Virus record (IMG/VR): IMGVR_UViG_3300045988_100160
Location: 804 to 64,803 of that record
DNA: 64,000 nt
Strand: one strand, 5' to 3'
Source: a virus
The position numbers and the translations under genes were made by a program. A model generated the notes under the pieces. The model was given only the letters and a program-made list of their open reading frames with translations. It did not search any database and was not told the origin of the DNA. Positions within the stretch are counted from its first letter, which is position 1. Each line of letters starts with the position of its first letter. This document shows, in pieces, positions 1 through 64,000 of this stretch.

Positions 1-105
1 TTATTAATTAACATCTAAAATTTTCGATATGGTTTCTGCTGGTGATGGTTGCAATCGTATTGTATGCAATCGAATTTCACGCAACGATTTTTCAAATGAA
101 TATAT

Positions 106-187
106 GAACATATGTTCAAACATCAGTTATCTGAATATGTGTTCATATGAGCATACGTTCAGATGAAAAACATATGAATAACTGTTC
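106..187. promoter_or_regulatory. three SOS-box-like palindromes (GAACATATGTTC 106-117; GAATATGTGTTC 133-144; GAATAACTGTTC 176-187)
   Basis: Read directly from the sequence. The core matches the Firmicute LexA operator shape GAAC-N4-GTTC, and the copies share a CATATG flanking context. Confidence 0.55.
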
Positions 188-590
188 ATGTATTCATCCA
201 TGACTAAAATGCATGTATGCACATATATTCATATAAGATATATAACATTGGTTGTATACAATTAAATTGTAGTGTTCCGCTGGTTTTATCGTATTGATAA
301 TATTTCTCATTCTTGTAGCGGTATATAGTGATGTCTACTATAGAGAGACAAAACATAGATATATGTACACCAAAACAAACAAACGCAAAAAAGCGACAAA
401 ATGCATATGTTATAAAATCGTGTATTTTCGCTTGTATGCTCGTGTACCACTCTAACGTATAATCATAAGGGGAACACTCGAAAACGCTCGTATAACTCAA
501 ATAATGCAACTTTTATTTGAGAACAATTATCAACTACGCTGGCTTTTCTCATTTGTAGATGCTAATTGAGAATACAACGGCAAAACTAAA

Positions 591-610
591 GGCGGTACTT
601 GTGTACCGCC
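591..610 (-). terminator. rho-independent terminator hairpin after 617..904
   Basis: Stem ggcggtac / loop ttgt / stem gtaccgcc, with T-rich flanks on both strands, directly after the stop codon. Confidence 0.7.
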
Positions 611-616
611 GTTGTT

Positions 617-904
617 TTATTCAAAATCTTCCAATTCTTCCATTAAATCACATTTATAGTCATTATCGACATTGTCTATTAAATACTTTACATACTCATC
701 TAAATTATTTTCAATGTCTTCGATGATCTCGTAAGGGTCTACATGTTCCCCTATGTTAGTATGGACTAAATCCAATAATACTTCCTCTAGTTGATACTCT
801 TGAGATAATTCGAGAATAGTTTTACTATTGCCGTCAGCGTAACCAATTAAAAACTCGATTAAATCTTGAGCGTTATATTCTTGTTCTATTGTAAAATACA
901 TCAT
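617..904 (-). CDS. hypothetical small highly acidic protein (95 aa)
   Basis: Track ORF with a GAAAGGA RBS upstream of ATGATG. The product is very D/E-rich. Confidence 0.6.
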   Translation of the reverse strand: MMYFTIEQEYNAQDLIEFLIGYADGNSKTILELSQEYQLEEVLLDLVHTNIGEHVDPYEIIEDIENNLDEYVKYLIDNVDNDYKCDLMEELEDFE

Positions 905-935
905 AACGTTTTATCCTTTCTAATTCTGATAATGT

Positions 936-957
936 GGCGGTAGTGATCACTACCGCC
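936..957 (-). terminator. perfect 22-bp palindromic hairpin after 967..1245
   Basis: ggcggtagtga/tcactaccgcc lies between two minus-strand genes. Confidence 0.55.
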
Positions 958-966
958 AATATTTTC

Positions 967-1245
967 CTAGATGTGCAAAATTACCTTTTCCACCTTCCAA
1001 TTATACCAATCTAGGCGAACGCCTAAATCAATACCATCTAAGCAATTTCCAAAGAGACTGCAGCCACAAGCGTTTACATTAAAATATTTTTGGTCGGTGT
1101 TAGTCTCATAAGTTCGCTGAGTTTCTGTAAAAGGCTTTTCCCAATTATCCTTACTATAGATAATTGTAATTTTCTTATGAGTATCGTATAAGTCATTATT
1201 ATATACGTACTCGCTTAATGCTGATAAACTAGAAAATCCTTTCAT
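967..1245 (-). CDS. hypothetical protein
   Basis: Track ORF trimmed to the second ATG (1245), which has an AAAGGGG RBS 8 nt upstream. The first ATG has none. Confidence 0.5.
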   Translation of the reverse strand: MKGFSSLSALSEYVYNNDLYDTHKKITIIYSKDNWEKPFTETQRTYETNTDQKYFNVNACGCSLFGNCLDGIDLGVRLDWYNWKVEKVILHI

Positions 1246-1443
1246 GAGTTTTACCCCTTTCATATATAATTGTTAAAGACCTACGAAAGATATTTATCAT
1301 CTTTCGTTACACTCATTATACACCTAGAGGAACAATCTGCATAATAGAAAAAATCTATAGCTAGTCATAACTTAAAGCTATACCCCTTGCAGGCGGTACT
1401 CATGAAATTAAATTGCATACAATACAGTTGTACCACATCATAT

Positions 1444-1490
1444 GAATATATGTTCATATGAGTATACATCGGTTATATGAATGTATGTTC
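1444..1490. promoter_or_regulatory. two SOS-box-like palindromes (GAATATATGTTC 1444-1455; GAATGTATGTTC 1479-1490)
   Basis: Read directly. Both carry the same ATATGAAT..TGTTCATATG context as the other copies. Confidence 0.5.
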
Positions 1491-1543
1491 ATATGTTCAA
1501 ACATTCATATGATTGAATACAACTGAGTTGAACACAACTATAT

Positions 1544-1654
1544 CGAAAGTTTTCGTTCTGTAATCCTTTAGTTATCTAAAGTTTTCGAACTGATTGAGAT
1601 TTTTCGATATACTTTATTCATCTAAAGTTTTCAATCTAATCGAAAATTTTGAAT
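1544..1654. repeat. iteron array: 5 copies of (C)TAAAGTTTTCGA-like motif, the last inverted
   Basis: Copies at 1544-1556, 1576-1590, 1596-1610, 1622-1635 and 1641-1654 (inverted). Further copies lie at 15-29 and 62109-62122. Confidence 0.7.
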
Positions 1655-1663
1655 GTATTAAAT

Positions 1664-1677
1664 CGAACATCTGTTCG
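1664..1677. promoter_or_regulatory. canonical Cheo-box-type palindrome CGAACATCTGTTCG
   Basis: Exact match to CGAAC-N4-GTTCG, read directly, immediately right of the iteron array. Confidence 0.6.
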
Positions 1678-2028
1678 CTGGTTGCAGGCGGTCTCGCAGG
1701 TCGTGGCGAACATGTGTGCGGTCAATATGTAATGCCTTGAAAAAACAAACATATGTATCAATATATGAACACATATACATATAAAAAATGGGTGAGATAT
1801 ATATGTATATATACATGTGTAAAATATCGTGGACATATACATATAAATATATACAAATGTAAAAATCCGTGGACAATATCATATATATAAACAATAAAAC
1901 CACCACAGAATTGATTTAAATCGTTTATACGGTGTGTTTATATCCACGGTGGTATATTTGTATACCCCATATGTGAAAACCACCGTACAACGCAAATAAA
2001 TGAATTTCATGGGATGATGCGGTCGTAT

Positions 2029-2040
2029 GAACATATGTTC
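2029..2040. promoter_or_regulatory. SOS-box-like palindrome GAACATATGTTC
   Basis: Perfect GAAC-N4-GTTC core, read directly. Confidence 0.5.
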
Positions 2041-2601
2041 AATCATGGGTGTTGCACCACGGTATCTCAGATGGTTAAAACAAACAGATGTTCGATTGTT
2101 TATTTCTGTGGAAGCATCCATGGTTCGTCAATAGAATAACCCATGAACACACCACAATAAACATTAATAGATAAACACATATATCACCGACACATATATA
2201 CGTTTATTTAATACCACGACATATACAAATAAAAAATACCACCGCATAAAACGTGGACACATAACGAACGTATAATGTATAAGCATATATGCTGCGGATG
2301 CACGATTGTTTCATGCAGGTGTTCGCCATGGTTTTCTATGCGATGGTATTTGATTTCTGTGACAACAGTAGATGAACGCATGAACATTTCCGTGTGGTGA
2401 ATGGTGGTATGATTGCCTGCGTGATGTGTTTGGGATGCATCACACAATGAATGTGGTGTTTGCCATGCGTTTGCAACCTGTTGTCTATATGTATGATAAC
2501 ACAAGACGGTTTGTGTTGTCAACAACCAATGTGTTTTTCTTGGGTTTTATTTTTTGAAATCTTGTTTTTTATTTTTTGGTTTTTAATTTTTTGGATTTGG
2601 G

Positions 2602-3021
2602 TCATTGGTTTTTGGTTATGCCACATAGGTCTTGAATTAGGAAGCTGTAAGTGTCAAGACATTGGATGCCAATATTGTTTGTTGACTCGTCGACAAAAAC
2701 ATAGATTGCATTTTTCATATATATCGTGTTTTCTGTAAAGTTGGTGACTACGCCGATATAGACATGTTTATCATTAGACCGTGCCAAAGCGATATCTCCA
2801 TCTCTAAGATAACCGTATTTAGTTCTTAACGTAGCAACTGTCGGTAAATCGTCTACGGACTTCTCCACAGGTTTCCCATTGAATAACATTGTGCTAGCTT
2901 TAATGAAATTTGAAGTCTTATTTTCAGGTTTTAAAAACAATGACTTTAAACATTCGATGTTCTCTGGTGTCACTTCTAGTTTTAATTTTAGTGTTCCCAT
3001 AGAGTCGTTTTTGGTTTTCAT
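2602..3021 (-). CDS. hypothetical protein
   Basis: Track ORF trimmed to ATG 3021, preceded by tACAGGAGGacta. This removes the overlap with the upstream gene. Confidence 0.6.
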   Translation of the reverse strand: MKTKNDSMGTLKLKLEVTPENIECLKSLFLKPENKTSNFIKASTMLFNGKPVEKSVDDLPTVATLRTKYGYLRDGDIALARSNDKHVYIGVVTNFTENTIYMKNAIYVFVDESTNNIGIQCLDTYSFLIQDLCGITKNQ

Positions 3022-3022
3022 C

Positions 3023-3739
3023 TTAGTCCTCCTGTACGATTTTAAACCATTCTTTATAAAAATTGTCTCCGACTGTTCCAATGAACACTTTTTCATAAAA
3101 GTCGGATATAGCAATTTTTTCCACCGTAGCTTGTTTTACTTTTGTCGGAGGTGTAGTCTTAATATCATTATATAATACTTCTGCTTCGACTTCAACTTGA
3201 GTGCCACTTGGTAATAACGCCTGCAGCTCATCCACAGTAAAATCTGTAGTGTGATACCATTTGTTTGGCTCTAAAGCTACCTGATTGATTAATTCCAAGT
3301 TTTCCTCAGAAGCAAACCATCCGCCATTACACTCAACACCGTCACGCTCACGTGTACCAGTCCAACCAAAACGATTATCGTCTAATTCTACGACATAACC
3401 CTCTGGAAAGTTAACACCCTCCATTGGTAATCTAACGATTGTACCTGTGCAATCGTTGTATTTAATAATTACATGGTCGCCAATGTTAAACTTTGGTTTT
3501 GGCTGCACTTTTGGTTCATCTGGGTCAACTGTTGTATAATCAAAAGATTTAATCTGAAGTGGAACTGTTGGTTGTTCTGGTTGTTTTTCTAGGGCATCCA
3601 CCAGCTTGTCAGCATATAGTTTAAACTGAGGTAAGTCCAAAGGCTTGTCTTCTAATAGAGACATTAATATGCAACCTCTTAAGTATGCAACGTAATCAGC
3701 TTTTGTGAAATTCTCTTCTATAACGCTTAAGTAATTCAT
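3023..3739 (-). CDS. hypothetical protein (238 aa)
   Basis: Track ORF trimmed to ATG 3739, preceded by aACAGGAGAaaaaca. Confidence 0.65.
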   Translation of the reverse strand: MNYLSVIEENFTKADYVAYLRGCILMSLLEDKPLDLPQFKLYADKLVDALEKQPEQPTVPLQIKSFDYTTVDPDEPKVQPKPKFNIGDHVIIKYNDCTGTIVRLPMEGVNFPEGYVVELDDNRFGWTGTRERDGVECNGGWFASEENLELINQVALEPNKWYHTTDFTVDELQALLPSGTQVEVEAEVLYNDIKTTPPTKVKQATVEKIAISDFYEKVFIGTVGDNFYKEWFKIVQED

Positions 3740-3753
3740 ATGTTTTTCTCCTG

Positions 3754-4056
3754 TTAAAAACGTGTAATAAAAACCTCGAACCAATCATTTGTTCTGCCAG
3801 ACTCGGCTACCGAGATTATATCTTTTAATGTTTCAATCGATGCCTGATAAATAACCATCTCAGTCTTATTACTTGAATAAGACTGCTGTTTTTCTTGTGC
3901 ATCGTGCAACCATTGGTGTAAGAACGGAATATCTACCTTATGTTCCATACTATTCCAATCAAGGTGTTCATTTGCATATTGTTCTACCTCTGAGATAAGA
4001 AAAGCATAATGCAAGTATGGACATCGCCTGTCTTTCCTAAAGATGTAAACCTCCAT
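3754..4056 (-). CDS. hypothetical protein
   Basis: Track ORF with an ACAGGAGG RBS. Confidence 0.6.
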   Translation of the reverse strand: MEVYIFRKDRRCPYLHYAFLISEVEQYANEHLDWNSMEHKVDIPFLHQWLHDAQEKQQSYSSNKTEMVIYQASIETLKDIISVAESGRTNDWFEVFITRF

Positions 4057-4067
4057 ATATCCTCCTG

Positions 4068-4382
4068 TTAATCAATTTGAGTGTATATTGTTTTATGCCC
4101 ATCATTAATATATTTTTTAATCTGACATAGTTGCGTTACTTCGTCAGGGAATATCAATGGGTCTCTTGGGTTTGCTAATGGACTGCGAGTTAATGTTCCA
4201 TCTTCACAAGCCTGCAACAAACGTGCCACCAAAGAACCATCAATAATGTATTCCTCATTTGGTTGAAAGTCACGAAGATTATCTCTGAAAAATCTTCCGA
4301 CATTTCTATTGTAGATACTAAAGTGTGCCACAGGGATAACTCTGTGGTTTACAAACACATAAAACTCGTTATATAATCCCAT
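4068..4382 (-). CDS. hypothetical protein
   Basis: Trimmed to ATG 4382 after cACAGGAGGacta. TAATG overlap with the upstream stop. Confidence 0.6.
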   Translation of the reverse strand: MGLYNEFYVFVNHRVIPVAHFSIYNRNVGRFFRDNLRDFQPNEEYIIDGSLVARLLQACEDGTLTRSPLANPRDPLIFPDEVTQLCQIKKYINDGHKTIYTQID

Positions 4383-4783
4383 TAGTAGTCCTCCTGTGGA
4401 TTGATACCATAATCCAATGGATTGTATTCTTTTTCTTGAAACACAGTCCATACACGTTTGTCCAAGCGGTTTTCTTTCAAGAATTGATATAACGTATCTT
4501 GCAGTCGTTTTTCCAATTCCTCGTCTTGTTCATCGGTTAATTTATCGTCTAACGCAATATCGTAATCTTCTTCGATTTTGTCGTTCATATCCCACATAAT
4601 TTGTTCTGCATTAAACATATCTGGAATATAATACGATGGATGTCCGATGCATACCGTTGGACAATCAAGGTTTTGACAATCGTCTTCATAGAAATTCTCT
4701 ATGGCATCCTTAATGGTCGCTTGCGGTTCACCACAAGTATCATCGGTTGTCCAACAATATTTAGTTTCATCTAAGATATACAT
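4382..4783 (-). CDS. hypothetical acidic protein
   Basis: Track ORF with an ACAGGAGG RBS. The product is D/E-rich. Confidence 0.6.
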   Translation of the reverse strand: MYILDETKYCWTTDDTCGEPQATIKDAIENFYEDDCQNLDCPTVCIGHPSYYIPDMFNAEQIMWDMNDKIEEDYDIALDDKLTDEQDEELEKRLQDTLYQFLKENRLDKRVWTVFQEKEYNPLDYGINPQEDY

Positions 4784-4799
4784 TAGATTTCCTCCTGTG

Positions 4800-5126
4800 C
4801 TATTTAAAGCATTTTAACATCAGTATTGTAAATGAAACACAAGCCAGTACCAATGTTACAACTGTTCCCAAGGGAACATATCTTGTGTTATACTCAAAAC
4901 CACCAATAACGTGGGCTGCTTTTTGTTGAATGGCTTCGTTTGCCCACTTCCTGTTAAACTTTTGCCATGAAATATCCCATCTAGCATCACTCAGCTTATC
5001 TTTTGTTTCTTTTAAGTCATGTTGCAAGTCTTTAATATAGGCATCCTTGGCGATAATCACTTGGTTTTGTTCTTCGATTGTTTTATACAGGTGTTGTTTA
5101 TCATTTGATAATTCCATCGTTTTCAT
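4800..5126 (-). CDS. coiled-coil protein with C-terminal transmembrane anchor
   Basis: Track ORF. ATG 5126 has a GAAAAGG RBS. The C-terminus is the hydrophobic LGTVVTLVLACVSFTILML. Confidence 0.55.
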   Translation of the reverse strand: MKTMELSNDKQHLYKTIEEQNQVIIAKDAYIKDLQHDLKETKDKLSDARWDISWQKFNRKWANEAIQQKAAHVIGGFEYNTRYVPLGTVVTLVLACVSFTILMLKCFK

Positions 5127-5253
5127 CAACCTTTTCTACCAATAAGTATTCAATATCTGCAAAAGCTAAGAGTTGTAAAAAGTACATTGGTTCTTCTTTT
5201 GTGTACAAAGTCTGTAATTTTTTATTGGCTTGTTTAAAAGCGATTTTATACAT
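5101..5253 (-). CDS. small ORF (50 aa), below the track cutoff
   Basis: Hand translation gives MYKIAFKQANKK...DGIIK. AAGAGG RBS, and TAATG overlap with the stop of 5253..5597. Confidence 0.4.
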   Translation of the reverse strand: MYKIAFKQANKKLQTLYTKEEPMYFLQLLAFADIEYLLVEKVDENDGIIK

Positions 5254-5597
5254 TATAATACCTCTTGCTCTAAATGGGTTTCAAACAATTTCAAAAACTG
5301 TAGTTCCGCATTTGGGTCGCCACATTGGTCGGTATCATACATTACTTGGTCTTCTAAAGTCAGTAATGATAGTCCATACGCATATGTAGTCAATTCACCG
5401 CTATTGCGAATAAACATTAGCTTTGTATATGGTTTAATTTCACCAAAGAAAGACATGTTATGAGTATACATAATCATGTGACCTTGTGGCAATGTAATAG
5501 AATATACAGAATACATTTGATTGTGTTTGTCATCGATATAACTGTAGATGTTCTCAACTGTTGTGTCGATTTGTTTTAATAATTGTGTACGTTTCAA
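5253..5597 (-). CDS. hypothetical protein (TTG start)
   Basis: Track ORF with ACAGGAGG 8 nt upstream of a TTG start. Confidence 0.55.
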   Translation of the reverse strand: MKRTQLLKQIDTTVENIYSYIDDKHNQMYSVYSITLPQGHMIMYTHNMSFFGEIKPYTKLMFIRNSGELTTYAYGLSLLTLEDQVMYDTDQCGDPNAELQFLKLFETHLEQEVL

Positions 5598-5618
5598 TGG
5601 TTTTCCTCCTGTGTAAAG

Positions 5619-6152
5619 TCAAATATTAAACTCAATCTTTAAACTTTTATGTTCAAATGCACGAATTAATTGGTCTTCATATGTGTTGATAACGATTTGT
5701 CTTGCGTCTTTTAATGCATCCCTGATAGTCTCAAGTTGGTCTATTGTATATTCTTGAGTGTCACACAATCTGTACACTTTAGAGTGTATATCTTTATACA
5801 GTAAAACCGAATTATCAACATTAGAGATACACCAATCATTTTCCAAATATATCGTACCACAGAACTGCAATATCGTCAATAAATTATCTGAATCAAACTT
5901 AACGGAAATCTTTGGTTGTCCATTAGACCAGCATTGTCTCATGGTTGTTACAATTAAATCTGGCACATTATCAGACCAGAACTGATTGCGACCCAAAGTG
6001 ATGCCATTAAGTTTCATGGGTAATGTCTTTGGGATGATAACATCTGCACCATACTGATTGATACTGCTATAGACGATTTGTTGAGACATATACTCATTGA
6101 AAATGTCTGTCTCAGGCTGTATGGGGTCTAATCTCAAGTATGTTACTTCCAT
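5619..6152 (-). CDS. hypothetical protein
   Basis: Track ORF with an ACAGGAGC RBS. Its start overlaps the upstream stop. Confidence 0.65.
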   Translation of the reverse strand: MEVTYLRLDPIQPETDIFNEYMSQQIVYSSINQYGADVIIPKTLPMKLNGITLGRNQFWSDNVPDLIVTTMRQCWSNGQPKISVKFDSDNLLTILQFCGTIYLENDWCISNVDNSVLLYKDIHSKVYRLCDTQEYTIDQLETIRDALKDARQIVINTYEDQLIRAFEHKSLKIEFNI

Positions 6153-6577
6153 TATTTCTGCTCCTGTGACTCTACATGTGGTTTTTCATGTTTATCAGCG
6201 AGTGTTAAACACTTGTCGCACACGGTCTCCAACTGCTTTCTAACCAAAGTAACTGCTTGGTCTAATTCTTTAATTACTTGTTTGACACACTTCAGGTCTT
6301 CTTTTGTTAATTGGTCGGTGTCTGCATTTGGCAACAACAAAACAATGTCTTTGACTGTCTTGATTTGTTTCCACTCGACAATCTGTTGTTGTAAAGCTTC
6401 AAAGGATAATGTGTGCTCACCTACAGCATTTAAAATCTCTTGATACATTAAATATCGTAAATGATTTAATACTACATTGTCTTCTTTGTGAGAGCCAATG
6501 TTGTCTGCCATACGGTCAATATACAGCGTAAGTGGATAACCTGCCATAGAATTTACTAAGATGTCTTTATTACTCAT
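6152..6577 (-). CDS. hypothetical protein
   Basis: Track ORF with a GGAGG RBS. Confidence 0.65.
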   Translation of the reverse strand: MSNKDILVNSMAGYPLTLYIDRMADNIGSHKEDNVVLNHLRYLMYQEILNAVGEHTLSFEALQQQIVEWKQIKTVKDIVLLLPNADTDQLTKEDLKCVKQVIKELDQAVTLVRKQLETVCDKCLTLADKHEKPHVESQEQK

Positions 6578-6614
6578 TCCAACCTCCGTTTTCTAATTCG
6601 TAATCAATTTCTTG

Positions 6615-6851
6615 TTATCTTTGCTCGGCGTATAACCGACTATAGTACTTTTGTTTACACGTTGTTGTGCAAAACCGATGATTATGACTTTTAGGTGTAA
6701 ACCAACGTCCGCAGCAATCGCATTGTTTCATATGTTTTCTTCGTTCGGCTTCACGTTGATAAAACCCAATCAGAAAATCTTCTGGTACCGCTGGATGTGG
6801 TCTACCGTCAAAACAAGATTTATCTTGCAGAAATTCTGGCAACTTAGACAT
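6615..6851 (-). CDS. small Cys-rich zinc-ribbon-like protein
   Basis: CDCCGRW...HRFCTTTCKQKYY cysteine pattern, with an ACAGGAGG RBS. Confidence 0.55.
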   Translation of the reverse strand: MSKLPEFLQDKSCFDGRPHPAVPEDFLIGFYQREAERRKHMKQCDCCGRWFTPKSHNHRFCTTTCKQKYYSRLYAEQR

Positions 6852-6995
6852 GTGTCCACCTCCTGTTATAACTCAAATGTTTTTCGTTGTGTTTTATTTT
6901 TGTAGCCACGGTTTTGAACCAATGCAGCTTCATAGTTGCTGAGAAAGTCTTCACGAAAGTTGTGTTTGTGTCTAAACTTAATTTAAAAAGCATAA

Positions 6996-7211
6996 TTATT
7001 TCTCCTGTTCATTTAATTCATTTCTAATAATGTCACGCACCATTGCACAATACCATGCACAGTATGGGTCGTGTAATAATTTGGCTTGTTCTTGCCATAA
7101 TTCTTGTAATTGTTCTTTGGTCTTCCTTGGCTTTTCAGCCTGTTTTAATAACTTGCGACCAGCTTTGATTGACTTGGTAATTTTCTTTAATTCCTTTTCT
7201 GTTGGTTGCAA
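6996..7211 (-). CDS. hypothetical K/E-rich protein; TTG start directly follows an in-frame TAG
   Basis: Track ORF. There is no internal ATG until residue 57. It is contiguous and in frame with 7212..7412. Confidence 0.4.
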   Translation of the reverse strand: MQPTEKELKKITKSIKAGRKLLKQAEKPRKTKEQLQELWQEQAKLLHDPYCAWYCAMVRDIIRNELNEQEK

Positions 7212-7412
7212 CTACATCACCACCAAGTTTTCTTCCAAAGCCACGCTCAAGGCGAATGCTGCACTATCACAATCCCATTTGATTGCATTACCAATTAATG
7301 TTCTTGCCGATTGTTGTTCTTGCGGTGTCAAGCGAATACCATCTTGTGTTGCTGCCTTAATGGTTCGCACTCGCTCATCGCAATTTCTTCTGATTTCATT
7401 TCTTGGGTTCAC
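7212..7412 (-). CDS. hypothetical protein
   Basis: Track ORF with an ACAGGAGG RBS. Confidence 0.5.
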   Translation of the reverse strand: MNPRNEIRRNCDERVRTIKAATQDGIRLTPQEQQSARTLIGNAIKWDCDSAAFALSVALEENLVVM

Positions 7413-7554
7413 TTTTTGTTCCTCCTGTAATAATAAAACCCCAGATTGTTTAATGTTTAACAGGTGTTTTCCTTACCTGTTGATTACATTATATCAGTTG
7501 GGGTTTTGTGTGTCAACAACTTTTTTACAAAATTTTGACTTTTTTATTTTGCTA

Positions 7555-7977
7555 TTATTTTGTCGTGTATTCTTGCATTAAATCAGCCACAGAAATCCAT
7601 CTGTAGCCTGCACCAATGGCATTATACATCTGTACAAACACGGTATCAATTTCTTTATCAACACGCATATCACAGCCGACTAGATGGGTTGCACCATCTT
7701 TATTGCACACATATCTACTCATGTATTGAACTGCTGATAGCACTTGCTTATCAATATCCATATATTGCTCTTCGGCATCTGCCATGGCTTTAAATAGTTG
7801 GTTAATGTCGTAGTGACCGATGTATGTAAATTCGTTGGTAATATTGTGTATTGTATCGCAAGAGCCATCATCATATAAAATATAATAGTCACCATTCACA
7901 TCTATTCGACATATAATAATAGTAAATCCCTCATCATCAATATATATGTCTCCGACTGTTGTTTTATGTCTATCCAT
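7555..7977 (-). CDS. hypothetical protein
   Basis: Track ORF with an ACAGGAGG RBS. Confidence 0.6.
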   Translation of the reverse strand: MDRHKTTVGDIYIDDEGFTIIICRIDVNGDYYILYDDGSCDTIHNITNEFTYIGHYDINQLFKAMADAEEQYMDIDKQVLSAVQYMSRYVCNKDGATHLVGCDMRVDKEIDTVFVQMYNAIGAGYRWISVADLMQEYTTK

Positions 7978-8287
7978 TATCCTTGACCTCCTGTTCTAGC
8001 GTGTAATAAAATTGCTCCAAGAATTGGTCTACTTGATTAATTTCAAACCCAGTGTAAACATGATGTTCATAATCGACAAAACCCTCTGGGTGGTCTTCCC
8101 AAGAACACTCATACACAACTCGACCGTCTTTCAATCGTATCACAAACGCCTTATACATGAGTGTTAATGTTGCGTATTCATCATATGCGACCTCTTGGTT
8201 TGCAACGATTGTAAATTGCTTGTCGGTGTAATCATATGAGGAACCGTTTGTACTAGCCATCTGGAACATATGCATGATATCAAACAT
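7970..8287 (-). CDS. hypothetical protein
   Basis: Trimmed to ATG 8287, preceded by ACAGGTG. Confidence 0.55.
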   Translation of the reverse strand: MFDIMHMFQMASTNGSSYDYTDKQFTIVANQEVAYDEYATLTLMYKAFVIRLKDGRVVYECSWEDHPEGFVDYEHHVYTGFEINQVDQFLEQFYYTLEQEVKDNG

Positions 8288-8522
8288 TGTTAAACACCTG
8301 TAATCTTTCTTTAAGTGCATTTAGTAGTAAATGTAAGTTGGTCTCACAACAGTAGACAATCTTACGGTTTACAATCTCGCTTTTAAAGATGGTTGTTACA
8401 ATAAAGTGTCCGCCTTTAGTTAATGAGATTGTGCGGTACGTTTTTAGTGTTTCTTTGTAAATCAATGTTGGTTTGTCGTTGTAAATGAATACGTCACCAA
8501 TATGCAATTCTTTTTCTTGCAT
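8280..8522 (-). CDS. hypothetical protein
   Basis: Track ORF with a GAGGTG RBS. Confidence 0.55.
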   Translation of the reverse strand: MQEKELHIGDVFIYNDKPTLIYKETLKTYRTISLTKGGHFIVTTIFKSEIVNRKIVYCCETNLHLLLNALKERLQVFNNV

Positions 8523-8524
8523 AA

Positions 8525-8749
8525 TTACACCTCGTAATCTTCCTCGTAATCTGGTTCTTCTTCCTCGATGGCTTCAACGGTTATTTCTTCAACAGAACCA
8601 CTAGCATCATATTCGTAAGATGTTACATTGATGTCAAAGTAATCCGCAAGGTCAGATGCAATCTCATACGCTTCTTCTTCGCTATGGGCGGTAATCCGTG
8701 CTTCACCGTAGAATGTACCACTAAAGGTAACATTATAGACCTTTTCCAT
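8525..8749 (-). CDS. hypothetical strongly acidic protein
   Basis: Trimmed to ATG 8749. The C-terminus is EEEEPDYEEDYEV. Confidence 0.55.
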   Translation of the reverse strand: MEKVYNVTFSGTFYGEARITAHSEEEAYEIASDLADYFDINVTSYEYDASGSVEEITVEAIEEEEPDYEEDYEV

Positions 8750-8987
8750 TGTTTTTCTCACCCACTCCCATTAATCCAACGACCAACAAACAAATAACAA
8801 ACGCAAGTGTAATTTTGAGCGTGAACCATAGGACTGTCCATGCGATTGCCATGGTTACACCAGCGATACCAATAAGTGCCAATATAAAGGCAATCGCAAC
8901 GGCAAGCCATGATAGCTTTGCGACAACCGCAAGAACAATGATTGCAATCCCAAGAATTGCACCAAATAGTGATTCTAATACTTTCAT
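8733..8987 (-). CDS. small integral membrane protein (about 3 TM)
   Basis: The track ORF is almost entirely hydrophobic segments. Confidence 0.55.
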   Translation of the reverse strand: MKVLESLFGAILGIAIIVLAVVAKLSWLAVAIAFILALIGIAGVTMAIAWTVLWFTLKITLAFVICLLVVGLMGVGEKNNGKGL

Positions 8988-9005
8988 GTGTTAAGCTCCA
9001 TTTCT

Positions 9006-9671
9006 TTAATCATTAGATTTTTCTTCTAGCTCCTTGCGGACAGGTGTCTTTGGTTTCTTTTTATGTGTTGTAAAGTCGCAAGATACCTCGTGACAAGACT
9101 CACACATTCCAAGCGTTTGTAAATTCACCAAAGATGGATATAAGTAATTCAAGCGTTCAAAAATCGCTCGTGCCACTTGCTGATGTTCCGTGGATGCTCG
9201 CTTGCATAAACGCTTTGGTAAATACTCCATCCATGTGCGTAGAGAGCCACTCACAGTCATGGTAACATTAGTTGCCAAGGGTAAAACATAAGATGCAACT
9301 TGATATGGAACACCTGCTTTAACCAAACGGCGATATTCAAGAATTTGGTTCTCAATCAATTTATTCATGAGTTGACCCATATCGTCTGTAATCTCCGGAT
9401 GTTCCGTGGAATTAAACCATGTGGCATCGCCAAAGTCTGTACCTCGTGTAGACTTCACAGTAAAAGACAAGTGTCTGTGTCGTGTAATCTGTGCAAGACA
9501 TTTCTGTGACATTTCAATATCGAATGTCACCAATGTATGTTCTAATAGTGACAAATGTCCACTAGAGGTGGCTCGAATTAATGCATCCTCGGTTAATTCT
9601 TTACCATAGCATTGACCCATGGCATGAGTCGCTGTATTAAGTGGTGTATAGTTCTGTAGTTCTACCTGCAT
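9006..9671 (-). CDS. thyX: flavin-dependent thymidylate synthase ThyX
   Basis: The ThyX signature RHRHLSFTVKS (RHRxxS) is present, and the size (221 aa) is typical. Confidence 0.85.
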   Translation of the reverse strand: MQVELQNYTPLNTATHAMGQCYGKELTEDALIRATSSGHLSLLEHTLVTFDIEMSQKCLAQITRHRHLSFTVKSTRGTDFGDATWFNSTEHPEITDDMGQLMNKLIENQILEYRRLVKAGVPYQVASYVLPLATNVTMTVSGSLRTWMEYLPKRLCKRASTEHQQVARAIFERLNYLYPSLVNLQTLGMCESCHEVSCDFTTHKKKPKTPVRKELEEKSND

Positions 9672-9689
9672 ATGATACCTCCGTTACCG

Positions 9690-10025
9690 TTAAAACATTT
9701 GAATTGTAAACCATATTCCCATTACAATGTTAAAAATCGTGAGACCAAAGCACCAAGCCTTAAGCCATAAGATAAAACGCTTGTTTTTCTGTATCTCACA
9801 GTTAATCGCACGGAATTTTAATCTGTTGTCGATGTTCGTATCTCGAATTATCAAGATGGTATCATCTAAAGTTTTTCGCAACTCTTTGATACTTCGTGTG
9901 TTTGATAACGAGCGTTGATTAGCTGCGGTTTGACCGCTCACCAATAAATCGATAGCATGTGTCCGCTGCTTGACTTTAGTTTCCATTTGTAAGAATTTGT
10001 CCTGTAGTTTCTTTAGATAGCTCAT
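9690..10025 (-). CDS. coiled-coil protein with C-terminal TM anchor
   Basis: Trimmed to ATG 10025 after GGGAGG. The C-terminus is FILWLKAWCFGLTIFNIVMGIWF. Confidence 0.5.
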   Translation of the reverse strand: MSYLKKLQDKFLQMETKVKQRTHAIDLLVSGQTAANQRSLSNTRSIKELRKTLDDTILIIRDTNIDNRLKFRAINCEIQKNKRFILWLKAWCFGLTIFNIVMGIWFTIQMF

Positions 10026-10036
10026 TATTCCTCCCA

Positions 10037-10210
10037 TTAGCGGTAAACAACGGCATAATCGGCAGTACCACCATTAGCAAGACCGACTGTAAATACGGTG
10101 TGAAAGCACCAGCCATCTTCAAATAGTTCATTCAATTGTTCTTCTGTGGTACTAAGAGTGTGTGTATGTAATAATACGCATTTGTATTCTGTTGCATGTT
10201 TTAATTGCAT
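10037..10210 (-). CDS. small ORF (57 aa), below the track cutoff
   Basis: Hand translation gives MQLKHATEYKCVLL...ADYAVVYR, with an aACAGGAGAaaaaat RBS. Confidence 0.45.
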   Translation of the reverse strand: MQLKHATEYKCVLLHTHTLSTTEEQLNELFEDGWCFHTVFTVGLANGGTADYAVVYR

Positions 10211-10223
10211 ATTTTTTCTCCTG

Positions 10224-10607
10224 TTACACCGTCAACCAATAAATCAATGAACCGACATTAATTACAATAACCGCAATTAAATACCAAAAAATACGCTTAT
10301 GTGTTTTGCTCATTTGACTCTGTAAGTCGTCAACTCGTGCGGTCAATAAATCTATACGCTCTGTGTGCAGTTGTCCGACTTTTAATAGCGTTGAAATAGA
10401 CTTATGTAGACTAGAGATTGAATCTTGTTGAACATCTTGTTTTTTTGAAAGAACCTCAATTTGTTTATGGTGTTCATTAATAGTACTTGAGTACTCACCT
10501 AGCTGTAATGTCGTGGTTTGTAATGCTTCGTTATTTTTACCAACATTCTTTGCTAATGTTCCCATCGTTTCGTGTGTTCGTTGGTAAGCATCCATTAATT
10601 CTGCCAT
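10224..10607 (-). CDS. coiled-coil protein with C-terminal TM anchor
   Basis: Track ORF with an ACAGGAGG RBS. The C-terminus is IFWYLIAVIVINVGSLIYWL. Confidence 0.55.
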   Translation of the reverse strand: MAELMDAYQRTHETMGTLAKNVGKNNEALQTTTLQLGEYSSTINEHHKQIEVLSKKQDVQQDSISSLHKSISTLLKVGQLHTERIDLLTARVDDLQSQMSKTHKRIFWYLIAVIVINVGSLIYWLTV

Positions 10608-10822
10608 TAGTTATCCTCCTGTGTGATATGATAAAAACAATAGTGTGACCCATAGTCAATAGTGATACCCAACGGATTATGCATAATGCGATAATACGGC
10701 GGTGTAAAGCCATTGTAATGCCACCAATCTTTAATCGCCTTTAATGCATCGGCTTCGGTCTCAAATAGACCATGGTGTTTCGTTTCGTATGTTCGTGTGT
10801 CTTGCCACTCAAGTTTGTACAT
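10607..10822 (-). CDS. hypothetical protein
   Basis: Track ORF with an ACAGGAGG RBS. Confidence 0.55.
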   Translation of the reverse strand: MYKLEWQDTRTYETKHHGLFETEADALKAIKDWWHYNGFTPPYYRIMHNPLGITIDYGSHYCFYHITQEDN

Positions 10823-10911
10823 TAGTCCTCCTGTAGTTGTTTTACCATGTTTTTTAGTAACGCACTATTAGGTTTTAAAACACTAAGAGGAGCACAATAG
10901 CGTTTTTTGCT

Positions 10912-11328
10912 CTAGTCACAAGTTCTAACACCAATAAACTCAATTAAGTTTTCCCAATTGTGTGACTCGTTGCTATTAATGGTAACATAAGTGATGTCAA
11001 ATTTGCTGTCGTATAAATCAATAGTACAGCCCTCTAAAGACTTGAATAAGTGTAAATGTTTCTCAGCGGTCGGTAATGCTTTGCGATATAGTTCAAAGAT
11101 TTTAAACTCATAGGCTTCACTTAATGCATTAATACTGCTTTCTACATCAACTGTATGTCTGTGGGAATAATATTTATCGACAGGCTTTAATGGTCTACTA
11201 TCGTGAACTTCAAAAATATCACGGCTTGGATTGTAAACAATACATTCTGCCCCATGTACATAGTTTAGAAATACGACTGGTCTACCAAATACATCTTCAC
11301 ATAGCTCGCCTGCTACAAATTTACTCAT
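10912..11328 (-). CDS. hypothetical protein
   Basis: Trimmed to ATG 11328 after cACAGGAGAaaacaa. Confidence 0.55.
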   Translation of the reverse strand: MSKFVAGELCEDVFGRPVVFLNYVHGAECIVYNPSRDIFEVHDSRPLKPVDKYYSHRHTVDVESSINALSEAYEFKIFELYRKALPTAEKHLHLFKSLEGCTIDLYDSKFDITYVTINSNESHNWENLIEFIGVRTCD

Positions 11329-12019
11329 TTGTTTTCTCCTGTGCATTAAAAATCCGTTGTTTGGCAACATCAAAATACATTGGGTCTAACTCAATACCAA
11401 TGAAATCTCGACCCAATTCAACGGCTGCAACACCTGTTGTACCAGAACCCATAAATGGGTCAATAATGGTATATTCTTTTGGCAGAATACCAATAATGTT
11501 TTTCATTACTTGTAATGGCATCTGACATGGATGCACTGTTTTTTCTGCTGAGGTGTTCTTCACGATATTAATGTTCCACCAATCGTAAATCGGTGTGCCC
11601 TGTGAACCGTTTTCAATCAACCGTTTAATCCGTTTATCATTTGGGTTCTTATATGGTTGTAACACTTGTTTAAAGTCAGGTGTTACACCAAAGAACGCAA
11701 TGTCTCGGTGTTGCTTGCGGTTGTTTGAATTATATACCCATGATACCACTTTAGTTGGTGGTCTGTCAATATCAATCGCAAGTTGATACAGTTGTTCTGG
11801 ATAGTGAATAACAACAGATGGATGCGATGGATTGAACACCTGTTGCAACATCTGTCTATAATCTCCATCGCTCATTCTGTCGTGATAACCGTTGTAATGA
11901 TACCCAATGTTAAACGGAGGGTCTGACACGATGATATATGGTTTATTTTCCGCTTGCAATTGGGTTTTGATGGGTTGCAATATGGTTCGACAATCGCATT
12001 GATGTAGCTCAATCATCAT
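11321..12019 (-). CDS. beta-class DNA methyltransferase (N6-adenine or N4-cytosine)
   Basis: Motif IV SDPPF comes before motif I FMGSGTTG, which is the N6_N4_Mtase order. Start trimmed to the MMIELHQ methionines. Confidence 0.8.
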   Translation of the reverse strand: MMIELHQCDCRTILQPIKTQLQAENKPYIIVSDPPFNIGYHYNGYHDRMSDGDYRQMLQQVFNPSHPSVVIHYPEQLYQLAIDIDRPPTKVVSWVYNSNNRKQHRDIAFFGVTPDFKQVLQPYKNPNDKRIKRLIENGSQGTPIYDWWNINIVKNTSAEKTVHPCQMPLQVMKNIIGILPKEYTIIDPFMGSGTTGVAAVELGRDFIGIELDPMYFDVAKQRIFNAQEKTNE

Positions 12020-12407
12020 AGTCTTCCTCGAATAACATTTTTGCAATTTCTTCATCATAACTAAAGCCAAGTAGCCTTAAGATGTCGTCTTTGTCTTTTT
12101 CAGTAAAGTCTCTATGACCGTTTAGTTTGAGAGACAAATTTGTGAGACTAATTCCTAATAGGGATGCAACTTTACCGACACCCAAATTACGGTCTTTAAA
12201 CATTCCTCGCAACATTGTGTGTCGTTCTTGGTATCGTGTTCCAATGTCTACTTTGAGTCGTGCAAGGTATGTTTTGACATCTTCAATATCTTTAAAAGTG
12301 TCATCTTCTAATACATTTTGCAACTTTGACAGCAACACCGATGTTTCTTCAAACTTCTTGTAATCTTCTTCGATTACAACTCCATTAATTCGTACATGTG
12401 TTTTCAT
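12009..12407 (-). CDS. HTH DNA-binding protein
   Basis: Trimmed to ATG 12407 after GGAGGaatat. Helix-turn-helix-like segment VGKVASLLGISLTNLSLKLNG. Confidence 0.5.
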   Translation of the reverse strand: MKTHVRINGVVIEEDYKKFEETSVLLSKLQNVLEDDTFKDIEDVKTYLARLKVDIGTRYQERHTMLRGMFKDRNLGVGKVASLLGISLTNLSLKLNGHRDFTEKDKDDILRLLGFSYDEEIAKMLFEEDYDD

Positions 12408-12425
12408 ATATTCCTCCAATAGTTT

Positions 12426-12444
12426 GGGGCGAACGAGTCGCCCC
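12426..12444 (-). terminator. hairpin terminator after the YadA-like gene
   Basis: ggggcga-acgag-tcgcccc lies 9 nt after the stop at 12453. Confidence 0.55.
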
Positions 12445-12452
12445 ATCTTATA

Positions 12453-13748
12453 TTACTTACTTAATAAATTTTCCAACATTTCAACACGTTCTTTTAACTG
12501 TTGTAATTCATCTCGTTTAACATTTGTTGTTTTACCAACCTTAAAGTTTACAGATGCATTAGTTACAGAAGAAGAACCAAAAGACTGTCCAACGTAAAAC
12601 ATTACATTTTCATTCGGAGCGTAGAACGCACCCAATGCACCAGCGTTTGCATTTTTGTAATGTCCAAAGCCTGCACTAATAGAGAACTTATTATGTGCAT
12701 CGAAACCATTCCAATGTAATGCTCCTAAAGCAGATACAGATGCAATAGCTGCATTGGTGCCACGTTCTAATTGGTTTACTTTATTGGTAATATCACCCAA
12801 CATTTGTTGGCTTGAGTGCTCCAATGTGGTAATTCGGTTTTCATGGTTCATAGACACCTGTTTCAACGCTGAAATATCGCTTGTATGAGCGTTTTGAACA
12901 CGCTCTAGTGTATTTGTTCGTGCACCTAAATTTGTAATCGCTTGGTGGTTATCATTAATTAATGCCATTCCAGTACCAATGTCTGCCGCATTTTGACGGA
13001 TGCGATTATCAAATGTACTTACCGTTGTGCCAAGATTATAAATCTTGTTGCCGTTATTTGTAATTTCATCAATGGCTGCATACAACTGAGAACCATTGAC
13101 TGCATCTAAGGAATCTGTGGTAATACGACCAGCAGACACATTTTGTAATTGTCGGTTGTAATTGTGGATTGCACTATAGGTGGAAGATTGTGTAGCACCA
13201 AATGACACACTGGAGTTTGGACTGTCACCTGCGAACACATGAGTCGTGCCATTGATGTCCATTTGACTAAACGCAACAGGGTCAGATGTTTGAGAGTTTG
13301 TGCCAATTGCCACAGAGTTCTGTACTGGGGCACTTGCGTTGTTGCCAACAACCACAGCATCAATACCACGGACAACAGAGTGAGTACCAATGACAATTGA
13401 ACCTTGGTTGTCAACCGTGTTATTTGCACCGATTACAGTTTGTTCTTGGTGATTGCCAATGTAATTATTATAGCCAATTACAGAGGATTGATTCGCAGAT
13501 GTTGTACCATTGCCACCACCTAAGATGATATTATCGTTGCCATTCACAGTATTGTCACGACCCAATACAATCGTATTAGTACCATTCACAACTGTGTTTG
13601 CACCGATTGCAACACTATTATAACCTGTTGCTATAGGGTCAACCGCAGATGGTTCTAAAGAGCCAATCGCAACTGGGTTGGCGGACACACCCATAGTTGC
13701 CATTGCTAATACTGCGGAAATAATCATAGTTTTTGTTTTGTTTTTCAT
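12453..13748 (-). CDS. YadA-like trimeric autotransporter adhesin (signal peptide, head repeats, neck, coiled-coil stalk, beta-barrel anchor)
   Basis: Signal peptide MKNKTKTMIISAVLAMATMGVSA. Repeated NSVAIG/NTV..G head motifs. DAVNGSQLYA neck motif. C-terminal anchor-like strands ALGALHW...SISAGFGHYKNANAGALGAFY...VGQSF. Confidence 0.8.
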   Translation of the reverse strand: MKNKTKTMIISAVLAMATMGVSANPVAIGSLEPSAVDPIATGYNSVAIGANTVVNGTNTIVLGRDNTVNGNDNIILGGGNGTTSANQSSVIGYNNYIGNHQEQTVIGANNTVDNQGSIVIGTHSVVRGIDAVVVGNNASAPVQNSVAIGTNSQTSDPVAFSQMDINGTTHVFAGDSPNSSVSFGATQSSTYSAIHNYNRQLQNVSAGRITTDSLDAVNGSQLYAAIDEITNNGNKIYNLGTTVSTFDNRIRQNAADIGTGMALINDNHQAITNLGARTNTLERVQNAHTSDISALKQVSMNHENRITTLEHSSQQMLGDITNKVNQLERGTNAAIASVSALGALHWNGFDAHNKFSISAGFGHYKNANAGALGAFYAPNENVMFYVGQSFGSSSVTNASVNFKVGKTTNVKRDELQQLKERVEMLENLLSK

Positions 13749-13769
13749 TAGGTTTCTCCTGTTGTTTCA

Positions 13770-14027
13770 TTACAAGGTTTTGTTTAATTTCTGTAGATAA
13801 TCCAATAAGTCTTGCTTGGATGTTTTCTTGATTTGATACATATCCGTTGTTACCCAATCGGAACTACAGATGCATTTAGCACCCAAGGACTTCACACGCT
13901 TATGCCACTGGTCTGTACACAAGTACATCACGCCTTTTTTCATTCGTAGACATTGTGTCTGCGGCCAGTTGTGTCTGCGGATGCCCTTACCGTTTTCCAT
14001 TAATTCGTATGCTTCGTGGAACCGCAT
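13770..14027 (-). CDS. DUF2829-like (Tad2-type fold family) small protein
   Basis: The N-terminus MRFHEAYELMENGKGIRRHNW matches the remembered DUF2829 pattern F.EA...M..GK..RR..W. AAGGAG RBS. Confidence 0.5.
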   Translation of the reverse strand: MRFHEAYELMENGKGIRRHNWPQTQCLRMKKGVMYLCTDQWHKRVKSLGAKCICSSDWVTTDMYQIKKTSKQDLLDYLQKLNKTL

Positions 14028-14200
14028 TTACAACACTTCTCCTTTCTTGGGAATAAACATAAAATAACCACGCTTAAGAACATTGCCCCAAGCCATTCTT
14101 GGTTATTGAATACAAATGTTTGAATAAATGAACCACCCATCAGCAATAAACATGAGATGTCAATCATTCGTCTAATATCAAGTATTAATTGTTTGTCCAT
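14000..14200 (-). CDS. small membrane protein
   Basis: Track ORF with two hydrophobic segments and an AGGAAG RBS. Confidence 0.4.
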   Translation of the reverse strand: MDKQLILDIRRMIDISCLLLMGGSFIQTFVFNNQEWLGAMFLSVVILCLFPRKEKCCKCGSTKHTN

Positions 14201-14510
14201 TTTCTTCCTGACCTTTCTTTAATTCTTCTCGACCAATCTTTTGTAAAAATTTCCATGACTTGAACATTGTCTTATAGTCAAGATTGATATATGTTCTATT
14301 CTTTGGGTGCTTTGGACACGCCAAGTATATCCAATGTTCATTCGCTGACCTTAAATGTTGAAGTATTGGTATTGGCTTGGTTTTACATTTGTAACAACCA
14401 TCTGTTGTCTGACATCGGTCTAACACATCGTCAAACCCATCGCCATAGTTAATGAAATACTCTCGTTTTTTCGGCAGTTTGCGACCACCACCAAATCCAT
14501 TAGATGCCAT
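14178..14510 (-). CDS. hypothetical protein; first gene of a transcription unit
   Basis: Track ORF lying directly downstream of the consensus promoter at 14533-14561. Confidence 0.5.
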   Translation of the reverse strand: MASNGFGGGRKLPKKREYFINYGDGFDDVLDRCQTTDGCYKCKTKPIPILQHLRSANEHWIYLACPKHPKNRTYINLDYKTMFKSWKFLQKIGREELKKGQEENGQTINT

Positions 14511-14532
14511 GTCTCACCTGCTTTCTAATAAG

Positions 14533-14561
14533 ATAATATCATATAACTATGCTTATGTCAA
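14533..14561 (-). promoter_or_regulatory. sigma-70/sigma-A type promoter TTGACA-17-TATTAT
   Basis: -35 TTGACA at 14561..14556, a 17-nt spacer, and -10 TATTAT at 14538..14533, read on the minus strand. Confidence 0.7.
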
Positions 14562-14600
14562 TAACTTATTTTTAATAAACACAAGATTTTTACATATAAT

Positions 14601-14626
14601 AAAAAAGAGACCAACTATGTGGTCTC
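14601..14626 (-). terminator. rho-independent terminator
   Basis: gagacca-actatg-tggtctc followed by TTTTTT on the minus strand, just after the stop of 14668..14970. Confidence 0.75.
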
Positions 14627-14667
14627 CTGCGTTTTATTTGTTTGTGTCGTCTGCTAATTTGGCTTCA

Positions 14668-14970
14668 TCATAAGGTCTCCAATTCTAAAATCTGTTGTAA
14701 ATATTCCAAAACTACATCCAAAGATACTTTTGTGACATCCCCATCAGGTAACAACTGTGTACCATGGTAAATCACGCCATCTTTCAATAGTGCCAAACAA
14801 AAGACACCATCGTCTTCGGTATACTCGAATTGAATAACGGCTACATTATAACCATTGTTAAACGAGAACCACCACATCTGGCGTTCTTCATACATCATGT
14901 TTTTTGGTAGAATGGTCGTATATTTAAAACCATCGTGCTCTTGCAATTCTTTAATAATTGTTTTATCCAT
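14668..14970 (-). CDS. hypothetical protein
   Basis: Track ORF with an ACAGGAGG RBS. Confidence 0.55.
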   Translation of the reverse strand: MDKTIIKELQEHDGFKYTTILPKNMMYEERQMWWFSFNNGYNVAVIQFEYTEDDGVFCLALLKDGVIYHGTQLLPDGDVTKVSLDVVLEYLQQILELETL

Positions 14971-15064
14971 TGTTCCTCCTGTGTTAAAAACAATTTGTTT
15001 ACACCATTATAATACCATGGATGATTGCGTATGTCAACAACAAAATAAAAAAAGACGGAAGAAA

Positions 15065-15232
15065 TTAATCTTCCGCCATACGATAATGCCATAACGCACA
15101 ATCGTCTATTTCACAAGCCTGCACCTCAGCAAGAGTACCGCAACAACACTCTCTACATTTCTTGTGGATTGCTTCGAGCGGTGTCTTTGGTTTTGATGGC
15201 TTGCGTTTCTTTTTATTTGTTTTCTTTGGCAT
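15065..15232 (-). CDS. small basic Cys-rich protein (55 aa), below the track cutoff
   Basis: Hand translation gives MPKKTNKKKRKPSKPKTPLEAIHKKCRECCCGTLAEVQACEIDDCALWHYRMAED. The C..CCC....E...C....C pattern is a recurrent small phage protein type. Confidence 0.5.
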   Translation of the reverse strand: MPKKTNKKKRKPSKPKTPLEAIHKKCRECCCGTLAEVQACEIDDCALWHYRMAED

Positions 15233-16052
15233 GTTCAACTGCCTTTCGCAAGTGCTCTAATTCAAGAACACGGTCGATGTGGTCGTGTACTCGCATTTGT
15301 TTCTTGTTGCGTTCGCCAGATAATTCGACAATGGATGTACCACAATCATTTGGTCGATAACCCTTGTCTGCGGAATAACCGCCCCAACCAAGGAATGAAC
15401 CTGTTTGGACATCCAAGTGTTCAATTAAAGACCAAGCCTTGGCAATACGGTTGGGTTCTGCGACCATGGTTCTCTCGTAGGTTGTCTTATGTAGATGCTC
15501 GTAGAACGTAATATCGGTATGCAGCCATTCCATTTTATCAGGTTTCTTTGAGTTGTGCCACGTACCGATGACATACAGGTTCTTATTGACATTAAAGAAT
15601 ACCGATGCCATACCGTGGTAGAACGGAACACCTAATAGCTCAGCGAGCATCTGTTCTGGGATTAAACGGTTGTGTTTCAACGCTCGTTCATATCCATGGT
15701 TGCCACTTCGGCAGAACAAAATACGGTCTTTAATAGGTTCTAACAAGCGATACGCCGTAAGTACTTGGTCTCCACCATGTTCCGATTGTTCAAATACAGA
15801 TGATGCGGAACTCGTTGTTGCATTGTCTGTAGAGTCACCACCGATAATTAAATACAGATTGTCAATCGTTTTAACTTGAGAAATAAATTTCTCAAATGCT
15901 TCTCGATTGTGATAGATGTTGCCAACATGAATATCAGAAATATCTGCAATATATGCTCGCTCTGACTCCACTCGCACATCTATTTTATTCACATTTAGTG
16001 ATTGTTCAGCAATATTCAAATTCGTTTCTCCATATCTTTTAAACGTGTACAT
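15213..16052 (-). CDS. calcineurin-like metallophosphoesterase
   Basis: Motifs DIHVGN (DxH), GGDSTDN (GDxxD) and SGNHG (GNH) appear in the canonical order. Confidence 0.75.
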   Translation of the reverse strand: MYTFKRYGETNLNIAEQSLNVNKIDVRVESERAYIADISDIHVGNIYHNREAFEKFISQVKTIDNLYLIIGGDSTDNATTSSASSVFEQSEHGGDQVLTAYRLLEPIKDRILFCRSGNHGYERALKHNRLIPEQMLAELLGVPFYHGMASVFFNVNKNLYVIGTWHNSKKPDKMEWLHTDITFYEHLHKTTYERTMVAEPNRIAKAWSLIEHLDVQTGSFLGWGGYSADKGYRPNDCGTSIVELSGERNKKQMRVHDHIDRVLELEHLRKAVEHAKENK

Positions 16053-16669
16053 TGGTTGCCACAGAAATTACAAATGGTCTGGTTGTCACCGAATGACTCA
16101 TCGAGATATTCAACCGCTTTACAAGTAGTCATAGGTCTTTGTTCGCCTGCGTACTTATACATACGTTTAAATGTTTGTCTTGCAGAGTCGAACGGATAAT
16201 TGACCTTAATGGTTGGTGTTTTCGCTTCATAACATCTAATGCTTGGTCTCAAGACATCTTCGTCAAGTACACCATTGGAAATTAACTCAGATAAAACTTG
16301 TTGTGCAATACCCAAGGACTTCTTGAGTCGTCTTGAGGTTAACATTTTGTATTCACCAAAATGTTTGGCAATCTCGCTGACTTTCATGCGTAAGCCATAC
16401 CGCAGCATTAATCGTTTCATACTGCTTGTGCCAATTTCTTTTCTTAGTCGCAAGAACGCATACATTAACTCCTTGATTTCTTCTTGTTCAATCAAGATGT
16501 CCTCTGGTGAGCGTTCGTAATCAAAATCCCTGTAACGTTTCATCTTGCGTACCAATTTCTTTGATATTCGCTCTTGGTCGAATTCTTTAAAAGACATACG
16601 GTTATCAAACTCGTGTATCTTAAAGAGTTCATCCGAATTAGAGCAAAAGAACTCCATTAGTTTATTCAT
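16016..16669 (-). CDS. sigma-70 region-4-like transcription regulator with C-terminal Cys motif
   Basis: RLMLRYGLRMKVSEIAKHFG...TSRRLKKSL resembles sigma region 4.2. The C-terminus carries CNFCGNQC. Confidence 0.45.
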   Translation of the reverse strand: MNKLMEFFCSNSDELFKIHEFDNRMSFKEFDQERISKKLVRKMKRYRDFDYERSPEDILIEQEEIKELMYAFLRLRKEIGTSSMKRLMLRYGLRMKVSEIAKHFGEYKMLTSRRLKKSLGIAQQVLSELISNGVLDEDVLRPSIRCYEAKTPTIKVNYPFDSARQTFKRMYKYAGEQRPMTTCKAVEYLDESFGDNQTICNFCGNQCTRLKDMEKRI

Positions 16670-16986
16670 GCGACCACCGTATATCTACTATCAACACCTG
16701 TAATTCGTTTAGACCGCTCACCGATGGATTGGCAACGGTCTGTACGGAAATCACATTGCACGATTGTACCGACATGTCTGCCGTTATGCGTTATCTTGCG
16801 ATAGTTGCCTTTCGTACGTTTCTTCTCTTGTTTTTCTGTTTCCTCATCTTCACGCAAAAAGATTACCTCTGGTGAAATCGAGTATAAATACTGTTGTATT
16901 AAATCCCTGTTGTTACCATAAATAGAAACACGATACAACTCTCCATTCTTGAACATATCCACTAAGAACATATATCTTTTATGCAT
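16666..16986 (-). CDS. hypothetical protein
   Basis: Track ORF. Confidence 0.5.
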   Translation of the reverse strand: MHKRYMFLVDMFKNGELYRVSIYGNNRDLIQQYLYSISPEVIFLREDEETEKQEKKRTKGNYRKITHNGRHVGTIVQCDFRTDRCQSIGERSKRITGVDSRYTVVA

Positions 16987-17003
16987 GGATTGTTTTACCC
17001 CTG

Positions 17004-17501
17004 TTATTTATTTGTTGACCCTGTACCACCTGTGCGTTTGGCGGTTGTACAATCGTTATCTGCTAAGTGATATTTTGTAAAGATGCCTTGAACGATATGT
17101 TCGCCTGCTGAGATTGTTTGAGTGGTGTCTCCATAGTTGTATAACACAACCATGATTTCACCCTCGTTGTCTGGGTTATTGTAATAATCGGCATCAATAA
17201 CCGATGCACCTGTCGCAAGCATTAATTGCCGTTTAATACCCAAAGATGAACGTACTCGTAAATCCAAGTACTCATCAAATGGCATATACGCCTTGATGCC
17301 TGTGCGGATTAACACCGATTGTTTTGGCTCGATAGTATAATCTTCATTCACATAAATATCATAACCAGCACTATGGGATGTACCTCGTGTTGGTTTTTTA
17401 ACGATTGTTCCTAGGCGTGATACAGGCTCAAACCCTCGTACTCGCTTTACTATTGGTTTAAGACCGTGATGTTTTCGTATTGCATTTAATGTTTGACTCA
17501 T
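17004..17501 (-). CDS. dut: dUTP diphosphatase (trimeric dUTPase)
   Basis: SAGYDI, RSSLG, GVIDADY-like (SVIDADYY) and C-terminal RTGGTGSTN motifs. Start ATG 17501 lies 7 nt after GGAGG. Confidence 0.8.
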   Translation of the reverse strand: MSQTLNAIRKHHGLKPIVKRVRGFEPVSRLGTIVKKPTRGTSHSAGYDIYVNEDYTIEPKQSVLIRTGIKAYMPFDEYLDLRVRSSLGIKRQLMLATGASVIDADYYNNPDNEGEIMVVLYNYGDTTQTISAGEHIVQGIFTKYHLADNDCTTAKRTGGTGSTNK

Positions 17502-17515
17502 AATCAATCCTCCGT

Positions 17516-17848
17516 TTATACAAGAACTTCAACAGTAATATACTGTCGTCCAAATTTAATGGCATCATCGTATGATGGCATCCAAATATCAATAGCATTT
17601 GAATAGCCACCACCGAATCTATCTTTTACGACATACGTTCGACCGTTGATAATTACTCGTGTACCGAACGGTAAATCGTCACTTGCGATTGCTCCATCGT
17701 GTGTCCATTCACCGTTTGCCATTGTACCACGGTCTGTATACGCAGATACCTCGGCTTGCATTTGGTATGCATGCGATGGTATTAAACCACCAAGGAATAA
17801 CACAAATGCAAGCAAACCCAGTCGTAACATATCTAAGCGTTTTTTCAT
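17516..17848 (-). CDS. secreted 3D-domain protein (peptidoglycan-acting)
   Basis: Trimmed to ATG 17848 after ACAGGAGA. Signal peptide MKKRLDMLRLGLLAFVLFLGG. 3D-domain-like YVVKDRFGGGYSNAIDIWM. Confidence 0.6.
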   Translation of the reverse strand: MKKRLDMLRLGLLAFVLFLGGLIPSHAYQMQAEVSAYTDRGTMANGEWTHDGAIASDDLPFGTRVIINGRTYVVKDRFGGGYSNAIDIWMPSYDDAIKFGRQYITVEVLV

Positions 17849-17965
17849 ATATCTATCTCCTGTTGTCGTAATATTCAACAATTTGTTTAATCCATAAGTA
17901 GCACATATAAATAAATCCAATAAACATTAATATGGCGATTAATTTGTGCACCAGCACCAGAATAA

Positions 17966-18526
17966 TTAAACAGTCCATGATTGCACAGCATCCATTGCGT
18001 GGTTTAATTCATCAACGATACTGTCTTGTGCTTGATACCCAAGTTGCATCGCCCAAATCAACCCAACAGTTAATGTGTAGTCGTTTAATAATGCACCAGA
18101 CACAATCTTGTTAACTTTAGACTGATTGTCTTCGTCTAAGCGATACACGGCAATCAGGTTTTCTTTTTCGACTTCATCGAACTCGGAGACGGAATATTCT
18201 TCCTCAATGTCGCCTTGTGTGTTAACAAATGCATGTACGATAATATCGCCATGGAATACAGTAAAGGCTTCATCAATCACACCCAAGTCGCACAAGCATT
18301 TGTCCAATGCTTCACCATTCAAGAACGCTTGACGTGCAATCTCACTGGTGTCCTCATCTACATCGCCTGTTAAATACACAAGCCAATGCGGATGCAATTT
18401 ACGAATGTCTTCGCATGATGGTGAGTCTGTGGATGTCAAACAATAAGATTGACCGTTGAACCACAATAGTTGTTCTCCCCAAAGTTTATTTAAACCATCT
18501 GTATTTATTAATTTTTGTTCTAGCAT
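17966..18526 (-). CDS. hypothetical acidic protein
   Basis: Track ORF with an ACAGGAGA RBS. Confidence 0.55.
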   Translation of the reverse strand: MLEQKLINTDGLNKLWGEQLLWFNGQSYCLTSTDSPSCEDIRKLHPHWLVYLTGDVDEDTSEIARQAFLNGEALDKCLCDLGVIDEAFTVFHGDIIVHAFVNTQGDIEEEYSVSEFDEVEKENLIAVYRLDEDNQSKVNKIVSGALLNDYTLTVGLIWAMQLGYQAQDSIVDELNHAMDAVQSWTV

Positions 18527-18540
18527 AATGCAATCTCCTG

Positions 18541-18960
18541 TTATGGTGTAATATCATAAACTTTAAACTCAATGCGTGGATGCTCACTATAGCGTTTTCT
18601 ACAGATTACATCACACACTTGATTATCATCGTGCCACACGATACCACTCAAGGCATCCATGACACCTTTTAATACGTTATCAATATCTGGTTTCTTAGTC
18701 GGTAGAATTAAGCCTGATTTCATATCTTCTCGGTCTTTCTTGCGACCACCAGATGGTATCTTTCTATAAATATCAAGTTCAAACAATAATGGAACTTCCG
18801 TTACATCTTTTGGATGCTGTATAGAGTCTTTAATCAGTTGTTTGTAAGCCTTGGACTTTGGAGGGTCGTATGCTCTTACGAAACGACCTCGTCCACATAG
18901 ACGTGGACGACCCTGTGGAACAGGTTCACCCATTACTGTTGCTGAATAAATTAATTTCAA
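18541..18960 (-). CDS. rusA: RusA-family Holliday junction resolvase (TTG start)
   Basis: GEPVPQGRPR near the N-terminus and a DIDNVLKGVMDAL...DD acidic motif. GGAGG lies 8 nt before TTG. Confidence 0.75.
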   Translation of the reverse strand: MKLIYSATVMGEPVPQGRPRLCGRGRFVRAYDPPKSKAYKQLIKDSIQHPKDVTEVPLLFELDIYRKIPSGGRKKDREDMKSGLILPTKKPDIDNVLKGVMDALSGIVWHDDNQVCDVICRKRYSEHPRIEFKVYDITP

Positions 18961-18963
18961 GTA

Positions 18964-19146
18964 TTAAACCTCCGCTTTATCGTACAATCGACATAATGCA
19001 TCTGTAATATCATCGCAAGCCTTGTCCACGAGATGAACGGCTTCTTGCTTGGATAGGTCAGATTCTAACATTCGTCTGCGAACTTCCGCTTTCAGTTCGT
19101 TAGTTCTATAATCAATAATCGCAATCATGTGTAATTCTTTTACCAT
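18964..19146 (-). CDS. hypothetical small protein
   Basis: Track ORF with a GGAGAA RBS. Confidence 0.5.
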   Translation of the reverse strand: MVKELHMIAIIDYRTNELKAEVRRRMLESDLSKQEAVHLVDKACDDITDALCRLYDKAEV

Positions 19147-19149
19147 AAT

Positions 19150-19776
19150 TTATTCTCCGATTACAGCTTTGATTTTATCAACTTGTTCCTTTAAATGGTT
19201 TAAGTCCTTAGAATTGTTGATTACAAAATCACATTGAGATTTTAAATCATCAACAGATGTCTCTGACACATCATTAAGCCGTGTTTCATCGCACGAACCA
19301 TCTCTTTTCTTCATTCTCTTAACCCGTTCTTTTTTATTCGCCGAGATAAAGATTGCAACATTAAATGCTGGGTCTCCGACTTGTAATTCTCTCAACATAT
19401 CAAGTTCATTTTGATAACGACAATCAGTAACAATATATCGACTTGGTTTGTCTATGAGTAGCTGATTCTTTAAGACAACAATCCAAAAGTCTTTAAATAA
19501 AGCTCGCAATCCATTACCAAGTGCTTGCAGATGCTTCCGCTGTTTGCCATCTAAGACTGTTTTCTCAATCGTTTGTACCACAGGTAGAATACCTTGTAAT
19601 TCTTCGATTGAATATCCACTTAGGTCTGATAAATATTTCATACCTGCATCTACACTCTCTGATTGAACAATGGAGACCATCTCTTTAATGGCATCTGCAT
19701 ATGCATATTGTGGAATGTCACCAAACATTTCAGCAACAGTATCTTTACCAACACCAGCACGACCAATTAATATCAT
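19150..19776 (-). CDS. P-loop kinase, dNMP-kinase-like
   Basis: N-terminal Walker A GRAGVGKDT. Size and genomic context (dut, thyX) fit a nucleotide kinase. The function is tentative. Confidence 0.5.
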   Translation of the reverse strand: MILIGRAGVGKDTVAEMFGDIPQYAYADAIKEMVSIVQSESVDAGMKYLSDLSGYSIEELQGILPVVQTIEKTVLDGKQRKHLQALGNGLRALFKDFWIVVLKNQLLIDKPSRYIVTDCRYQNELDMLRELQVGDPAFNVAIFISANKKERVKRMKKRDGSCDETRLNDVSETSVDDLKSQCDFVINNSKDLNHLKEQVDKIKAVIGE

Positions 19777-20078
19777 TCTACTACCTCCGCATCCGACACG
19801 TCTGCGTTTACAGGCTCTGCATCGAAGTTGAAACTAAAGATTTTCTGTAAACGCTCTTGTGTGATATATTTTGTATGTTTCTTTTTGTCTGGGAAATACA
19901 GTCTCACTCGTGGTGCGAGATAACCTGCTTGACTTCGTTCCCCATGCAGTTTTGTACAAATGTAAAACTCATCACCAACGCTTAAGTCATTAACAAATGC
20001 TGTTCTCGATTGTCGATGAATTGCTGTGACTCGGTAACGGTCAACAGTACGAAACTCTTGAGTTTTTATGTTTAACAT
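19773..20078 (-). CDS. hypothetical protein
   Basis: Track ORF. Confidence 0.5.
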   Translation of the reverse strand: MLNIKTQEFRTVDRYRVTAIHRQSRTAFVNDLSVGDEFYICTKLHGERSQAGYLAPRVRLYFPDKKKHTKYITQERLQKIFSFNFDAEPVNADVSDAEVVE

Positions 20079-20950
20079 TATTTTTTAATCCTTTCTTGAT
20101 AGTATGGACAGCAGTATGCCACCGAGCAATAGTCTTTACATTTACGACCCATTGGATATGTCTTGGACACCCATCGGTCTTTTGCGGAACACTCTCGTGG
20201 TAACTCCTGTTTAGCGATGGCATTTACCAAGGCATCTTTCTTGTATAACGCATAATCAAGCAACCGTTTGTCATTCATCTTAGGCAGTTGTATCAAGTAG
20301 CATTGTTTATCCAGATTAAATGTTTTAATCGTATTGATTGGCTCTTTAATAATCACTTGTAAAAACATGTCGTTAACTGGTATGCCATGTTTCCCCAATA
20401 GTATACGATATAAATTTTGTTGCTTGCAGTAATCGCCATAATGATGTAACCCATCGTACACCCATTGTTGTCGCATCTCGGTTTCACCCTTGCGTTTACC
20501 ACGAGTGATTGTATATGGTCGCCACAAAGGTCTACCACCCATCATTGTCGCACACTTATATGCACCAACGACTTTATAATCATACAAGGTATGATGCTCT
20601 AAGTCAATACAGTCCATCTGACCTGTGAGACCCTGATAATTTAATCGAAACTCGCCTGCGTAATTCTGGGGTAGACAATTCTCAAGTATACCATGCATGC
20701 TTGTACCGACTGTCGCAGCAATCGAGGAAAATGGATTGATTGTCTCTGGATTGTTTGCCTTTAGATACATATATAATGTTGGAGACAATACCTCTGTGAC
20801 TGAGAAGTGGTCTCTATTTAAGTTCCTGAGACAACTTGCATTTACCAACAATGGTTTAGCAAGACATCGTTGCCCCATACGACATTCTTTCATGCAATCT
20901 TTCACAAGTATGGTTTTGCCGTCAGGACACAAAAATGAATTTTCTTTCAT
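20078..20950 (-). CDS. PD-(D/E)XK nuclease with Cys cluster (Cas4/RecB-like exonuclease)
   Basis: D...E..LYDYK nuclease-like motif, N-terminal Cys residues, and a C-terminal CKDYCSVAYCC cluster typical of Fe-S Cas4/AddB-type nucleases. Confidence 0.6.
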   Translation of the reverse strand: MKENSFLCPDGKTILVKDCMKECRMGQRCLAKPLLVNASCLRNLNRDHFSVTEVLSPTLYMYLKANNPETINPFSSIAATVGTSMHGILENCLPQNYAGEFRLNYQGLTGQMDCIDLEHHTLYDYKVVGAYKCATMMGGRPLWRPYTITRGKRKGETEMRQQWVYDGLHHYGDYCKQQNLYRILLGKHGIPVNDMFLQVIIKEPINTIKTFNLDKQCYLIQLPKMNDKRLLDYALYKKDALVNAIAKQELPRECSAKDRWVSKTYPMGRKCKDYCSVAYCCPYYQERIKK

Positions 20951-20976
20951 GTATTCACCTGCTTTCGTATATACCT

Positions 20977-21005
20977 ATTATACAGTATTTATCTGTGTTT
21001 GTCAA
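20977..21005 (-). promoter_or_regulatory. consensus promoter TTGACA-17-TATAAT
   Basis: -35 at 21005..21000 and -10 at 20982..20977 on the minus strand, directly upstream of 20078..20950. Confidence 0.8.
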
Positions 21006-21021
21006 CAATTTTCCACATAAT

Positions 21022-21064
21022 AAAAAGACCCAAGCGTGAAAGGAGGAAAACGCTTGGGTCTTTT
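21022..21064 (-). terminator. rho-independent terminator closing the tRNA island
   Basis: 10-bp stem gacccaagcg/cgcttgggtc (21027-21060) followed by TTTTT on the minus strand. Confidence 0.8.
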
Positions 21065-21189
21065 AAAGGAGTGCACTGTATTAACGTGCCAGTGCGAACA
21101 CTAAAGATTAAGATGATGGTTTGTAGAGGATTGCAAAATGTTTTCGTCTTTTGCTTGACGCTATTGCGTACGCAACAGTAGTAGTTGTG

Positions 21190-21262
21190 TGCACCCAGCA
21201 AGATTTGAACTTGCATCACGAGAAGATGATAAAATCGTTGCTTTTCATTAAGCTATGGGTAC
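21190..21262 (-). tRNA. tRNA-like gene with aberrant anticodon arm (isotype undetermined)
   Basis: The 7-bp acceptor GTACCCA/TGGGTGC, D-arm GCTT..AAGC and T-arm GCAAG-TTCAAAT-CTTGC are good. The anticodon region, however, is a 4-bp stem ACGA/TCGT with a 13-nt loop. Confidence 0.4.
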
Positions 21263-21417
21263 ATAACGACTTGGGTTTTACCCCAAGTCAGTCAGGAGGA
21301 AAAATCATGCGTATCTCTTGGACTGTTACCCAAGACATACGATGTATGCCATCCGAATGAGAAACCCTTGAGTAACCCATTCGGTGATACAATGCCGTAA
21401 CATATGTATCGTGGCTA

Positions 21418-21503
21418 TGGTGCCGTTGATAGGATTCGAACCTATGAAGCTATAAGCGACAGATTTACAGTCTGTTGTCTTTATCCATCTTGACTACAAC
21501 GAC
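21418..21503 (-). tRNA. tRNA-Tyr (GTA), long variable arm, CCA encoded
   Basis: Hand fold: acceptor GTCGTTG/CAACGGC, anticodon stem ACAGA/TCTGT with loop CTGTAAA, and T-arm ATAGG-TTCGAAT-CCTAT. Confidence 0.85.
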
Positions 21504-21507
21504 ATGC

Positions 21508-21597
21508 TGGAGGAAAGTGTGGGATTTGAACCCACGGAACATTTCTGTTCAACAGTTTTCAAGACTGTCGCATTAAACCAGACTCTGCCAACTTTCC
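21508..21597 (-). tRNA. tRNA-Ser (TGA), type II, CCA encoded
   Basis: Acceptor GGAAAGT/ACTTTCC, anticodon stem ACAGT/ACTGT with loop CTTGAAA, long variable arm, and T-arm GTGGG-TTCAAAT-CCCAC. Confidence 0.85.
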
Positions 21598-21600
21598 ATG

Positions 21601-21675
21601 TGGCTCTTGGGATAGGACTCGAACCTATAACTCTCTGGTTAACAGCCAGATGCTCTACCATTGAACTACCCAAGA
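21601..21675 (-). tRNA. tRNA-Asn (GTT), CCA encoded
   Basis: Acceptor TCTTGGG/CCCAAGA, anticodon stem TCTGG/CCAGA with loop CTGTTAA, and T-arm ATAGG-TTCGAGT-CCTAT. Confidence 0.9.
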
Positions 21676-21838
21676 ATAAATACAACACCACTATATACTA
21701 TCGGATTTGCACTCGATATTTCCGCCCAAAAGGACTTTGTTTTACTCTTAAACTAAGTATGTAGCTGTTGCGTGGCATACATGGTAAAACATTCCATGGC
21801 TACGTTCTACCCTTAACGGCAATGCATGAATACCGTTT

Positions 21839-21928
21839 TGGAGGATGGTACAGGATTTGAACCTGTGGTTGTTTTGCAACAACATTTCTTTAGCAAAGAA
21901 ACTCAATAAGCCACTCTGACAACCATCC
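21839..21928 (-). tRNA. tRNA-Ser (GCT), type II, CCA encoded
   Basis: Acceptor GGATGGT/ACCATCC, anticodon stem TTTCT/AGAAA with loop TTGCTAA, long variable arm, and T-arm ACAGG-TTCAAAT-CCTGT. Confidence 0.85.
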
Positions 21929-22030
21929 ATGTGAGTGGGTTGAGAAAACAGGGTACCTCCGTTCTCTCTCTAACGGCAAACCAACTCATACCGACCACCA
22001 TGGTTGCGACCCATAGTGGATTTACCTTAT

Positions 22031-22146
22031 GGAGAATGTTGGATTCGAACCAACGTCTTCTACTTCGTACACTCTGAACCGTCAAATTTCTGGAGTCGAA
22101 CCAGTATGTTGAACCTCATAGTGCTTTACCATTAAGCTAATTCTCC
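22031..22146 (-). ncRNA. 116-nt tRNA-like element with about 40 extra nt and a second T-arm-like hairpin
   Basis: Perfect acceptor GGAGAAT/ATTCTCC, D-arm GCTT-AATGGTA-AAGC and 3' T-arm GTTGG-TTCGAAT-CCAAC. The interior holds a TATG/CATA stem with 8-nt loop AGGTTCAA, plus CTGG-TTCGACT-CCAG. Confidence 0.4.
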
Positions 22147-22149
22147 ATG

Positions 22150-22246
22150 TCTACCGCCATACAATCCTTGTTGTATCATTCGACCACCGAAAGATTGCAA
22201 TCTCGATGTCTTATGTTCGTATACGTCTATACTCATCGGCGGTAGA
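22150..22246 (-). ncRNA. 97-nt multi-hairpin structured element closed by a 9-bp stem
   Basis: TCTACCGCC pairs with GGCGGTAGA. Four internal hairpins by eye: GATG..CATC, AGAT-TGCA-ATCT, TTCG-GTGGT-CGAA and ATACAA-CAAGGA-TTGTAT. There is no ORF. Confidence 0.35.
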
Positions 22247-22510
22247 TGTGTATACACTCCGTTGCTTATCGCACGTCAACGACTGCGGATTTTAACGTCT
22301 GGTCTGACGGCAGTAAGAAATTCGTAGTATGGTTTTAATACTTACATTTCTACATATGATTGTTGTCGCTTTATCTAGCGTGTGCAATTATGGAATGGCA
22401 CAAGACCCTAGGTTGACATCTCTAGTGATGGTTTGCAGTTGTCTCTGACATGTTTTCTCGTCACATGTAACGCCACACTTTTGACACGGTAGTCAGCACC
22501 GTATGCTATT

Positions 22511-22569
22511 TGGGTCTCTTGGGAATCGAACCCAAGCTCAAGTGTACTGATTGCATCCTGCAACGACCC
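22511..22569 (-). ncRNA. truncated tRNA-like element (T-arm plus acceptor 3' half, no D or anticodon arm)
   Basis: TTGGG-TTCGATT-CCCAA followed by GAGACCCA. The 5' partner GGGTCGT pairs only partly. Total length is 59 nt. Confidence 0.35.
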
Positions 22570-22649
22570 ATGTGTGTCAACGGATGTGACTCCGTTGACT
22601 ATGTTAAGAAAGGAGGTGCACCAAGGAGGAACACAACCCTTGGTACATT

Positions 22650-22681
22650 ATTATAATAACACTTGCAGTCGTATATGTCAA
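22650..22681 (-). promoter_or_regulatory. promoter TTGACA-17-TATTAT driving the tRNA/ncRNA island
   Basis: -35 at 22681..22676 and -10 at 22658..22653 on the minus strand. It lies between the dnaB-like stop and the RNA island. Confidence 0.75.
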
Positions 22682-22697
22682 GTATTGATTTGTGTTT

Positions 22698-23858
22698 TTA
22701 TGAGAAATAATTTATCTCTGTTAAATGAGATGTTTTATCGTCATACTTGAATTGGAAGATGTTTGCTGGCCCTCGTAATTTTCTGCGAGTTTTACCAATT
22801 TTAACATATGTATGGTTCTTGATTTTCTCACGCTCGTCAAAATCAAGTTGCGTGTCAGTCATATACGGTCGCCATAACAACAGAATAATATCTGCGATGG
22901 CTTTAAGTGCATTAGAACCTTTGATGTATCTCAAGATTGGTTCATATGGTTTCTTACTTTTTTCTTTGCCAAAGGTGTTTTGAGATTCCTCATTGAACTG
23001 ACAAAGCATAAACAAAATCAAATTGAATTTCTTAACGTATTCTTTCATTTTGTTTGCATTTTTTGACAACACAGGAATGTCGTCAATGTCAGGTATCAAG
23101 TGGAAATGGTCGAATATAACAAAATCCACAGGGAAATCATTGGCATAACACGCTTCGGTAATCTTCTCAAGGTCTTCAATGGTCTTATTTGGTTCGTCAA
23201 CAAAGCGTACACGCTTATCCAATATAGATGCCACTTGAGAGTAAATCTCAATGCCTTGTTCTGTTTGCAACATCTCGAATAACTCGTCTTCTTCAACCTC
23301 AAGAATTTCCTTGACAATTTCAGCTAAGAATTGACCTCGTGGCATCTCCAATGAGAAAATCAAGACATTATCCTTTGAGTCCATCAACCGATGTGCGGCA
23401 ACCTTGGCTGCAAAGAATGATTTACCTTGGTTGGTATACGCACCAAGCAACACGATTTCTCTACGCTTAACACCATTGATAGCAAAATCTAAGGATGGGA
23501 ATCCAAGGGGAACACCCTCTTGACCGATGAATGTCTTCATGTCTTCAAACGAGTCTTTAAATCCATGGACTTTTTCCCAAAGTTCTTCACTATTTGAGGC
23601 GGTCACATCGAGATAATTTTTGACATCTTCAATGGTTCTATCCCATCTCTTCGCTAACATGGTTGCAATATCGGCAAGCACCATTTTGTCGTTGACTGAC
23701 TTGCAGAACCGAGATGCTTTTTTATATTGGTCTTCTTTCCTTGGGTATTCTTCCAACAGGACATTCAAGCATGTAATATCTAATGGTTCAGTCTCAAGTG
23801 AGCCAATGTCAATATTTTGTACTAACAAGTCGTTATAATCTTTACATTGTTTCTCCAT
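22698..23858 (-). CDS. dnaB: DnaB-family replicative helicase
   Basis: Walker A GAYTNQGKS, the DnaB motif FSLEM, and a Walker B-like VIFDHFHLI. Confidence 0.8.
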   Translation of the reverse strand: MEKQCKDYNDLLVQNIDIGSLETEPLDITCLNVLLEEYPRKEDQYKKASRFCKSVNDKMVLADIATMLAKRWDRTIEDVKNYLDVTASNSEELWEKVHGFKDSFEDMKTFIGQEGVPLGFPSLDFAINGVKRREIVLLGAYTNQGKSFFAAKVAAHRLMDSKDNVLIFSLEMPRGQFLAEIVKEILEVEEDELFEMLQTEQGIEIYSQVASILDKRVRFVDEPNKTIEDLEKITEACYANDFPVDFVIFDHFHLIPDIDDIPVLSKNANKMKEYVKKFNLILFMLCQFNEESQNTFGKEKSKKPYEPILRYIKGSNALKAIADIILLLWRPYMTDTQLDFDEREKIKNHTYVKIGKTRRKLRGPANIFQFKYDDKTSHLTEINYFS

Positions 23859-24127
23859 TAGTCCTCCGATAACGTAATCACGGTATTGGATTTCTTATGA
23901 TATTCATCGACATAATACTCATTGGTATTGCCATTAAATGTCACTTCCCAGTATGTATGGTCGTAATCATCATGTGTTGACATAACCAATGCTTTATGGT
24001 TTCGCAATGTTTTTGAGAACCAAACAATGTTTAGAGACTCAGATACCTCATCAACTTTATTGTCTTCGACATTCATGGTAAGCAATACGGCTTCGATACA
24101 GTTATCAATAAATTTATTCATTACCAT
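23858..24127 (-). CDS. hypothetical protein
   Basis: Trimmed to the ATG after cACAGGAGGttac. ATG 24121 is also possible. Confidence 0.5.
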   Translation of the reverse strand: MVMNKFIDNCIEAVLLTMNVEDNKVDEVSESLNIVWFSKTLRNHKALVMSTHDDYDHTYWEVTFNGNTNEYYVDEYHKKSNTVITLSED

Positions 24128-25013
24128 GTAACCTCCTGTGGTGTTCAATAATATTCTTCCCAAGTTCATATATAATCGGAATAGACACGGAATTACCAGC
24201 TTGTTTATACAATTGTGCGTTCGATTGTATCTTTGCACAGGTATCAAACTGTTGGTCTGTAAATCCTTGTAATCGCCAGAATTCTCTAGGGGTCAACTTG
24301 CGTATTACATTAGGATTGCGACTTAATAATATCTTTGGTTCAATACCACCGCCCTTGACACACGTCAAAGTTGGGGATAACCCATGTGGTGAATATATGC
24401 GACCTCGTTGTGGATTGCCAACAAAAGAAGTCGTATTGATTATGTTTCCGACTTGAACAATAGATTGTTCGCTTTGGTTTGGTCTGTATAAAATGTCTTC
24501 GGTACATCCGTTTCCAAGATGTCCGATAATGTACACCCTTTCACGGTTTTGTGGTAGTCCAAAGTCTTTTGTGTTATACACACGCCATGCGATACTGTAC
24601 CCTGCTTTGTCCATTTCAGACAAAACCGAGTAAAATCCACATCCGTTGTCAATTGACAAGAGGTTTTTAACATTCTCAATAAGCAACCATTGGGGTTTAT
24701 GTTTTGTTTCATGTAATAGCCTCGTAATCTGATAAAACAAACCACTTCGAGTGTTTTCCATGCCGTGTTTAAGACCAGAAATGGATACCGACTGGCATGG
24801 AAAACCACCGCACCACAGGTCTGCATACGGCATCTCTGTACCGTTTAATGCACGAATACCTGGTGAAAACCAAAGATTATCCGTTGGGTATAACGCACGG
24901 TATGATGCTTGTGCGTATTTGTCTTGTTCGCACCAACCAATGCACTCCATGCCAGCTTTGGTTAAGCCAGAGTGGAAACCGCCGATACCAGCGAATAAAT
25001 CAATGAATTTCAT
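24114..25013 (-). CDS. dcm: DNA (cytosine-5)-methyltransferase
   Basis: Motif I DLFAGIGGF, motif IV GGFPCQ, motif VI ENV and motif X GNSV, all in order. Confidence 0.9.
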   Translation of the reverse strand: MKFIDLFAGIGGFHSGLTKAGMECIGWCEQDKYAQASYRALYPTDNLWFSPGIRALNGTEMPYADLWCGGFPCQSVSISGLKHGMENTRSGLFYQITRLLHETKHKPQWLLIENVKNLLSIDNGCGFYSVLSEMDKAGYSIAWRVYNTKDFGLPQNRERVYIIGHLGNGCTEDILYRPNQSEQSIVQVGNIINTTSFVGNPQRGRIYSPHGLSPTLTCVKGGGIEPKILLSRNPNVIRKLTPREFWRLQGFTDQQFDTCAKIQSNAQLYKQAGNSVSIPIIYELGKNIIEHHRRLHGNE

Positions 25014-25027
25014 ACAGACCTCCTGTG

Positions 25028-25243
25028 TTATATCTTTATGGTTTTTAACCTTGGTCGTATCTCATAACCAATACCACCATCAATATCTCGAATAAACCGA
25101 ACATCGACCAAGTGAGAGATATCACTCACAGGCAGTTTACGCAATTCTTCTTCGGTATAATGGGATGCCAAATGCAGCAACAATGCCATATCAAGACTCT
25201 TGCGAACATTTGTGGCAAACGCTCGTGTAACCCATTGTAACAT
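25028..25243 (-). CDS. hypothetical small protein (start uncertain)
   Basis: Track ORF trimmed to the first ATG downstream of the upstream stop. No clear RBS. Confidence 0.3.
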   Translation of the reverse strand: MLQWVTRAFATNVRKSLDMALLLHLASHYTEEELRKLPVSDISHLVDVRFIRDIDGGIGYEIRPRLKTIKI

Positions 25244-25259
25244 ATCCAAACGTGGTTCG

Positions 25260-25982
25260 TCAACGTACAAATTGTGGTTCAATGACTTTGTGGATTTCAA
25301 CTTGATGTTTTGGTCTATAGACGGCACAGTATAATTCGTCTCCAACAAAGTCAAAATCTTCTGGCTCAATGTCTTTTGGGATTTCATATGTGTCCATCTC
25401 TTTCGTAAAACGATTGTACACCAACAGGTGTGTCATATTAGTAAACACAAGTATTTGACCTTGAGATAACGCACCATTGTTATTAATATCTTCGTTGAAA
25501 CAATCAAGTTGATATTCATGAGAAAACTTTGGTTTTGCATCCAAGTAATCACATGTGTACTCTTGAATTAAACGCATGTTTTTCTTGAATGGTCGAATGG
25601 ATGTGAATGTCTTATAGAATGAGTCGTAAGCCACGTTAAATACCTTGTGTGGCATCTTAATGGTTTCCTGAACTTCAAATGTCTCTGCATCGAGTACAGT
25701 CAACAAGAACCCATCAACAGTTGCATTTGTCGTGTAGATAACATCCAAGTCGTCACGATAAGACAACGTGTTCATATGACCCAAGCGTGGCTTATCTTTA
25801 AACCGTTTTTTGTATACGACCGTACCACAATCGGTACATACACGCATAATATCTTGTGTTTGGTTGTCACTTGAAATGGTTGCGATAACGAATTTATTAC
25901 GCTTGGTGTCGTAACAGAAACCCTGACATTGGTTGACAGGTGCTTCCAATGGGATTTTGGTAATTAATTGTGTTTTTAACAT
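25260..25982 (-). CDS. hypothetical protein (240 aa)
   Basis: Track ORF with a GGAGAC RBS. Confidence 0.55.
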   Translation of the reverse strand: MLKTQLITKIPLEAPVNQCQGFCYDTKRNKFVIATISSDNQTQDIMRVCTDCGTVVYKKRFKDKPRLGHMNTLSYRDDLDVIYTTNATVDGFLLTVLDAETFEVQETIKMPHKVFNVAYDSFYKTFTSIRPFKKNMRLIQEYTCDYLDAKPKFSHEYQLDCFNEDINNNGALSQGQILVFTNMTHLLVYNRFTKEMDTYEIPKDIEPEDFDFVGDELYCAVYRPKHQVEIHKVIEPQFVR

Positions 25983-26446
25983 GGGATGTCTCCAATGTCA
26001 TAAAATGTATCGTGCAAGAATAGACTCCCATCTGGTTGAATACCATAATGGTCTACTTTGAAATAACCATTGTCATATTCTCTGGAGAAACCACCTAATT
26101 GTTCATATCTTGCGTTCAAAATCTTGTATTGCAAGAACAACTCTTGATGTTCTTGTGAGAACAACGCAATAATCTTTGGGTAGTCCGTTGGATTATCCAA
26201 GAAATCATCAAAAGAAATATCTTCGTTTAAAACAACTTGACCATATAATTTATGCAATTCATATCCATCCAACTCTTGTAACTTGGATGTCAAGAACTGG
26301 TATTCGATGTCTTCTGCTGCTGATTTTGCAATGAGTTCTTCCCATTGTTGTTTTACTGACATCATGTCTGTAAACATATAAGATGGACTTTCGAAATAAT
26401 CCTCGTATTCACCTTGGCAATACACCAGTAAAAACATATCTGTCAT
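25976..26446 (-). CDS. hypothetical acidic protein
   Basis: Track ORF. Confidence 0.55.
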   Translation of the reverse strand: MTDMFLLVYCQGEYEDYFESPSYMFTDMMSVKQQWEELIAKSAAEDIEYQFLTSKLQELDGYELHKLYGQVVLNEDISFDDFLDNPTDYPKIIALFSQEHQELFLQYKILNARYEQLGGFSREYDNGYFKVDHYGIQPDGSLFLHDTFYDIGDIPC

Positions 26447-26450
26447 TTAA

Positions 26451-26759
26451 TCACCACCCAATCGTTTGCAAACTCATCTTGTGGCTCTGGTGTGTAAATA
26501 CCGATGTATCTGCCATTTGTGTCAACAGATAAGAAAACTTTTCTTGTGGTGTAGACAATGTTTGTTCTTTCCATACATAATCTACGAAGTGAACTTCCCA
26601 AGACTGGTCGTTAAACATCGGTGTAAATCCAAGGACACCAAACTGTTGTGTAATCGTTTGTGTTTGTGGCGGTCTAGCCAATTGTAATCTTGCGACATAT
26701 GCCATAGAATGACAAGAAGAACTATTGGTTTCAAACACGCCCTGTCTAATCAGTTTCAT
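26451..26759 (-). CDS. hypothetical protein with N-terminal GVFETNSSSCHS motif
   Basis: Trimmed to ATG 26759 after cACAGGGGGtatctc. This removes the 190-nt overlap shown in the track. Confidence 0.5.
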   Translation of the reverse strand: MKLIRQGVFETNSSSCHSMAYVARLQLARPPQTQTITQQFGVLGFTPMFNDQSWEVHFVDYVWKEQTLSTPQEKFSYLLTQMADTSVFTHQSHKMSLQTIGW

Positions 26760-27663
26760 GAGATACCCCCTGTGTTTCACAGCATTGAAAATACGAACGT
26801 AAATCCGTTTCATTGAAATGTTTAATACCGTTTCTTGTCCGACTTGATGGAGCAAAATATTGTTCAACGGCATTAATATACATAGAGTGTTCACCTTGGT
26901 AAAAGGTTTCGTACTCTTCTGTAGATATTTTACCACGGATTTCTAATTGTTGCAACCCCAAGTTATCGAATGATACAACATCGAATATTTTCGTTAATTG
27001 CATAACATTAGATTTCCATTCGATATGACTTGGGGTGTTCAAATTGACTTTACCTGTGTTGAAGCCAAAGTCCTTTTCCCCAAGGATTAATAACTTACGG
27101 TATTTAACCCCAAGTTCAACCACATCGTTAAAGTCGTCAATACCATTAATTACATGGATAACCGTGTGTGGATAATCTGCAATCCAATCTGGTAGCGATA
27201 AACACCCCTGTAAGGAGCGATAAGAGATGCCAAGACCAAATATGTATGGCTTTAGTTGTAACAACCCTGTATCGCCAAATTCAGTAATATAACGCTCGTT
27301 CATAGTGATATTGACAATCAACCCAAGTTTCCATAAGTTCTTAACGAATTGGATTAAATCTGGTGTTACTTCATTGACACCCAATGCAATCTCAGTTCCT
27401 CTAGGGAGTTTTGCATCGATTAATACCTGTTGTAGAATACCATAGTGACATTCTTGTCCATTCACTAGGGCAGACTCGTGACAAAATGCACAAGTAGATT
27501 TTTGTGTTACCGTGTTATAACCATATGGACATTGTGTAGACACACGAATATCAATATTGAGTGGTGTATCTAGTGTTAAATCCTGATGGTCTGGGTATTC
27601 GATAATGCGTGTGCCATCTCGTAAATCCAGCCAAATATTGGCATTTCCGTTTGTATATTTCAT
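26746..27663 (-). CDS. Cys-cluster protein, possibly a radical-SAM-like enzyme (C-x12-C-x2-C)
   Basis: Trimmed to ATG 27663 after tACAGGAGAaaaatc. DIRVSTQCPYGYNTVTQKSTCAFCHES resembles an insertion-type Fe-S motif. The canonical CxxxCxxC is absent. Confidence 0.45.
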   Translation of the reverse strand: MKYTNGNANIWLDLRDGTRIIEYPDHQDLTLDTPLNIDIRVSTQCPYGYNTVTQKSTCAFCHESALVNGQECHYGILQQVLIDAKLPRGTEIALGVNEVTPDLIQFVKNLWKLGLIVNITMNERYITEFGDTGLLQLKPYIFGLGISYRSLQGCLSLPDWIADYPHTVIHVINGIDDFNDVVELGVKYRKLLILGEKDFGFNTGKVNLNTPSHIEWKSNVMQLTKIFDVVSFDNLGLQQLEIRGKISTEEYETFYQGEHSMYINAVEQYFAPSSRTRNGIKHFNETDLRSYFQCCETQGVSHETD

Positions 27664-27683
27664 GATTTTTCTCCTGTAATAAA

Positions 27684-27938
27684 TCAACCAATGTACTTAT
27701 CGTTAATCTCAAGTAGACTGTGTGGTATAACCTGTAAGTCGTAATCCTTGTATTTAACCAACACCATAGCAACCAAGGCCGTCACCATTCGGCATACACT
27801 TAAAATGCCAAAGATGCCAATCGTCAATGCAATGAGCGTTGGTTGTTGCATATTTAACACCAACAGTAAAATCACATATAGTGTCCAATACAGAACACGA
27901 AAGGTAAATACTGGATGTTGTTCAATTAGTTTTTTCAT
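27684..27938 (-). CDS. small membrane protein (2 TM)
   Basis: Track ORF with an ACAGGAGA RBS. Confidence 0.5.
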   Translation of the reverse strand: MKKLIEQHPVFTFRVLYWTLYVILLLVLNMQQPTLIALTIGIFGILSVCRMVTALVAMVLVKYKDYDLQVIPHSLLEINDKYIG

Positions 27939-28659
27939 GTTTTATCTCCTGTTGTAATAAAAAATCGCCCCATTGTTTAGCCATCGCATCTGCCATGCCC
28001 TTGAAAGTCTTAGAGCGTAACCGTCTACGTTCTTCGGCAGATTTTGTTTCGGTCAATGCATCTGAAATCCATTTTTGCATACGCTTGCCACTTTTAAAAG
28101 TAAGCGTCTCACCCTCGTCTACGACATTCGTAGATTCTAACAGCGGTAAACCCTTGAGCCATAAACATGTTGTTTACCGTGCTTGGTCGCCAAACATAAA
28201 TGGTTGAACGATTTGGTCTGGCTTGCGGTATCTCGTTGACATAACACCAACAGGGTTTTCTACCGCAATATAATCAATGTTTGTATTCATAAGTGCCATA
28301 AAGAAGTTTGCACCATCTTCTTGGTCTTGCTTACGATTTGGAAACTTTGGATGTGGTCTGCGGTCTTTAATCGGAAGATGTTTGTCCTTAGGATGATAAT
28401 ACCATTTTGCACCACTAGATGTCAAGTATGTGCATGGCGGATGTGCAATCATGAGGTGCCATTTATCGACAAACACAAGATTACCGCTTTGGGTAACACC
28501 GCCTTTACGCTTGATTACTTGTAGTGCATCATCTTGGATATGCCACTCTGGATGTCCACCAGAGCATTCAACCAAGTCACAGCTATAGGCGTTAAACCCA
28601 AGTTTTCTAAAGGCTGCACAAACGGTTTGAGACTCTTCGCATGCAATTAATACATTCAT
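27922..28659 (-). pseudogene. Dcm-like (C5-MTase-fold, no FxGxG) gene interrupted by an in-frame TAA at 28174-28176
   Basis: The track ORF ends ...QPFMFGDQAR. The same frame then continues for 83 sense codons: TTCLWLKGLPLLESTNVV...RSKTFKGMADAMAKQWGDF. PPCT and ENP motifs lie upstream. Confidence 0.6.
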
Positions 28660-28829
28660 TAGAACTCAACCTCCTGCACCCATTGCTCCAAATAATCAAA
28701 ACCTGTTCCATCTAGCACTTCTAATGAAAAGTACTTTTTACCATCTTTCACAATGGCTTTATTTTCGCAATAAGCGGTAATATCGTTTGAACCGAATAAA
28801 TCTTCATAAGATACAACTTTCATTTTCAT
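28659..28829 (-). CDS. small ORF (56 aa), below the track cutoff
   Basis: Hand translation gives MKMKVVSYEDLFGS...EQWVQEVEF. ATGA overlap with the primase stop and TAATG overlap with the next start. Confidence 0.45.
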   Translation of the reverse strand: MKMKVVSYEDLFGSNDITAYCENKAIVKDGKKYFSLEVLDGTGFDYLEQWVQEVEF

Positions 28830-29746
28830 AATTCAACCTCCTGTTTCGGATATTTAACAACACGCACGTTTAACTCTGGTGCGTACTTATTGATGTCTTC
28901 TCGTGTCTTTAATAATGCCTTTCGACCTGTCGCATCACACTCTGGATTATCAACAGCCAATGCGAATGTGATATCTCCATTATATCGCTTTTGCAACTCC
29001 CAGAGTAAACCGATTTGGTCTTTAGTTAAGCGACCACCAAGATACCCAACACATGGTACACCTTGTTGATGTGCTGACATAACATCGAGATAACCCTCGG
29101 CAACATGCAGTACACCGTTTGGTTTTAACATCTTAATAGCACGATGATAATTAAACAATAGTTGTCGTTTAATGAACACATCGTCTTCTCTTGTGTTTTT
29201 GTACTTAGGTTCATTGGTCTCCTCTAGTCGTCTCTTGGAAAATCCAACGATACGACCATAGGCATCTTGAATTGGAATGACAATCCCTGAAGATTGCACT
29301 CCCAAGAAACCACCAGCATCATAGCCAATCAAGAACTCGTCTAGGATTGCATCATTGATACCACGCTTGATATTCATGTATTCACGAACGGCATCAACAG
29401 CTTTGTGATACTTCATGGCAACCTTAGTGTTTTGACCTACGATGCTTTTCTGCTTTTGGTATGTTGGGTCATCTGTTGATACCTCGTACTTTTCTGCCAA
29501 GGCTTCTACCGCTTGATAGAACGGAAGACCCTCTACTTCTGCATAGAAACCGATGGCATCACCAGATGAACCACATCGGTGACAATAGTATCGGTCACCC
29601 AAGATACAGAACTCTGTTGGGTTATCCCCATGACAAATAGGACATGTTCCTCGTGGCACTTTACCGCCGTTTCGTGATAACGTGGTGTATTCTTCCACGA
29701 GTTCTTGTATATCTATCTTATATCGTAGTGTTGAGATTGTGTTCAT
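28826..29746 (-). CDS. dnaG: DnaG-type DNA primase (zinc ribbon plus TOPRIM)
   Basis: CPICHGDNPTEF...CHRCGSSGD zinc-binding motif, TOPRIM AEGYLDV, and a downstream acidic VDNPECDATG. Confidence 0.8.
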   Translation of the reverse strand: MNTISTLRYKIDIQELVEEYTTLSRNGGKVPRGTCPICHGDNPTEFCILGDRYYCHRCGSSGDAIGFYAEVEGLPFYQAVEALAEKYEVSTDDPTYQKQKSIVGQNTKVAMKYHKAVDAVREYMNIKRGINDAILDEFLIGYDAGGFLGVQSSGIVIPIQDAYGRIVGFSKRRLEETNEPKYKNTREDDVFIKRQLLFNYHRAIKMLKPNGVLHVAEGYLDVMSAHQQGVPCVGYLGGRLTKDQIGLLWELQKRYNGDITFALAVDNPECDATGRKALLKTREDINKYAPELNVRVVKYPKQEVEL

Positions 29747-30356
29747 ACCAATTATATTCCTCCTGTAGTTTTTTAATCAAAGTATTCATCTCATAATCTA
29801 TTGTATCATCAAAACAACACTTTAGCAAGTATAATGTGTTAACTAGTTCTCTCACAGGGACAGGCTTGTTGTCTCTGACTTCTATAAGCGGTAGATACTC
29901 ACTAATCGGCTCAACGTGTGTAATGAATTTTGGGCTAACCGAACAGTTGCGAACAACTCGTTCACGGTCAACTAGATATAACTCCTCAAATGGACTATAT
30001 GGATTTTCCACATGCTCCAACACACTCAATAGTTGTTGATACGATGTTTCAATACTACGGACAATCTCCTCAGCATTATCAAAAGAACCTTTGATGGTTG
30101 CTCTGCGTTTATTGATAAATTGAGACACAGGCATTTGTTTATGTGTCATAGCAGACTTTTCACTAAGATAACAAAAGTCTTTATGTCTAAGAGATGTCAA
30201 GTATTCTCCATTAGATAGAATCAATAAACCGTCATCTGTTGGTTGTATTGTTTGATACCCATGTTCATAAATTAGCTCCATCAACTTTATTAGATTCTTT
30301 CGTATATCCAGTGAGTACAATAAATGAAAGTATCTTAAATTGTCTTCAATCTTCAT
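29718..30356 (-). CDS. hypothetical protein (replication module)
   Basis: Track ORF with an ACAGGAGG RBS. Confidence 0.55.
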   Translation of the reverse strand: MKIEDNLRYFHLLYSLDIRKNLIKLMELIYEHGYQTIQPTDDGLLILSNGEYLTSLRHKDFCYLSEKSAMTHKQMPVSQFINKRRATIKGSFDNAEEIVRSIETSYQQLLSVLEHVENPYSPFEELYLVDRERVVRNCSVSPKFITHVEPISEYLPLIEVRDNKPVPVRELVNTLYLLKCCFDDTIDYEMNTLIKKLQEEYNWYEHNLNTTI

Positions 30357-30357
30357 G

Positions 30358-30798
30358 TTACCCCCAATAATTTAAATCTGACATTTCCCATATCTCAAGC
30401 TCTGTCTCTGGATGTGGCTTGCGAATAATAAATATAAACGTCTCGTTCTTCATGTAGTCAAAGATAAACAAATATGAACGCTTATCTCTTTGATATGAGC
30501 CAAAGCCAATATGTTCGATATTCCAATTTCGTGCAAAAGGTCTTATTTCTTCTTCAAACACAATCCTGAGTGCATTGCCGACCAACTGATAATCAAATGG
30601 CTTGTGAGTATCTGCAATAGATTCTAATTTGAGAAATACTTCTTCTTTATTTGCTGTTTTTAGCTTGGCTAAATATTTATGGCTATTGAGTCTAGTGAAG
30701 AATGTATTCACATTTATATCTTCAATTTTTCTCTTTGGCGTTGGTTTCTTCTTGTTAACAACCAAGAACCCTAGTTGGTTAACTCTACGCATTGTCAT
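30358..30798 (-). CDS. hypothetical protein (replication module)
   Basis: Track ORF. Confidence 0.55.
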   Translation of the reverse strand: MTMRRVNQLGFLVVNKKKPTPKRKIEDINVNTFFTRLNSHKYLAKLKTANKEEVFLKLESIADTHKPFDYQLVGNALRIVFEEEIRPFARNWNIEHIGFGSYQRDKRSYLFIFDYMKNETFIFIIRKPHPETELEIWEMSDLNYWG

Positions 30799-31123
30799 CT
30801 AACCATTTCTTAATGTCAAACTGTTTACGTTCTCTAACGGTTGTGTTTGTATTAGCTTTTGCGAATTGAACTGCATTTAACTCGTTTGCCTGAATAAATA
30901 GGTCGGTTAAAGACATCTCTTTATATTCCAACGAGTTCATGTATTTATGTAACTTCAACATAGAGTTTTCGTCAACCTGCATAAAGAATGAGCGAACTTT
31001 AAAGAACTCAGATGTTGGTTTGTTATTTTTGAACGCACCATTTTTGGTACACTTTTTAAAGTATTGCATGGCGAGTGTCCATGCTTTTTTCTTTGGTTCT
31101 TGTTTTTCAAAGTCGGTTGCCAT
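30785..31123 (-). CDS. hypothetical basic protein next to the iteron region
   Basis: Track ORF with a gACAGGAGGaacatc RBS. Confidence 0.55.
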   Translation of the reverse strand: MATDFEKQEPKKKAWTLAMQYFKKCTKNGAFKNNKPTSEFFKVRSFFMQVDENSMLKLHKYMNSLEYKEMSLTDLFIQANELNAVQFAKANTNTTVRERKQFDIKKWLDDNA

Positions 31124-31404
31124 GATGTTCCTCCTGTCTGATAAATAGTTTGTTTCTGACTTGTTGTACCATCATTATAGCATACCTGTATTACCAAGTC
31201 AAGGAAGTTTTTATCTGACTAAGAAAAATACAATCGGCTTGCCGATTATTGCGAAGCAATTCATATGGTTTGTCGTGTATCTTATGTTATTCGAACGTAG
31301 TGAGAATACATAAGATACCAAACAAGTATTCCACTACTGTATGAAAACCTTAAGTAGAAAAACAGAGAGTGAAAACATATGTATGGGGAACAACAGTTTT
31401 AAGA

Positions 31405-31530
31405 CCAAAGTATTAATAACCAAGGTATGAACAACCAATGTATTCCATACCAACGTTTTAATCCAAAGGTATTCATACACAAGTATACTTAGGTATTAAT
31501 ACACAGGTATATTCTTATGTATTAATACTA
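31405..31530. repeat. iteron array: about 9 copies of CAAnGTATT / GTATTAATAC at 10-15 bp spacing
   Basis: The run reads aagtattaataac, aggtatgaacaac, tgtattccatac, ggtattcatacac, aagtatactt, ggtattaatacac, ggtatattcttatg, tgtattaatacta. It sits inside the 570-bp ORF-free gap 31124-31693. Confidence 0.7.
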
Positions 31531-31693
31531 AGGTTTGATAGGGTATCACAAAAGTCTAAATTTGTCAAGGATAAATATCACAATTTTACACAAAATTTTA
31601 GACATAAGAATTACATTGTTTGAACGCCAAAATACCCAAGCCGTATTTGACTTGGGTTGATTTTGGTTCTCAATATTTGATTGTTAATCTTTG

Positions 31694-32299
31694 TTAGAAT
31701 GGGATGGAGTCATCCTCGGAGCCACCAAAAGTGTCTCCCATAGCAGAACCACCAAAGGATTGAACACTATCGGATGCAGAACCACCGAACGCACCGCCAG
31801 AGCCACCTGTGATTAAGTCGATGATTTGAATACCCTTGAGTTTGAGTGAAACACCGTACATTGTTGGTGTTTCATACGGTCTTGCACCCAACCATAATGC
31901 AACTTTAGAGCCTTTCCAAATTTGTGTTTTGGTGTCCATTGGTTTTTTGTTGCCATCAACTAATTGGATGATGTTCTCATGAACTGTACCGTTTTTGTCA
32001 GTAAACTCAGTCTTAGTAGTCGCCTTTAATTGCCATCCGTACTGTTTAGATTTAGTTAATGGGAACTTAGGTCTATCAACCTCTTTTTCTTCGTCTACAC
32101 GAGAGTTATGGGTTTCGGATTGCTCCCAGATGCCCATCAACTGTTGTTGTAACGCTTTGGCATCTGCATCATCCAGTTTAATGGTAATGGTATATTTGTT
32201 TTGACCCATGTAGTCGTCAACGACACCATTAATCTTACAGAATACAGACTCACCAACAGGAGTCACAACATCCACGATTTTTTCGTTTACTTTTGCCAT
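31694..32299 (-). CDS. ssb: single-stranded DNA-binding protein
   Basis: Trimmed to MAKVNEKIV (ATG 32299). Gly-rich tail ending in the canonical acidic DDSIPF. Confidence 0.85.
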   Translation of the reverse strand: MAKVNEKIVDVVTPVGESVFCKINGVVDDYMGQNKYTITIKLDDADAKALQQQLMGIWEQSETHNSRVDEEKEVDRPKFPLTKSKQYGWQLKATTKTEFTDKNGTVHENIIQLVDGNKKPMDTKTQIWKGSKVALWLGARPYETPTMYGVSLKLKGIQIIDLITGGSGGAFGGSASDSVQSFGGSAMGDTFGGSEDDSIPF

Positions 32300-32353
32300 A
32301 TGCTTTTGTTCCTTTCCGTTCGGAAAATACTTTTGAAGTTCAATCAACTTCAC

Positions 32354-32382
32354 TTGCAATTATACACCACTTGTGATATAAT
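32354..32382 (+). promoter_or_regulatory. promoter TTGCAA-17-TATAAT for dnaE
   Basis: -35 at 32354-32359 and -10 at 32377-32382, with TG at -15/-14. It lies 43 nt upstream of the ATG. Confidence 0.7.
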
Positions 32383-32424
32383 GTCAATAACGAATAAAAA
32401 TGTTTTCAAACAGGAGGTAAAAAT

Positions 32425-35400
32425 ATGGCAGACAACTTTATTCACTTGCATCTGCACTCACAGTTTTCCAACTATGGGATGAAAGATGCAATTAGTTCTG
32501 TAGATGGTATCATTAAGCGTATACACGAACTTGGACAACGAGGGTTTGCACTCACAGACCACAATGGTTGTTCAGGCTTGATTGATACATATGTGCATCT
32601 ACAGAAATATAACAAGAAACATGGCACAGATTTAAAACTTGTGATGGGGTCAGAGTTATATTATACATATGATGTCCACATAAAGGACAAATCATATAAT
32701 CATATCTTGTTTCTTGCGAAAAATCAAGTCGGACTTGAGAACTTGTTCAAGTTAACAAGTGAAGCACATAAACACTATTATTACAAGTCAAGATGTGACC
32801 TTGATATGATACGCAAGTACTCAGAGGGTTTAATCTGTACATCGGCATGCATGGGTGGATGGCTTAAGGGTGATAATCGTGAGTCGTTAATTCCGCAGTT
32901 CAAAGACATCTTTGGTGACGACTTATATTTTGAAATCCATACATATCAACATGAAGACCAAAAGCGTTTTAATGCAATGGTTGCAGAAATGGGTGCAAAA
33001 TATGATGTACCATTGATTGCCGCTTGTGACTCTCATTATGTGTATGAAGAAGATTACGCTTTACATAAGGCTTTCCGTGGTCGTTCTCAAGATGACGATG
33101 AAGACCAATACTATGGTTCAAACGACTTCTTTATCCAATCGGAAGCGCAGGTATTCGACCGTCTATATCCACAATTTGGTGTTGATATGGTTGAAGACAT
33201 GGTGAAGAATACCAATATTATTTTTGACAAATGTAATACACAAGTTGATTTCAACTTGGATGTCTATCCAAAGTATGTTAAAGATGGCGATGTAAAACCT
33301 GTGTTTTTAGATGCGTTGAGACAGGGGTATAAACAAAAGATTTTAAATCAGGTGACCCCAGAATTTAAGAAACGTGTTGACGAACGTGTCCCACATGAGA
33401 TTGATATTTTGGAGCAAGTTGGTTATATGGACTATCTGTTGATTACCAAAGATATTCTCGATGCTTGTCGTGAACGTGATATTCCAGTTGGACATGGTCG
33501 TGGTTCGGTTGGAGGATGCGAGTGTGCATATTTACTCGATATTACATCTTTGGATGCTATTACAAACAACTTGTATTTTGAACGGTTTGCAAACCCCAAT
33601 CGTGTATCACCCCCAGACGTTGACAACGATTGCTCTAAGGTAAGACGAGGAGAAGTTATTCAATATCTTGAAGAAAAATACAAATATGTCTATCAATGTC
33701 GTACATTTTCCTACATGAAAGCATCTGGAGCATTAAAAGAAGCTGCACGATGTCTAGGCGTAGACCATACTATTGCAGATGCCTATTCAAAGAAAATCAA
33801 GGATGTATCTTTTGACGATGATGAAGATTTCCATGATAACGACCTTGAGTATGCAAAACTTGATTATATAAATGATGGTAAACATCAAGAGATGTTTGAA
33901 CTCGCTAAGAAGCTGGTCGGTATTATGACTGGCTTTGGGAAACACGCATCGGCAGTCATTGTTTCAAACCAAGATATTACCAAGTATTGCTCACTAGAGA
34001 TGCAAAAAAATTCTCAAACAAAAGAAGAAACCTTTGTGGCATCCACAAACTTTAAACATTTAGAGTCTATGGGTTTTCTAAAAGAGGATATTCTTGGTCT
34101 TAGAACCTTGGATGTAATCAATGATTGTGTAACGATGGCTGGTGTCAAAAACAGTCTTGACTTGGCAAAATTACCTTGGGATGATAAACCTACGTTAGAC
34201 TTGCTATGTAAAGGTGATACACTTGGAGTATTCCAAATGAAATCACAAGGAATGGTAAGAACTCTTAAAAGTATTGCCCCAAAGAACTTTGTCGATTTAA
34301 TCGCTGTGGTTGCCCTGTATAGACCAGCGTGTATTTTAACAGGCATGTTAGATGAGTATATTGACCGCCGTAATGGTAAGCCGTTTGAGTACTTAGATGA
34401 ACGATTAAAAGAACCATTAGGTGAAACATATGGTATCATGGTGTTCCAAGAACAAATTATGCGTGTGTGTCAGATTATCGCTGGATATTCAATGGCGGAA
34501 GCAGATACGGTAAGACGTGCGGTTGGTAAAAAAGACCACGATTTAATGCAAGAGATTACGGCAGAATTTGTTGACCGTGCGGTTGCGAATGGTACAGATA
34601 AAGATGTGGCGAAACAAATTTTAGACATGATTATTGCAGCGGCGAGCTATGGATTTAATAAGGCTCACAGTCAATCATACGGCTACATGGCATACATAAC
34701 GGCATACCTCAAGGCACACTATCCGCTCGAATTTTATGTGGCAACTATTAACTCCGAAGATGGCAACCAAGAGAAAATCTTGCCGTACATCCAAGAGATG
34801 CAACGCAAGGGCATCAAGATATTACCACCTGACCTACGCTACAGTGAACGTGAGTGGACAGTCGAAGATAGTTCTGTGCGTGTTGGTCTTTCGTACATCA
34901 AAGGTATTAACAAGATTGAAAAACCACACGAATATACAATAGATGCCATCTTTAGTAAATACTCTAAGTTGCAATTACAGGGTCTAGTCGGTAGTGGTGC
35001 ATTAGACTTCTTGGGTAATACACATGAACTCATGGCGTTAATTCCTGAGTATAAGTCATATGATAAAGACCGCAAGAACGCTTTGCATAAAATACATGAG
35101 TGGCAATCTAAGTTACAACAACACGAAGACACCATGTATACAAACGATGGATTGTTCTCTGATAAAGAATTAAAGTCTTTGGATAAAAAGAAACAGAACA
35201 TCGAAAAGAAAATCCAAGAATGGACAGACAAGTATAACTCTATAATGCTCATAGAACGCCCAAATTTGAGCTCTAAGGTGCCTGTGGTATCTCTTAGGTA
35301 TGAATACCTTGGGTGTACGTTTGAAGACCCTTTAAAAGCATATAACACAAATTTAGCCAATGGTCGTGACGTCAAGGCAATCATTGTGTCTGATTTTAAA

Positions 35401-35580
35401 ACGAAAACAACCAAGGCTGGCAAACCTATGGCATATGTATTCGACCATGTTGGCAACAAGTATGTCATGTGGTCTAACTACTTGGTTGAGTTACAGGTCG
35501 GTACAGGATATTATATCCAAGTGCGTGGCGACACAATCACAAAGGTTAAGCCATTGGAATTAAAACAAAATAACGCTTAA
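32425..35580 (+). CDS. dnaE: DNA polymerase III alpha subunit (DnaE-type)
   Basis: 1051 aa. N-terminal PHP motif FIHLHLHSQFS, the polymerase core, and an aACAGGAGGtaaaaat RBS. Confidence 0.9.
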   Translation: MADNFIHLHLHSQFSNYGMKDAISSVDGIIKRIHELGQRGFALTDHNGCSGLIDTYVHLQKYNKKHGTDLKLVMGSELYYTYDVHIKDKSYNHILFLAKNQVGLENLFKLTSEAHKHYYYKSRCDLDMIRKYSEGLICTSACMGGWLKGDNRESLIPQFKDIFGDDLYFEIHTYQHEDQKRFNAMVAEMGAKYDVPLIAACDSHYVYEEDYALHKAFRGRSQDDDEDQYYGSNDFFIQSEAQVFDRLYPQFGVDMVEDMVKNTNIIFDKCNTQVDFNLDVYPKYVKDGDVKPVFLDALRQGYKQKILNQVTPEFKKRVDERVPHEIDILEQVGYMDYLLITKDILDACRERDIPVGHGRGSVGGCECAYLLDITSLDAITNNLYFERFANPNRVSPPDVDNDCSKVRRGEVIQYLEEKYKYVYQCRTFSYMKASGALKEAARCLGVDHTIADAYSKKIKDVSFDDDEDFHDNDLEYAKLDYINDGKHQEMFELAKKLVGIMTGFGKHASAVIVSNQDITKYCSLEMQKNSQTKEETFVASTNFKHLESMGFLKEDILGLRTLDVINDCVTMAGVKNSLDLAKLPWDDKPTLDLLCKGDTLGVFQMKSQGMVRTLKSIAPKNFVDLIAVVALYRPACILTGMLDEYIDRRNGKPFEYLDERLKEPLGETYGIMVFQEQIMRVCQIIAGYSMAEADTVRRAVGKKDHDLMQEITAEFVDRAVANGTDKDVAKQILDMIIAAASYGFNKAHSQSYGYMAYITAYLKAHYPLEFYVATINSEDGNQEKILPYIQEMQRKGIKILPPDLRYSEREWTVEDSSVRVGLSYIKGINKIEKPHEYTIDAIFSKYSKLQLQGLVGSGALDFLGNTHELMALIPEYKSYDKDRKNALHKIHEWQSKLQQHEDTMYTNDGLFSDKELKSLDKKKQNIEKKIQEWTDKYNSIMLIERPNLSSKVPVVSLRYEYLGCTFEDPLKAYNTNLANGRDVKAIIVSDFKTKTTKAGKPMAYVFDHVGNKYVMWSNYLVELQVGTGYYIQVRGDTITKVKPLELKQNNA

Positions 35581-35592
35581 AACGCAAAAAAT

Positions 35593-35622
35593 GGGGAGTA
35601 TACCAATTACGGTATACTCCCC
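35593..35622 (+). terminator. strong hairpin terminator after dnaE (bidirectional)
   Basis: 12-bp stem ggggagtatacc/ggtatactcccc, flanked by an A-run and a T-rich tail. Confidence 0.8.
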
Positions 35623-35665
35623 ATTTGTATTATGTAGAATATTTAACATACTAAAAAGACAATAT

Positions 35666-35685
35666 CGGACATCCACTCTTGTCCG
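35666..35685 (-). terminator. hairpin after the lysis cassette
   Basis: cggaca...tgtccg followed by a T-rich tract on the minus strand. Weak. Confidence 0.4.
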
Positions 35686-35712
35686 CTAGAGAGATGAAGA
35701 AGACCACCTCCG

Positions 35713-36207
35713 CTAACCCTTGGCGATTTTATACACAAGGGCAGTTCCAAGAACAATGTTTAAAATTTTACTGTTGCGGTTCTGTTGTTGTGCTTTCTTG
35801 ATTATCTCTTTTTGCTGATTCAAGTATATTTCTGCTTTCTCTAATGATAGCCTTTGCATTTGTAGCATCTGTTCTTGCTGCCTTAACGAGTTCTGTGCTT
35901 CTATCAATAGCTGCCGTTGTTCCTCGAGTTGCTTCAAGGCTTCGAGTAACGCTTGTTGTGACTCGTTCGTTGACATCTTGGCTATGCTCAACTGCTGTTC
36001 TAATTCGTTGATTGTATTCAACTGACTGTCTATTGTATTCTCCAGCGTGTCGAAGTTCTTCATTAGCACGTTGTATTGGCTTTGTGTCAATACGACTGTC
36101 TGCTCTGATGTAGCTCCAGATACAGATGGCACACATAAGAATAATCCCAAGAATAATAATACCGTTACGCTTTGGATTCGACATAATGTATGTTCTAATA
36201 TTTTCAT
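35713..36207 (-). CDS. alternative-frame ORF (164 aa) almost fully overlapping 35768..36211: signal-peptide-like N-terminus, Q/L coiled coil, C-terminal TM
   Basis: Track ORF. Its ATG lies 4 nt downstream of the other ATG, so both share one RBS. It is protein-like, but could be an artefact of coiled-coil codon periodicity. Confidence 0.3.
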   Translation of the reverse strand: MKILEHTLCRIQSVTVLLFLGLFLCVPSVSGATSEQTVVLTQSQYNVLMKNFDTLENTIDSQLNTINELEQQLSIAKMSTNESQQALLEALKQLEEQRQLLIEAQNSLRQQEQMLQMQRLSLEKAEIYLNQQKEIIKKAQQQNRNSKILNIVLGTALVYKIAKG

Positions 36208-36211
36208 TCAT
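35768..36211 (-). CDS. N-terminal TM plus coiled-coil protein (i-spanin-like, last gene of lysis cassette)
   Basis: acACAGGAGAtacga RBS and ATGA start/stop coupling. TM segment GIIILGIILMCAICIW followed by a helical region. Confidence 0.5.
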   Translation of the reverse strand: MNENIRTYIMSNPKRNGIIILGIILMCAICIWSYIRADSRIDTKPIQRANEELRHAGEYNRQSVEYNQRIRTAVEHSQDVNERVTTSVTRSLEATRGTTAAIDRSTELVKAARTDATNAKAIIRESRNILESAKRDNQESTTTEPQQ

Positions 36212-36495
36212 CGTATCTCCTGTGTATCTTGTGCAGATGGCACAAGTGTGCCACGCTCATACTCAAGATTCTCTAAGATTGAAATTTTTTGTTGCAATAA
36301 CGCACGTTCTTGTTTCGTTACCTGTAGTTGTACTTGTGTTTCATGCAGTTCTCTCTCGGTTTCTTCCAATTGTTTCTCGTGCGTATGTATACCACTAAAC
36401 AATAGATACACACACACGAATAATCCAATTAGACACACTGAGAAGACAGTACCAACTGTTTTCCATAATGGAGGTTTCTCGATGTGGAAATTCAT
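36208..36495 (-). CDS. N-terminal TM plus coiled-coil protein (lysis cassette)
   Basis: ATG 36495 overlaps the amidase stop (ATGA) and has a GGGGGA RBS. The track start at 36510 is also possible. Confidence 0.5.
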   Translation of the reverse strand: MNFHIEKPPLWKTVGTVFSVCLIGLFVCVYLLFSGIHTHEKQLEETERELHETQVQLQVTKQERALLQQKISILENLEYERGTLVPSAQDTQEIR

Positions 36496-37070
36496 ATGTT
36501 TATCCCCCATTCGTTATTAGCGATAAACCGTGCGTTACCACGCAAGTTGTCACCACCAGACCACTCTGGGTCTCCTTGGTGGAGAACCCATAAATCCCAT
36601 CGTTCACACGTTGAGTCTGGGCCGTAAGTATTGTTTGGGTATGGCGTTGGGTCGTTATAACACAAGTCCATGCCGTCTTTGTTGTCGGCGGCTTCGGAGT
36701 GAGTCATAACATGCTGTATGTCCAAAGGAATACCAATTTGTACACACAATAGTGCAATTACATAAGACATTGCGTAAATTTGTGCTTCTGTTGGAGGTTC
36801 TGTGCCCATATTGTAGATGCCAGTCGCATCCCAACAACCGTTCATTACGATGCCGATTGAACGACTGTTTCGCATATATGTGTGATCACGGTGTTCTGTT
36901 AAGTCATCAACATCGGTAAACAAATTGCCGTCTTTATCAATGCAGATGTGATATTTGTCTGTGTGACTTTGGTTATAATAACCAGCACTCCAATGTAGAT
37001 AAATGTGATCAATATAACCTCGTGCGTTTGTTGCCATGGTTATCAACTCGTCTTTTGTTAATTGTCTCAT
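36492..37070 (-). CDS. N-acetylmuramoyl-L-alanine amidase (Amidase_2/PGRP-type endolysin)
   Basis: HIYLHWSAGYY, YHICIDKDG, SIGIVM and MTHSE motifs fit zinc amidase_2. Lies next to the holin-like gene. Confidence 0.75.
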   Translation of the reverse strand: MRQLTKDELITMATNARGYIDHIYLHWSAGYYNQSHTDKYHICIDKDGNLFTDVDDLTEHRDHTYMRNSRSIGIVMNGCWDATGIYNMGTEPPTEAQIYAMSYVIALLCVQIGIPLDIQHVMTHSEAADNKDGMDLCYNDPTPYPNNTYGPDSTCERWDLWVLHQGDPEWSGGDNLRGNARFIANNEWGINI

Positions 37071-37450
37071 TTCGTATCACCCTTTTCGTCATTAATTACA
37101 GGAACATTTGTTTGTTGTCGCATGTGTGCTTTCGAGTCCAGTTCGTCAGATTCACCATCGCCATCTGAATCAATAAGAGCGACACCATACGCAAGAAGTC
37201 CTGTTACAGTTTGTGTAGAGAAGATAACGGAAACAAACAACCTTAGCTCCGTTAAGAGAGACACGAGAATATTTACGTTTAGTCCGATGTGCATCGCATA
37301 GATTGCATATAGCCATACAATCAGGTAAATGAATATCGGAACAAAACTGGTTGTAATTACAAATTTTACGAATTGTAGAGAACGAATATTCCCATGGGTT
37401 TCTCTCAATCGACCCCAGTATTCCTTGGCTTTAGAAAATATTGTGTCCAT
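37067..37450 (-). CDS. holin-like membrane protein
   Basis: Several hydrophobic segments and a charged C-terminal tail DSDGDGESDELDSKAH. Immediately upstream of the amidase with an ATGA overlap. Confidence 0.55.
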   Translation of the reverse strand: MDTIFSKAKEYWGRLRETHGNIRSLQFVKFVITTSFVPIFIYLIVWLYAIYAMHIGLNVNILVSLLTELRLFVSVIFSTQTVTGLLAYGVALIDSDGDGESDELDSKAHMRQQTNVPVINDEKGDTK

Positions 37451-37453
37451 TGA

Positions 37454-37720
37454 TTACCTCCGAGAGTATTCTTCCAAGGCATCAATGCGTTGTCCAATAT
37501 GTTTTATATCACTTTCCATTCCACTAAGTTTGATAGACATGTTGTATCGGTCAACACGACCTGTTTCAATATCCTTGAGAATTGCGGCAATAGTTGTGCT
37601 TAAGTTGTCAATTGAGACTTTTAATGGAGAAATAATCATGACTTTAAAAACAAAGCCGATGAAACTTCCAACAAACACAAGTATGCCACATATCAAGGAA
37701 ATCATCGTAAGTAGTTCCAT
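37454..37720 (-). CDS. N-terminal TM plus coiled-coil small protein
   Basis: Track ORF. TM segment ISLICGILVFVGSFIGFVF. Confidence 0.5.
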   Translation of the reverse strand: MELLTMISLICGILVFVGSFIGFVFKVMIISPLKVSIDNLSTTIAAILKDIETGRVDRYNMSIKLSGMESDIKHIGQRIDALEEYSRR

Positions 37721-37746
37721 TGATTGCCTTTCGTATTAAAAACTAA

Positions 37747-37766
37747 GGGAGACGGTGGTGTCTCCC
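37747..37766 (-). terminator. rho-independent terminator after the tail fiber gene
   Basis: gggagac-ggtggt-gtctccc followed by TTAGTTTTT on the minus strand. Confidence 0.7.
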
Positions 37767-37774
37767 ATGTTGTA

Positions 37775-38845
37775 TTATAAGCTGTCAGAGGATTCTAAAA
37801 TTGTATTGTTTCTATATCTGTAGATAACGTAGTATGGAGTTTGTTTTACAAAGAATACATTAGAAGTACCAACTTGTAAAGCCTTTCCAATATAGTCTTT
37901 TGATTTGTTATCAGATGCAGATACTTGACTAAAGAACCTTTCTTCTTCTCGTCCATATCCTTCTGCCTGATAGTAAGAGAAATCTAATTTAAGATTAACC
38001 CCATGTCCAATGCCTTTAGCAATATTTTGGAGAGATGAGCCACTATAAGGAGCCCACATTTGGCTAGTGAGTGCATCGTCTATGATTAAGGTGTCAATAT
38101 CGCTAACCTTAGTCTTAACATAATTTTTGATTTTTTGGAACTCACTTTGACCAAGCGTTGGTTGATTGTTTTTGTCTCCAATATGATTCAACTCAACAAC
38201 TTTATTGTTGTAGATTGAAACACTTACTTTATCGCTACCACCTAAGCTGAGCTCTTTTGTCTCAACAAAAGAGCCTTTATCAAATACAGCGTTTAAATTA
38301 CCAAAGGCAATATTAATATCTGAAATATGATTATCAAGATACCCAAAATATCCAGCCGTATATGAGTCTCCTGCATTAGAGCTTGAAACAGATACATTTG
38401 CAAGTCCATCTGAATTAAATTCAACAGTTTTATTATCAATTTTTACTTTAAAGTGTGGTTCGCCACTAAGAGTAAAGTTTGGATTTCCAACTAATAATGT
38501 TGACTGTAAAGCTATTGGTTTATAATCTGTTCGTGGCATTGGTTTGCCCCAGTTAGAAATAACTGCTGAGAGAACAGAGTCAACAGTAGAGTCGTCACAC
38601 CAGATGTTGTTCTCCAACAGTTTATTCCGTGCTTGTTCGGCTGTAGATGGTTTACCGCCTTTTAAGCTATCAAGCCACTCTTGTTCTGTACCAATGAAAC
38701 CGTTGCGAACGGCAACACGATATGCATCGTCACCGTCACGACCGTCTATACCATCTCGACCCGGTTTACCCTCAAAGTTTGGGATAGCAACATTGACCTG
38801 TATAGGGTCAACCAAAGAAATTTTTGTAATAGTATCGTCTGCCAT
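37775..38845 (-). CDS. tail fiber / receptor-binding protein with collagen-like N-terminus
   Basis: GKPGRDGIDGRDGDD Gly-X-Y repeats followed by the widespread fiber motif AYRVAVRNGFIGTEQEWLDSLKG. Confidence 0.65.
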   Translation of the reverse strand: MADDTITKISLVDPIQVNVAIPNFEGKPGRDGIDGRDGDDAYRVAVRNGFIGTEQEWLDSLKGGKPSTAEQARNKLLENNIWCDDSTVDSVLSAVISNWGKPMPRTDYKPIALQSTLLVGNPNFTLSGEPHFKVKIDNKTVEFNSDGLANVSVSSSNAGDSYTAGYFGYLDNHISDINIAFGNLNAVFDKGSFVETKELSLGGSDKVSVSIYNNKVVELNHIGDKNNQPTLGQSEFQKIKNYVKTKVSDIDTLIIDDALTSQMWAPYSGSSLQNIAKGIGHGVNLKLDFSYYQAEGYGREEERFFSQVSASDNKSKDYIGKALQVGTSNVFFVKQTPYYVIYRYRNNTILESSDSL

Positions 38846-38865
38846 AGTTTATCTCCTGTAAAAAA

Positions 38866-39204
38866 TTAATGCATAGAAATGTCATGGATAATCTCGATGT
38901 CACCCATACAAACTTTATAAGACTTATTATCCTTGAGAAGAAACACATCGTATTTACCCTTGCGTATTCGTTCATCAATACCAAGAGTTATGTCATATCC
39001 AATTTGTACCAAGACTTGATTGCCACTAATCGAACACATTGCCGTACACAAGACATTATTTTTCATGTCTCTGATTTTGCATACCGCAGATGCATCGTCT
39101 AGTGTAAAATCAGGGTTTTGACTATTGATGATATACAGACGTTCCCAATCAGCACCAGTATGTAATGTCTCAGGTACATCAATCACATAGTTGATATTAA
39201 TCAC
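38866..39204 (-). CDS. hypothetical tail-associated protein
   Basis: Track ORF. Assigned from its position between the J-like gene and the fiber. Confidence 0.45.
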   Translation of the reverse strand: MININYVIDVPETLHTGADWERLYIINSQNPDFTLDDASAVCKIRDMKNNVLCTAMCSISGNQVLVQIGYDITLGIDERIRKGKYDVFLLKDNKSYKVCMGDIEIIHDISMH

Positions 39205-39697
39205 CTGCCTTTATTAGATTTAATACAACCGTTATCCACCCAGAGATTGTATGCTCAAATGATGTGCTATTGTTTTTACAATAAGCAATACCATCTGAGT
39301 TGATACCAACGAGATAATCAGAGCCACGATATAATGGGAACTCTGGAGCTTTAACAATCGCACCAACATTTGGAGAATTAAATCTGTCGTCTGCCATTTG
39401 GAATGATACGATTGTTGCTCTATATTTAGAACTTGGGTATTCTTCCGTATAAACGGCATCCCCATGCTTAATCCTGAAGATTAATGCTTTAGAAGAACCG
39501 CCTGTGTTATCAGATGGTTCTTCTGGTGTAATCTCTGGCTGTTCAATCACATAGGGTTTAATCTCACCGTTAACCAATTGTATTTCCCATGTGTTATAGA
39601 ACTGCTCGGTTTCAATGGCGGTTGTTCCATCTATATGTACCTCAATAGGTGAAGAACACACGCATAGACCAGTGTTATTATCAAATATATAGAACAT
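39197..39697 (-). CDS. hypothetical tail-associated protein
   Basis: Track ORF. Assigned by position. Confidence 0.45.
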   Translation of the reverse strand: MFYIFDNNTGLCVCSSPIEVHIDGTTAIETEQFYNTWEIQLVNGEIKPYVIEQPEITPEEPSDNTGGSSKALIFRIKHGDAVYTEEYPSSKYRATIVSFQMADDRFNSPNVGAIVKAPEFPLYRGSDYLVGINSDGIAYCKNNSTSFEHTISGWITVVLNLIKAGD

Positions 39698-39703
39698 ATG
39701 TTA

Positions 39704-42700
39704 TTACCCTTTCTTGCCAATCACAAGAACATATAGAACGCCAAAAGCAAGGAAATTGTTTATCCAGTCATTACCGCCATTGCCACCGCTAGTATACTTA
39801 ATAACGTATTTACTTTGGCATACAGCTTTTCTACCTTGTAAGCCAACAATAAAACCATTGTCATTGTTATTTGGTTGATTACCTTGGAGATAAACGGTAC
39901 ACCCTTTTACCATTCTATCCCATTGCCTATCCCATTCTCTTCTTCCGCTAGATGTTGAGCCATCACGAATATGTTTTTCCGTAAAGTTGTACCCAATCGG
40001 TACAAAAGTGCACTCACTAACACTATAGTTGCCAATCGGTGGAACATCTTGACCGTGAGCCACAGTAAGAATCGCATAGTCAATATTCTTGACTTTAAAT
40101 CCAGCGTTTATAATTGAGTCAGCACTAATAGTTGAACCTGTGATATTAGCACCACGGATATTACCATTAGGGTCAACAGAGAATGTTCCGTTGTCATTTC
40201 TAATGGTAGAACTTATGATTGTACCACTATGGACATCCCCCAAGTTAGCACTAATAGCACTCAAGGAGTCAGCTTTAATCTTGTCAGCAGTTACTGCATT
40301 GGCTTGCAACATTTTATCTGTAATAATGTTGTCGTCAAACTTAGCTTGACCTGTGACATGAAGCAATCGACCATCAATCAACGTGCCTGCGGAAGACAAA
40401 TTGATTTTCGATACCAGCTTGTCGCCTGTCAAGTTTTCTTCAACTTTTAGTTGAATAGCACTAGCAGTTTGTGTCAATTGAGAAGACATCTCACTTTTAG
40501 CATCGTCAATCTTCTTTTGTACGCTTGAGGAGATGCCATACACAGTCTGAACCATTTGTGTCAAACGACCATCAATAGCGTTAACTTGAGTTAAAATCCC
40601 ATTTTTAGACTGTGTGATTTCAGACCGTAAAGTATTTTCTGTGTTTGAAATCTTGGTTGTGTTTGCTGTTACATCATTTTTAATACCATCTACTTTATCA
40701 CTAAGAGTAGAGACAAAGTTTTCAATCGTGGTTAAACCAAGAGCTTCTCTATCGAGCATCTCTGCATCAATAGTTGCTTTTACTTGAACTGTTTGTTCAG
40801 GAGAAAATTCTCCAAGTCCAAAGTAATCTTCAAAAGCAACAGACACGTTATATAAACCACCATCGCTATTGTATACAAACAAAGGTTCTTTAGTTCTGTA
40901 GTCTGTACCGTCAATACGAACAACGGCTTCGCAACCTTTTGGAATCGCATTGTAGTTTACTCTAAAGGATTGCAAGAATGATTTAATCGTTACAGATGGA
41001 GCGGTTGGTTTCGGTAGATTATACCCATACTTAGTAGGAGCACTATAGATTTCCTCTGAGTTAACTGCATAGACCCAAACAGTACCATTCCGACCAATTC
41101 GGCTTAAATCAATTTCTCCGCTAATTTCCGATGTCATTAACAATAGATTATCTGTAGACAAAGAATCAGACGAACGTACTTCATATCGGTCTATATCTGC
41201 GGTTGTCACACGTTTCCATGAGATGGTTGCATTTTCCTTAGTAAAACGAATCACAACATTCTCTGGTGCAGATGGGTTACCAACCTTAGGAACAATCGTA
41301 TAAATGTATGTTACCATCGATTCTTCATGTGGCAACTCTTTAGAATCATACGGTATAATCCTGAAATGGACTTTGTCATTTTTCTTAAGACCAATCACAG
41401 GCATGATACCATGGCTAATACCATAGACTTTCCAATCACCGAGTACACCGTCACGTTCAATCTGAACCGAGACTTGTGAATATCCATAATTGATGTCGTT
41501 TGGTTCTGTAAACACAAGCATAGCATCATATGTGGGAACACCATTGACTTTTTGTCTATAGACTTGTTCAACAGATACATTCTCTACAGGTTTTACAGTT
41601 TCAGGTGTTAAATTAATCTCTTTTGAATTATCCCCTGTAGGGGCGAATACTTTAAGAGATGCACCAAAGGCATCGTCATAGATTGATGGATTGTATTGTT
41701 TAGCAGAAATTTCAAACGTGCCATCTTCTTCTTTCATTTCAACGATACGCACTTGTTGATTTTCAAACAAGGTTTGTTTTTCGCCATTTTCATCAATGTA
41801 TGTTTTTGTGACTGTTACAACATCGCCAGCTTCAAGATGGGATGCCATAAGACCTGTCTTAAATGTTACCGTAATTGGACATAAGCGAATAATATCTCGT
41901 GCGATTTTCCCAAGTCGTAAGCATTGGGTTTGTCTGCGGACACCCTTAAACTCAATATCTTGTTCTACAGGGCGACCAATGCCAATCGGTGGTGGTAATT
42001 GGTTTGTTGCATCTTCAACGATTAATTTAACAGCAGTATAATCCAATGCAGGTTCCACATAAGTTAAATTAAACTTGTTTGGACTTTGTTCGATGGATGC
42101 ACCTTTGTAAGATAATGAGTTTTCAACGATATTATCATCATTAAATGCATACACAGGTGTTTCCAATCGCTCACACCGTAGTTTGATTTTATTGTTTGAG
42201 AATACAACGAAACCAAGGAATGAATTTAAGATTGACTGCATGTTTTCTAAATGAGATTTTGTTTCATTAAGAATTATATCAAGCTCATATCGTTTTTCTG
42301 ATTTCGTTACACCGTATGGGTCGTTATATGTAATTACTTCGTCACAATAATTTGCAACATCCGTGAATGATTCCATATCAAGAACCTCTGGCGTAATGTA
42401 TTTACCAGCACCATAGACATCATTTGTTAAGTAATCATACAAGCATACCGCTGGGTTTTTAGAATACTCAGTTTTGCCTGTACGCCAATCATACACCTTG
42501 CGACCTCTAACGATAGCAGTAATCGTTGGATTGCCTGCACCCATTTTATCAGTATAACGCAAGTCTGCAACCATGTAAGCAATATTTGGATAACCGCCTG
42601 TTGTTTTGTAAGTCGATGGAGCTTCCGCATCGTGTTTCCCATCGTATAATACAACAGTACTTTCTTTGGCATCTTGCTCACCGTTTGTCGTGAAGAATAC

Positions 42701-43543
42701 GTCTTTTTTATAACAAGGTAGGACATCTGTTGTTTGTATCTTGTTCGGTGAATCTTGACAAATTACAGGGTCTACAAGTTCCCATCCGTCTTTTTGTAAG
42801 TCGGATAAATATGTATCACCCAAGATAATCTGATAGACTTTACCAAACGTATTACACGCAAGAGAATACTTGTCGTCAATCTTAGTATTATCTTCTGTTA
42901 AGAAAATGTATGTTTCTTTGCCGTTTGCTTTGAGAACCAACTTAGGAAATTTATTAAAGTCTTTATAGTCAATATCGTCTTGATAAATGGATTGTTGTGA
43001 TGTAGATGGTAATTGTACTATACCTCTAAAGCCTTTAGACGGTGCAGAACCGCCTGTGATTTGAGCGGTTGCATCTTGCCATTTATTATTACGGATGCCA
43101 AATATATTGACTTTCTTCGATACAGAACCACCGTTTTTAATCGGCAGTAAATATCCGTTGGCAGTTGCACCGAAGAAGCCATCAATTTCACCCTCACCAA
43201 CAATAACATGCTTTAGTAATTTACGACCGTTAACATCCATATGATGATACGTTTGTAAACCGCCAGCTTTAGACTGACCGTAAATAATTGGGATTGTGCC
43301 CTCAGATGTCACTTGGTTATTCTTAGAGTCAAACGTAGACTCTGGTGTATGATTCTTTTGTTTATCAAACAGTCCACCAATGGCAGAGCCAAGAGATAAA
43401 CCATACATGGCTGCGGTAAATGCTTTTACACCACCTAGGAACGCCCATGGAGCACCAGCACCAAAGCCAAAGGCGATAGCCGCAGCAAGTCCAAGGAATT
43501 TACCAACACGACCTTTACCGCCTTTTCCTCCGCCTTTACCCAT
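39704..43543 (-). CDS. host-specificity / central tail fiber protein (lambda gpJ-like)
   Basis: 1279 aa. The motif NPAVCLYDYLTNDVYGAGKYI resembles the conserved J-family NPA..lYDlLtn.rYG.G. Gly-rich hydrophobic N-terminus. Confidence 0.8.
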   Translation of the reverse strand: MGKGGGKGGKGRVGKFLGLAAAIAFGFGAGAPWAFLGGVKAFTAAMYGLSLGSAIGGLFDKQKNHTPESTFDSKNNQVTSEGTIPIIYGQSKAGGLQTYHHMDVNGRKLLKHVIVGEGEIDGFFGATANGYLLPIKNGGSVSKKVNIFGIRNNKWQDATAQITGGSAPSKGFRGIVQLPSTSQQSIYQDDIDYKDFNKFPKLVLKANGKETYIFLTEDNTKIDDKYSLACNTFGKVYQIILGDTYLSDLQKDGWELVDPVICQDSPNKIQTTDVLPCYKKDVFFTTNGEQDAKESTVVLYDGKHDAEAPSTYKTTGGYPNIAYMVADLRYTDKMGAGNPTITAIVRGRKVYDWRTGKTEYSKNPAVCLYDYLTNDVYGAGKYITPEVLDMESFTDVANYCDEVITYNDPYGVTKSEKRYELDIILNETKSHLENMQSILNSFLGFVVFSNNKIKLRCERLETPVYAFNDDNIVENSLSYKGASIEQSPNKFNLTYVEPALDYTAVKLIVEDATNQLPPPIGIGRPVEQDIEFKGVRRQTQCLRLGKIARDIIRLCPITVTFKTGLMASHLEAGDVVTVTKTYIDENGEKQTLFENQQVRIVEMKEEDGTFEISAKQYNPSIYDDAFGASLKVFAPTGDNSKEINLTPETVKPVENVSVEQVYRQKVNGVPTYDAMLVFTEPNDINYGYSQVSVQIERDGVLGDWKVYGISHGIMPVIGLKKNDKVHFRIIPYDSKELPHEESMVTYIYTIVPKVGNPSAPENVVIRFTKENATISWKRVTTADIDRYEVRSSDSLSTDNLLLMTSEISGEIDLSRIGRNGTVWVYAVNSEEIYSAPTKYGYNLPKPTAPSVTIKSFLQSFRVNYNAIPKGCEAVVRIDGTDYRTKEPLFVYNSDGGLYNVSVAFEDYFGLGEFSPEQTVQVKATIDAEMLDREALGLTTIENFVSTLSDKVDGIKNDVTANTTKISNTENTLRSEITQSKNGILTQVNAIDGRLTQMVQTVYGISSSVQKKIDDAKSEMSSQLTQTASAIQLKVEENLTGDKLVSKINLSSAGTLIDGRLLHVTGQAKFDDNIITDKMLQANAVTADKIKADSLSAISANLGDVHSGTIISSTIRNDNGTFSVDPNGNIRGANITGSTISADSIINAGFKVKNIDYAILTVAHGQDVPPIGNYSVSECTFVPIGYNFTEKHIRDGSTSSGRREWDRQWDRMVKGCTVYLQGNQPNNNDNGFIVGLQGRKAVCQSKYVIKYTSGGNGGNDWINNFLAFGVLYVLVIGKKG

Positions 43544-43557
43544 ATGTCACCTGCTTT

Positions 43558-44376
43558 CTATGTTCTGACTGTAAATTCAAATGGCACAGACAAGAATCCT
43601 GCATATCGTTTTTGATTGTTATGTCGCTTGCAGTCAGATGGAGTTTTGTCACACCCAGCTTGTACCGTACATTGTTTATTTAATAAAAAGTTTGTCGCCT
43701 GTAATAACGGATATTCTAATTTAACAGTTTTATTAGTAATAAAACCAACGATTTTTCTTGCTTCACCCTCAACGATTAATACACCATTGGTATAGTCTTG
43801 TTCAGACACCGTGGTATTTAACGTAACTTCATATCCGTTGTTAGTTTGTTGTATATTTGTAATTGTTGGTGTCATTTGTTTAACAACGGCTTTACATGAT
43901 GCATCGCCAAATACAGATGTGCAAGAATATTGCGTTCTGCGACCACCACGCACGTTCGGAACATCGCTTGTGACTGTTACCTTAAAGATGCCGTCACTAG
44001 ATAGTTCAGGTGAGTCAACTCGACCCATAAACACAGGTTTAATCAATCGATTATTCGCAAGAGACTCAGGATATAAAATCCTGTAGATATAGATGCGACT
44101 ACCTGTGAATGGTATGCCTTTGAACAACAGTTGAGTAAACTTATCAGTAGCATTAGAAATTTCTAATTCGCATGAGTCGATAGAACTGTCAACGGTTTTA
44201 TTGATTTCCCCTCGGCGGATTGGTAACGCCAAGTAAGTGTTGCCGTTGAATTGTATATTTATATCACATGAGCATAAATATAATGTCATGTTAGGAATGT
44301 GCACTTCGTAAAGTTCGATGTCAAACACCGAACCGCTTTCCAAAGCATCACGAAACGCAACAGGTAGATTAATCAT
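43558..44376 (-). CDS. tail tip protein, gpL-like (DUF2163/BR0599-type C-terminus)
   Basis: C-terminal CDKTPSDCKRHNNQKRYAGFLSVP matches the remembered BR0599 Cys motif. Lies upstream of the J-like gene. Confidence 0.6.
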   Translation of the reverse strand: MINLPVAFRDALESGSVFDIELYEVHIPNMTLYLCSCDINIQFNGNTYLALPIRRGEINKTVDSSIDSCELEISNATDKFTQLLFKGIPFTGSRIYIYRILYPESLANNRLIKPVFMGRVDSPELSSDGIFKVTVTSDVPNVRGGRRTQYSCTSVFGDASCKAVVKQMTPTITNIQQTNNGYEVTLNTTVSEQDYTNGVLIVEGEARKIVGFITNKTVKLEYPLLQATNFLLNKQCTVQAGCDKTPSDCKRHNNQKRYAGFLSVPFEFTVRT

Positions 44377-44387
44377 ACATCCTCCTG

Positions 44388-44762
44388 TTAGATTACTTTT
44401 TCAATTTGTACGCTTGCCGTAAACCCAACGGCATTACCGTGTGTGCCATTCTCGATTGTAAAGTCTCGTAGCACTTTTAGATTGAACTCGTTGGTTGCAA
44501 AACGGCAGATTTGTTCTTTACCAAACTCATCGGTAAACACAAAATGTCTTGTGTTACCACCAACAGTTTCACAAAAGTCTTCAAATGTCTTTTGTTGTTC
44601 TGTTGTTCCTCGTAACGAGATATTCCAAGTTCTTGTCGGTGTTACCGCATTTTGTCGTACTTGTTTTTTACCACTTGCGAATACAACTTCTTGTGTAGCG
44701 AACTTGAGACCTTTTTCAACCTCGAATATATACGGTAAAGGAAACTTAGGTAAATTAGCCAT
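44388..44762 (-). CDS. minor/distal tail protein (gpM-like by position)
   Basis: Track ORF. Assigned by synteny only. Confidence 0.4.
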   Translation of the reverse strand: MANLPKFPLPYIFEVEKGLKFATQEVVFASGKKQVRQNAVTPTRTWNISLRGTTEQQKTFEDFCETVGGNTRHFVFTDEFGKEQICRFATNEFNLKVLRDFTIENGTHGNAVGFTASVQIEKVI

Positions 44763-45181
44763 TAGTTATTCCTTTCTTGACGGAAACCACAATAGAATAA
44801 TGGTTGCCAATAACTGCGTTTAAAAACAGCAGATAACGACTTATCGGTGATACATGGAACTTGCATCGCCAGTATTTGTCCATTTTGTAAATAAATTCCT
44901 GTATGTAAATCACCATCAACATTGAATACCACAACATCACCATGTTGTAAATCATTCGCATCTCTGACCTTATTAAAGTATTTCAATAAGTATCGTAAGA
45001 GTCGCATTTGATGGTTCTTGTGAAAATCTTCACACGACACAGGGTCTTTCTTCCCATCATCAAAACAATGTGTATATCCATGGTCTTTATACCACATTCT
45101 ACATACATCAGCACAATGGTATTGACCTTTTGATTTATCAAAGCCATATTTCAACCCAAGGTATTTCGTTATGTCTTCCAT
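44762..45181 (-). CDS. NlpC/P60-family tail-associated peptidase (gpK-like)
   Basis: Catalytic-Cys context YHCADVCRMWY and His context DLHTGIYLQNGQILA. Confidence 0.65.
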   Translation of the reverse strand: MEDITKYLGLKYGFDKSKGQYHCADVCRMWYKDHGYTHCFDDGKKDPVSCEDFHKNHQMRLLRYLLKYFNKVRDANDLQHGDVVVFNVDGDLHTGIYLQNGQILAMQVPCITDKSLSAVFKRSYWQPLFYCGFRQERNN

Positions 45182-45205
45182 ATGACCTCCAAAGTAAAAA
45201 ATAAT

Positions 45206-45225
45206 AGAGGGGTAAATACCCCTCT
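45206..45225 (-). terminator. hairpin plus T-run between the tape measure and P60 genes
   Basis: agagggg-taaata-cccctct followed by ATTATTTTTT on the minus strand. Confidence 0.65.
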
Positions 45226-45259
45226 ATCTATAGTATCAAACATTCGACTTTTGTAACAC
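45222..45259 (-). promoter_or_regulatory. 38-nt conserved late-promoter-like element, copy 3
   Basis: On the minus strand it reads GTGTTACAAAAGTCGAATGTTTGATACTATAGATAGAG. It aligns with 59189-59227 and 61130-61167. Confidence 0.5.
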
Positions 45260-45263
45260 GATT

Positions 45264-48200
45264 TTATGATTGTTTTAATTTCCCCAATGCAATGAGTTTT
45301 TGGTATTTAGACAAGAAATCTTGGTCGGATATTGTTTGTTTTACAAACACAGGTTGAGCAATAGATTGTTGTGAACCAGAACTATTGTTCGCCATATAGT
45401 TCATACCCTTAGTCATAGCGTTGGTATTAGCAACCATTTGGTTCATTAATCGGTCTTGTCTCTTAGTTGCATCCGACATCGCACCATGTTTTGTTTCCTC
45501 ATGTTGCCACTTCGGTTCGATACCACTTGTTACACCGACCCCAAGGTCTTTTGCCGCTTGATTAAGTAATTGACGACCTCGTGCTTTATCTGAGGTAGGA
45601 ATAATCCATTCTTTTTTACCACCCTCACCAACACGGACTAATTGGTCTTTATCAACAGAACCGCCACCAGCGAATTTTAACAAGCCAAACTGTTTAGCAA
45701 AACCCATGACAGTACTAAGTGTACCCATCCATTTGTTATTACCACCGCCAGCAATCTTCATGCCAGCATTGATATATTGAGATACATCGGTTTTACCGTC
45801 TTTATCTGTGGCGTTCTCTGGTAAGTCTACCTTGGATGCATCGCCTTGGACATTACCATATATTACCGCATCGGTAAATGTCGCTTGTTGCCAAGCAGTA
45901 CCGTTTTGTGTATTAGCCATGAATGTCTCAAAGTTTTTATCAAGATTTCGTGTCGATTGAGCAGTTAACATTTGATGGTCTAGACTTTCGTCAATACCTC
46001 CAATGTTTTTACCGTCTTTACCATCGCCACCCAACACAGGATTGATACCTTTTTGATATTTCTTATCGAATCTCTTTAGTAAGTTCTGTAGCAAACCACC
46101 ATTACCGTCTTGGATTTTAAATATCATTTTTAAGGCATCTTCGGCAAGTTGTTTCCACAAGTCTTTCCAAATGTCTTTAAACTTTTTACCCTCAAATAAC
46201 AATCCATGGAATACATCGTGCGTTTGTTGCTTGATGTTCTTATTGAGTGAATTACCTGTTTTCTTGATTTGAACCTCTAGCTTCTTGAGTTCAAGACCAG
46301 TCTTACGGATGTCAGCATCAGTATATTCAGAGTCACCACGTTTAAATGCCTCAACCATGTCATGATATTTCTTGGTTTTGATTGTGTATTCTTCAACCAA
46401 GCGGTTGACTGTTCGCAAGTCAGATACCCAGAAGTTTTCAGATATGCCTGCAATCTCACGGTCTAAGTCTTCGCTTTCATGACGGTCTTTCATCATTTGT
46501 GTGGCTTCGTCATAGTCTTTGTCACGATATTTATCTTGAAGACGGTGAGTCATGGTTGCTTCGTATTTCTTCATGGTTTCTTGAAGACTCTTGACATTGG
46601 CTTGAGGATTGAGCTTTAATAACTCATCAATCTCTTTTTGCATGCCCTTTAGCTTTTCAGTCAAAGCCGCAGTCTCTTGTGCAAAATCAGCTTGCTGTTT
46701 TGGTTTCATGGCGTTTTCCATCTCAAGCTGAGTTTTGGCAAGTTTTAAGGCGATGTTTTCAATCTTCTTTTGCTTGTCTATGATTTTGTTCGCACGATTA
46801 TCAGCGGTTTTGTCCTCATCGCCATAACCGTTGTCAGCCAAGGCACGAGCCTTTTGTTGTCTTACCCAGTTATGCTCTTGTGAAGACCGCTCAACGTATT
46901 GGTCGAAGTAAGATGCGTATTCTTCTGGTGTGTTATTGACAGCTTTACTTAAAACTTTTTGCCAATTATCTCGTTCTTTATGTTGCAGCTCATACACAAG
47001 GAACGCAAGTTGTGTTTCAAAAGCAGTATAATCAGAGCCGTTTTCTCTTGCGAACTCTTTTAGGTCTTCCAACCGACTATCTTGCCATTGAGCAATACCA
47101 AAAGCATGACCGTCTGATGCCGTTGGGTCTAGGCTATCATATGACTCTACTTGTAGATTACCGACAATACCATACGCTTGGTTTGGAGTAAAACCCTGTT
47201 TTATCAAGAAGTCAATAGCTGCACCAACTCGTGTTTCTGCCAAAGGGTTCTTTTCTTTCTTGCTTGAGGATTTACCATTTTTCCCTTTAGAGTCTTCGCC
47301 TGCTCCATCAGGTATTTCACTACGAGTGTAATTACCTGTGTTGCCACCACCGACAGTACCATCGCCTGTATGACCTGAACTTGCAGTCATGTTCAATTCA
47401 TTCAGTTTTTCCGCTTGTTCAACCTTAATGTTTGCAATTGCTCGTGCATTAAGTTTAGCGATGGCATCTTGAGCCTCAGATTGCCATTGTTGAGCCATCG
47501 ACAGAGACTCTTGAGAGATATGCATTTGTCGTTCTAAATCAGATGCTCTGTTTTCAAACGCTTGTGCACCTTGCATGTCACCCTCTGCTCGTCTTGCTTC
47601 GGCTTCGGCTTTATCTTCCTCAAGTTGTTTCTTGAGTTCGTCAATCTTGGCGGTCGCACGTTTTTCTTTCCACTCGCCAATGATTTGTAACAGCTTAGCA
47701 TAAGCCAGTTGAGCAAGACCGACCCAACCAATGTACTCTTTCAGCAACGCCATCCGTCTAATCCATCCTGTCTCTTCACTTTTGAGAGACTCGATGTTTT
47801 CATTAGTTGCCGCTCTTAATTGATTTGCGGTTTCAGCGATTGCCGCACGTTCATCCTTGGCAGACTTCTCAAGTTCTTCTTTCTTGCGTGTAATAGCATT
47901 TTGTGCTCTTTGGCTTTGTTCTTCTGCACTATCTGCGGCAAGCACATAAGCAGTTTCTTCTTCGCCAAGTATCGCAATAAGACCTTGTTCTGTTTCATGG
48001 ATTTGGTTTTGTAACAGCATGCGTTCTTGTTCTGTTGTTGCAGTATCAGCGATTTTTTCTTTCAGTCTTGCATGAATAGTGATATATTGTTCTGCAACAC
48101 CTCTAGCCTCTTCCATACGAGATGCCGTTTCTTCGTATTGTTGAGCAAGTTTTTGATGAGTAGAATAATCTTCATACAACGTTTTAGTAGTATCTTGAGA

Positions 48201-50240
48201 TGCATTGTAGACATCCATTAATACATCTGCAACCAATGCAAGTGTCATAACGATGCCAAGCCATCCGCCTGCCATCATTTTCAAGCCAGAACCAACACCA
48301 CGGATTGCACCGCTTGTTGTTGCCATCGCACGACCAACACCGCTTGTCGCAACAGATGCCTCTTGTGCGGCAACAATGTATTTATTAACATGTGTTGTTG
48401 CAGTAGACCACAACCGAGAAACATTCTTAAGTACAAATTGGCTGACTTGACCGTATCTACGTTGGACAATCAAGGCGGCAACCGTTGCACCAACAATAGT
48501 ATACATTGAGGTTGGAACAGAGTCAAGCCATTGTAATAAGCCTAGTACAATATCTAGTGCACCCTTAAAGGCTTTACCCATCGTATGGCTACTAGAGGTC
48601 ATTTTCTCCCATTGAGCAGACACTTGTTTTAATTTGGTTTCAATGGTATCGAGTTGCATACCAACTTGTGCATTTGTGAAACCCATAGAAGAAGACGATT
48701 GCTTTAATGCCTCAAGGTATTCATTGAGGTCTAACATGGCATCGGCTTTATTCCATTGCCATTTACCACCAGAGATTGCCTTGAGGAGACCCTCCATGGA
48801 CTCTTTAGACCCTTGTGCTTTAATCATTAAATCAAGCAACACATCGTCAACCTTACGGAATGATTTTTCGCCGTTCTCTCCGACTTTGTAAACTTCGATA
48901 CCAAACTCTTGTAATGCAGTAATCGCTTTCTTAGAGTGAATAGAACCGAAAATAGATTTCAAGGCGTTACCGATTTCACCACCCTCAGCTTGTGTCTTCC
49001 TAGCCATTACAGCAACGAGTGCTTGTGCAGAATGGAATGATACACCAACTTCGGCGGCAGATTGTGCCATACGTTTGTTAGCCTCGGATAATGTTTGTGC
49101 AGATACCGTGTAGTTATGAGCCAATGCAGTCCATGAGTCAATAATGCGATTTGATACAGACATGGCATCATTAGCATTGTGGATTTGGAAACCCCATTGC
49201 ATGATTGAAGACTCAAGTGCTTTATTGGCAGATACAATGTCGAACGCATCGGCAACCGCAAGTTTGGTGGCTGCATCTGTCAACGCAAGAACAGTATTGT
49301 TATCTTTATATGCACGACCCCATAACTTAGCAGACTCAATCATTTCATGGCTTGTTGTGCCATACTTAACAGCAAGGCTTTGTAATTTACTTTGCATTTC
49401 CTCAAGTTCATGCTTGAAGTGTTCTGCCTCTTGCCCTGATAGTTGAAGACCATTAATCATATGTGATGGGTCAACTTCCATAAGGCTTTTGGCAAAAGCA
49501 TTAGTCTGACCTGTACCGTGTTTCATTACTTGAGCGAAACCAGCCATATCCTTTTCAACATGAGCCATTTGTGTGAAGCTTTGGATGGTCTTGTCTAAAG
49601 CAAAAGATGCAACCATTCGTGTTGCCAAATAACCAAGTCTATGACCTACATTTTCTGTGTCAATACCCCATTGCTTTAAAAAACCAATGTGCTCTCTTGT
49701 TGCCAAGTTAACAGCTTTTTGTGCTTGATATAACTTCTGCAATTCAGCATTTAACGCTCGTGCATTTTGAGCGTATGCCATCGGATTTGATGCAAAATTC
49801 TGTCTATAGTTTTCTTCGGCTTGTCGCTTTAAGTTTGCAATCTGACCTGAGAAAGACTGCTCTTTTGCAACCATGGTTGACCGTTGTAATGCTTGCCCTA
49901 GTTTTTCAATATTACGAGATGCATCAGTGACTTCTTTAGAGACACCTTTAGTCATATCTCTTACGTTTGAAAATTGGGAGACAACACGCCCAAGTGACCC
50001 TGTAAGTTTGTCGCTACTGTCGGATGCAGTTTTAAGACTACGGTCTAATTGTGCGGCATAATCGGTTAATTTCTTAAATTGGTCGCCACCCGCTTTAACA
50101 TTGATGGAAATATCTTTTACATTCTTAAGACGACCGATTGCTTTGTCAAGTTCGTTAAGACCAGATATAACCTTTTTGGTATCATCATGAATATTGCCAT
50201 AATTGACCTTTATGTCATATCCGAATTTTTTATTAGCCAT
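45264..50240 (-). CDS. tail tape measure protein with embedded tail-lysozyme domain
   Basis: 1658 aa, coiled-coil-rich with hydrophobic central segments. A segment around 46975-47228, VGAAIDFLIKQGFTPNQAYGIVGNLQVES...GIAQW, resembles the phage tail lysozyme domain. Confidence 0.9.
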   Translation of the reverse strand: MANKKFGYDIKVNYGNIHDDTKKVISGLNELDKAIGRLKNVKDISINVKAGGDQFKKLTDYAAQLDRSLKTASDSSDKLTGSLGRVVSQFSNVRDMTKGVSKEVTDASRNIEKLGQALQRSTMVAKEQSFSGQIANLKRQAEENYRQNFASNPMAYAQNARALNAELQKLYQAQKAVNLATREHIGFLKQWGIDTENVGHRLGYLATRMVASFALDKTIQSFTQMAHVEKDMAGFAQVMKHGTGQTNAFAKSLMEVDPSHMINGLQLSGQEAEHFKHELEEMQSKLQSLAVKYGTTSHEMIESAKLWGRAYKDNNTVLALTDAATKLAVADAFDIVSANKALESSIMQWGFQIHNANDAMSVSNRIIDSWTALAHNYTVSAQTLSEANKRMAQSAAEVGVSFHSAQALVAVMARKTQAEGGEIGNALKSIFGSIHSKKAITALQEFGIEVYKVGENGEKSFRKVDDVLLDLMIKAQGSKESMEGLLKAISGGKWQWNKADAMLDLNEYLEALKQSSSSMGFTNAQVGMQLDTIETKLKQVSAQWEKMTSSSHTMGKAFKGALDIVLGLLQWLDSVPTSMYTIVGATVAALIVQRRYGQVSQFVLKNVSRLWSTATTHVNKYIVAAQEASVATSGVGRAMATTSGAIRGVGSGLKMMAGGWLGIVMTLALVADVLMDVYNASQDTTKTLYEDYSTHQKLAQQYEETASRMEEARGVAEQYITIHARLKEKIADTATTEQERMLLQNQIHETEQGLIAILGEEETAYVLAADSAEEQSQRAQNAITRKKEELEKSAKDERAAIAETANQLRAATNENIESLKSEETGWIRRMALLKEYIGWVGLAQLAYAKLLQIIGEWKEKRATAKIDELKKQLEEDKAEAEARRAEGDMQGAQAFENRASDLERQMHISQESLSMAQQWQSEAQDAIAKLNARAIANIKVEQAEKLNELNMTASSGHTGDGTVGGGNTGNYTRSEIPDGAGEDSKGKNGKSSSKKEKNPLAETRVGAAIDFLIKQGFTPNQAYGIVGNLQVESYDSLDPTASDGHAFGIAQWQDSRLEDLKEFARENGSDYTAFETQLAFLVYELQHKERDNWQKVLSKAVNNTPEEYASYFDQYVERSSQEHNWVRQQKARALADNGYGDEDKTADNRANKIIDKQKKIENIALKLAKTQLEMENAMKPKQQADFAQETAALTEKLKGMQKEIDELLKLNPQANVKSLQETMKKYEATMTHRLQDKYRDKDYDEATQMMKDRHESEDLDREIAGISENFWVSDLRTVNRLVEEYTIKTKKYHDMVEAFKRGDSEYTDADIRKTGLELKKLEVQIKKTGNSLNKNIKQQTHDVFHGLLFEGKKFKDIWKDLWKQLAEDALKMIFKIQDGNGGLLQNLLKRFDKKYQKGINPVLGGDGKDGKNIGGIDESLDHQMLTAQSTRNLDKNFETFMANTQNGTAWQQATFTDAVIYGNVQGDASKVDLPENATDKDGKTDVSQYINAGMKIAGGGNNKWMGTLSTVMGFAKQFGLLKFAGGGSVDKDQLVRVGEGGKKEWIIPTSDKARGRQLLNQAAKDLGVGVTSGIEPKWQHEETKHGAMSDATKRQDRLMNQMVANTNAMTKGMNYMANNSSGSQQSIAQPVFVKQTISDQDFLSKYQKLIALGKLKQS

Positions 50241-50254
50241 TCATTTTCTCCATT

Positions 50255-50850
50255 CTATTCAGATGAATACCCAGAACTCAAAAGACCACGGATGGCATCT
50301 GCCCCTGTGACGGAATTTGAGTCCACGAAAGAGTCACCATCTGACTCATCCATTTTATTGTTTTCGTTTAAAGCGGTAGATAGACCCTCAAGTTCTGGCA
50401 AGGTATATGCCATGAGACTTGCCTTTGTTTCACTCGTGTGTTGAACTAGGGATGCGATTACATTGTCGAGTCCGCCATCGCCTGTAGATTGCTCAGTATC
50501 TTTTTTTTTAAACCTGAGATACACATGTATTCGTCTAAGATTTCAACACCACTCTCAAGGTCAACAACATTCATGACCTCTTTCCTAGGGATATGCAACG
50601 CAAGTTCAAATAATTCACACATGGCATTAAATGCCACATAATCATATTTCACTTTACCATTCTTATCAAGTTCAAACGTACCATCATCTTTAGTGATTGG
50701 TGTTGGTAAATTCAAATATAAGTACTTGTCATTAATCTTAGACAACAATCGTTCCACTTTTGCATAGTCACCCAAAATCATTGGATGTATTTGATATTCT
50801 TTCCCATTTAACTCAACATATTTACTCTTAGGAATTAATGTGTCTGTCAT
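50255..50850 (-). CDS. tail assembly chaperone G-T fusion made by -1 frameshift
   Basis: The ORF 50255..50524 lies in the -1 frame relative to 50458..50850 and overlaps it at an A9 run. Confidence 0.6.
50458..50850 (-). CDS. tail assembly chaperone (gpG-like)
   Basis: Assigned from its position between the tail tube and tape measure genes, plus the frameshift architecture. Confidence 0.65.
   Translation of the reverse strand: MTDTLIPKSKYVELNGKEYQIHPMILGDYAKVERLLSKINDKYLYLNLPTPITKDDGTFELDKNGKVKYDYVAFNAMCELFELALHIPRKEVMNVVDLESGVEILDEYMCISGLKKKILSNLQAMADSTM
50500..50514 (-). promoter_or_regulatory. slippery site GGTTTAAAAAAAAAG for -1 programmed frameshift
   Basis: Nine A residues on the minus strand (plus-strand T-run 50501-50509), deduced from both track translations (..GLKKKILS.. 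versus ..RFKKKDTEQ..). Confidence 0.6.
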
Positions 50851-50877
50851 TTGTTAAATCTCCATATACAAAAAATA

Positions 50878-50898
50878 GGGGCATCGTAAAGATGCCCC
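50878..50898 (-). terminator. terminator/attenuator after the tail tube gene
   Basis: ggggcatc-gtaaa-gatgcccc followed by TATTTTTT on the minus strand. Confidence 0.7.
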
Positions 50899-50906
50899 CA
50901 TAAGTA

Positions 50907-51707
50907 TTACTGAATTTCTTGAGTGATTTCCAAGATTTTACCGTCAGTACGAGTAGTATCGTACATAACTTCAAACTCCAACTGAGGAGCAGATGCTTTT
51001 TGACGTTCGTGGTCGATGTCCATTTTACCTGTCGCACGAGCACGGAAGATATGAGTATGAAGAACAACTTTTTTGCCATCTCCCATATCAACAGGGTTGG
51101 AAACGTGGCGGATTTCCACGAATTGAGGAACAGATGTTGCTTTCATTGTTGCACGACGAGAAGTTGTGTCAGTACGTAAACCAGATACTTCGATGTATTT
51201 GTTTGTTACAGACTCACCCAAAGTGATTGCACCGCTTGCAGTAATTGTGAACTCACCAGCAGATGGAAGTTGAGATTTAACATATTTTAGTGTCACACGT
51301 TCGTCTTCCATTTGAACATCATTCGCAAGTACAACGATTGTGTCCTCTGGAATAACATTGGACACATTTGGTACAGTAAATGTAGTACCGCTTGCAATCA
51401 ATGTAGGTTCAACGCTAAAGATTAGAGTACCTTTATTGTCGATTTCAGCACCAGTTGTCACACCTAAGTAGTCAAGGTTGAAACGTGCTTCAGTAAAGGA
51501 AGCAGATACAGAGGACTCTTTATTCAAGATATAGATTGGTGGTAAGGCATCTGAGCCATACACCTTCTCGTCAGAGGAACTGAAAGATAGTTTCATTGTT
51601 TGAAGTGTACCGAGTTTATAGGCTTCAACTTTGCCGTTGACAACCCTTTTCGCCCAAGCTTCACCTACACCGTTCAATACAAAGTTTTTACCAGTTTGTG
51701 TAGCCAT
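50907..51707 (-). CDS. major tail tube protein
   Basis: Assigned from its position upstream of the chaperones, a strong RBS and a terminator after it. There is no sheath gene. Confidence 0.6.
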   Translation of the reverse strand: MATQTGKNFVLNGVGEAWAKRVVNGKVEAYKLGTLQTMKLSFSSSDEKVYGSDALPPIYILNKESSVSASFTEARFNLDYLGVTTGAEIDNKGTLIFSVEPTLIASGTTFTVPNVSNVIPEDTIVVLANDVQMEDERVTLKYVKSQLPSAGEFTITASGAITLGESVTNKYIEVSGLRTDTTSRRATMKATSVPQFVEIRHVSNPVDMGDGKKVVLHTHIFRARATGKMDIDHERQKASAPQLEFEVMYDTTRTDGKILEITQEIQ

Positions 51708-51725
51708 TAAGTATTTCTCCTGTAA

Positions 51726-52145
51726 TTAAGACCAAGTAAATGGTCGAACTCTAAACATATAACCAATGAGACCTGCTGTGCCTGTTGAGAATGAACCCTC
51801 GGCATACACAGACATATCTTCATAATGTTGTTTCAATAATTTATTCAGGTGGATATATAAGTCATTCATAAGTTTACGATTGTTACTGCGACCAATAAGT
51901 CGAAACTCAAGCATATTCTTATTTACCATCCAATTCTTTGTTCCACCAACGGATGGTATAAATGACATAACAAAGTAAATCTCTTGTTTTTCATCGACAA
52001 GTTCAGCACCTGCTAACCCTCGTCTCATTTTTGTGTTCCATTCAGCAAGACTCGTTGGGTCTTTCACCCTTAGTAACATAGCCAAGGTTTCATCCTTGCG
52101 GAATAAATCCCATATTTCATCTAATAGTTGTACCGTATACTTCAT
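51726..52145 (-). CDS. tail terminator / tail completion protein (by position)
   Basis: Synteny only. Confidence 0.4.
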   Translation of the reverse strand: MKYTVQLLDEIWDLFRKDETLAMLLRVKDPTSLAEWNTKMRRGLAGAELVDEKQEIYFVMSFIPSVGGTKNWMVNKNMLEFRLIGRSNNRKLMNDLYIHLNKLLKQHYEDMSVYAEGSFSTGTAGLIGYMFRVRPFTWS

Positions 52146-52750
52146 GCGTTTGCCCCTTTAAAACATCCTTCGATTGAGTTCATTAACCACTCATCGACTG
52201 CTTCATTGATTGCATCTTCGAGTTCTATACACCAATAGAAAACCTCGGTCTCTACAATATGTAGTGGCTCTTGGGGTTCTAATGGTGGCAATGGTTTTGC
52301 CTTGGGATTTTTCCGTGGTAACGGTTTCTCAAGATTTTTACCATATAATTTACCGCTAGAGGTTGTGTCCTTTCCATCTTGTTTTGGCGAATGAACAGTC
52401 TCTCCTTTGGCACGACCTGTGATTGCATTTCCATTAGCTGTCCTAGCGTTGTTGAACCATGAGGAGTTCATATAGTCTGAGACATCTGGGTTACCCATGT
52501 CTCCAATTTCTGTGCTACTATTGGTTACCATAAGTGAACCAGAGCCATACTCAAGGATAAAAGCACCAAGACCCTCAAAGTCTAAACCAAGTCTAACCAT
52601 GTTTTTGCTTGGTGTATATCTTCTAAGTGTTATGTCGTGAGCAGTATATTTGCCTTTGTCGTTCGCACTCCATTGTTGCTTGATGCGTTCAGTTAAAGCG
52701 AATAAATGGTCTTCGACAACCTTAGAGACAACATCTTGGATTGTTTCCAT
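52142..52750 (-). CDS. head-tail joining protein (by position)
   Basis: Synteny only. Confidence 0.4.
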   Translation of the reverse strand: METIQDVVSKVVEDHLFALTERIKQQWSANDKGKYTAHDITLRRYTPSKNMVRLGLDFEGLGAFILEYGSGSLMVTNSSTEIGDMGNPDVSDYMNSSWFNNARTANGNAITGRAKGETVHSPKQDGKDTTSSGKLYGKNLEKPLPRKNPKAKPLPPLEPQEPLHIVETEVFYWCIELEDAINEAVDEWLMNSIEGCFKGANA

Positions 52751-52752
52751 GG

Positions 52753-53340
52753 TTAGCCACGCTCATCTGGTGAGCACTGCACATACAAGAACGGAGCAAA
52801 ATCGAACTTGTTAATTGCATCAATTTGCAAGAACTGTCCATTGATTTCTATTCTGTCCAATAGTGCAACTTCTGTATCTTTGGGTAAAATAAAACGCTTG
52901 GTTGTAGTCGGTAGCAAGCCATAGTCGAACATATGCATTTTGGCAGAAACATCTTCGTATACACACTTTAAGTCTTTTACTTTTTGTGTAGCGGTGGTGC
53001 CTGCCGTGTTACCATATTCGTCTAATTGATTGTCAACACTATAGATATTTACTGTGGTATTTGTTGTATAAAACTCACCTTTATCTCCATTAAATGAGTT
53101 TGTTTTTGCGACCAAGAACAACGTATCGCCATTCTTGCGTTCGCAGATGTCTCCACACTCAAGTGCAGAGTCAGACATTAGATTTCCCCATCTGACATTA
53201 TTCACAAGAAACCGTTTAGTACCACGACCGATACGAGTAAATAACACAAACTCAGGTTTCTTGCCATCACATTTAACAGTCTCTCTCCATGATGCGAACA
53301 TCCGAGTACAGTCAAACTTCGGTGTATACTTTTCTTTCAT
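52753..53340 (-). CDS. head-tail joining / head closure protein (by position)
   Basis: Synteny only. Confidence 0.35.
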   Translation of the reverse strand: MKEKYTPKFDCTRMFASWRETVKCDGKKPEFVLFTRIGRGTKRFLVNNVRWGNLMSDSALECGDICERKNGDTLFLVAKTNSFNGDKGEFYTTNTTVNIYSVDNQLDEYGNTAGTTATQKVKDLKCVYEDVSAKMHMFDYGLLPTTTKRFILPKDTEVALLDRIEINGQFLQIDAINKFDFAPFLYVQCSPDERG

Positions 53341-53352
53341 ATAACACCTCCG

Positions 53353-53925
53353 TTAAAATCTGTAGCGAGACAATAGAGACTTAATCTCGTTCGTAAACAA
53401 ATTAGGGTCAGCAAGGGAAAATCTAGCATCAAGTGTAGTCATTGAGTCTAATGCAGTAAAGGTAGATACTTGAGATATATTCATGGCAAGCATGGCACAT
53501 GCAGTTTTTACTTCTTCTGGGATTTCATCAAATCCATATTTGTATGTGACCTTGTAATATCTTGCACCACGTAAGAAGATTTTTGAGTATGACATTCTGT
53601 CGTTACTATTCAATAAGTAAACGTATTTACTGCCGTCAAAGTCATACAGATAGGGTTCTATTTCAACACCGACTTCACTAATATCTCGTGTATGAATACC
53701 TTGGATAGACTCAATATCTATCACAGGGTCATTTTTAAGAATAAGAACGCCTTTGCGGTTTGGATGAACCACTTCGGTTGTCACATTGGATGAAAACTTG
53801 GATTTACCGTTGTTCGTTCCAACGTAGGCATCAATCATTGTCGATGCGAAACGAACATGAGTCTCATCAAAAGGAATGATTGAACCGTATTCGTCAATCT
53901 CATTTTGTTCTAAGTACATCGACAT
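53353..53925 (-). CDS. head-tail connector/adaptor (by position)
   Basis: Synteny only. ACAGGAGA RBS. Confidence 0.4.
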   Translation of the reverse strand: MSMYLEQNEIDEYGSIIPFDETHVRFASTMIDAYVGTNNGKSKFSSNVTTEVVHPNRKGVLILKNDPVIDIESIQGIHTRDISEVGVEIEPYLYDFDGSKYVYLLNSNDRMSYSKIFLRGARYYKVTYKYGFDEIPEEVKTACAMLAMNISQVSTFTALDSMTTLDARFSLADPNLFTNEIKSLLSRYRF

Positions 53926-53938
53926 ATTGACTCTCCTG

Positions 53939-54148
53939 TTATTCAGCTTCCGTTTCTTCTTTTTCTTTAGACTGTTTTGTGTCTAAGGGTTTAACAACTT
54001 TGCCAGATTTTTTATCCACAGGTTCTAATACAGCTTCATTTAAAGCGTATTCTTCCTCGGACACCTCAAAGCGACCGTTGTCAGATTCAATGATGCGACC
54101 ACATAAATAAATACGTTTTGCATCACTATCTTTTAATGTTACTAGCAT
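53939..54148 (-). CDS. small protein with K/E-rich tail
   Basis: Trimmed to ATG 54148 after GGAGAtacat. Confidence 0.45.
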   Translation of the reverse strand: MLVTLKDSDAKRIYLCGRIIESDNGRFEVSEEEYALNEAVLEPVDKKSGKVVKPLDTKQSKEKEETEAE

Positions 54149-54174
54149 ATGTATCTCCATTCGGTTAAAACATT

Positions 54175-54194
54175 GGGGTGTCAAAAGACACCCC
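54175..54194 (-). terminator. hairpin after the major capsid gene
   Basis: ggggtgtc-aaaa-gacacccc. Confidence 0.65.
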
Positions 54195-54221
54195 TGTGAT
54201 TAATCGTTTGAATTAGGCGTA

Positions 54222-55244
54222 TTACGCTTCAACAAAATCAACTTTGAAGTGAGCACCTGCATCTGCACCTTTGGCAACAACTGCATCAAACAATACTGCA
54301 ACATACTCGTCAAGCAAGTCTTTAGTGTCACCCATTTTGAATACACGAGCTTCGGAATCGCCAACCCAATGACGTTCAATTAAGTTTTCGTTTACAACAT
54401 ACAATGTATGTTTTTTATTGGATGGGTCATATGGGATATAGTTATCTGGGATTAATGGCAAGTAGCCAGCTTGAGTACGGATAGTATTTACGATGAAACC
54501 ATTGCCTAAATCAACTTTATCAGCAGATTGGTCTACACTAAAGTTAGGACGGCGAAGCTCTGCACGACTTAAGTAATCAATAGTCAATGGGTTCGCATAG
54601 ATAGCTGTAGGCATACCTACGAACTTAGTAGATGCCAAGTTTTGAGCCATTTTAGTACGAATAGTATCTGTTACAAAGTCGCCAGAAGCTGTTGCAAAAC
54701 TGTAAGGGTTAGCCACAGTTACAGAGTCTGTAATTTGTGTTGCCAAACCACAGTATTCAGTAGCAGTAGAGTCTTCTGTAGAAGTTGCATCACCTGTCCA
54801 AATACCCTTGTTAGATGTTTGGTATAAATCCACAAGCATATCAGCCATGTCTTTGTTCAACATTTGTTTAGCCAATTCATCGCCTTGTTGAGCAACAATA
54901 TCTTGATCAAATAAAGAATATTTAATACCAGAAGTGATTGCTTTAATAAACAACGCACGTTCTTTACGACCGTAGTCTTCATCGTAAGCACCTGTAACAC
55001 CGTATTTACCAGAGTCACCTGTACGTGCATCTACGAATTTTGCGTTGTGTGCAATCTTAGTTTGTTCCCAGTAGCGAGATGGATGACCTGTCGCCATTAC
55101 GGATTTGATACGGTCACGAATTGTCACTTGACGGTTTAACAAGTCAAGCATGTCTTTTTGGAACTTAGGAAGTTCGATGTAGTGAGATTGATTGTAATCT
55201 GCAACTGCTGCCGCAGAAATAAAACCTGTTTTAGTTACTGCCAT
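54222..55244 (-). CDS. major capsid protein
   Basis: 340 aa. Lies after the scaffold gene, with a strong RBS and a terminator downstream. The fold family was not determined. Confidence 0.75.
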   Translation of the reverse strand: MAVTKTGFISAAAVADYNQSHYIELPKFQKDMLDLLNRQVTIRDRIKSVMATGHPSRYWEQTKIAHNAKFVDARTGDSGKYGVTGAYDEDYGRKERALFIKAITSGIKYSLFDQDIVAQQGDELAKQMLNKDMADMLVDLYQTSNKGIWTGDATSTEDSTATEYCGLATQITDSVTVANPYSFATASGDFVTDTIRTKMAQNLASTKFVGMPTAIYANPLTIDYLSRAELRRPNFSVDQSADKVDLGNGFIVNTIRTQAGYLPLIPDNYIPYDPSNKKHTLYVVNENLIERHWVGDSEARVFKMGDTKDLLDEYVAVLFDAVVAKGADAGAHFKVDFVEA

Positions 55245-55291
55245 ATTATGTAGTCTCCTGTTATAAATAGTTTACCAATAGTGTTTCTGTA

Positions 55292-56194
55292 TTATAATAC
55301 AGAGCTAACCATATCTGCGAAGTCTGTGAATTTTTCTTTCTTACCAGCTTCAAGTTTTGCTTTTGTTTCAAGATTTTTAACATCAGAAACAATAGGTGTT
55401 TCTTTTGCGGATGCTTCGATTTCTGCATCTTTGTCAGCAACAGCTTTTTCTAATTCAGCAATTTTCGCATCTTTTTCAGCGATTGTTGCATCTTTAGCAG
55501 AACATTCAGTAGTCAAACGTTCAACCTCTGCTTTTGTAGTTGCCAATTCTTGAGCTTCAACTTTTGCTTGTTCAGCTTTTGCATTAGCTTCTAATTGAGC
55601 CTTGATTGTTTCTTCAATAAGGTTTTGAATTTCTTGTTTTTCCATTTGTTTTCCTTTCGCTGCTTTTGCAGCAATTTCAGCAATATAAGTGTTTTGGTAT
55701 GCGGCTGCGTTTTTAAACAACATTGCAACACCAGTAAATTCGACATCTGCCATTTCAATATAGTCTTCGTGTTCTCGAAGATTAAACATGGCTTCCACGG
55801 AGAACCCAAGGGAGTCAACGGTCTTTTTAATGAAGTCCGCAATATCTGGGAAATCATTTTTATACATGATGCCTGTAAACTTTAGCTCATCACCATCGAC
55901 CCAACACTTTTCGACAACACCAATTTTATTTCTTTGATTGTGAGTAGTCATAAGTTCATCTGGAAATAACCATGGGTCATAATCACAATTAATACCCATA
56001 AGGTTCATTGTAGATGCACATTTTCTAGCTTCATCCGAAGATAATACCACTGGTCTGTCAACACCATTAGGCGTGTAATCAGACGGTGTGTTCAAAAACA
56101 TACAAGTTCCTGTAAAACGCATTGCATTGGGGTGTAAATTATCAAGAGTTACACTAATTGCATTAGCTTGCAAGAATACCTTTTGCTTATTCAC
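55292..56194 (-). CDS. scaffolding protein, possibly a protease-scaffold fusion
   Basis: The C-terminal half is an A/K/E coiled coil (AKAEQAKVEAQELATTKAEVERL...). Lies between the portal and capsid genes. Confidence 0.55.
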   Translation of the reverse strand: MNKQKVFLQANAISVTLDNLHPNAMRFTGTCMFLNTPSDYTPNGVDRPVVLSSDEARKCASTMNLMGINCDYDPWLFPDELMTTHNQRNKIGVVEKCWVDGDELKFTGIMYKNDFPDIADFIKKTVDSLGFSVEAMFNLREHEDYIEMADVEFTGVAMLFKNAAAYQNTYIAEIAAKAAKGKQMEKQEIQNLIEETIKAQLEANAKAEQAKVEAQELATTKAEVERLTTECSAKDATIAEKDAKIAELEKAVADKDAEIEASAKETPIVSDVKNLETKAKLEAGKKEKFTDFADMVSSVL

Positions 56195-57491
56195 TATCTG
56201 TCTCTCCTTTCTCCGTAGATTTCTCTAAAGGAACATCTTGTGGGGTGGATGTCACTCGTTGTTCAATTAGAGATGATTTATATTCATCGAGCAATTGATT
56301 GCCCTTTTGAATATCAGGGAGTTCAATACCAAGAACGCCATTTAGTTCTTGACGAGCCTCGTTGATTGTGATAACATTACCATCAACAAGTTTTCTAACT
56401 CGTTCAACGGCATCAGCTTGTTGAGCTTTAGTAGGAGTAAACACAAAACGGAACTCGATTTTGCCACCATATCCAAGTCTATCTACGACATACTTATTGA
56501 TGGCACGTTCAAATATCTTCGCCCATGGCTTAATTGTATATTCCAACATCTCGTTGTCTTTTTCAGATGATGTAGAACGGTCATTTGAGATAGCAACCCC
56601 AAGTCGTTCTGGTGGAATATTAAAGCATGTGGCAATGATTTGTAGTAATAACTTTTGCCAATTTAGAGATGCTGACTCGTCACCAATTGGAGATACTTGT
56701 TTTGCATCTAATTGCGTTGTACCAACAATCGCAACAGCGGATTGACCTTGGATTTCACTTTCGATGTAAACTCGAACTTTCTCGATTTCTTCTTGGGATG
56801 CGTTTGCACCAAGATTAATCAAATACTTTGGCATCGCATTAGAGGAAATATCGTTTGCATACTCTTGTACCTCAGACAGATACTTGATATGCCTGTATGC
56901 TTGCTCTAATGGAGAATAACCAAATTCATCATAGGTCAATTTCGTGCGTTGTAACATTGCGATTTTGTCACATTTATACCACTCTTGAACACCATTGGCG
57001 TTCTGCATGTATCTTGGTTGGTTTAAATCACCAGACCAATTTGTGACAACTTCGATTGTTTGAGCATCAATAGGGAACAAATATAAAGGTCTGTCACGCT
57101 TGACAACCTTTTGTTCAAAAAATGCTAGGTCTAACACAATTAAATCTTCAAATAGTTTACCAATGAAATCGTAGTAGTCGTCCACAGGATTAGGTTGTTT
57201 GATGATTTCGGTTACTTTACGAATTGCTTTTTTATTTTCATTATCATCAATCGAAACAACCTCCCATGGCAATGCTAGGATGCCCTCTCGTATCTGATTA
57301 ATAGCACTTCTAGCGATAGGTGTTTTTGCCATGTTTCGTAACGCATCGACACTCAACTTAGTTTCCGTGTTTTTGCGTTTCTTATTACCCCAACGACCAA
57401 ACCATGTTTGTGTGACATTGGCAATAGTATCTCGTGTAACGAAAGCACTCATCCATGCGTAAATTTTTTCTCGTAGGTTCATCGTTTCCAA
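56187..57491 (-). CDS. portal protein
   Basis: 434 aa, immediately downstream of the large terminase and overlapping it. Confidence 0.75.
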   Translation of the reverse strand: METMNLREKIYAWMSAFVTRDTIANVTQTWFGRWGNKKRKNTETKLSVDALRNMAKTPIARSAINQIREGILALPWEVVSIDDNENKKAIRKVTEIIKQPNPVDDYYDFIGKLFEDLIVLDLAFFEQKVVKRDRPLYLFPIDAQTIEVVTNWSGDLNQPRYMQNANGVQEWYKCDKIAMLQRTKLTYDEFGYSPLEQAYRHIKYLSEVQEYANDISSNAMPKYLINLGANASQEEIEKVRVYIESEIQGQSAVAIVGTTQLDAKQVSPIGDESASLNWQKLLLQIIATCFNIPPERLGVAISNDRSTSSEKDNEMLEYTIKPWAKIFERAINKYVVDRLGYGGKIEFRFVFTPTKAQQADAVERVRKLVDGNVITINEARQELNGVLGIELPDIQKGNQLLDEYKSSLIEQRVTSTPQDVPLEKSTEKGETDSE

Positions 57492-59167
57492 CCTTTCATG
57501 AATGATAGTGTGTCCATTCGTTTCTTACGAATTGTACCCATCGCACCAACATTGATAGTCGATGAGTTTTCTAAGAATTTAGATATACACCGTTCCAAAC
57601 AGTCAGGTGCATCATCGTGGTCTTTCGGAAAGTTCTTAAGTTGACTTTCGAGAACACGATGGTTTTTGTTAAACTTGATGTACCCCTGTTTTATCTTCGG
57701 TGCAAGCGAGCGTATTCGAGTACCCTTGTTGTCGCTCGCTGTACTACGAGCAGAAATCCAGTTTACATACAGACCCATATCAATAGCAGTCTGTTGTAAT
57801 GTCTTCGAGAAGAACTCTTGGAATACGTTTTCTTCTACAATGAAACCGTCTAAACGACCATTGTATTTGTCGAGATACAACAGTATATCATTAATAATAA
57901 TATCTGGTGACCTGCGTTCAATGTCGGCTTCCAATACATATAAGTAGTTATCTACGCCACGACCGACGAATATAATCGCAGAATAATCAGATGTCCGTGA
58001 CTTACCCATTGATAAATCGACAGATGCATATATCTGCTTCATCTTAGGTAAGTTCGTTTCGTTATAATAGTTAGCCTTAATCCACGACTCTTTAAATACT
58101 CGGCTTGCTTCGGTCATAGGATTGTTTTGATACTCGGAGTTAAATGCTTCATCATCTTGCATACGCAAAATCATGAGTTCTTGATACCAGTTATCACGAG
58201 ACAATCTCATTTTCTCTTCGTATGAACAATTAAGGTGTTCGAACAAACCAAAGTTACGACCCTCCCACATTATTTTGACACCGTCCATCATTTCATCTCG
58301 ATGTTCTTCAAAATAATCAGATGCGTTCTTTGCCGCATCTGGGTCGGACAAGTCATTAAAGATTTCTTCCCATACAGTCCAACAAGGACTTTCGGAAAAC
58401 GTGTATACGGCTTTATATGTTGCACGGTTCCAGTTGTTAAACTTGGAGTCGGTCAACACTTTATATAGTAATGATTCATAATGCAACACCGAACCAACAT
58501 ATAAAAATACAGTTCGAGGATTGCCAATCGGCATCAATACTTTCATGAACCAATCATATAATTTCTTACGTTGGTTTTCTGTTTCTACTGCTTCGTCATT
58601 CTCAAGGTCGTCTAAGATAACAACTTCTGGTCGAATATTGTTATAACTTGAACCACGTAAGGATTGACCGCTTGACTTTGCAAACACTTGAATTTTGTTT
58701 TTTGTAACAATCTTGTCGCTCGCCCATGTCTTATCACCTTTAAGAAGACCAAAGTCTTTTTTCAAACGTTCATTGTCTTCAAGTTCGTCTTTTATCGTTT
58801 GAATGAACTCTTTGGCTTGTTCAAAGGTATCAGATATAATCAGTATGTTCTTACGATAACCATACACGATTAACCATATAGGGAACACGACCGAGATAAT
58901 ACGGCTCTTGCCGTGACCTCGTGGTGCCGCACGAACAAACTTGTTATGCAAGTTGTCAAAGTGCAGTATCATATTTTCTGCATCCCTAAACATCGAATGA
59001 TGAAAGTCGCAGAATGGAGTAGAGAATATATGGGGAAAATATGTCTTAGCGAAATGTTCCAAGTTTGTAGCACCAATATCTTTGTCAGTTGGTGTGTTAT
59101 CACTTGGCTCTGTTGTCGCTCGAGATGCCCCTAGTAGCGTGTCTAAAATGTTTTCAGCCATTAACAC
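57479..59167 (-). CDS. terL: terminase large subunit
   Basis: Walker A-like APRGHGKS, Walker B VVILDDLEND, and C-terminal nuclease motifs including HDDAPDCLE. Confidence 0.9.
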   Translation of the reverse strand: MLMAENILDTLLGASRATTEPSDNTPTDKDIGATNLEHFAKTYFPHIFSTPFCDFHHSMFRDAENMILHFDNLHNKFVRAAPRGHGKSRIISVVFPIWLIVYGYRKNILIISDTFEQAKEFIQTIKDELEDNERLKKDFGLLKGDKTWASDKIVTKNKIQVFAKSSGQSLRGSSYNNIRPEVVILDDLENDEAVETENQRKKLYDWFMKVLMPIGNPRTVFLYVGSVLHYESLLYKVLTDSKFNNWNRATYKAVYTFSESPCWTVWEEIFNDLSDPDAAKNASDYFEEHRDEMMDGVKIMWEGRNFGLFEHLNCSYEEKMRLSRDNWYQELMILRMQDDEAFNSEYQNNPMTEASRVFKESWIKANYYNETNLPKMKQIYASVDLSMGKSRTSDYSAIIFVGRGVDNYLYVLEADIERRSPDIIINDILLYLDKYNGRLDGFIVEENVFQEFFSKTLQQTAIDMGLYVNWISARSTASDNKGTRIRSLAPKIKQGYIKFNKNHRVLESQLKNFPKDHDDAPDCLERCISKFLENSSTINVGAMGTIRKKRMDTLSFMKGWKR

Positions 59168-59188
59168 ACCTCCTTACAGAAAATTCGT

Positions 59189-59227
59189 TCTCTATATATA
59201 GTATAAAACACTTTAATTTTGTAACAC
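59189..59227 (-). promoter_or_regulatory. 38-nt conserved late-promoter-like element, copy 1, 22 nt upstream of terL
   Basis: On the minus strand it reads GTGTTACAAAATTAAAGTGTTTTATACTATATATAGAG, followed by the TAAGGAGG RBS. Confidence 0.55.
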
Positions 59228-59246
59228 TTTTTTTTGAGAAAAACTA

Positions 59247-59855
59247 TCAATTTTGTTGAATTTTTGCATAATTTGCCAATAAAATCTTATTATCTTTCAT
59301 CTGTTCACGCACTTTATTCGCCAAAACAGGGTCTTCTTTATTAATAATATCCATAATTTCAACGATAATAGAGTTCATAGCTTGGAATGTATAAATTTTC
59401 TCTGCGACTGTTTGCATGTCCTTTAGGATAGATTGTTTTCTTGCGATATATTTCTCTTGGTCTAACATTAAGTCTTTCATACGCTTGTAAATAACATCGG
59501 CATCCGAATAACCAGTCGCCTGTTGACATTGTAAGTCGTCAATAAAGAGTTGTATCATTTCGATTTGTGTTTCAACCATATCAAGTAAGTTCTTTTGTTG
59601 GTTATAGGTGTTAACAACTTCGGTTTCTTCCGATGGTTGCATCTCTTGGACTAAATTTGTGCGACACCAATCACCGACCATCTTAGGTGTAATTAAGATA
59701 TTCTGTAGTTCGCCCTTATGTTCTTTATTCAATTGTCGTGCGATGGCTGTGTATGACTTACCAGCGTTTCGCCAATCGGTTACATAGTCGCCGAGACCAA
59801 AAAAGTCAATGCGGTTCTCATAACCTTTCTTACGTTTTAATGCGACTTCATTCAT
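59247..59855 (-). CDS. terminase small subunit-like protein
   Basis: Lies upstream of terL. N-terminal HTH-like KSYTAIARQLN. Confidence 0.5.
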   Translation of the reverse strand: MNEVALKRKKGYENRIDFFGLGDYVTDWRNAGKSYTAIARQLNKEHKGELQNILITPKMVGDWCRTNLVQEMQPSEETEVVNTYNQQKNLLDMVETQIEMIQLFIDDLQCQQATGYSDADVIYKRMKDLMLDQEKYIARKQSILKDMQTVAEKIYTFQAMNSIIVEIMDIINKEDPVLANKVREQMKDNKILLANYAKIQQN

Positions 59856-59890
59856 AATGTCAGATTCTCCAAAAATATTTCAAAAAGTTG

Positions 59891-59919
59891 TTGACACGAT
59901 ATATTTCATCATGTATTAT
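59891..59919 (+). promoter_or_regulatory. promoter TTGACA-17-TATTAT for the recombinase cassette
   Basis: -35 at 59891-59896 and -10 at 59914-59919. Confidence 0.75.
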
Positions 59920-59957
59920 ATAAGTAGAAACAGGAAACATACAGGAGGAAATAAATC

Positions 59958-60488
59958 ATGGCTAATACAACAGAACCAATCAGAAATTTATCCAAAGTCC
60001 AAGAAATGAAACAAGCACTTGGCAACGACCGAGACAAAATGTTATTCACCCTTGGTATTAACTCTGGTCTCCGCATCAGCGACCTAGTAGGGTTGACCGT
60101 AGATGATGTTAAACCAGAGATGGAATTGTATGAACAAAAAACAGGTAAGTTTAAACGGTTCATGTTATCCAAAGAAGTGTACGCATTGTTATGCGAATAC
60201 GCAAGCCGATGCAAGCATTGGCTGTTCCCAAGTCGCTCTGGTGACGGTCATATCTCAACTGTACAAGCGTGGAGAAAAATCAAGGCTGCATCCGTGAAAT
60301 GCGGTTTAGATAACATCGGTACACACTCTATGCGTAAAACCTTTGGGTATCACGCATACCGCAAGGGTGTACCAATTGCATACCTTATGCAAGTCTTTAA
60401 TCACTCCTCGGAAGCAATCACAATGCGATACATTGGTATCACAACCGAGGAATTAAATACTAAAGTTTATGCCATTATGGCTTTATAA
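59958..60488 (+). CDS. tyrosine recombinase, catalytic domain only (176 aa)
   Basis: Catalytic R (GLRISD), HSMRKT (HxxR), NHSS (H) and MRYIG (Y) are present. There is no N-terminal core-binding domain. Confidence 0.8.
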   Translation: MANTTEPIRNLSKVQEMKQALGNDRDKMLFTLGINSGLRISDLVGLTVDDVKPEMELYEQKTGKFKRFMLSKEVYALLCEYASRCKHWLFPSRSGDGHISTVQAWRKIKAASVKCGLDNIGTHSMRKTFGYHAYRKGVPIAYLMQVFNHSSEAITMRYIGITTEELNTKVYAIMAL

Positions 60489-60503
60489 CAGGAGGAGAAA
60501 CTT

Positions 60504-60758
60504 ATGATTGCAACTATTTTAATTCTATTATTGGTTACAGCAGTTAGTCTTGCGATTGCTTTGGTAGTCGGATGGTTGACATCGCCACGAACAGCAGGGT
60601 TCTTATATATTATTGTCGCTGGCATGTTTGGTGCATCCACTATTAGTAATATCTTAGATGGTACTGTAAGATTTGGTGACTCTTGGTTATCTTTTGCAAT
60701 TTGTGCAATCTTTATTTATATCGGATTGCGATTCATTGCCGAGTTCCCAGAGTATTAA
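60504..60758 (+). CDS. small integral membrane protein
   Basis: Track ORF with an ACAGGAGG RBS and 2-3 TM segments. Confidence 0.55.
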   Translation: MIATILILLLVTAVSLAIALVVGWLTSPRTAGFLYIIVAGMFGASTISNILDGTVRFGDSWLSFAICAIFIYIGLRFIAEFPEY

Positions 60759-60775
60759 TCACAAAGCAATCAACA

Positions 60776-60821
60776 GGGCATACATAAGTTTATATCTTAT
60801 GATATATTCTTATGTATGCCC
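60776..60821 (+). terminator. 13-bp-stem terminator (bidirectional)
   Basis: gggcatacataag ... cttatgtatgccc followed by tgtttgtgttt. Confidence 0.75.
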
Positions 60822-61129
60822 TGTTTGTGTTTCTTGGGGTTGAGTCTGTATGTCTCACCTGTATGTTGTTCTGTAGGCTCATAGGTTAGGTCTCAAACAT
60901 AATATCTGACTATAAAGCAAACACGTTAGTGTTTATTGTCGAAGACAATCCTATAGGTATATACTTATGTATTCTTTAGAGTATTCTTGTTTAGATTGCT
61001 TCGCAATACTCCTTACGGAGTGTCTTTCAAGTCGGTTTCTTAAGTTTGGGGCAAAACCCTTTTTCAAAAGCTGTTTCTTAAAACTCTTTCAAGAAAACCA
61101 TCGCTTTAAAACCTATAAGTGAAAACTCT

Positions 61130-61167
61130 CTCTATATATAGGGTAAAACACTTGATTTTTGTAACAC
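61130..61167 (-). promoter_or_regulatory. 38-nt conserved late-promoter-like element, copy 2 (orphan)
   Basis: On the minus strand it reads GTGTTACAAAAATCAAGTGTTTTACCCTATATATAGAG. It points toward the 60776-60821 terminator and the antisense side of the recombinase cassette. Confidence 0.5.
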
Positions 61168-62150
61168 ATTTTTCATAAAATTGGATAAATATTTTATTTT
61201 ACAAGCTAAAATTTACCCCTCAAAAATGCCACTCCGCCCAGTAAACATCTGCGTTTTGAGACTTGAAAAAATTTTTTAGCTTTTATGAGTAAAAAATGCC
61301 ACATAAGTCTTAAATCGGTAAAATCCGATACATGATTTTTAACTCACGCCACACTAGGTTGGTGTCACTACACTAGGCTTACGACAGTATAATTCTTGGG
61401 TTGGACACAATTTGACCCACGTGGGATAAAATCGAACGAATGTACGTTGGAAAACACAACCATAGTATTATGACGAGTTTTCGCCAACGCCATCCTAGGG
61501 TCGTGATTTTTGGTGGAAAATATTTTGGCTTCGGCTGCAAGTTAGTCTGACTAAAAATAAAGCAATCACCATACTAGTATGGTGATTAACTATGTTGAAA
61601 AAGATTGTCTATACGATACACAATCCTAGTAGGATGCAACCCTAGTACCATGTCACAAACTTATAATAACGCTATACTAGGAAAACATATATCAGAAAAC
61701 ATAATCATCATACTAGGGTTTACGTTTTATAGAAATTACATAAGTTACCCTGTGTGCAACTATAAAAATTTCTACAAAAATTTTAAACGATTGTATTTTC
61801 GATAGACAACCCTAATTGGAAAATACGATTGTTCCATATGATGTTTCATATCTTAGACAATCAATAAGAACGATTGTTTTCTCGATAGTTTTTGCGATTG
61901 CTTTCTACATATGTCATATGTTCGTATGTATGAAACCATAGATAAAACAAGGGTTTGTAGACCATTGTATGTTATGGGGTATGGAACATTTGTATGTGCG
62001 TGACAAGTTTGTTCATATGTGTTGACTGTGGTATGGTCTTTTGTATGGTCTTGGGTTTGTTATGATTATACCGCCCCCAGTTGAGAATGGTTCTCCCTTT
62101 TGGATATTGAAAATTTTCGATACGCCTAGGGGTGTCTCATTGGTTCATAT

Positions 62151-62162
62151 GAACACATGTTC
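62151..62162. promoter_or_regulatory. SOS-box-like palindrome GAACACATGTTC
   Basis: Perfect GAAC-N4-GTTC, in the context catatGAACACATGTTCacatatg. Confidence 0.5.
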
Positions 62163-62307
62163 ACATATGCACCATACTAGGGTTAGTCAATCAATCGAAT
62201 AGTATCAATGTAATAGAATATCCATTATCATTCATTCATTATCATTTGTATTCTCAATATGTAGATATCCTAGATAGACAAATGTCGATATATATGTTTG
62301 TACATAT

Positions 62308-62319
62308 GAACATTTGTTC
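62308..62319. promoter_or_regulatory. SOS-box-like palindrome GAACATTTGTTC
   Basis: Perfect GAAC-N4-GTTC. Confidence 0.5.
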
Positions 62320-62802
62320 ATGTGTCAGCTAATGGTTTACAGTTGGGTAACATATGAGCAGATACTCATGTATGCACCATATGCATTATACTCATGATTT
62401 TTAGTAATGTTTGTTATTGGTGTTTGGCTGGTGGTGGTTACAATTGTATTTTATAAAATGTATTTTGATTGGGTATATCAATAGGGTTTGAAAATTCTGT
62501 AGTACACATCAAACCCAAGTCCCCACCCTAGTAGCCTACATACGCACCACCACACACGCACAATAGACATATACATACGTCTATACATCTGTTACATACA
62601 TTAATTATACATATGTATAAACCAAATAAAAATACAACGGTATACATCAATCGTATATAACCGTTATATTTTGCGTTGTATGGTCTTTTGTTTTCGTTGC
62701 ATATGTTTATATTCGAAAGTCTTTAAACGCACCATATAACTCAAATAACGCAATTGTATTTTCTCATTTAGGTAAACATATTGAGAATACCAGCGTATAT
62801 AT

Positions 62803-62814
62803 GAATGGTTGTTC
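62803..62814. promoter_or_regulatory. SOS-box-like palindrome GAATGGTTGTTC
   Basis: One-mismatch core in the tatatGAAT..GTTCatatga context. Confidence 0.4.
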
Positions 62815-62834
62815 ATATGATAGATATAAATATA

Positions 62835-62861
62835 AGCGGTACAGAATTGATCTGTACCGCT
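62835..62861 (-). terminator. hairpin terminator after 62871..63194
   Basis: agcggtacaga-attga-tctgtaccgct. It corresponds positionally to the hairpin at 591-610. Confidence 0.65.
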
Positions 62862-62870
62862 TGTTATTGT

Positions 62871-63194
62871 TTATAGATTTAAGTTATTCGCTATTAGATT
62901 TTGGTAACAAATATATAATTCATGTTCAAGGAACGGCAACCATTTATATTTATCTGCTTTCTTTAAGGTTGACTCATATAAGTCTATAATTTCATTCATG
63001 ACATACACTCTATATTGTGGCGTGCGATCAAATTCAGTTTGTTTATATCGTGGCTCGTATGAGTTATATCTTGACTCTTCAACTAAAACTAATAATCTTT
63101 CTTTTTCTTTGGTTAGCTTGCCACTTTTGGCGTATGCTTGTAGTGTATCAAGGATAACGTATTTTGTGTATGATATTGAAATAGTAAAACTCAT
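62871..63194 (-). CDS. hypothetical protein (AT-rich)
   Basis: Track ORF followed by a terminator. Confidence 0.45.
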   Translation of the reverse strand: MSFTISISYTKYVILDTLQAYAKSGKLTKEKERLLVLVEESRYNSYEPRYKQTEFDRTPQYRVYVMNEIIDLYESTLKKADKYKWLPFLEHELYICYQNLIANNLNL

Positions 63195-63419
63195 CTTAAT
63201 AACTCCTTTTCTTAATACTCAATAAACACATCATCAAAAGATGCATCTTTTGATACATCATAGTGTTTGTTTACTCCGTTGTATGAATACAACGATTAAA
63301 GACAATAAAACTAAAGCCATATAGATGTGTTCTCCTTTCGATTAATAAATAACTATAGATATAACTCATCAAGATAATAATCTTATGTATATTATCTTTT
63401 GTTTTCATATGCTTTACCT

Positions 63420-63755
63420 CTAGCCGTAAAAGTCGATACATTTTGAATATTGTAAATTGTATTCTATAAATGCTCGTTGATTTTCTTTTTGTTCGCTCGT
63501 TCCGTACTCATCACGATCTTTACACCATTTTGGTTCTTGCCAATCAATGAATAGATTATCGTCATACCTAAATGTACGATAATACATAGAAATATAATCT
63601 AATTCGATAAAACTAGGTAACTCTGAACATAAACTATTCATATATTCATCTATATAATCATAGAAATTATCATAAATTGCATATTCTTGATTTTCTATAC
63701 CGTCAATAACATTACAAACGGCTTTATTTTCAATTAGTAAATCAACAATATGCAA
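63420..63755 (-). CDS. hypothetical acidic protein (start uncertain)
   Basis: Track ORF with a TTG start and no RBS. The frame stays open upstream to about 63880 without a canonical start codon. Confidence 0.4.
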   Translation of the reverse strand: MHIVDLLIENKAVCNVIDGIENQEYAIYDNFYDYIDEYMNSLCSELPSFIELDYISMYYRTFRYDDNLFIDWQEPKWCKDRDEYGTSEQKENQRAFIEYNLQYSKCIDFYG

Positions 63756-64000
63756 TTGTTCACTTGTAAAATTTTGTAAGCGTTCAAGATTTTCACAAAT
63801 ATATTCATTTTCATTTTTTAAAATTCTACCATATTTTAATAATTCTCTAAATTCTATATTTTTATACCTCTTTTCTATAAGTTATTTACAATATCTGTAA
63901 TTTGATAATATATATTATCATCAAATTTTATAAAATCCTCGTTACCCTCTATGAGTTCTAATGACTCTAAATAGTCGCAAAAATCATTATATGATATAAC

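Follow-up and report, generated by a model that had tools for sequence, protein, structure and literature searches.

Background

The palindrome GAAC-N4-GTTC is the core of the Firmicute LexA (Cheo/SOS) box, whose full consensus is CGAAC-N4-GTTCG, and GTTT variants exist among the natural B. subtilis LexA boxes. The ARG box read by ArgR/AhrC is an 18-bp palindrome (WNTGAATWWWWATTCANW), and on TP228 parH/OF the ParG protein binds ACTC boxes with 4-bp AT spacers. Phage early regions can also be rich in such elements, with hyperplastic regions carrying PeSL cassettes in the T4-type phages, and a pre-early region with repeats and palindromes in T5. V. parvula expresses a LexA (PMC6052428), and GIL01 is an example of a phage that LexA controls directly (PMC4551915). 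A search of the literature for a published Veillonella LexA box found none.

The window analysed here is a stretch of ~64 kb out of an uncultivated phage genome of 63–71 kb, with its closest genome relatives in Veillonella and Megasphaera; the host is probably Veillonella. The lineage is seen only as free contigs of 63–70 kb, and a search of the public assembly collection gave 453 blocks with the exact protein sequence of its recombinase. The original prediction was that arrays of LexA-operator-shaped palindromes lie in ORF-free DNA of this phage, and that either host LexA gates the phage, the arrays titrate LexA, or a phage-encoded dimeric protein uses a look-alike operator. The palindromes indeed have the dyad geometry of the Cheo box, with 4-bp boxes around a 4-bp AT-rich centre, and like GIL01 the phage is without a recognisable CI-type repressor. 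As set out below, the evidence favours the third of these options, and the arrays differ from LexA operators in sequence, layout and conservation.

Non-coding islands of the early region

The early region of 7–8 kb is unusually elaborate and consists of hypervariable gene cassettes separated by 1–2 kb spacers, the latter containing at least six repeat families. Each cassette has its own σ70 promoter and stem-loop terminator, and cassette exchange has its boundaries in the 5'UTRs and terminators rather than in the palindromes. Three ORF-free islands, together 4.07 kb and without assigned strand, are present in the window:

1–616: non-coding island A, an early-region spacer downstream (in the sense direction) of the early gene 617–904, with no credible ORF
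1264–2601: non-coding island B, the left big island
60760–62870: non-coding island R, between the convergent recombinase operon (plus strand) and the last early cassette (minus strand)

That the islands are non-coding follows from the absence of ribosome binding sites at the ORFs within them, and is supported by the single-base indels which separate relatives in these regions; they are spacers between the small, hypervariable early-gene cassettes. Homologous islands to island A are found in relatives. Island B contains, in order, a minus-strand σ70-type promoter (2522–2493), CCGTGG-type iterons with 40-nt direct repeats, an AT-rich block, TTTTCGA palindromes, dyad array B and the promoters of early gene 967–1263. 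Island R includes a bidirectional terminator (62832–62864), and ~300 bp from this island is encoded a 176-aa recombinase which has the catalytic domain only (a small, Xer-like tyrosine recombinase), with TerS and TerL just past it. This organisation resembles the early regions of T4 and T5 in that hypervariable small ORFs with their own σ70 promoter and stem-loop terminator are exchanged at conserved flanks, and in the large non-coding stretches full of direct and inverted repeats. It differs in the length of the spacers and the number of distinct repeat families in them, and from T4-type PeSL cassettes in that the dyads lie outside the promoter-terminator cassette proper.

Palindromes are confined to the islands and form a 22-bp dyad

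All ten predicted cores (seven left, three right) were recovered at their coordinates upon re-scanning. The perfect form GAAC-N4-GTTC starts at positions 106, 1665, 2029, 62151 and 62308 in the islands, with one coding copy at 45379, whereas GAAT-N4-GTTC starts at 133, 176, 1444, 1479 and 62803. Over the whole window there are six perfect cores versus 0.94 expected. When 2000 dinucleotide shuffles of the islands alone (4.07 kb) were used as background, the three islands contained five perfect cores versus 0.038 expected, ten copies of GAAY-N4-RTTC versus 0.29, and nine copies of TGAAY-N4-RTTCA versus 0.069, and the observed counts were reached in none of the 2000 shuffles for any of the three patterns; thus the perfect cores in the ~4 kb of non-coding DNA are far above chance, as originally claimed. 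The 14-mer TGAAY-N4-RTTCA, which is common to nine of the ten cores, also answers the comparison of non-coding and coding density, since all nine copies in the window (1.17 expected window-wide) are located in the islands and none in the 58 kb of coding DNA. Likewise, the exact half-site CATATGAACA is present in seven copies in the 4 kb of islands versus one in the remaining 60 kb. The individual sites are as follows (without strand unless one is given):

101–122: dyad A1, TATATGAACATATGTTCAAACA, core 106–117; a palindrome only in the window among the genomes compared
128–149: dyad A2, TATCTGAATATGTGTTCATATG, core 133–144; GTTC changed to TTTC or GCTC in orthologues
144–165: degenerate dyad A3, CATATGAGCATACGTTCAGATG, on the 8-bp lattice of A2; GAAC-ATAC-GTTC in most relatives
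171–192: dyad A4, CATATGAATAACTGTTCATGTA, core 176–187; another ATTC box 8 bp further
214–235: degenerate dyad in island A, TGTATGCACATATATTCATATA
1439–1460: dyad B1, CATATGAATATATGTTCATATG, core 1444–1455
1474–1511: dyad B2, TATATGAATGTATGTTCATATG, core 1479–1490, plus two RTTC boxes on an 8-bp lattice
1664–1677: class-I box 1, CGAACATCTGTTCG, exact Cheo consensus without CATATG arms
1762–1783: half-site copy, TATATGAACACATATACATATA, conserved in group 1
2024–2045: dyad C, CGTATGAACATATGTTCAATCA, core 2029–2040, within a mosaic segment
2081–2094, minus strand: class-I box 2, CGAACATCTGTTTG, an inverted repeat with box 1
62146–62167: dyad R1, CATATGAACACATGTTCACATA, core 62151–62162, preceded by a GTTC box on an 8-bp lattice
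62303–62324: dyad R2, CATATGAACATTTGTTCATGTG, core 62308–62319, the best positionally conserved copy
62351–62372: degenerate dyad in island R, CATATGAGCAGATACTCATGTA
62798–62819: dyad R3, TATATGAATGGTTGTTCATATG, core 62803–62814, 15 nt from the bidirectional terminator

The longer context said to be shared by most copies is real, and its consensus is a 22-bp dyad (CATATGAACATATGTTCATATG, or yATATGAAy-N4-rTTCATATg) composed of half-sites of ~8 bp (ATATGAAY). This dyad is the actual unit, and GAAC-N4-GTTC, the supposed LexA core, is only its inner part. Most of the information resides in the outer ATATG/CATAT arms, above that of the core: the half-site is common to all copies, with T5, G6, C17 and A18 being 92–98% conserved and the base preceding GAA being a T in 98% of copies rather than a C, whereas position 9 (the C of GAAC) is C in 49% and T in 49%, and position 14 is G in 73%. 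Of the left halves, 49% read TGAAT; of the right halves, 73% read GTTCA and 20% ATTCA. No pairing covariation is seen at the symmetric positions 9 and 14 (C-G 34, T-G 29, C-A 12, T-A 3), which speaks against a hairpin or a role as RNA and favours two half-sites that are read independently.

The sites are arranged in arrays of two to five in the middle of the spacers, with dyad centres 16, 27, 35 or 43 bp apart. Peaks in the distance between boxes fall at 8 bp (16 versus 1.3 expected) and 16 bp, the spacings within runs, and at 27, 35 and 43 bp, those between dyads. Convergent box pairs (56) are ~13-fold enriched over the coding background and direct pairs (47) ~1.7-fold, with 11 pairs being divergent. 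The modules of arrays A and B are paralogous and 79% identical over a stretch of 75 nt. None of the sites overlaps a predicted −35 or −10 element; array B is located 93–180 bp upstream of the predicted −10 elements of gene 967–1263, for the remaining sites the nearest predicted promoter is hundreds of bp away, and those in the right island have neither a promoter downstream on either strand nor a downstream gene.

The core at 1665–1676 was correctly positioned, but does not belong to the shared context, as its flanks are CGAAC...GTTCG and it lacks CATATG arms, and it forms a separate class. Its partner box at 2081–2094 was absent from the earlier list. Exact Cheo-consensus boxes give three strand-matches (two distinct boxes) in the window versus 0.21 expected. 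Box 1 is kept as GAAC-N4-GTT(C/T) in 17/17 group-1 genomes examined, and in the 11 group-1 genomes where a pattern search found both boxes, a GAAC-N4-GTTT box is located 420–424 bp from it. However, the two boxes sit in a block which is ~90% conserved throughout, so that their conservation is uninformative, and both are absent from group 2. The pair may be regarded as a weak LexA candidate.

The arrays change rapidly in related phages

The sites were compared among ~30 related phage genomes. Orthologous sites have an identity of 0.902 for the core, 0.937 for the arms and 0.913 for the flanks. The C/T at position 9 switches between near-identical genomes at single orthologous sites, as in B1, where GAAT is present in six genomes and GAAC in six (the window included), and GTTC is recurrently replaced by GCTC, GTAC, TTTC or ATTC; at R2 the core variants are GAAT, GAGC, GCTC, GTAC, TTTC and ATTC. 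Two of the five perfect island cores, at 106 and 62151, are minority alleles for which the majority state is a direct repeat: the place of A1 is taken by GTTC-ATAT-GTTC in 10/11 aligned relatives, with a dyad 8 bp upstream, and that of R1 by GAAC-ACAT-GAAC in 8/12 relatives, while R1 is wholly replaced in group 2. At three sites GAAC and GTTC boxes have flipped by simultaneous AA/TT change. Dyad C is present only in the window and two relatives (L146 and L160), the other group-1 genomes having an unrelated segment there, and R3 is conserved in seven relatives. In the distant relative L086, early-gene terminators are followed by a related element, TTCAT...ATATGAT.

Among ten genomes encoding the identical recombinase, the number of strict dyads ranges from two to nine, and in two genomes (L154 and L162) the entire array B (~100 bp) is precisely deleted, independently and via flanking direct repeats. 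Such whole-array loss indicates that selection on any single site is weak, and module duplication could explain part of the pattern. In ten further genomes every dyad lies in the early region. Perfect cores make up ~40–50% in group 1 and are almost missing from group 2, where relatives keep one to three degenerate dyads; a systematic core shift of this kind would be expected of sites co-evolving with a phage factor. Group 2 nevertheless retains a dyad at both R2 and R3, where the surrounding island DNA no longer aligns. No such dyad was found in L086, a relative residing in a Veillonella genome, whose equivalent island carries ATCTATAGAT and TATACCCCTAT repeats instead, and 1.84 Mb of other phage and genome loci contained only 11 such dyads and no cluster. 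The dyad array is thus rapidly changing, dispensable and restricted to this phage family.

What reads the sites?

The case for host LexA, which would either control the early region in response to SOS or be titrated by the sites as by a sponge, starts from the Cheo geometry with five perfect island cores, the LexA expressed by V. parvula (PMC6052428), the two exact Cheo-consensus boxes, the GIL01 precedent (PMC4551915) and the lack of a phage repressor in the window. The last of these was already claimed originally, and holds: no CI/Cro/S24-type match came from Pfam, PHROGs or NCBIfam profiles for ~80 ORFs, nor from a phmmer comparison of all 680 six-frame ORFs with LexA, AhrC, Arc, omega and Cro. 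A protein search with B. subtilis LexA gave Bacillus matches only. The comparative data speak against LexA: the LexA-critical C is split 50:50 with T and polymorphic at single orthologous sites, the flanks are T/A instead of C/G, and GTTC is often swapped; the half-site is TGAAY with long CATA arms, and the outer arms, which are the best-conserved part, are irrelevant to LexA. Core conservation does not exceed that of the flanks, the cores at 106 and 62151 are minority alleles, and good boxes are missing from the closely related group 2 and from L086, phages of the same host family. The few boxes of GIL01 overlap its promoter P1 (PMC4551915), whereas the 2–10 arrayed sites of this phage family are promoter-distant, polymorphic and deleted in natural variants; of the two LexA roles, a sponge would suit the variable copy number and the absence of promoter overlap better than an operator would. 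A lineage seen only as free contigs, without sign of lysogeny, is also hard to fit with host LexA gating lysogeny. Hence the Cheo geometry and the non-coding clustering stand, while gating by host LexA is not supported and LexA as the protein selecting the arrays is improbable, even though perfect-core copies may bind it in vitro; the Cheo consensus is that of Firmicutes, and Veillonella's own box may differ. If LexA were nevertheless the reader, an important commensal of mouth and gut would have a new phage that is SOS-gated or titrates LexA, but the comparative data make this unlikely. A broader form of the sponge idea takes the phage as virulent and its immediate-early arrays as decoys, which would sequester a dimeric DNA-binding protein of the host (LexA, or perhaps a defence or silencing factor that binds DNA) during genome entry and replication. 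It would explain the promoter avoidance, the copy number of 2 to ~10 in near-identical genomes and the array loss, copy number then being a fast-evolving, tunable trait; we give this only a slim chance.

The same rapid turnover raises the question whether the sites need a protein at all. Self-propagating AT-rich quasi-palindromes, arising through local duplications and through template switches or small inversions between CATATG hexamers, could be tolerated in spacers or act through DNA structure only, as cruciforms, through bendability or as recombination hot spots. The two to nine strict dyads in genomes with identical recombinase, the independent losses of array B through flanking direct repeats, the paralogy of arrays A and B and a site conservation scarcely exceeding that of the flanks all agree with this, as do the GAAC/GTTC flips, which inversion or template switching would be expected to produce between CATATG units, these being self-complementary. 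We still consider it unlikely, given the position-specific constraint on T5, G6, C17 and A18 without compensatory changes, the regular spacing, the strong preference for convergent over direct or divergent orientation, and a half-site which persists in group 2 where its surroundings have diverged beyond alignment. Among other host regulators ArgR/AhrC is the best look-alike: GAAT copies match 17/18 positions of the ARG-box consensus (for instance TATGAATATATGTTCATA at 1441–1458), although the Veillonella motif may differ, and the invariant T before GAA and the AT-rich centre fit ARG boxes better than Cheo boxes. The invariant TG...CA, the T at the fifth half-site position in half of the copies and the occurrence in multiples are also like ARG boxes. 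The right half is however mostly GTTCA (73%) and not ATTCA, the dyads are spaced 16, 27, 35 and 43 bp apart instead of ~21 bp for paired ARG boxes with their 2–3 bp gap, and the specificity for one phage family rather than a host regulon (L086 and the 1.84 Mb of other loci) counts here as it does for LexA, which makes this reading very improbable. Just as remote is a unique DNA transaction, with the dyads being tyrosine-recombinase, terminase (pac) or origin-binding sites. The catalytic-domain-only recombinase ~300 bp from island R, TerS and TerL beyond it, the iterons and AT-rich block of island B, and the resemblance of an arm-6 bp-arm reading (ATATGAA-CATATG-TTCATAT) to a dif/lox layout all point that way, but recombination between at least ten symmetric copies over ~7 kb would delete or invert early genes, and cassette swaps end at 5'UTRs and terminators. 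No inversion or deletion joining dyads was found among close relatives, the array deletions using other flanking direct repeats, and a unique essential pac or ori element could not be present in some viable genomes and absent from others, as the arrays are.

A proposed family-specific dimeric DNA-binding protein

The preferred reading, for which we see about an even chance, is that the palindromes are operator-like putative sites for a sequence-specific dimeric DNA-binding protein, most likely encoded by, or at any rate specific to, this phage family. The enrichment restricted to the islands, the constrained shared half-site, the regular layout and the family specificity all count for such a dimeric binder, and the R2 and R3 dyads retained amid unalignable DNA in group 2 count as its footprint. 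We infer that such a protein binds, that the phage encodes it and that binding has a regulatory consequence: several dimers would bind cooperatively and form a nucleoprotein block in the early-region spacers, which could modulate the early region (early transcription units might, for instance, be silenced or insulated at a later stage of infection) or alternatively mark it for another DNA transaction. The dyads would not work as classical promoter-overlapping repressor sites. Against this reading, the ~80 ORFs contain no candidate binder, with no HTH, wHTH, RHH, S24 or ArgR-like protein found by Pfam, PHROGs, NCBIfam and phmmer, and the arms are barely more conserved than the flanks (0.937 versus 0.913). 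The cassettes adjoining the arrays are not conserved between the groups that have the motif in common, and a phage-encoded binder would therefore be among the many unannotated core proteins.

The layout is in part like that of the arrays bound by ribbon-helix-helix (RHH) proteins, such as ParG on TP228 parH/OF, the omega heptads and the MetJ metboxes. The likeness lies in short boxes kept to a strict sub-helical lattice, here of 8 bp and with two to five boxes per run, in box orientation that can flip between alleles and in a variable copy number; the partner would be a small protein easily missed by profile libraries. Unlike in those arrays, the convergent dyad is far preferred here, and the window has no match to RHH, Arc, omega, MetJ or ParA proteins, though small divergent RHH proteins could escape detection.

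Implications for the phage family

The shape GAAC-N4-GTTC is by itself no evidence for LexA. A reading akin to the decoy idea, and likewise of slim chance, is that the islands, with their six or more repeat families, constitute a multi-protein switchboard over a hypervariable region of anti-defence cassettes. With the dyad described here, an abundant and uncultivated lineage of Veillonella phages has a well-defined cis-element, and the combination of a defined motif, a lattice and natural deletion variants provides a direct handle for finding the regulator which organises early gene expression in these phages.

Palindromes and the 22-bp dyad in the ORF-free islands

Three stretches of the window are without a credible ORF: 1-616 (island A), 1264-2601 (island B) and 60760-62870 (island R). 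The perfect and one-mismatch palindromes start at the following positions:

GAAC-N4-GTTC (six in the window): 106, 1665, 2029, 45379, 62151, 62308
GAAT-N4-GTTC: 133, 176, 1444, 1479, 62803

The six perfect cores compare with 0.94 expected in the window, and when island enrichment was tested by shuffling the islands alone, the five perfect cores located there were observed against 0.038 expected, and nine copies of TGAAY-N4-RTTCA against 0.069. The clusters in non-coding DNA described in the original prediction are thus real. The motif is also clearly not equally frequent in coding DNA, since all nine TGAAY-N4-RTTCA copies of the window lie inside the islands, and the exact half-site CATATGAACA has seven occurrences in the islands (4 kb) versus one in the remaining 60 kb.

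The true unit, as given by an alignment of 59-84 distinct copies taken from the window and from related genomes, is a 22-bp dyad, yATATGAAy-N4-rTTCATATg. Information is highest in the outer ATATG/CATAT arms and the T-G...C-A pairs (92-98%), the fourth base of GAAC is C in 49% and T in 49% of the aligned dyads, and the first base of GTTC is G in 73%. The symmetric pair 9/14 (C-G 34, T-G 29, C-A 12, T-A 3) is without compensatory covariation, and therefore the dyad is not a hairpin signal; an RNA or DNA hairpin function was rejected, also because the TTCTCA/TGAGAA 'hairpin' is a direct repeat in L086, a distant relative in Veillonella sp. 3310. The GAAY/RTTC boxes are arranged on an 8-bp lattice (distance 8 found 16 times versus 1.3 expected, distance 16 seven times), with successive dyads spaced by 27, 35 or 43 bp. 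Box pairs at 8-bp spacing are convergent in 56, direct in 47 and divergent in 11 cases, compared with 3, 19 and 6 in coding DNA; the convergent orientation dominates, and a ParG-like lattice with free orientation is only partly supported. The idea of a triple-CATATG or NdeI-type methylation site is weakened, as half of the dyads have TATATG for their left hexamer and conservation of the middle hexamer is poor, and with 36 CATATG counted in coding DNA versus approximately 19 expected from our composition estimate, there is no avoidance of the hexamer. At 101-122, at 62146-62167 and in array B of the close relative L141, single boxes switch between GAAC and GTTC (AA/TT together) among near-identical genomes, which points to small inversions, or to template switching, between the self-complementary CATATG hexamers.

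Conservation of the dyads in related genomes

The comparison covered 18 genomes of group 1, consisting of the window and its close relatives (L002/L141, L003, L081, L140, L143, L146, L148 and L153-L162), and approximately 12 genomes of the sister group 2. Orthologous identity to the window, over 92 comparisons, was lowest in the GAAC/GTTC core (0.902), followed by the centre (0.905), the flanks (0.913) and the arms (0.937). Site B1 (core 1444-1455) has GAAT in six genomes, the window included, and GAAC in six, while GTTC is recurrently replaced by GCTC, GTAC, TTTC or ATTC. In its perfect cores at 106 and 62151 the window carries minority alleles, with most genomes containing direct repeats at these sites (GTTC-ATAT-GTTC and GAAC-ACAT-GAAC, respectively), and the 2029 site is inside a mosaic segment present in only three genomes. 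Among the ten genomes encoding the identical recombinase, the number of strict dyads ranges from two to nine. L154 and L162 have each lost exactly array B (near 1439-1511), through direct-repeat deletions that differ between the two, and in L157 no strict dyad was found at the expected position of array A (near 101-235). Group 2 retains dyads at a few conserved positions, almost never with a perfect core; in L086 no such dyads were found, and ATCTATAGAT and TATACCCCTAT repeats and other palindromes take their place in its islands. In 1.84 Mb of other loci there were 11 dyads and no cluster. None of the dyads overlaps a predicted promoter: array B is located 93-180 bp upstream of two conserved -10 elements (1320-1315 and 1346-1341), and the island-R sites are situated between convergent units.

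Together these data indicate that the dyad sequence family is maintained, that the maintained bases differ from those read by LexA, and that single sites and whole arrays are dispensable, as judged from the genomes compared. Host LexA as reader of the arrays was among the options of the original prediction, and this was not supported, given the core identity below that of the flanks, the even C/T split, the deletable arrays and the lack of overlap with predicted promoters.

Class-I boxes and other elements of the islands

Two sites form a second class, which we refer to as class-I boxes:

1664-1677: box 1, CGAACATCTGTTCG, full match to the Cheo consensus, no CATATG arms
2081-2094 (minus strand): box 2, CGAACATCTGTTTG, full match to the Cheo consensus, no CATATG arms

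The full Cheo pattern gives three strand-matches in the window, representing these two distinct boxes, versus 0.21 expected; the list in the original prediction held box 1, not box 2. The boxes form an inverted repeat flanking a conserved iteron and AT-rich block, and in the 11 group-1 genomes with both boxes recovered by the search they are separated by 420-424 bp. Box 1 keeps GAAC-N4-GTT(C/T) in 17/17 group-1 genomes, but this conservation carries little weight because the entire block is approximately 90% conserved. Both boxes are absent from group 2. An invertible segment between class-I boxes or dyads was rejected, as the group-2 BLAST matches on the reverse strand represent a repeated module (window 1977-2012) found in several islands in both orientations, with no evidence for a switch.

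The islands also hold TCGAAA-N-TTTTCGA palindromes, TTGTATACAA/GATTGCATACAA dyads, TGAGAAT motifs, CCGTGGACA iterons within 40-nt direct repeats and CTAG-containing repeats. Rfam and tRNA scans gave no match there. The main elements are:

12-31, 1541-1654, 62110-62125: second palindrome family, (A)TCGAAA-N-TTTTCGA(T)
59-70, 252-261, 1413-1422, 1513-1522: third dyad family, TTGTATACAA/GATTGCATACAA, flanking arrays A and B
1759-2270: iteron block, three ~40-nt direct repeats each ending in AAAATCCGTGGACA
2522-2493 (minus strand): predicted extended σ70 promoter, near-consensus TTGACA-18-TG-n-TATCAT, conserved in relatives
61350-61815, 62172, 62268, 62524: approximately 12 copies of the CTAG-containing motif CAYMCTAGK in island R

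The second family forms tandem 46-nt units in island B, and its island-R copy is kept in every aligned relative. The L154 deletion breaks at the direct copies of the third family that lie on either side of array B. The 1759-2270 block, which also contains CCACGG/CGTGG boxes in both orientations and an AT-rich TATATAC block, shows approximately 90% conservation among group-1 genomes and can still be recognised in those of group 2; it has the appearance of an iteron-type origin or of some other array that binds protein. The promoter at 2522-2493 faces a 1.2-kb non-coding stretch where no terminator is predicted ahead of the gene at 967-1263; its product could be a long leader, a transcript that activates an origin, or a non-coding RNA. 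The islands contain 11 copies of the sub-motif [AC]CTAG[GT], the 58 kb of coding DNA 12.

Gene content, host and lifestyle

The minus strand carries almost all of the genes. Those annotated encode replication and nucleotide functions (DnaE-type polymerase, DnaB, DnaG, SSB-like protein, ThyX, dUTPase, dNMP kinase, RusA and exonucleases), a Mu-type TerL and portal, and three DNA methyltransferases. Other features are:

12453-13748 (minus strand): YadA-like trimeric autotransporter with head repeats, stalk and membrane anchor
13770-14027 (minus strand): 85-aa protein with a near-threshold match to the Thoeris anti-defence Tad2-like domain (24.2 bits, cut-off 25)
21190-22146 (minus strand): six tRNA genes, Tyr, Ser-TGA, Asn and Ser-GCT by ARAGORN and two more by Rfam, one of these a 117-nt match at 22030-22146
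31124-31693: another non-coding stretch (570 bp), within the replication module
59958-60488 (plus strand): 176-aa tyrosine recombinase, catalytic domain only, no N-terminal core-binding domain

The stretch at 31124-31693 contains about six AGGTAT(T/G)NA repeats at intervals of approximately 20-26 nt and is located upstream of the genes for two basic proteins without assigned function (30785-31123 and 30358-30798). The YadA-like protein is likely a host-range or adhesion factor, and a clue to a two-membrane host. Near and protein searches found no close relative among GenBank phages, with TerL only 33-36% identical to that of Mu-like phages. The closest TerL matches in genomes are the syntenic element L086 (64% aa) in the isolate Veillonella sp. 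3310 (NZ_RQVJ01000003.1, 133776-155440) and a Megasphaera MAG contig, which together with the YadA anchor and the GC content of 38% points to hosts among the Veillonellaceae.

Relatives of 63-71 kb are numerous in IMG/VR and ENA and assemble as circles. The recombinase is Xer-like (PDB sequence match to the XerC-like 4a8e, E = 5e-10), is divergent from terS-terL and has homologues in >580 viral contigs; the exact protein was found in 453 blocks of the searched collection, never on a contig >200 kb, so the lineage seems to be a free phage rather than an integrated prophage. A capsid query of representative genomes for prophage context gave no match. The TerL profile placed L086 within a 232-kb Veillonella contig, and this relative may be integrated there or have been assembled in; the window lineage, by contrast, was seen only as free 63-70 kb contigs.

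Early-region spacers and a possible reader of the dyads

The early region runs from 60760 round to 2601 (7-8 kb), with approximately 1.5 kb separating window position 64000 from position 1 in circular order. Its genes are small and on the minus strand, each with its own σ70-type promoter (exactly TTGACA-17-TATAAT in L086), 5'UTR and stem-loop terminator. These genes (617-1263, 62871-64000; L141, L153-L162) vary among genomes otherwise approximately 90% identical, resembling the hyperplastic regions of T4-type phages, and the islands are 1-2 kb spacers between the cassettes. The breakpoints of cassette exchange are at the RBS/5'UTR and the terminator, and integron-like cassette capture at the dyads was rejected since the exchange boundaries are elsewhere. 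Recombination, pac or ori sites are a very improbable explanation of the dyads.

No CI-like repressor had been seen in the original prediction, and this holds: searches of approximately 80 ORFs with Pfam, PHROGs and NCBIfam gave no HTH, wHTH, RHH, S24 or ArgR-like candidate for binding the dyad, and phmmer with LexA, AhrC, Arc, omega and Cro no match. The dyad is equally close to ARG boxes and to Cheo boxes, and therefore resemblance alone is not decisive; that another host regulator reads the sites has a very low probability. V. parvula possesses LexA (PMC6052428). A Veillonella LexA box was not found in the searchable literature, and a protein search with B. subtilis LexA gave Bacillus proteins only. 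Binding of LexA to the sites, as operator or sponge, is improbable and draws its weight mostly from the two class-I consensus boxes, the only sites where such a reading stays reasonable, and from a possible match to the host motif. It is also rather unlikely that the quasi-palindromes are neutral or structure-only. We give about an even chance to operator-like arrays for a putative, probably phage-specific dimeric DNA-binding protein acting in the early-region spacers. The architecture of cassettes and spacers is a more unusual feature of this phage than the palindromes.

Follow-up and report, generated by a model that had tools for sequence, protein, structure and literature searches.

What does a phage genome keep in more than 2 kb of DNA that holds no gene? 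An original prediction, made from a 64-kb stretch of viral DNA (the window, to which all coordinates refer), had described a coding desert at 60831-62870, packed with four repeat families, and had read it as cis-acting or RNA-coding DNA with a possible regulatory, maintenance, or packaging role. Our analysis establishes that this island is non-coding, conserved, and functional, not junk, and that one part of it, here called R1, is RNA-coding as judged by covariation, while roles in packaging and maintenance were not borne out. The reading that we favor, with a probability of about 70%, is that non-coding transcription units and their control sites make up the island, as a conserved block at a point of converging transcription.

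The phage identity of the window is backed by terminase, portal, tail, and replisome genes, and the phage itself encodes a helicase (DnaB), a primase, and a DnaE polymerase. Its large terminase subunit (TerL) groups with Mu-like headful terminases, to which it is only 33-36% identical. DNA similarity searches against GenBank phages, in near or distant mode, yielded zero matches, and the phage family is thus considered uncultured. Its relatives form three clades (groups 1-3) of circularly assembled phage contigs of ~67-72 kb. In addition, a related prophage (L125; TerL 64%) sits within a 232-kb contig of Veillonella sp. 3310 and retains the position of the island, with phage genes flanking both sides. 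The family probably infects Veillonella, for whose phages a literature search gave nothing relevant. Elsewhere in the window, a tRNA island lies at 21190-22146, where Rfam tRNA models reach threshold.

The absence of a credible gene was confirmed, as open reading frames (ORFs) of at least 70 aa are missing from 60759-62870, the largest among only five such gaps of at least 250 bp in the 64 kb. Stop codons are evenly distributed across all six frames of the island, and recoding TAG, TGA, or TAA opened nothing above ~140 aa inside it. Among 17 small ORFs, not one (0/17) stays in frame in those close relatives that are more divergent, and a third-position substitution bias is likewise absent (0/17). 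An alternative genetic code and small-protein genes were rejected, given that neither a long ORF nor a frame-conserving substitution pattern was found, and so was an 88-aa ORF recurring in group 3, which is a spurious reading of conserved R1 sequence. Known RNAs were also sought in 60700-63000, where ARAGORN and the Rfam tRNA model found no tRNA or tmRNA, and where the best match in Rfam 15, at E up to 10, was miRNA-type noise. The island is syntenic and collinear in the three clades, and all seven close relatives are collinear without inverted or rearranged segments. The comparison of conservation against turnover that had been proposed as a check hence came out as conservation in all relatives, the opposite of the hypervariable junk that had been named as the refuting outcome. 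The island is located where genes converge (the rightward int-orf84 operon versus leftward early-gene transcription), not where they diverge.

R1, on the minus strand, has its body at 60826-61128 and constitutes a structured non-coding RNA of ~300-355 nt that starts just past a late promoter-like element (61173-61129) and ends at a hairpin, T1 (60825-60772), the putative terminator. Covariance models recover same-strand homologs at the corresponding position in groups 1-3, scoring 181 bits in the window, 102 in group 2, and 30-35 in group 3; the fold has a z-score of -6.95, and R1 holds no conserved ORF. Its 140-nt core domain (61035-60896) comprises twin hairpins, H1 with a GUAA loop and H2 of the form AUUGC-GAA-GCAAU, as well as P4, a long-range stem, and a three-way junction formed by P5, H5, and H6. 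Across 19 distinct core sequences, whose alignments were fitted to the model and which come from only three clades and thus hold few independent events, 96.4% of cells are paired and 13/35 pairs are compensatory, with covariation of 0.334 versus 0.129 in shuffled alignments (0/500 shuffles reach the observed value) and at most 0.054 in slid controls; groups 2 and 3 alone contribute compensatory changes at 11/35 pairs. R1 thus has what defines a structured RNA generically, compensatory substitutions beyond those in controls, and it is a previously undescribed structured RNA gene with a conserved minus-strand fold. A sliding-window alifold scan was dominated by palindromes and did not tell the strands apart.

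Further searches delimited where R1 occurs. No Rfam family matched, including GOLLD, ROOL, and pRNA, even at E up to 10, and scans of IMG/VR and a metagenome collection returned only chance matches besides the phage family itself, with all 17 true matches in the metagenome scan belonging to that family. The idea that R1 is tied to the small recombinase beside it was rejected, as R1 is absent from 64 other phage loci with related recombinases. Neither narrow nor broader R1 models detected it in the Veillonella prophage, which carries twin GNRA-type hairpins behind its late element.

The late element ahead of R1 (GTGTTACAAAA..TGTTTTACCCTATATATAGAGA, minus strand) is the second of three copies, all intergenic and all on the minus strand, and its predicted presence in the island was upheld, at 61129-61173 and with 89% identity to the copy at 59189-59233. 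The latter (59233-59189) stands upstream of terL, ~20 nt ahead of its ribosome-binding site, and the third copy (45265-45221) precedes a gene of the tail module. All clades retain the core TTTTTnACACTATAwrTGAGrG, group 3 both upstream of terL and in the island, and it is also present in the island of the Veillonella prophage. The element matches sigma-70 promoters poorly, and its placement suggests that it may act as a promoter. A T7-like phage RNA polymerase, sought as an explanation for CACTATA-type elements, was not found among the proteins scanned; proteins of 1279 and 1658 aa were considered as RNA polymerases and rejected, both being tail proteins. At the other end of R1, T1 (60772-60825; inverted repeat I13) has 25-nt arms that are 92% complementary around a 4-nt loop, folds as a stem of at least 17 bp, and is conserved in all clades. 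It consists of a hairpin with a moderate U-run, seen in group 3 as GTTTTTCGTT after the minus-strand side, and is absent from the terminator-scan list. T1 may terminate both the rightward int-orf84 operon and the leftward R1 RNA; the promoter and terminators proposed for R1 are calls at the level of consensus, and its function, promoter activity, late timing, and termination are predicted from sequence.

The strand on which R1 acts bears on an alternative that we consider unlikely, namely that the hairpin modules work as DNA, for single-strand initiation and primosome loading or as a replication origin serving the phage DnaB, primase, and DnaE replisome, with the short repeats as initiator iterons. 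H1, H2, H5, and H6 contain Watson-Crick pairs alone, and the plus strand of the R1 region also carries a similar readable module, such that these hairpins may be used at the DNA level or from the plus strand. A CYGACTW-hairpin-hairpin module can be read on both R1 strands (+60906 and -61035), at +61547, and at +31215, the last (31215-31316, plus strand) being a paralog of the twin-hairpin module in a third island that matches the covariance model with 20.9 bits, has a syntenic match in 25/27 relatives, and stands next to a long hairpin with compensatory changes. The clusters of ACGATTGT, TTTTCGAT, and MCTAGK are iteron-like in look, the Veillonella prophage has ~14 one-orientation CTATAGAT repeats, and the phage has a helicase, primase, and polymerase of its own. 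Against these points, G-U pairs in P4, P5, and H6 would turn into A-C mismatches if read on the plus strand and so fit a minus-strand RNA, or at best minus-strand single-stranded DNA; the repeats are 6-11 bp long, irregularly spaced, and lineage-variable; the island sits at gene convergence; and a different island with tandem repeats (31404-31534) adjoins the replication genes. The maintenance or origin role also failed for want of DnaA boxes, as no TTATCCACA-like site (at most one mismatch) occurs in 60831-62870, and the island showed neither a DnaA-type origin nor regular iterons of at least 17 bp by an AT-rich unwinding element.

The repeats themselves proved to be of several kinds. The original four families were mostly at the places given, although as a set they are heterogeneous, comprising hairpin arms and loops, operator-like palindromes, and one part of an ultra-conserved core. 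Ten or more CAYMCTAGGGT motifs had been counted, of which only three are exact (61491, 61709, and 62173), while 11 of the 23 window-wide occurrences at up to two mismatches fall in 61350-62535. Their robust core is the hexamer MCTAGK (extended form ~CATACTAGGGT), which clusters at 61349-62535 in both orientations, with 11 copies in the 2-kb island versus 12 in the 58 kb elsewhere; CCTAG was observed 13 times, where the rest of the genome predicts 0.93. Several copies are arms or loops of inverted repeats, close relatives retain CTAG with variable flanks, no clade shows variation in the copy at 62173-62183, and groups 2 and 3 are less enriched. A long hairpin pairing two CTAG motifs (61637-61660 with 61700-61722) was discarded, being lost in two relatives (L001 and L028) that keep CTAG itself. 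TTTTCGAT has 5/7 of its copies inside islands. The direct repeats AACGATTGTnTTTTCGATAG and ACGATTGT (family D3; 61786-61905, plus strand) occur as three exact copies within 90 bp (61787, 61825, and 61870) and show conservation but no covariation in groups 1 and 2, which suggests a DNA-level site.

Beyond R1, we read hairpins with U-runs as possible marks of further transcription units. The T2 module (61547-61625, plus strand) consists of CTGACTA, an A-rich spacer, a hairpin formed by the predicted 24-bp perfect palindrome (61564-61587, verified), and a second hairpin, an architecture also seen at +31215, +60906, and -61035. On the minus strand T2 reads as a hairpin followed by a U-run and is thus terminator-like; the terminator scan lists it at 61588-61563 on that strand and calls T3 (62832-62864) on both strands, so that both have the form of intrinsic terminators. 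A terminator-like hairpin is the best reading of the palindrome, which has a stem invariant in groups 1 and 2, a variable loop, a covarying closing pair, and, in these two groups, a U-run after it on the minus strand; in group 3, the T2 hairpin has compensatory arms (AATCATCTC/GAGATGATT) and a loop flipped between relatives. No convincing covariation was found outside R1 in 61545-61775, 61760-62075, or the core, and a second structured RNA in these segments was rejected, covariation there being weak or nil.

The same palindromic DNA invites the view that the island holds target sites of the adjacent tyrosine recombinase (59958-60488), a catalytic-domain-only, Xer-like enzyme of FimB/E-type invertase length. 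The sites might serve as a dif/loxP-like resolution or cyclization site, an attP, or an invertible switch; candidates are the 9-6-9 palindrome AATCACCAT-ACTAGT-ATGGTGATT and a pair of perfect 15-bp inverted repeats (I19; 62248-62262 and 62776-62790) around 543 bp. Besides the type of the enzyme, the invariant arms and variable 6-bp center of the palindrome, both orientations of which occur in group 3, and the convergent, terminus-like position of the island speak for this view. We nevertheless judge it quite improbable, because the seven close relatives are all collinear and none carries an inverted segment, only the window has the 15-bp inverted repeat in perfect form, the U-run follows the palindrome in the fashion of a terminator, and hairpin loops between inverted arms are known to flip neutrally. 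The island is, moreover, internal in the Veillonella prophage and hence not attP there.

The palindromes of the right half are of another sort. GAAC-N4-GTTC at 62151 and 62308 and GAATGGTTGTTC at 62803 were found as described, and operator-like CATATGAAC-N4-GTTCATATG palindromes are among the elements of the island, namely TCATATGAACACATGTTCACATAT at 62145-62168 and TTGTACATATGAACATTTGTTCAT at 62298-62321, with a variant, ATGAGCAGATACTCAT, at 62354-62369. Matches to ATGAACATATGTTCAT at up to three mismatches number 14 versus 1.2 expected, and 13/14 lie in islands. Since the Firmicute LexA (Cheo box) core is GAAC-N4-GTTC, these could be SOS boxes of the host, and the island an SOS-controlled switch of a temperate phage. 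The match to that core is exact, five of the six copies in the window are inside islands, and one relative is a prophage. This explanation we regard as very unlikely, as the conserved unit is longer (CATATGAAY-N4-RTTCATATG) and frequently has GAAT half-sites, and no exact box occurs in the island of group 2, of group 3, or of the Veillonella prophage, all presumably phages of one host genus, the motif being lost or replaced at orthologous positions. The core-adjacent palindrome at 62145-62168 is swapped in group 3 for an unrelated one (CCCCTATG-N9-CATAGGGG). Palindromes that vary by clade fit a phage-specific, immunity-type regulator better than host LexA, and a phage regulator probably binds them.

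Next to them lies an ultra-conserved 80-bp core (62046-62125; TCTTGGGTTTG..ACCGCCCCCAG-TTGAGAATGGTTCTC-CCTTTTGG..TTGAAAATTTTCGAT), aligned across 23 sequences including the Veillonella prophage. Its identity is 97.5-100% in three close relatives (L002, L005, and L028), where terL DNA is at 92-95%, and 82-94% in groups 2 and 3, where terL is at ~82%; 62126-62260 likewise exceeds terL in conservation. The core contains a GAGAA-N3-TTCTC inverted repeat, which becomes GATAA/TTATC in three sequences of the alignment, a -10-like TATAAT on the minus strand, and the predicted iteron AAAATTTTCGA, found at 62110 and in three copies window-wide (17, 1640 on the minus strand, and 62110). The core is most likely a protein-bound regulatory site or a promoter and, as its conservation beats that of terL, it and the lineage-specific palindromes are probable regulatory sites.

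At the right end, the predicted paralogy to the first island (island A) holds, with 62710-62866 (minus strand) aligning with 480-615 (alignment A6). This module is composed of the T3 hairpin, a weaker palindrome (62797-62820), and a conserved stretch (TTGCGTTATTTGAGTTATA). Homology with the closest relatives ends just right of T3, where a fast-turnover variable gene cassette adjoins the island, and these breakpoints suggest recombination at the module. Contig ends in this neighborhood bear on whether the island is a packaging start (pac/cos), a pair of physical ends, or a set of terminal repeats, a reading that we hold to be highly improbable. The terminase genes terS and terL are within 1-3 kb, many IMG/VR contigs break 0-3 kb right of the island with one ending exactly at the 24-bp palindrome, and the core holds a G+C-rich CCGCCCCCAG which we take to resemble a cos overhang. 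The breaks are scattered, however, with no common end position in the island and none at the core, and they coincide with the variable cassette right of T3; TerL belongs with headful enzymes; and the four contigs whose two ends could be compared close by k-mer-sized overlaps of 55-127 nt, typical of circular de Bruijn assemblies, on which ground fixed termini and direct terminal repeats were rejected. Lastly, decayed coding sequence or a neutral spacer, which AT-richness (32-34% G+C) and the adjoining fast-turnover cassette might suggest, is contradicted by conservation and collinearity across clades (parts exceeding terL), compensatory substitutions in R1, and a substitution pattern that is not frame-like.

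The favored reading, a conserved block of non-coding transcription units and control sites, would work as follows. The late promoter-like element, of the terL type, would fire leftward at ~61130, and RNA polymerase would make the ~300-355-nt R1 RNA, which would fold into twin hairpins and a three-way junction and stop at T1. R1 would be made late in infection and could act in trans, or as a leader affecting read-through towards terS. The remaining 1.7 kb would hold the U-run hairpin terminators T2 and T3, lineage-specific operator-like palindromes, probably for a phage regulator, the motif clusters MCTAGK, TTTTCGAT, and ACGATTGT, and the 80-bp core, most likely as a protein-bound regulatory site or promoter. 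A more specific version, which we put forward as speculative and improbable as a whole, centers on control of termination. R1 and the "CYGACU + twin hairpin" modules (-61035, +60906, +61547, and +31215) would then be a new class of phage RNA element, and late-made R1 would act in cis like put or the lambda 6S leader, such that polymerase would pass T1, run antisense across int-orf84, shutting it down by transcriptional interference, and go on into terS-terL; the paralog in island C would have an equivalent role ahead of an oppositely oriented SSB gene and a co-oriented DnaE gene. If true, one structured RNA would couple shut-off of the lysogeny/recombinase operon to the onset of packaging genes.

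To our knowledge, few phage-encoded structured RNAs have been described besides tRNAs, and almost none from phages of oral anaerobes. R1 offers a well-bounded candidate, with coordinates, a strand, a covariation-backed fold, a likely promoter, and a likely terminator, and the related prophage in a cultured Veillonella strain makes it directly testable. The island further illustrates that a large "coding desert" can rank as the most conserved DNA that a phage has, with the 80-bp core exceeding terL. Should late transcription or packaging prove to be under R1 control, late-gene control in a new phage group would gain an RNA-based layer.

Parts of the island resemble several known systems. Like the Firmicute LexA box and CI-type operator arrays, its palindromes are clustered, non-coding sites of 12-20 bp near early genes, but clades differ in half-sites and even in the entire palindrome, and no repressor gene was identified. 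Like the PeSL or boundary modules of T4-like and lambdoid phages, the module at 62710-62866 and 480-615 brackets a variable AT-rich cassette with a terminator hairpin and a conserved sequence, and relatives' homology breaks at the island module; the window differs in having just two copies of the module, in which any promoter would be hypothetical. With GOLLD, ROOL, and phi29 pRNA, R1 shares being a phage-encoded, protein-free structured RNA with multi-helix junctions, a probable association with the productive (late) phase, and a tRNA island in its genome, while its size (~300 nt), its architecture, and its lack of an Rfam match set it apart; phi29 pRNA, moreover, belongs to phages with protein-primed DNA and without TerS, whereas the R1 phage has TerS, TerL, and portal. 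A further parallel in layout is with lambda PR'-6S RNA-tR' (Q antitermination) and HK022 put, which likewise place a short RNA, a late or regulatory promoter, and a strong terminator ahead of late genes. In this phage, terS (59855) lacks a late element of its own and follows R1 and T1 on their strand, and as in put, two adjacent stem-loops stand near the 5' part of R1. R1 departs from lambda in that ~0.9 kb of opposite-strand genes (int and orf84) separates T1 from terS, no Q-like gene was identified in the phage, no sequence similarity exists, and its conserved fold is much larger than that of 6S RNA. We accordingly liken R1 to lambda 6S and put as a working analogy, not as membership.

The right island, the gene-free ~2 kb near the window's right end, is a conserved non-coding block, unusually large and unusually conserved. 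Its 2112-bp stretch free of ORFs of ≥70 aa (60759-62870) is the longest in the window, in which only four other such gaps of ≥250 bp occur, and the coding desert of the original prediction is thus borne out. All six frames hold scattered stops of all three kinds, and reassigning TAG, TGA or TAA revealed no gene-sized frame in the island. Seventeen small ORFs (30-66 aa) were tracked in an alignment of six close relatives, where none is intact in the more divergent members and none has a third-position substitution bias. The predicted elements were also recovered, namely the second late-element copy (61129-61173; a promoter-like repeat), GAAC-N4-GTTC palindromes at 62151 and 62308 with a weaker site at 62803, a copy of AAAATTTTCGA at 62110, a perfect 24-bp palindrome (61564-61587), and a module (62710-62866) paralogous to island A (480-615). 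The claim of at least 10 CAYMCTAGGGT motifs stood in part: only 3 copies are exact, while 11 occur with ≤2 mismatches. Hypervariability of the islands in close relatives had been named as what would speak against a role, and the opposite was seen, as a core (62046-62125) and the adjoining 62126-62260 outdo terL in conservation.

The window covers the greater part of a ~67-72 kb phage genome, with structural genes (TerL, portal, and tail proteins), replication genes (DnaE-type polymerase, gp2.5-like SSB, DnaB-like helicase, and primase), ThyX, two DNA methyltransferases, and a tRNA cluster. Its TerL is Mu-like, with a best identity among GenBank phages of only 33-36%, and no DNA match to the window was found in the phage collection. 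At least 30 related contigs are present in IMG/VR, and TerL identity sorts the relatives into three clades: group 1 (98-99%), group 2 (91-92%), and group 3 (89-90%). A 64%-identical relative is embedded in a Veillonella sp. 3310 contig of 232 kb; it is thus a prophage and makes Veillonella the probable host genus of this phage family. Several features lie away from the island. The DnaE-type gene (32425-35580) is matched over 3942-4389 nt in many relatives (loci L141-L158) vs 3153 nt, and this extra 0.8-1.2 kb suggests a polymorphic insertion, whether an intein, an intron, or a homing endonuclease. One methyltransferase is Dcm-like (C5-cytosine) and the other of N6-adenine type (24114-25013 and 11321-12070). 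A middle island (21765-22697, minus strand) opens with a strong promoter of sigma-70-like type (TTGACA-17-TATTAT, ~22680-22650) and includes fragments resembling tRNA, among them a GGTTCGATTCC T-arm; six tRNAs were called by Rfam (one of 117 nt, 22030-22146) vs only four by ARAGORN.

The whole island is alignable within group 1 (82-95% identity), collinear with groups 2 and 3 across 60700 to ~62800 in profile searches, and matched in the Veillonella prophage by an equivalent ORF-poor 2 kb at the same place. In the group 1 relatives L002, L005, and L028, the core reaches 97.5-100% identity vs 92-95% for terL DNA, and 62126-62260 reaches 94-98.5%; the corresponding core values for groups 2 and 3 are 82-94% vs ~82% for terL.

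The minus strand from the late element to T1, a hairpin terminator at 60772-60825, folds far better than its shuffles (z = -6.95), and between clades its hairpins retain pairing despite differing sequences. For this proposed structured RNA, R1, we drew a structure by hand and built a covariance model on four group 1 sequences; the structure comprises hairpins H1 (ACUCC-GUAA-GGAGU) and H2 (AUUGC-GAA-GCAAU), a long-range stem P4, and a P5/H5/H6 three-way junction. The model scored 102 bits in group 2 and 30-35 bits in group 3 (E ~1e-4 to 1e-3), with every match at the syntenic position and strand. In groups 2 and 3 only, which took no part in model building, 94.8% of cells were paired and 11 of 35 pairs were compensatory, values that 0/500 shuffles attained (slid controls, 0-1). 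Across 19 distinct sequences from all clades and metagenome contigs, 96.4% were paired, 13/35 pairs were compensatory (80 cells), and the covariation score was 0.334 vs 0.129 (0/500 shuffles equal; slid controls ≤0.054), with the caveats that the sequences were aligned by fitting them to the model and that only a few independent events can come from three clades. Two independent lines place R1 on the minus strand: the late element shares that orientation, and the G-U pairs in P4, P5, and the H6 base (e.g., 107-153 UG in nine sequences, 112-148 GU in six) would become A-C mismatches on the plus strand. Weak model matches within group 2 late genes (L035 4098-4220, L010 14094-14216, and L012 8585-8707; E ~0.1-0.2) have a similar three-way-junction layout and are probably chance. 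We put at roughly 70% the probability that the island is a conserved locus of RNA and regulatory elements that includes R1 as a genuine structured RNA gene; any specific function for either would merit far less confidence.

Decayed genes as the island's origin were rejected on the segment conservation, the small-ORF pattern, and the compensatory pairs. The packaging or genome-end role raised in the original prediction was not supported, since the four related contigs with both ends comparable form circles through overlaps of 55-127 nt and contig ends are scattered. An attP was judged unlikely because the island is internal in the Veillonella prophage. An inverton was also judged unlikely, as no close relative departs from collinearity and only the window has the 15-bp inverted repeat in perfect form. 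A DnaA-type origin was rejected, a search allowing ≤1 mismatch having found no DnaA box in 60831-62870.

The island lies between opposing genes. T1 follows a rightward operon encoding a Xer-like tyrosine recombinase (catalytic domain only) and an 84-aa membrane protein, and the hairpin terminator T3 (62832-62864) follows a leftward gene (62871-63194), making the island a convergence zone. Upstream of int is an 11/12 match to the sigma-70 consensus (TTGACA-17-TATTAT, 59891-59919); its -35 hexamer falls within 59870-59897, which matches early-region positions 7510-7537 at 86% in inverted orientation, a similarity that suggests shared regulation. The 24-bp palindrome, followed by a U-run on the minus strand, reads to us as a terminator-like hairpin, T2. 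Across groups 1 and 2, its stem is invariant, its loop varies, and its closing pair covaries. In group 3, the arms differ in a compensatory way and the 6-bp centre is found in both orientations among different phages, CATAGA vs TCTATG (L039-L047, ~11574-11597), exact reverse complements through loop inversion. The IMG/VR contig 7000000222_000022 stops precisely at this palindrome.

T2 is also the first hairpin of a CYGACTW-spacer-hairpin-hairpin module that recurs at +60906, -61035, and +31215; its presence on both strands of the R1 region explains 41-bit reverse-strand matches. The paralogue in the third island (31215-31316, plus strand) is syntenic in 25 of 27 relatives, and the long hairpin next to this paralogue covaries. 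Beside them in the third island (31198-31693) are tandem repeats of 15-26 bp (31404-31534), not far from the genes for SSB and DnaE. The right island is followed in relatives by window position 1 after ~1.6 kb; on a circular map it and island A therefore sit side by side, with a variable AT-rich gene cassette between them. The paralogous modules at 62710-62866 and 480-615 flank this cassette, each 3' of a leftward gene's terminator, and homology with relatives stops just right of T3; these terminator-plus-module units may mark a recombination boundary. The cassette (62871-64000 plus 1-620; 27% G+C) carries small leftward genes and is not shared even by the closest relatives.

All three late-element copies are intergenic and on the minus strand: between terS and terL (~20 nt ahead of the terL ribosome-binding site), ahead of a tail-module gene (45181-44762), and in the right island. 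Group 3 keeps the TTTTTnACACTATAwrTGAGrG core both in the island and upstream of terL, and the Veillonella prophage keeps it in the island. The element matches the sigma-70 consensus poorly, and none of the scanned proteins was identified as a phage RNA polymerase; position and conservation point to a putative late promoter. The island core is most economically read as a protein-bound regulatory site or promoter, as it gave no convincing RNA covariation. It combines an inverted repeat (GAGAA-N3-TTCTC; GATAA/TTATC in three sequences), a near-palindrome TTGAAAATTTTCGA, G+C-rich CCGCCCCCAG, and, in every clade, a minus-strand -10-like TATAAT, TTATAT, or TATTAT.

Short motifs are enriched here. 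ATGAACATATGTTCAT with ≤3 mismatches occurs 14 times vs 1.2 expected, 13 within islands, and the operator-like palindromes form a ~20-bp unit, CATATGAAY-N4-RTTCATATG. No exact GAAC-N4-GTTC box occurs in the islands of groups 2 and 3 or of the Veillonella prophage, and CCCCTATG-N9-CATAGGGG replaces the box beside the core in group 3; we therefore rejected host LexA boxes, as such lineage-specific turnover favours a phage regulator. The MCTAGK hexamer, the robust unit of CAYMCTAGGGT, occurs 11 times in the island vs 12 in the other 58 kb, with its CTAG kept and flanks drifting; several copies form part of inverted repeats, as arms or loops, and the copy at 62173-62183 is invariant in all clades. 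This enrichment is highest in group 1. In the prophage (L125, 7660-8165), the place of the cluster is taken by a different motif, ~14 one-orientation CTATAGAT repeats behind the late element at irregular 10-50 nt spacing. ACGATTGT occurs three times inside 90 bp, and five of seven TTTTCGAT copies lie in islands. CTAG is ~3-fold depleted genome-wide outside the island.

The analysis shows a conserved non-coding island, a conserved fold compatible with the minus strand, and enriched motifs. In the mechanism we propose from these, the late element would fire leftward from ~61130 into R1, transcription would end at T1, T2 and T3 would halt other leftward transcripts, and the palindromes and core would bind regulators. 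As terS lacks its own late element and is placed downstream of both R1 and T1, past the antisense int operon, R1 could be a leader governing read-through, an attractive idea for which the 6S and put leaders of lambda and HK022 provide precedent. R1 has no Rfam relative that we could find, was not found beside related small recombinases of other phages, and occurred only in this phage family when IMG/VR and the metagenome collection were scanned; it is a new RNA family among phage-encoded structured RNAs of unknown function.
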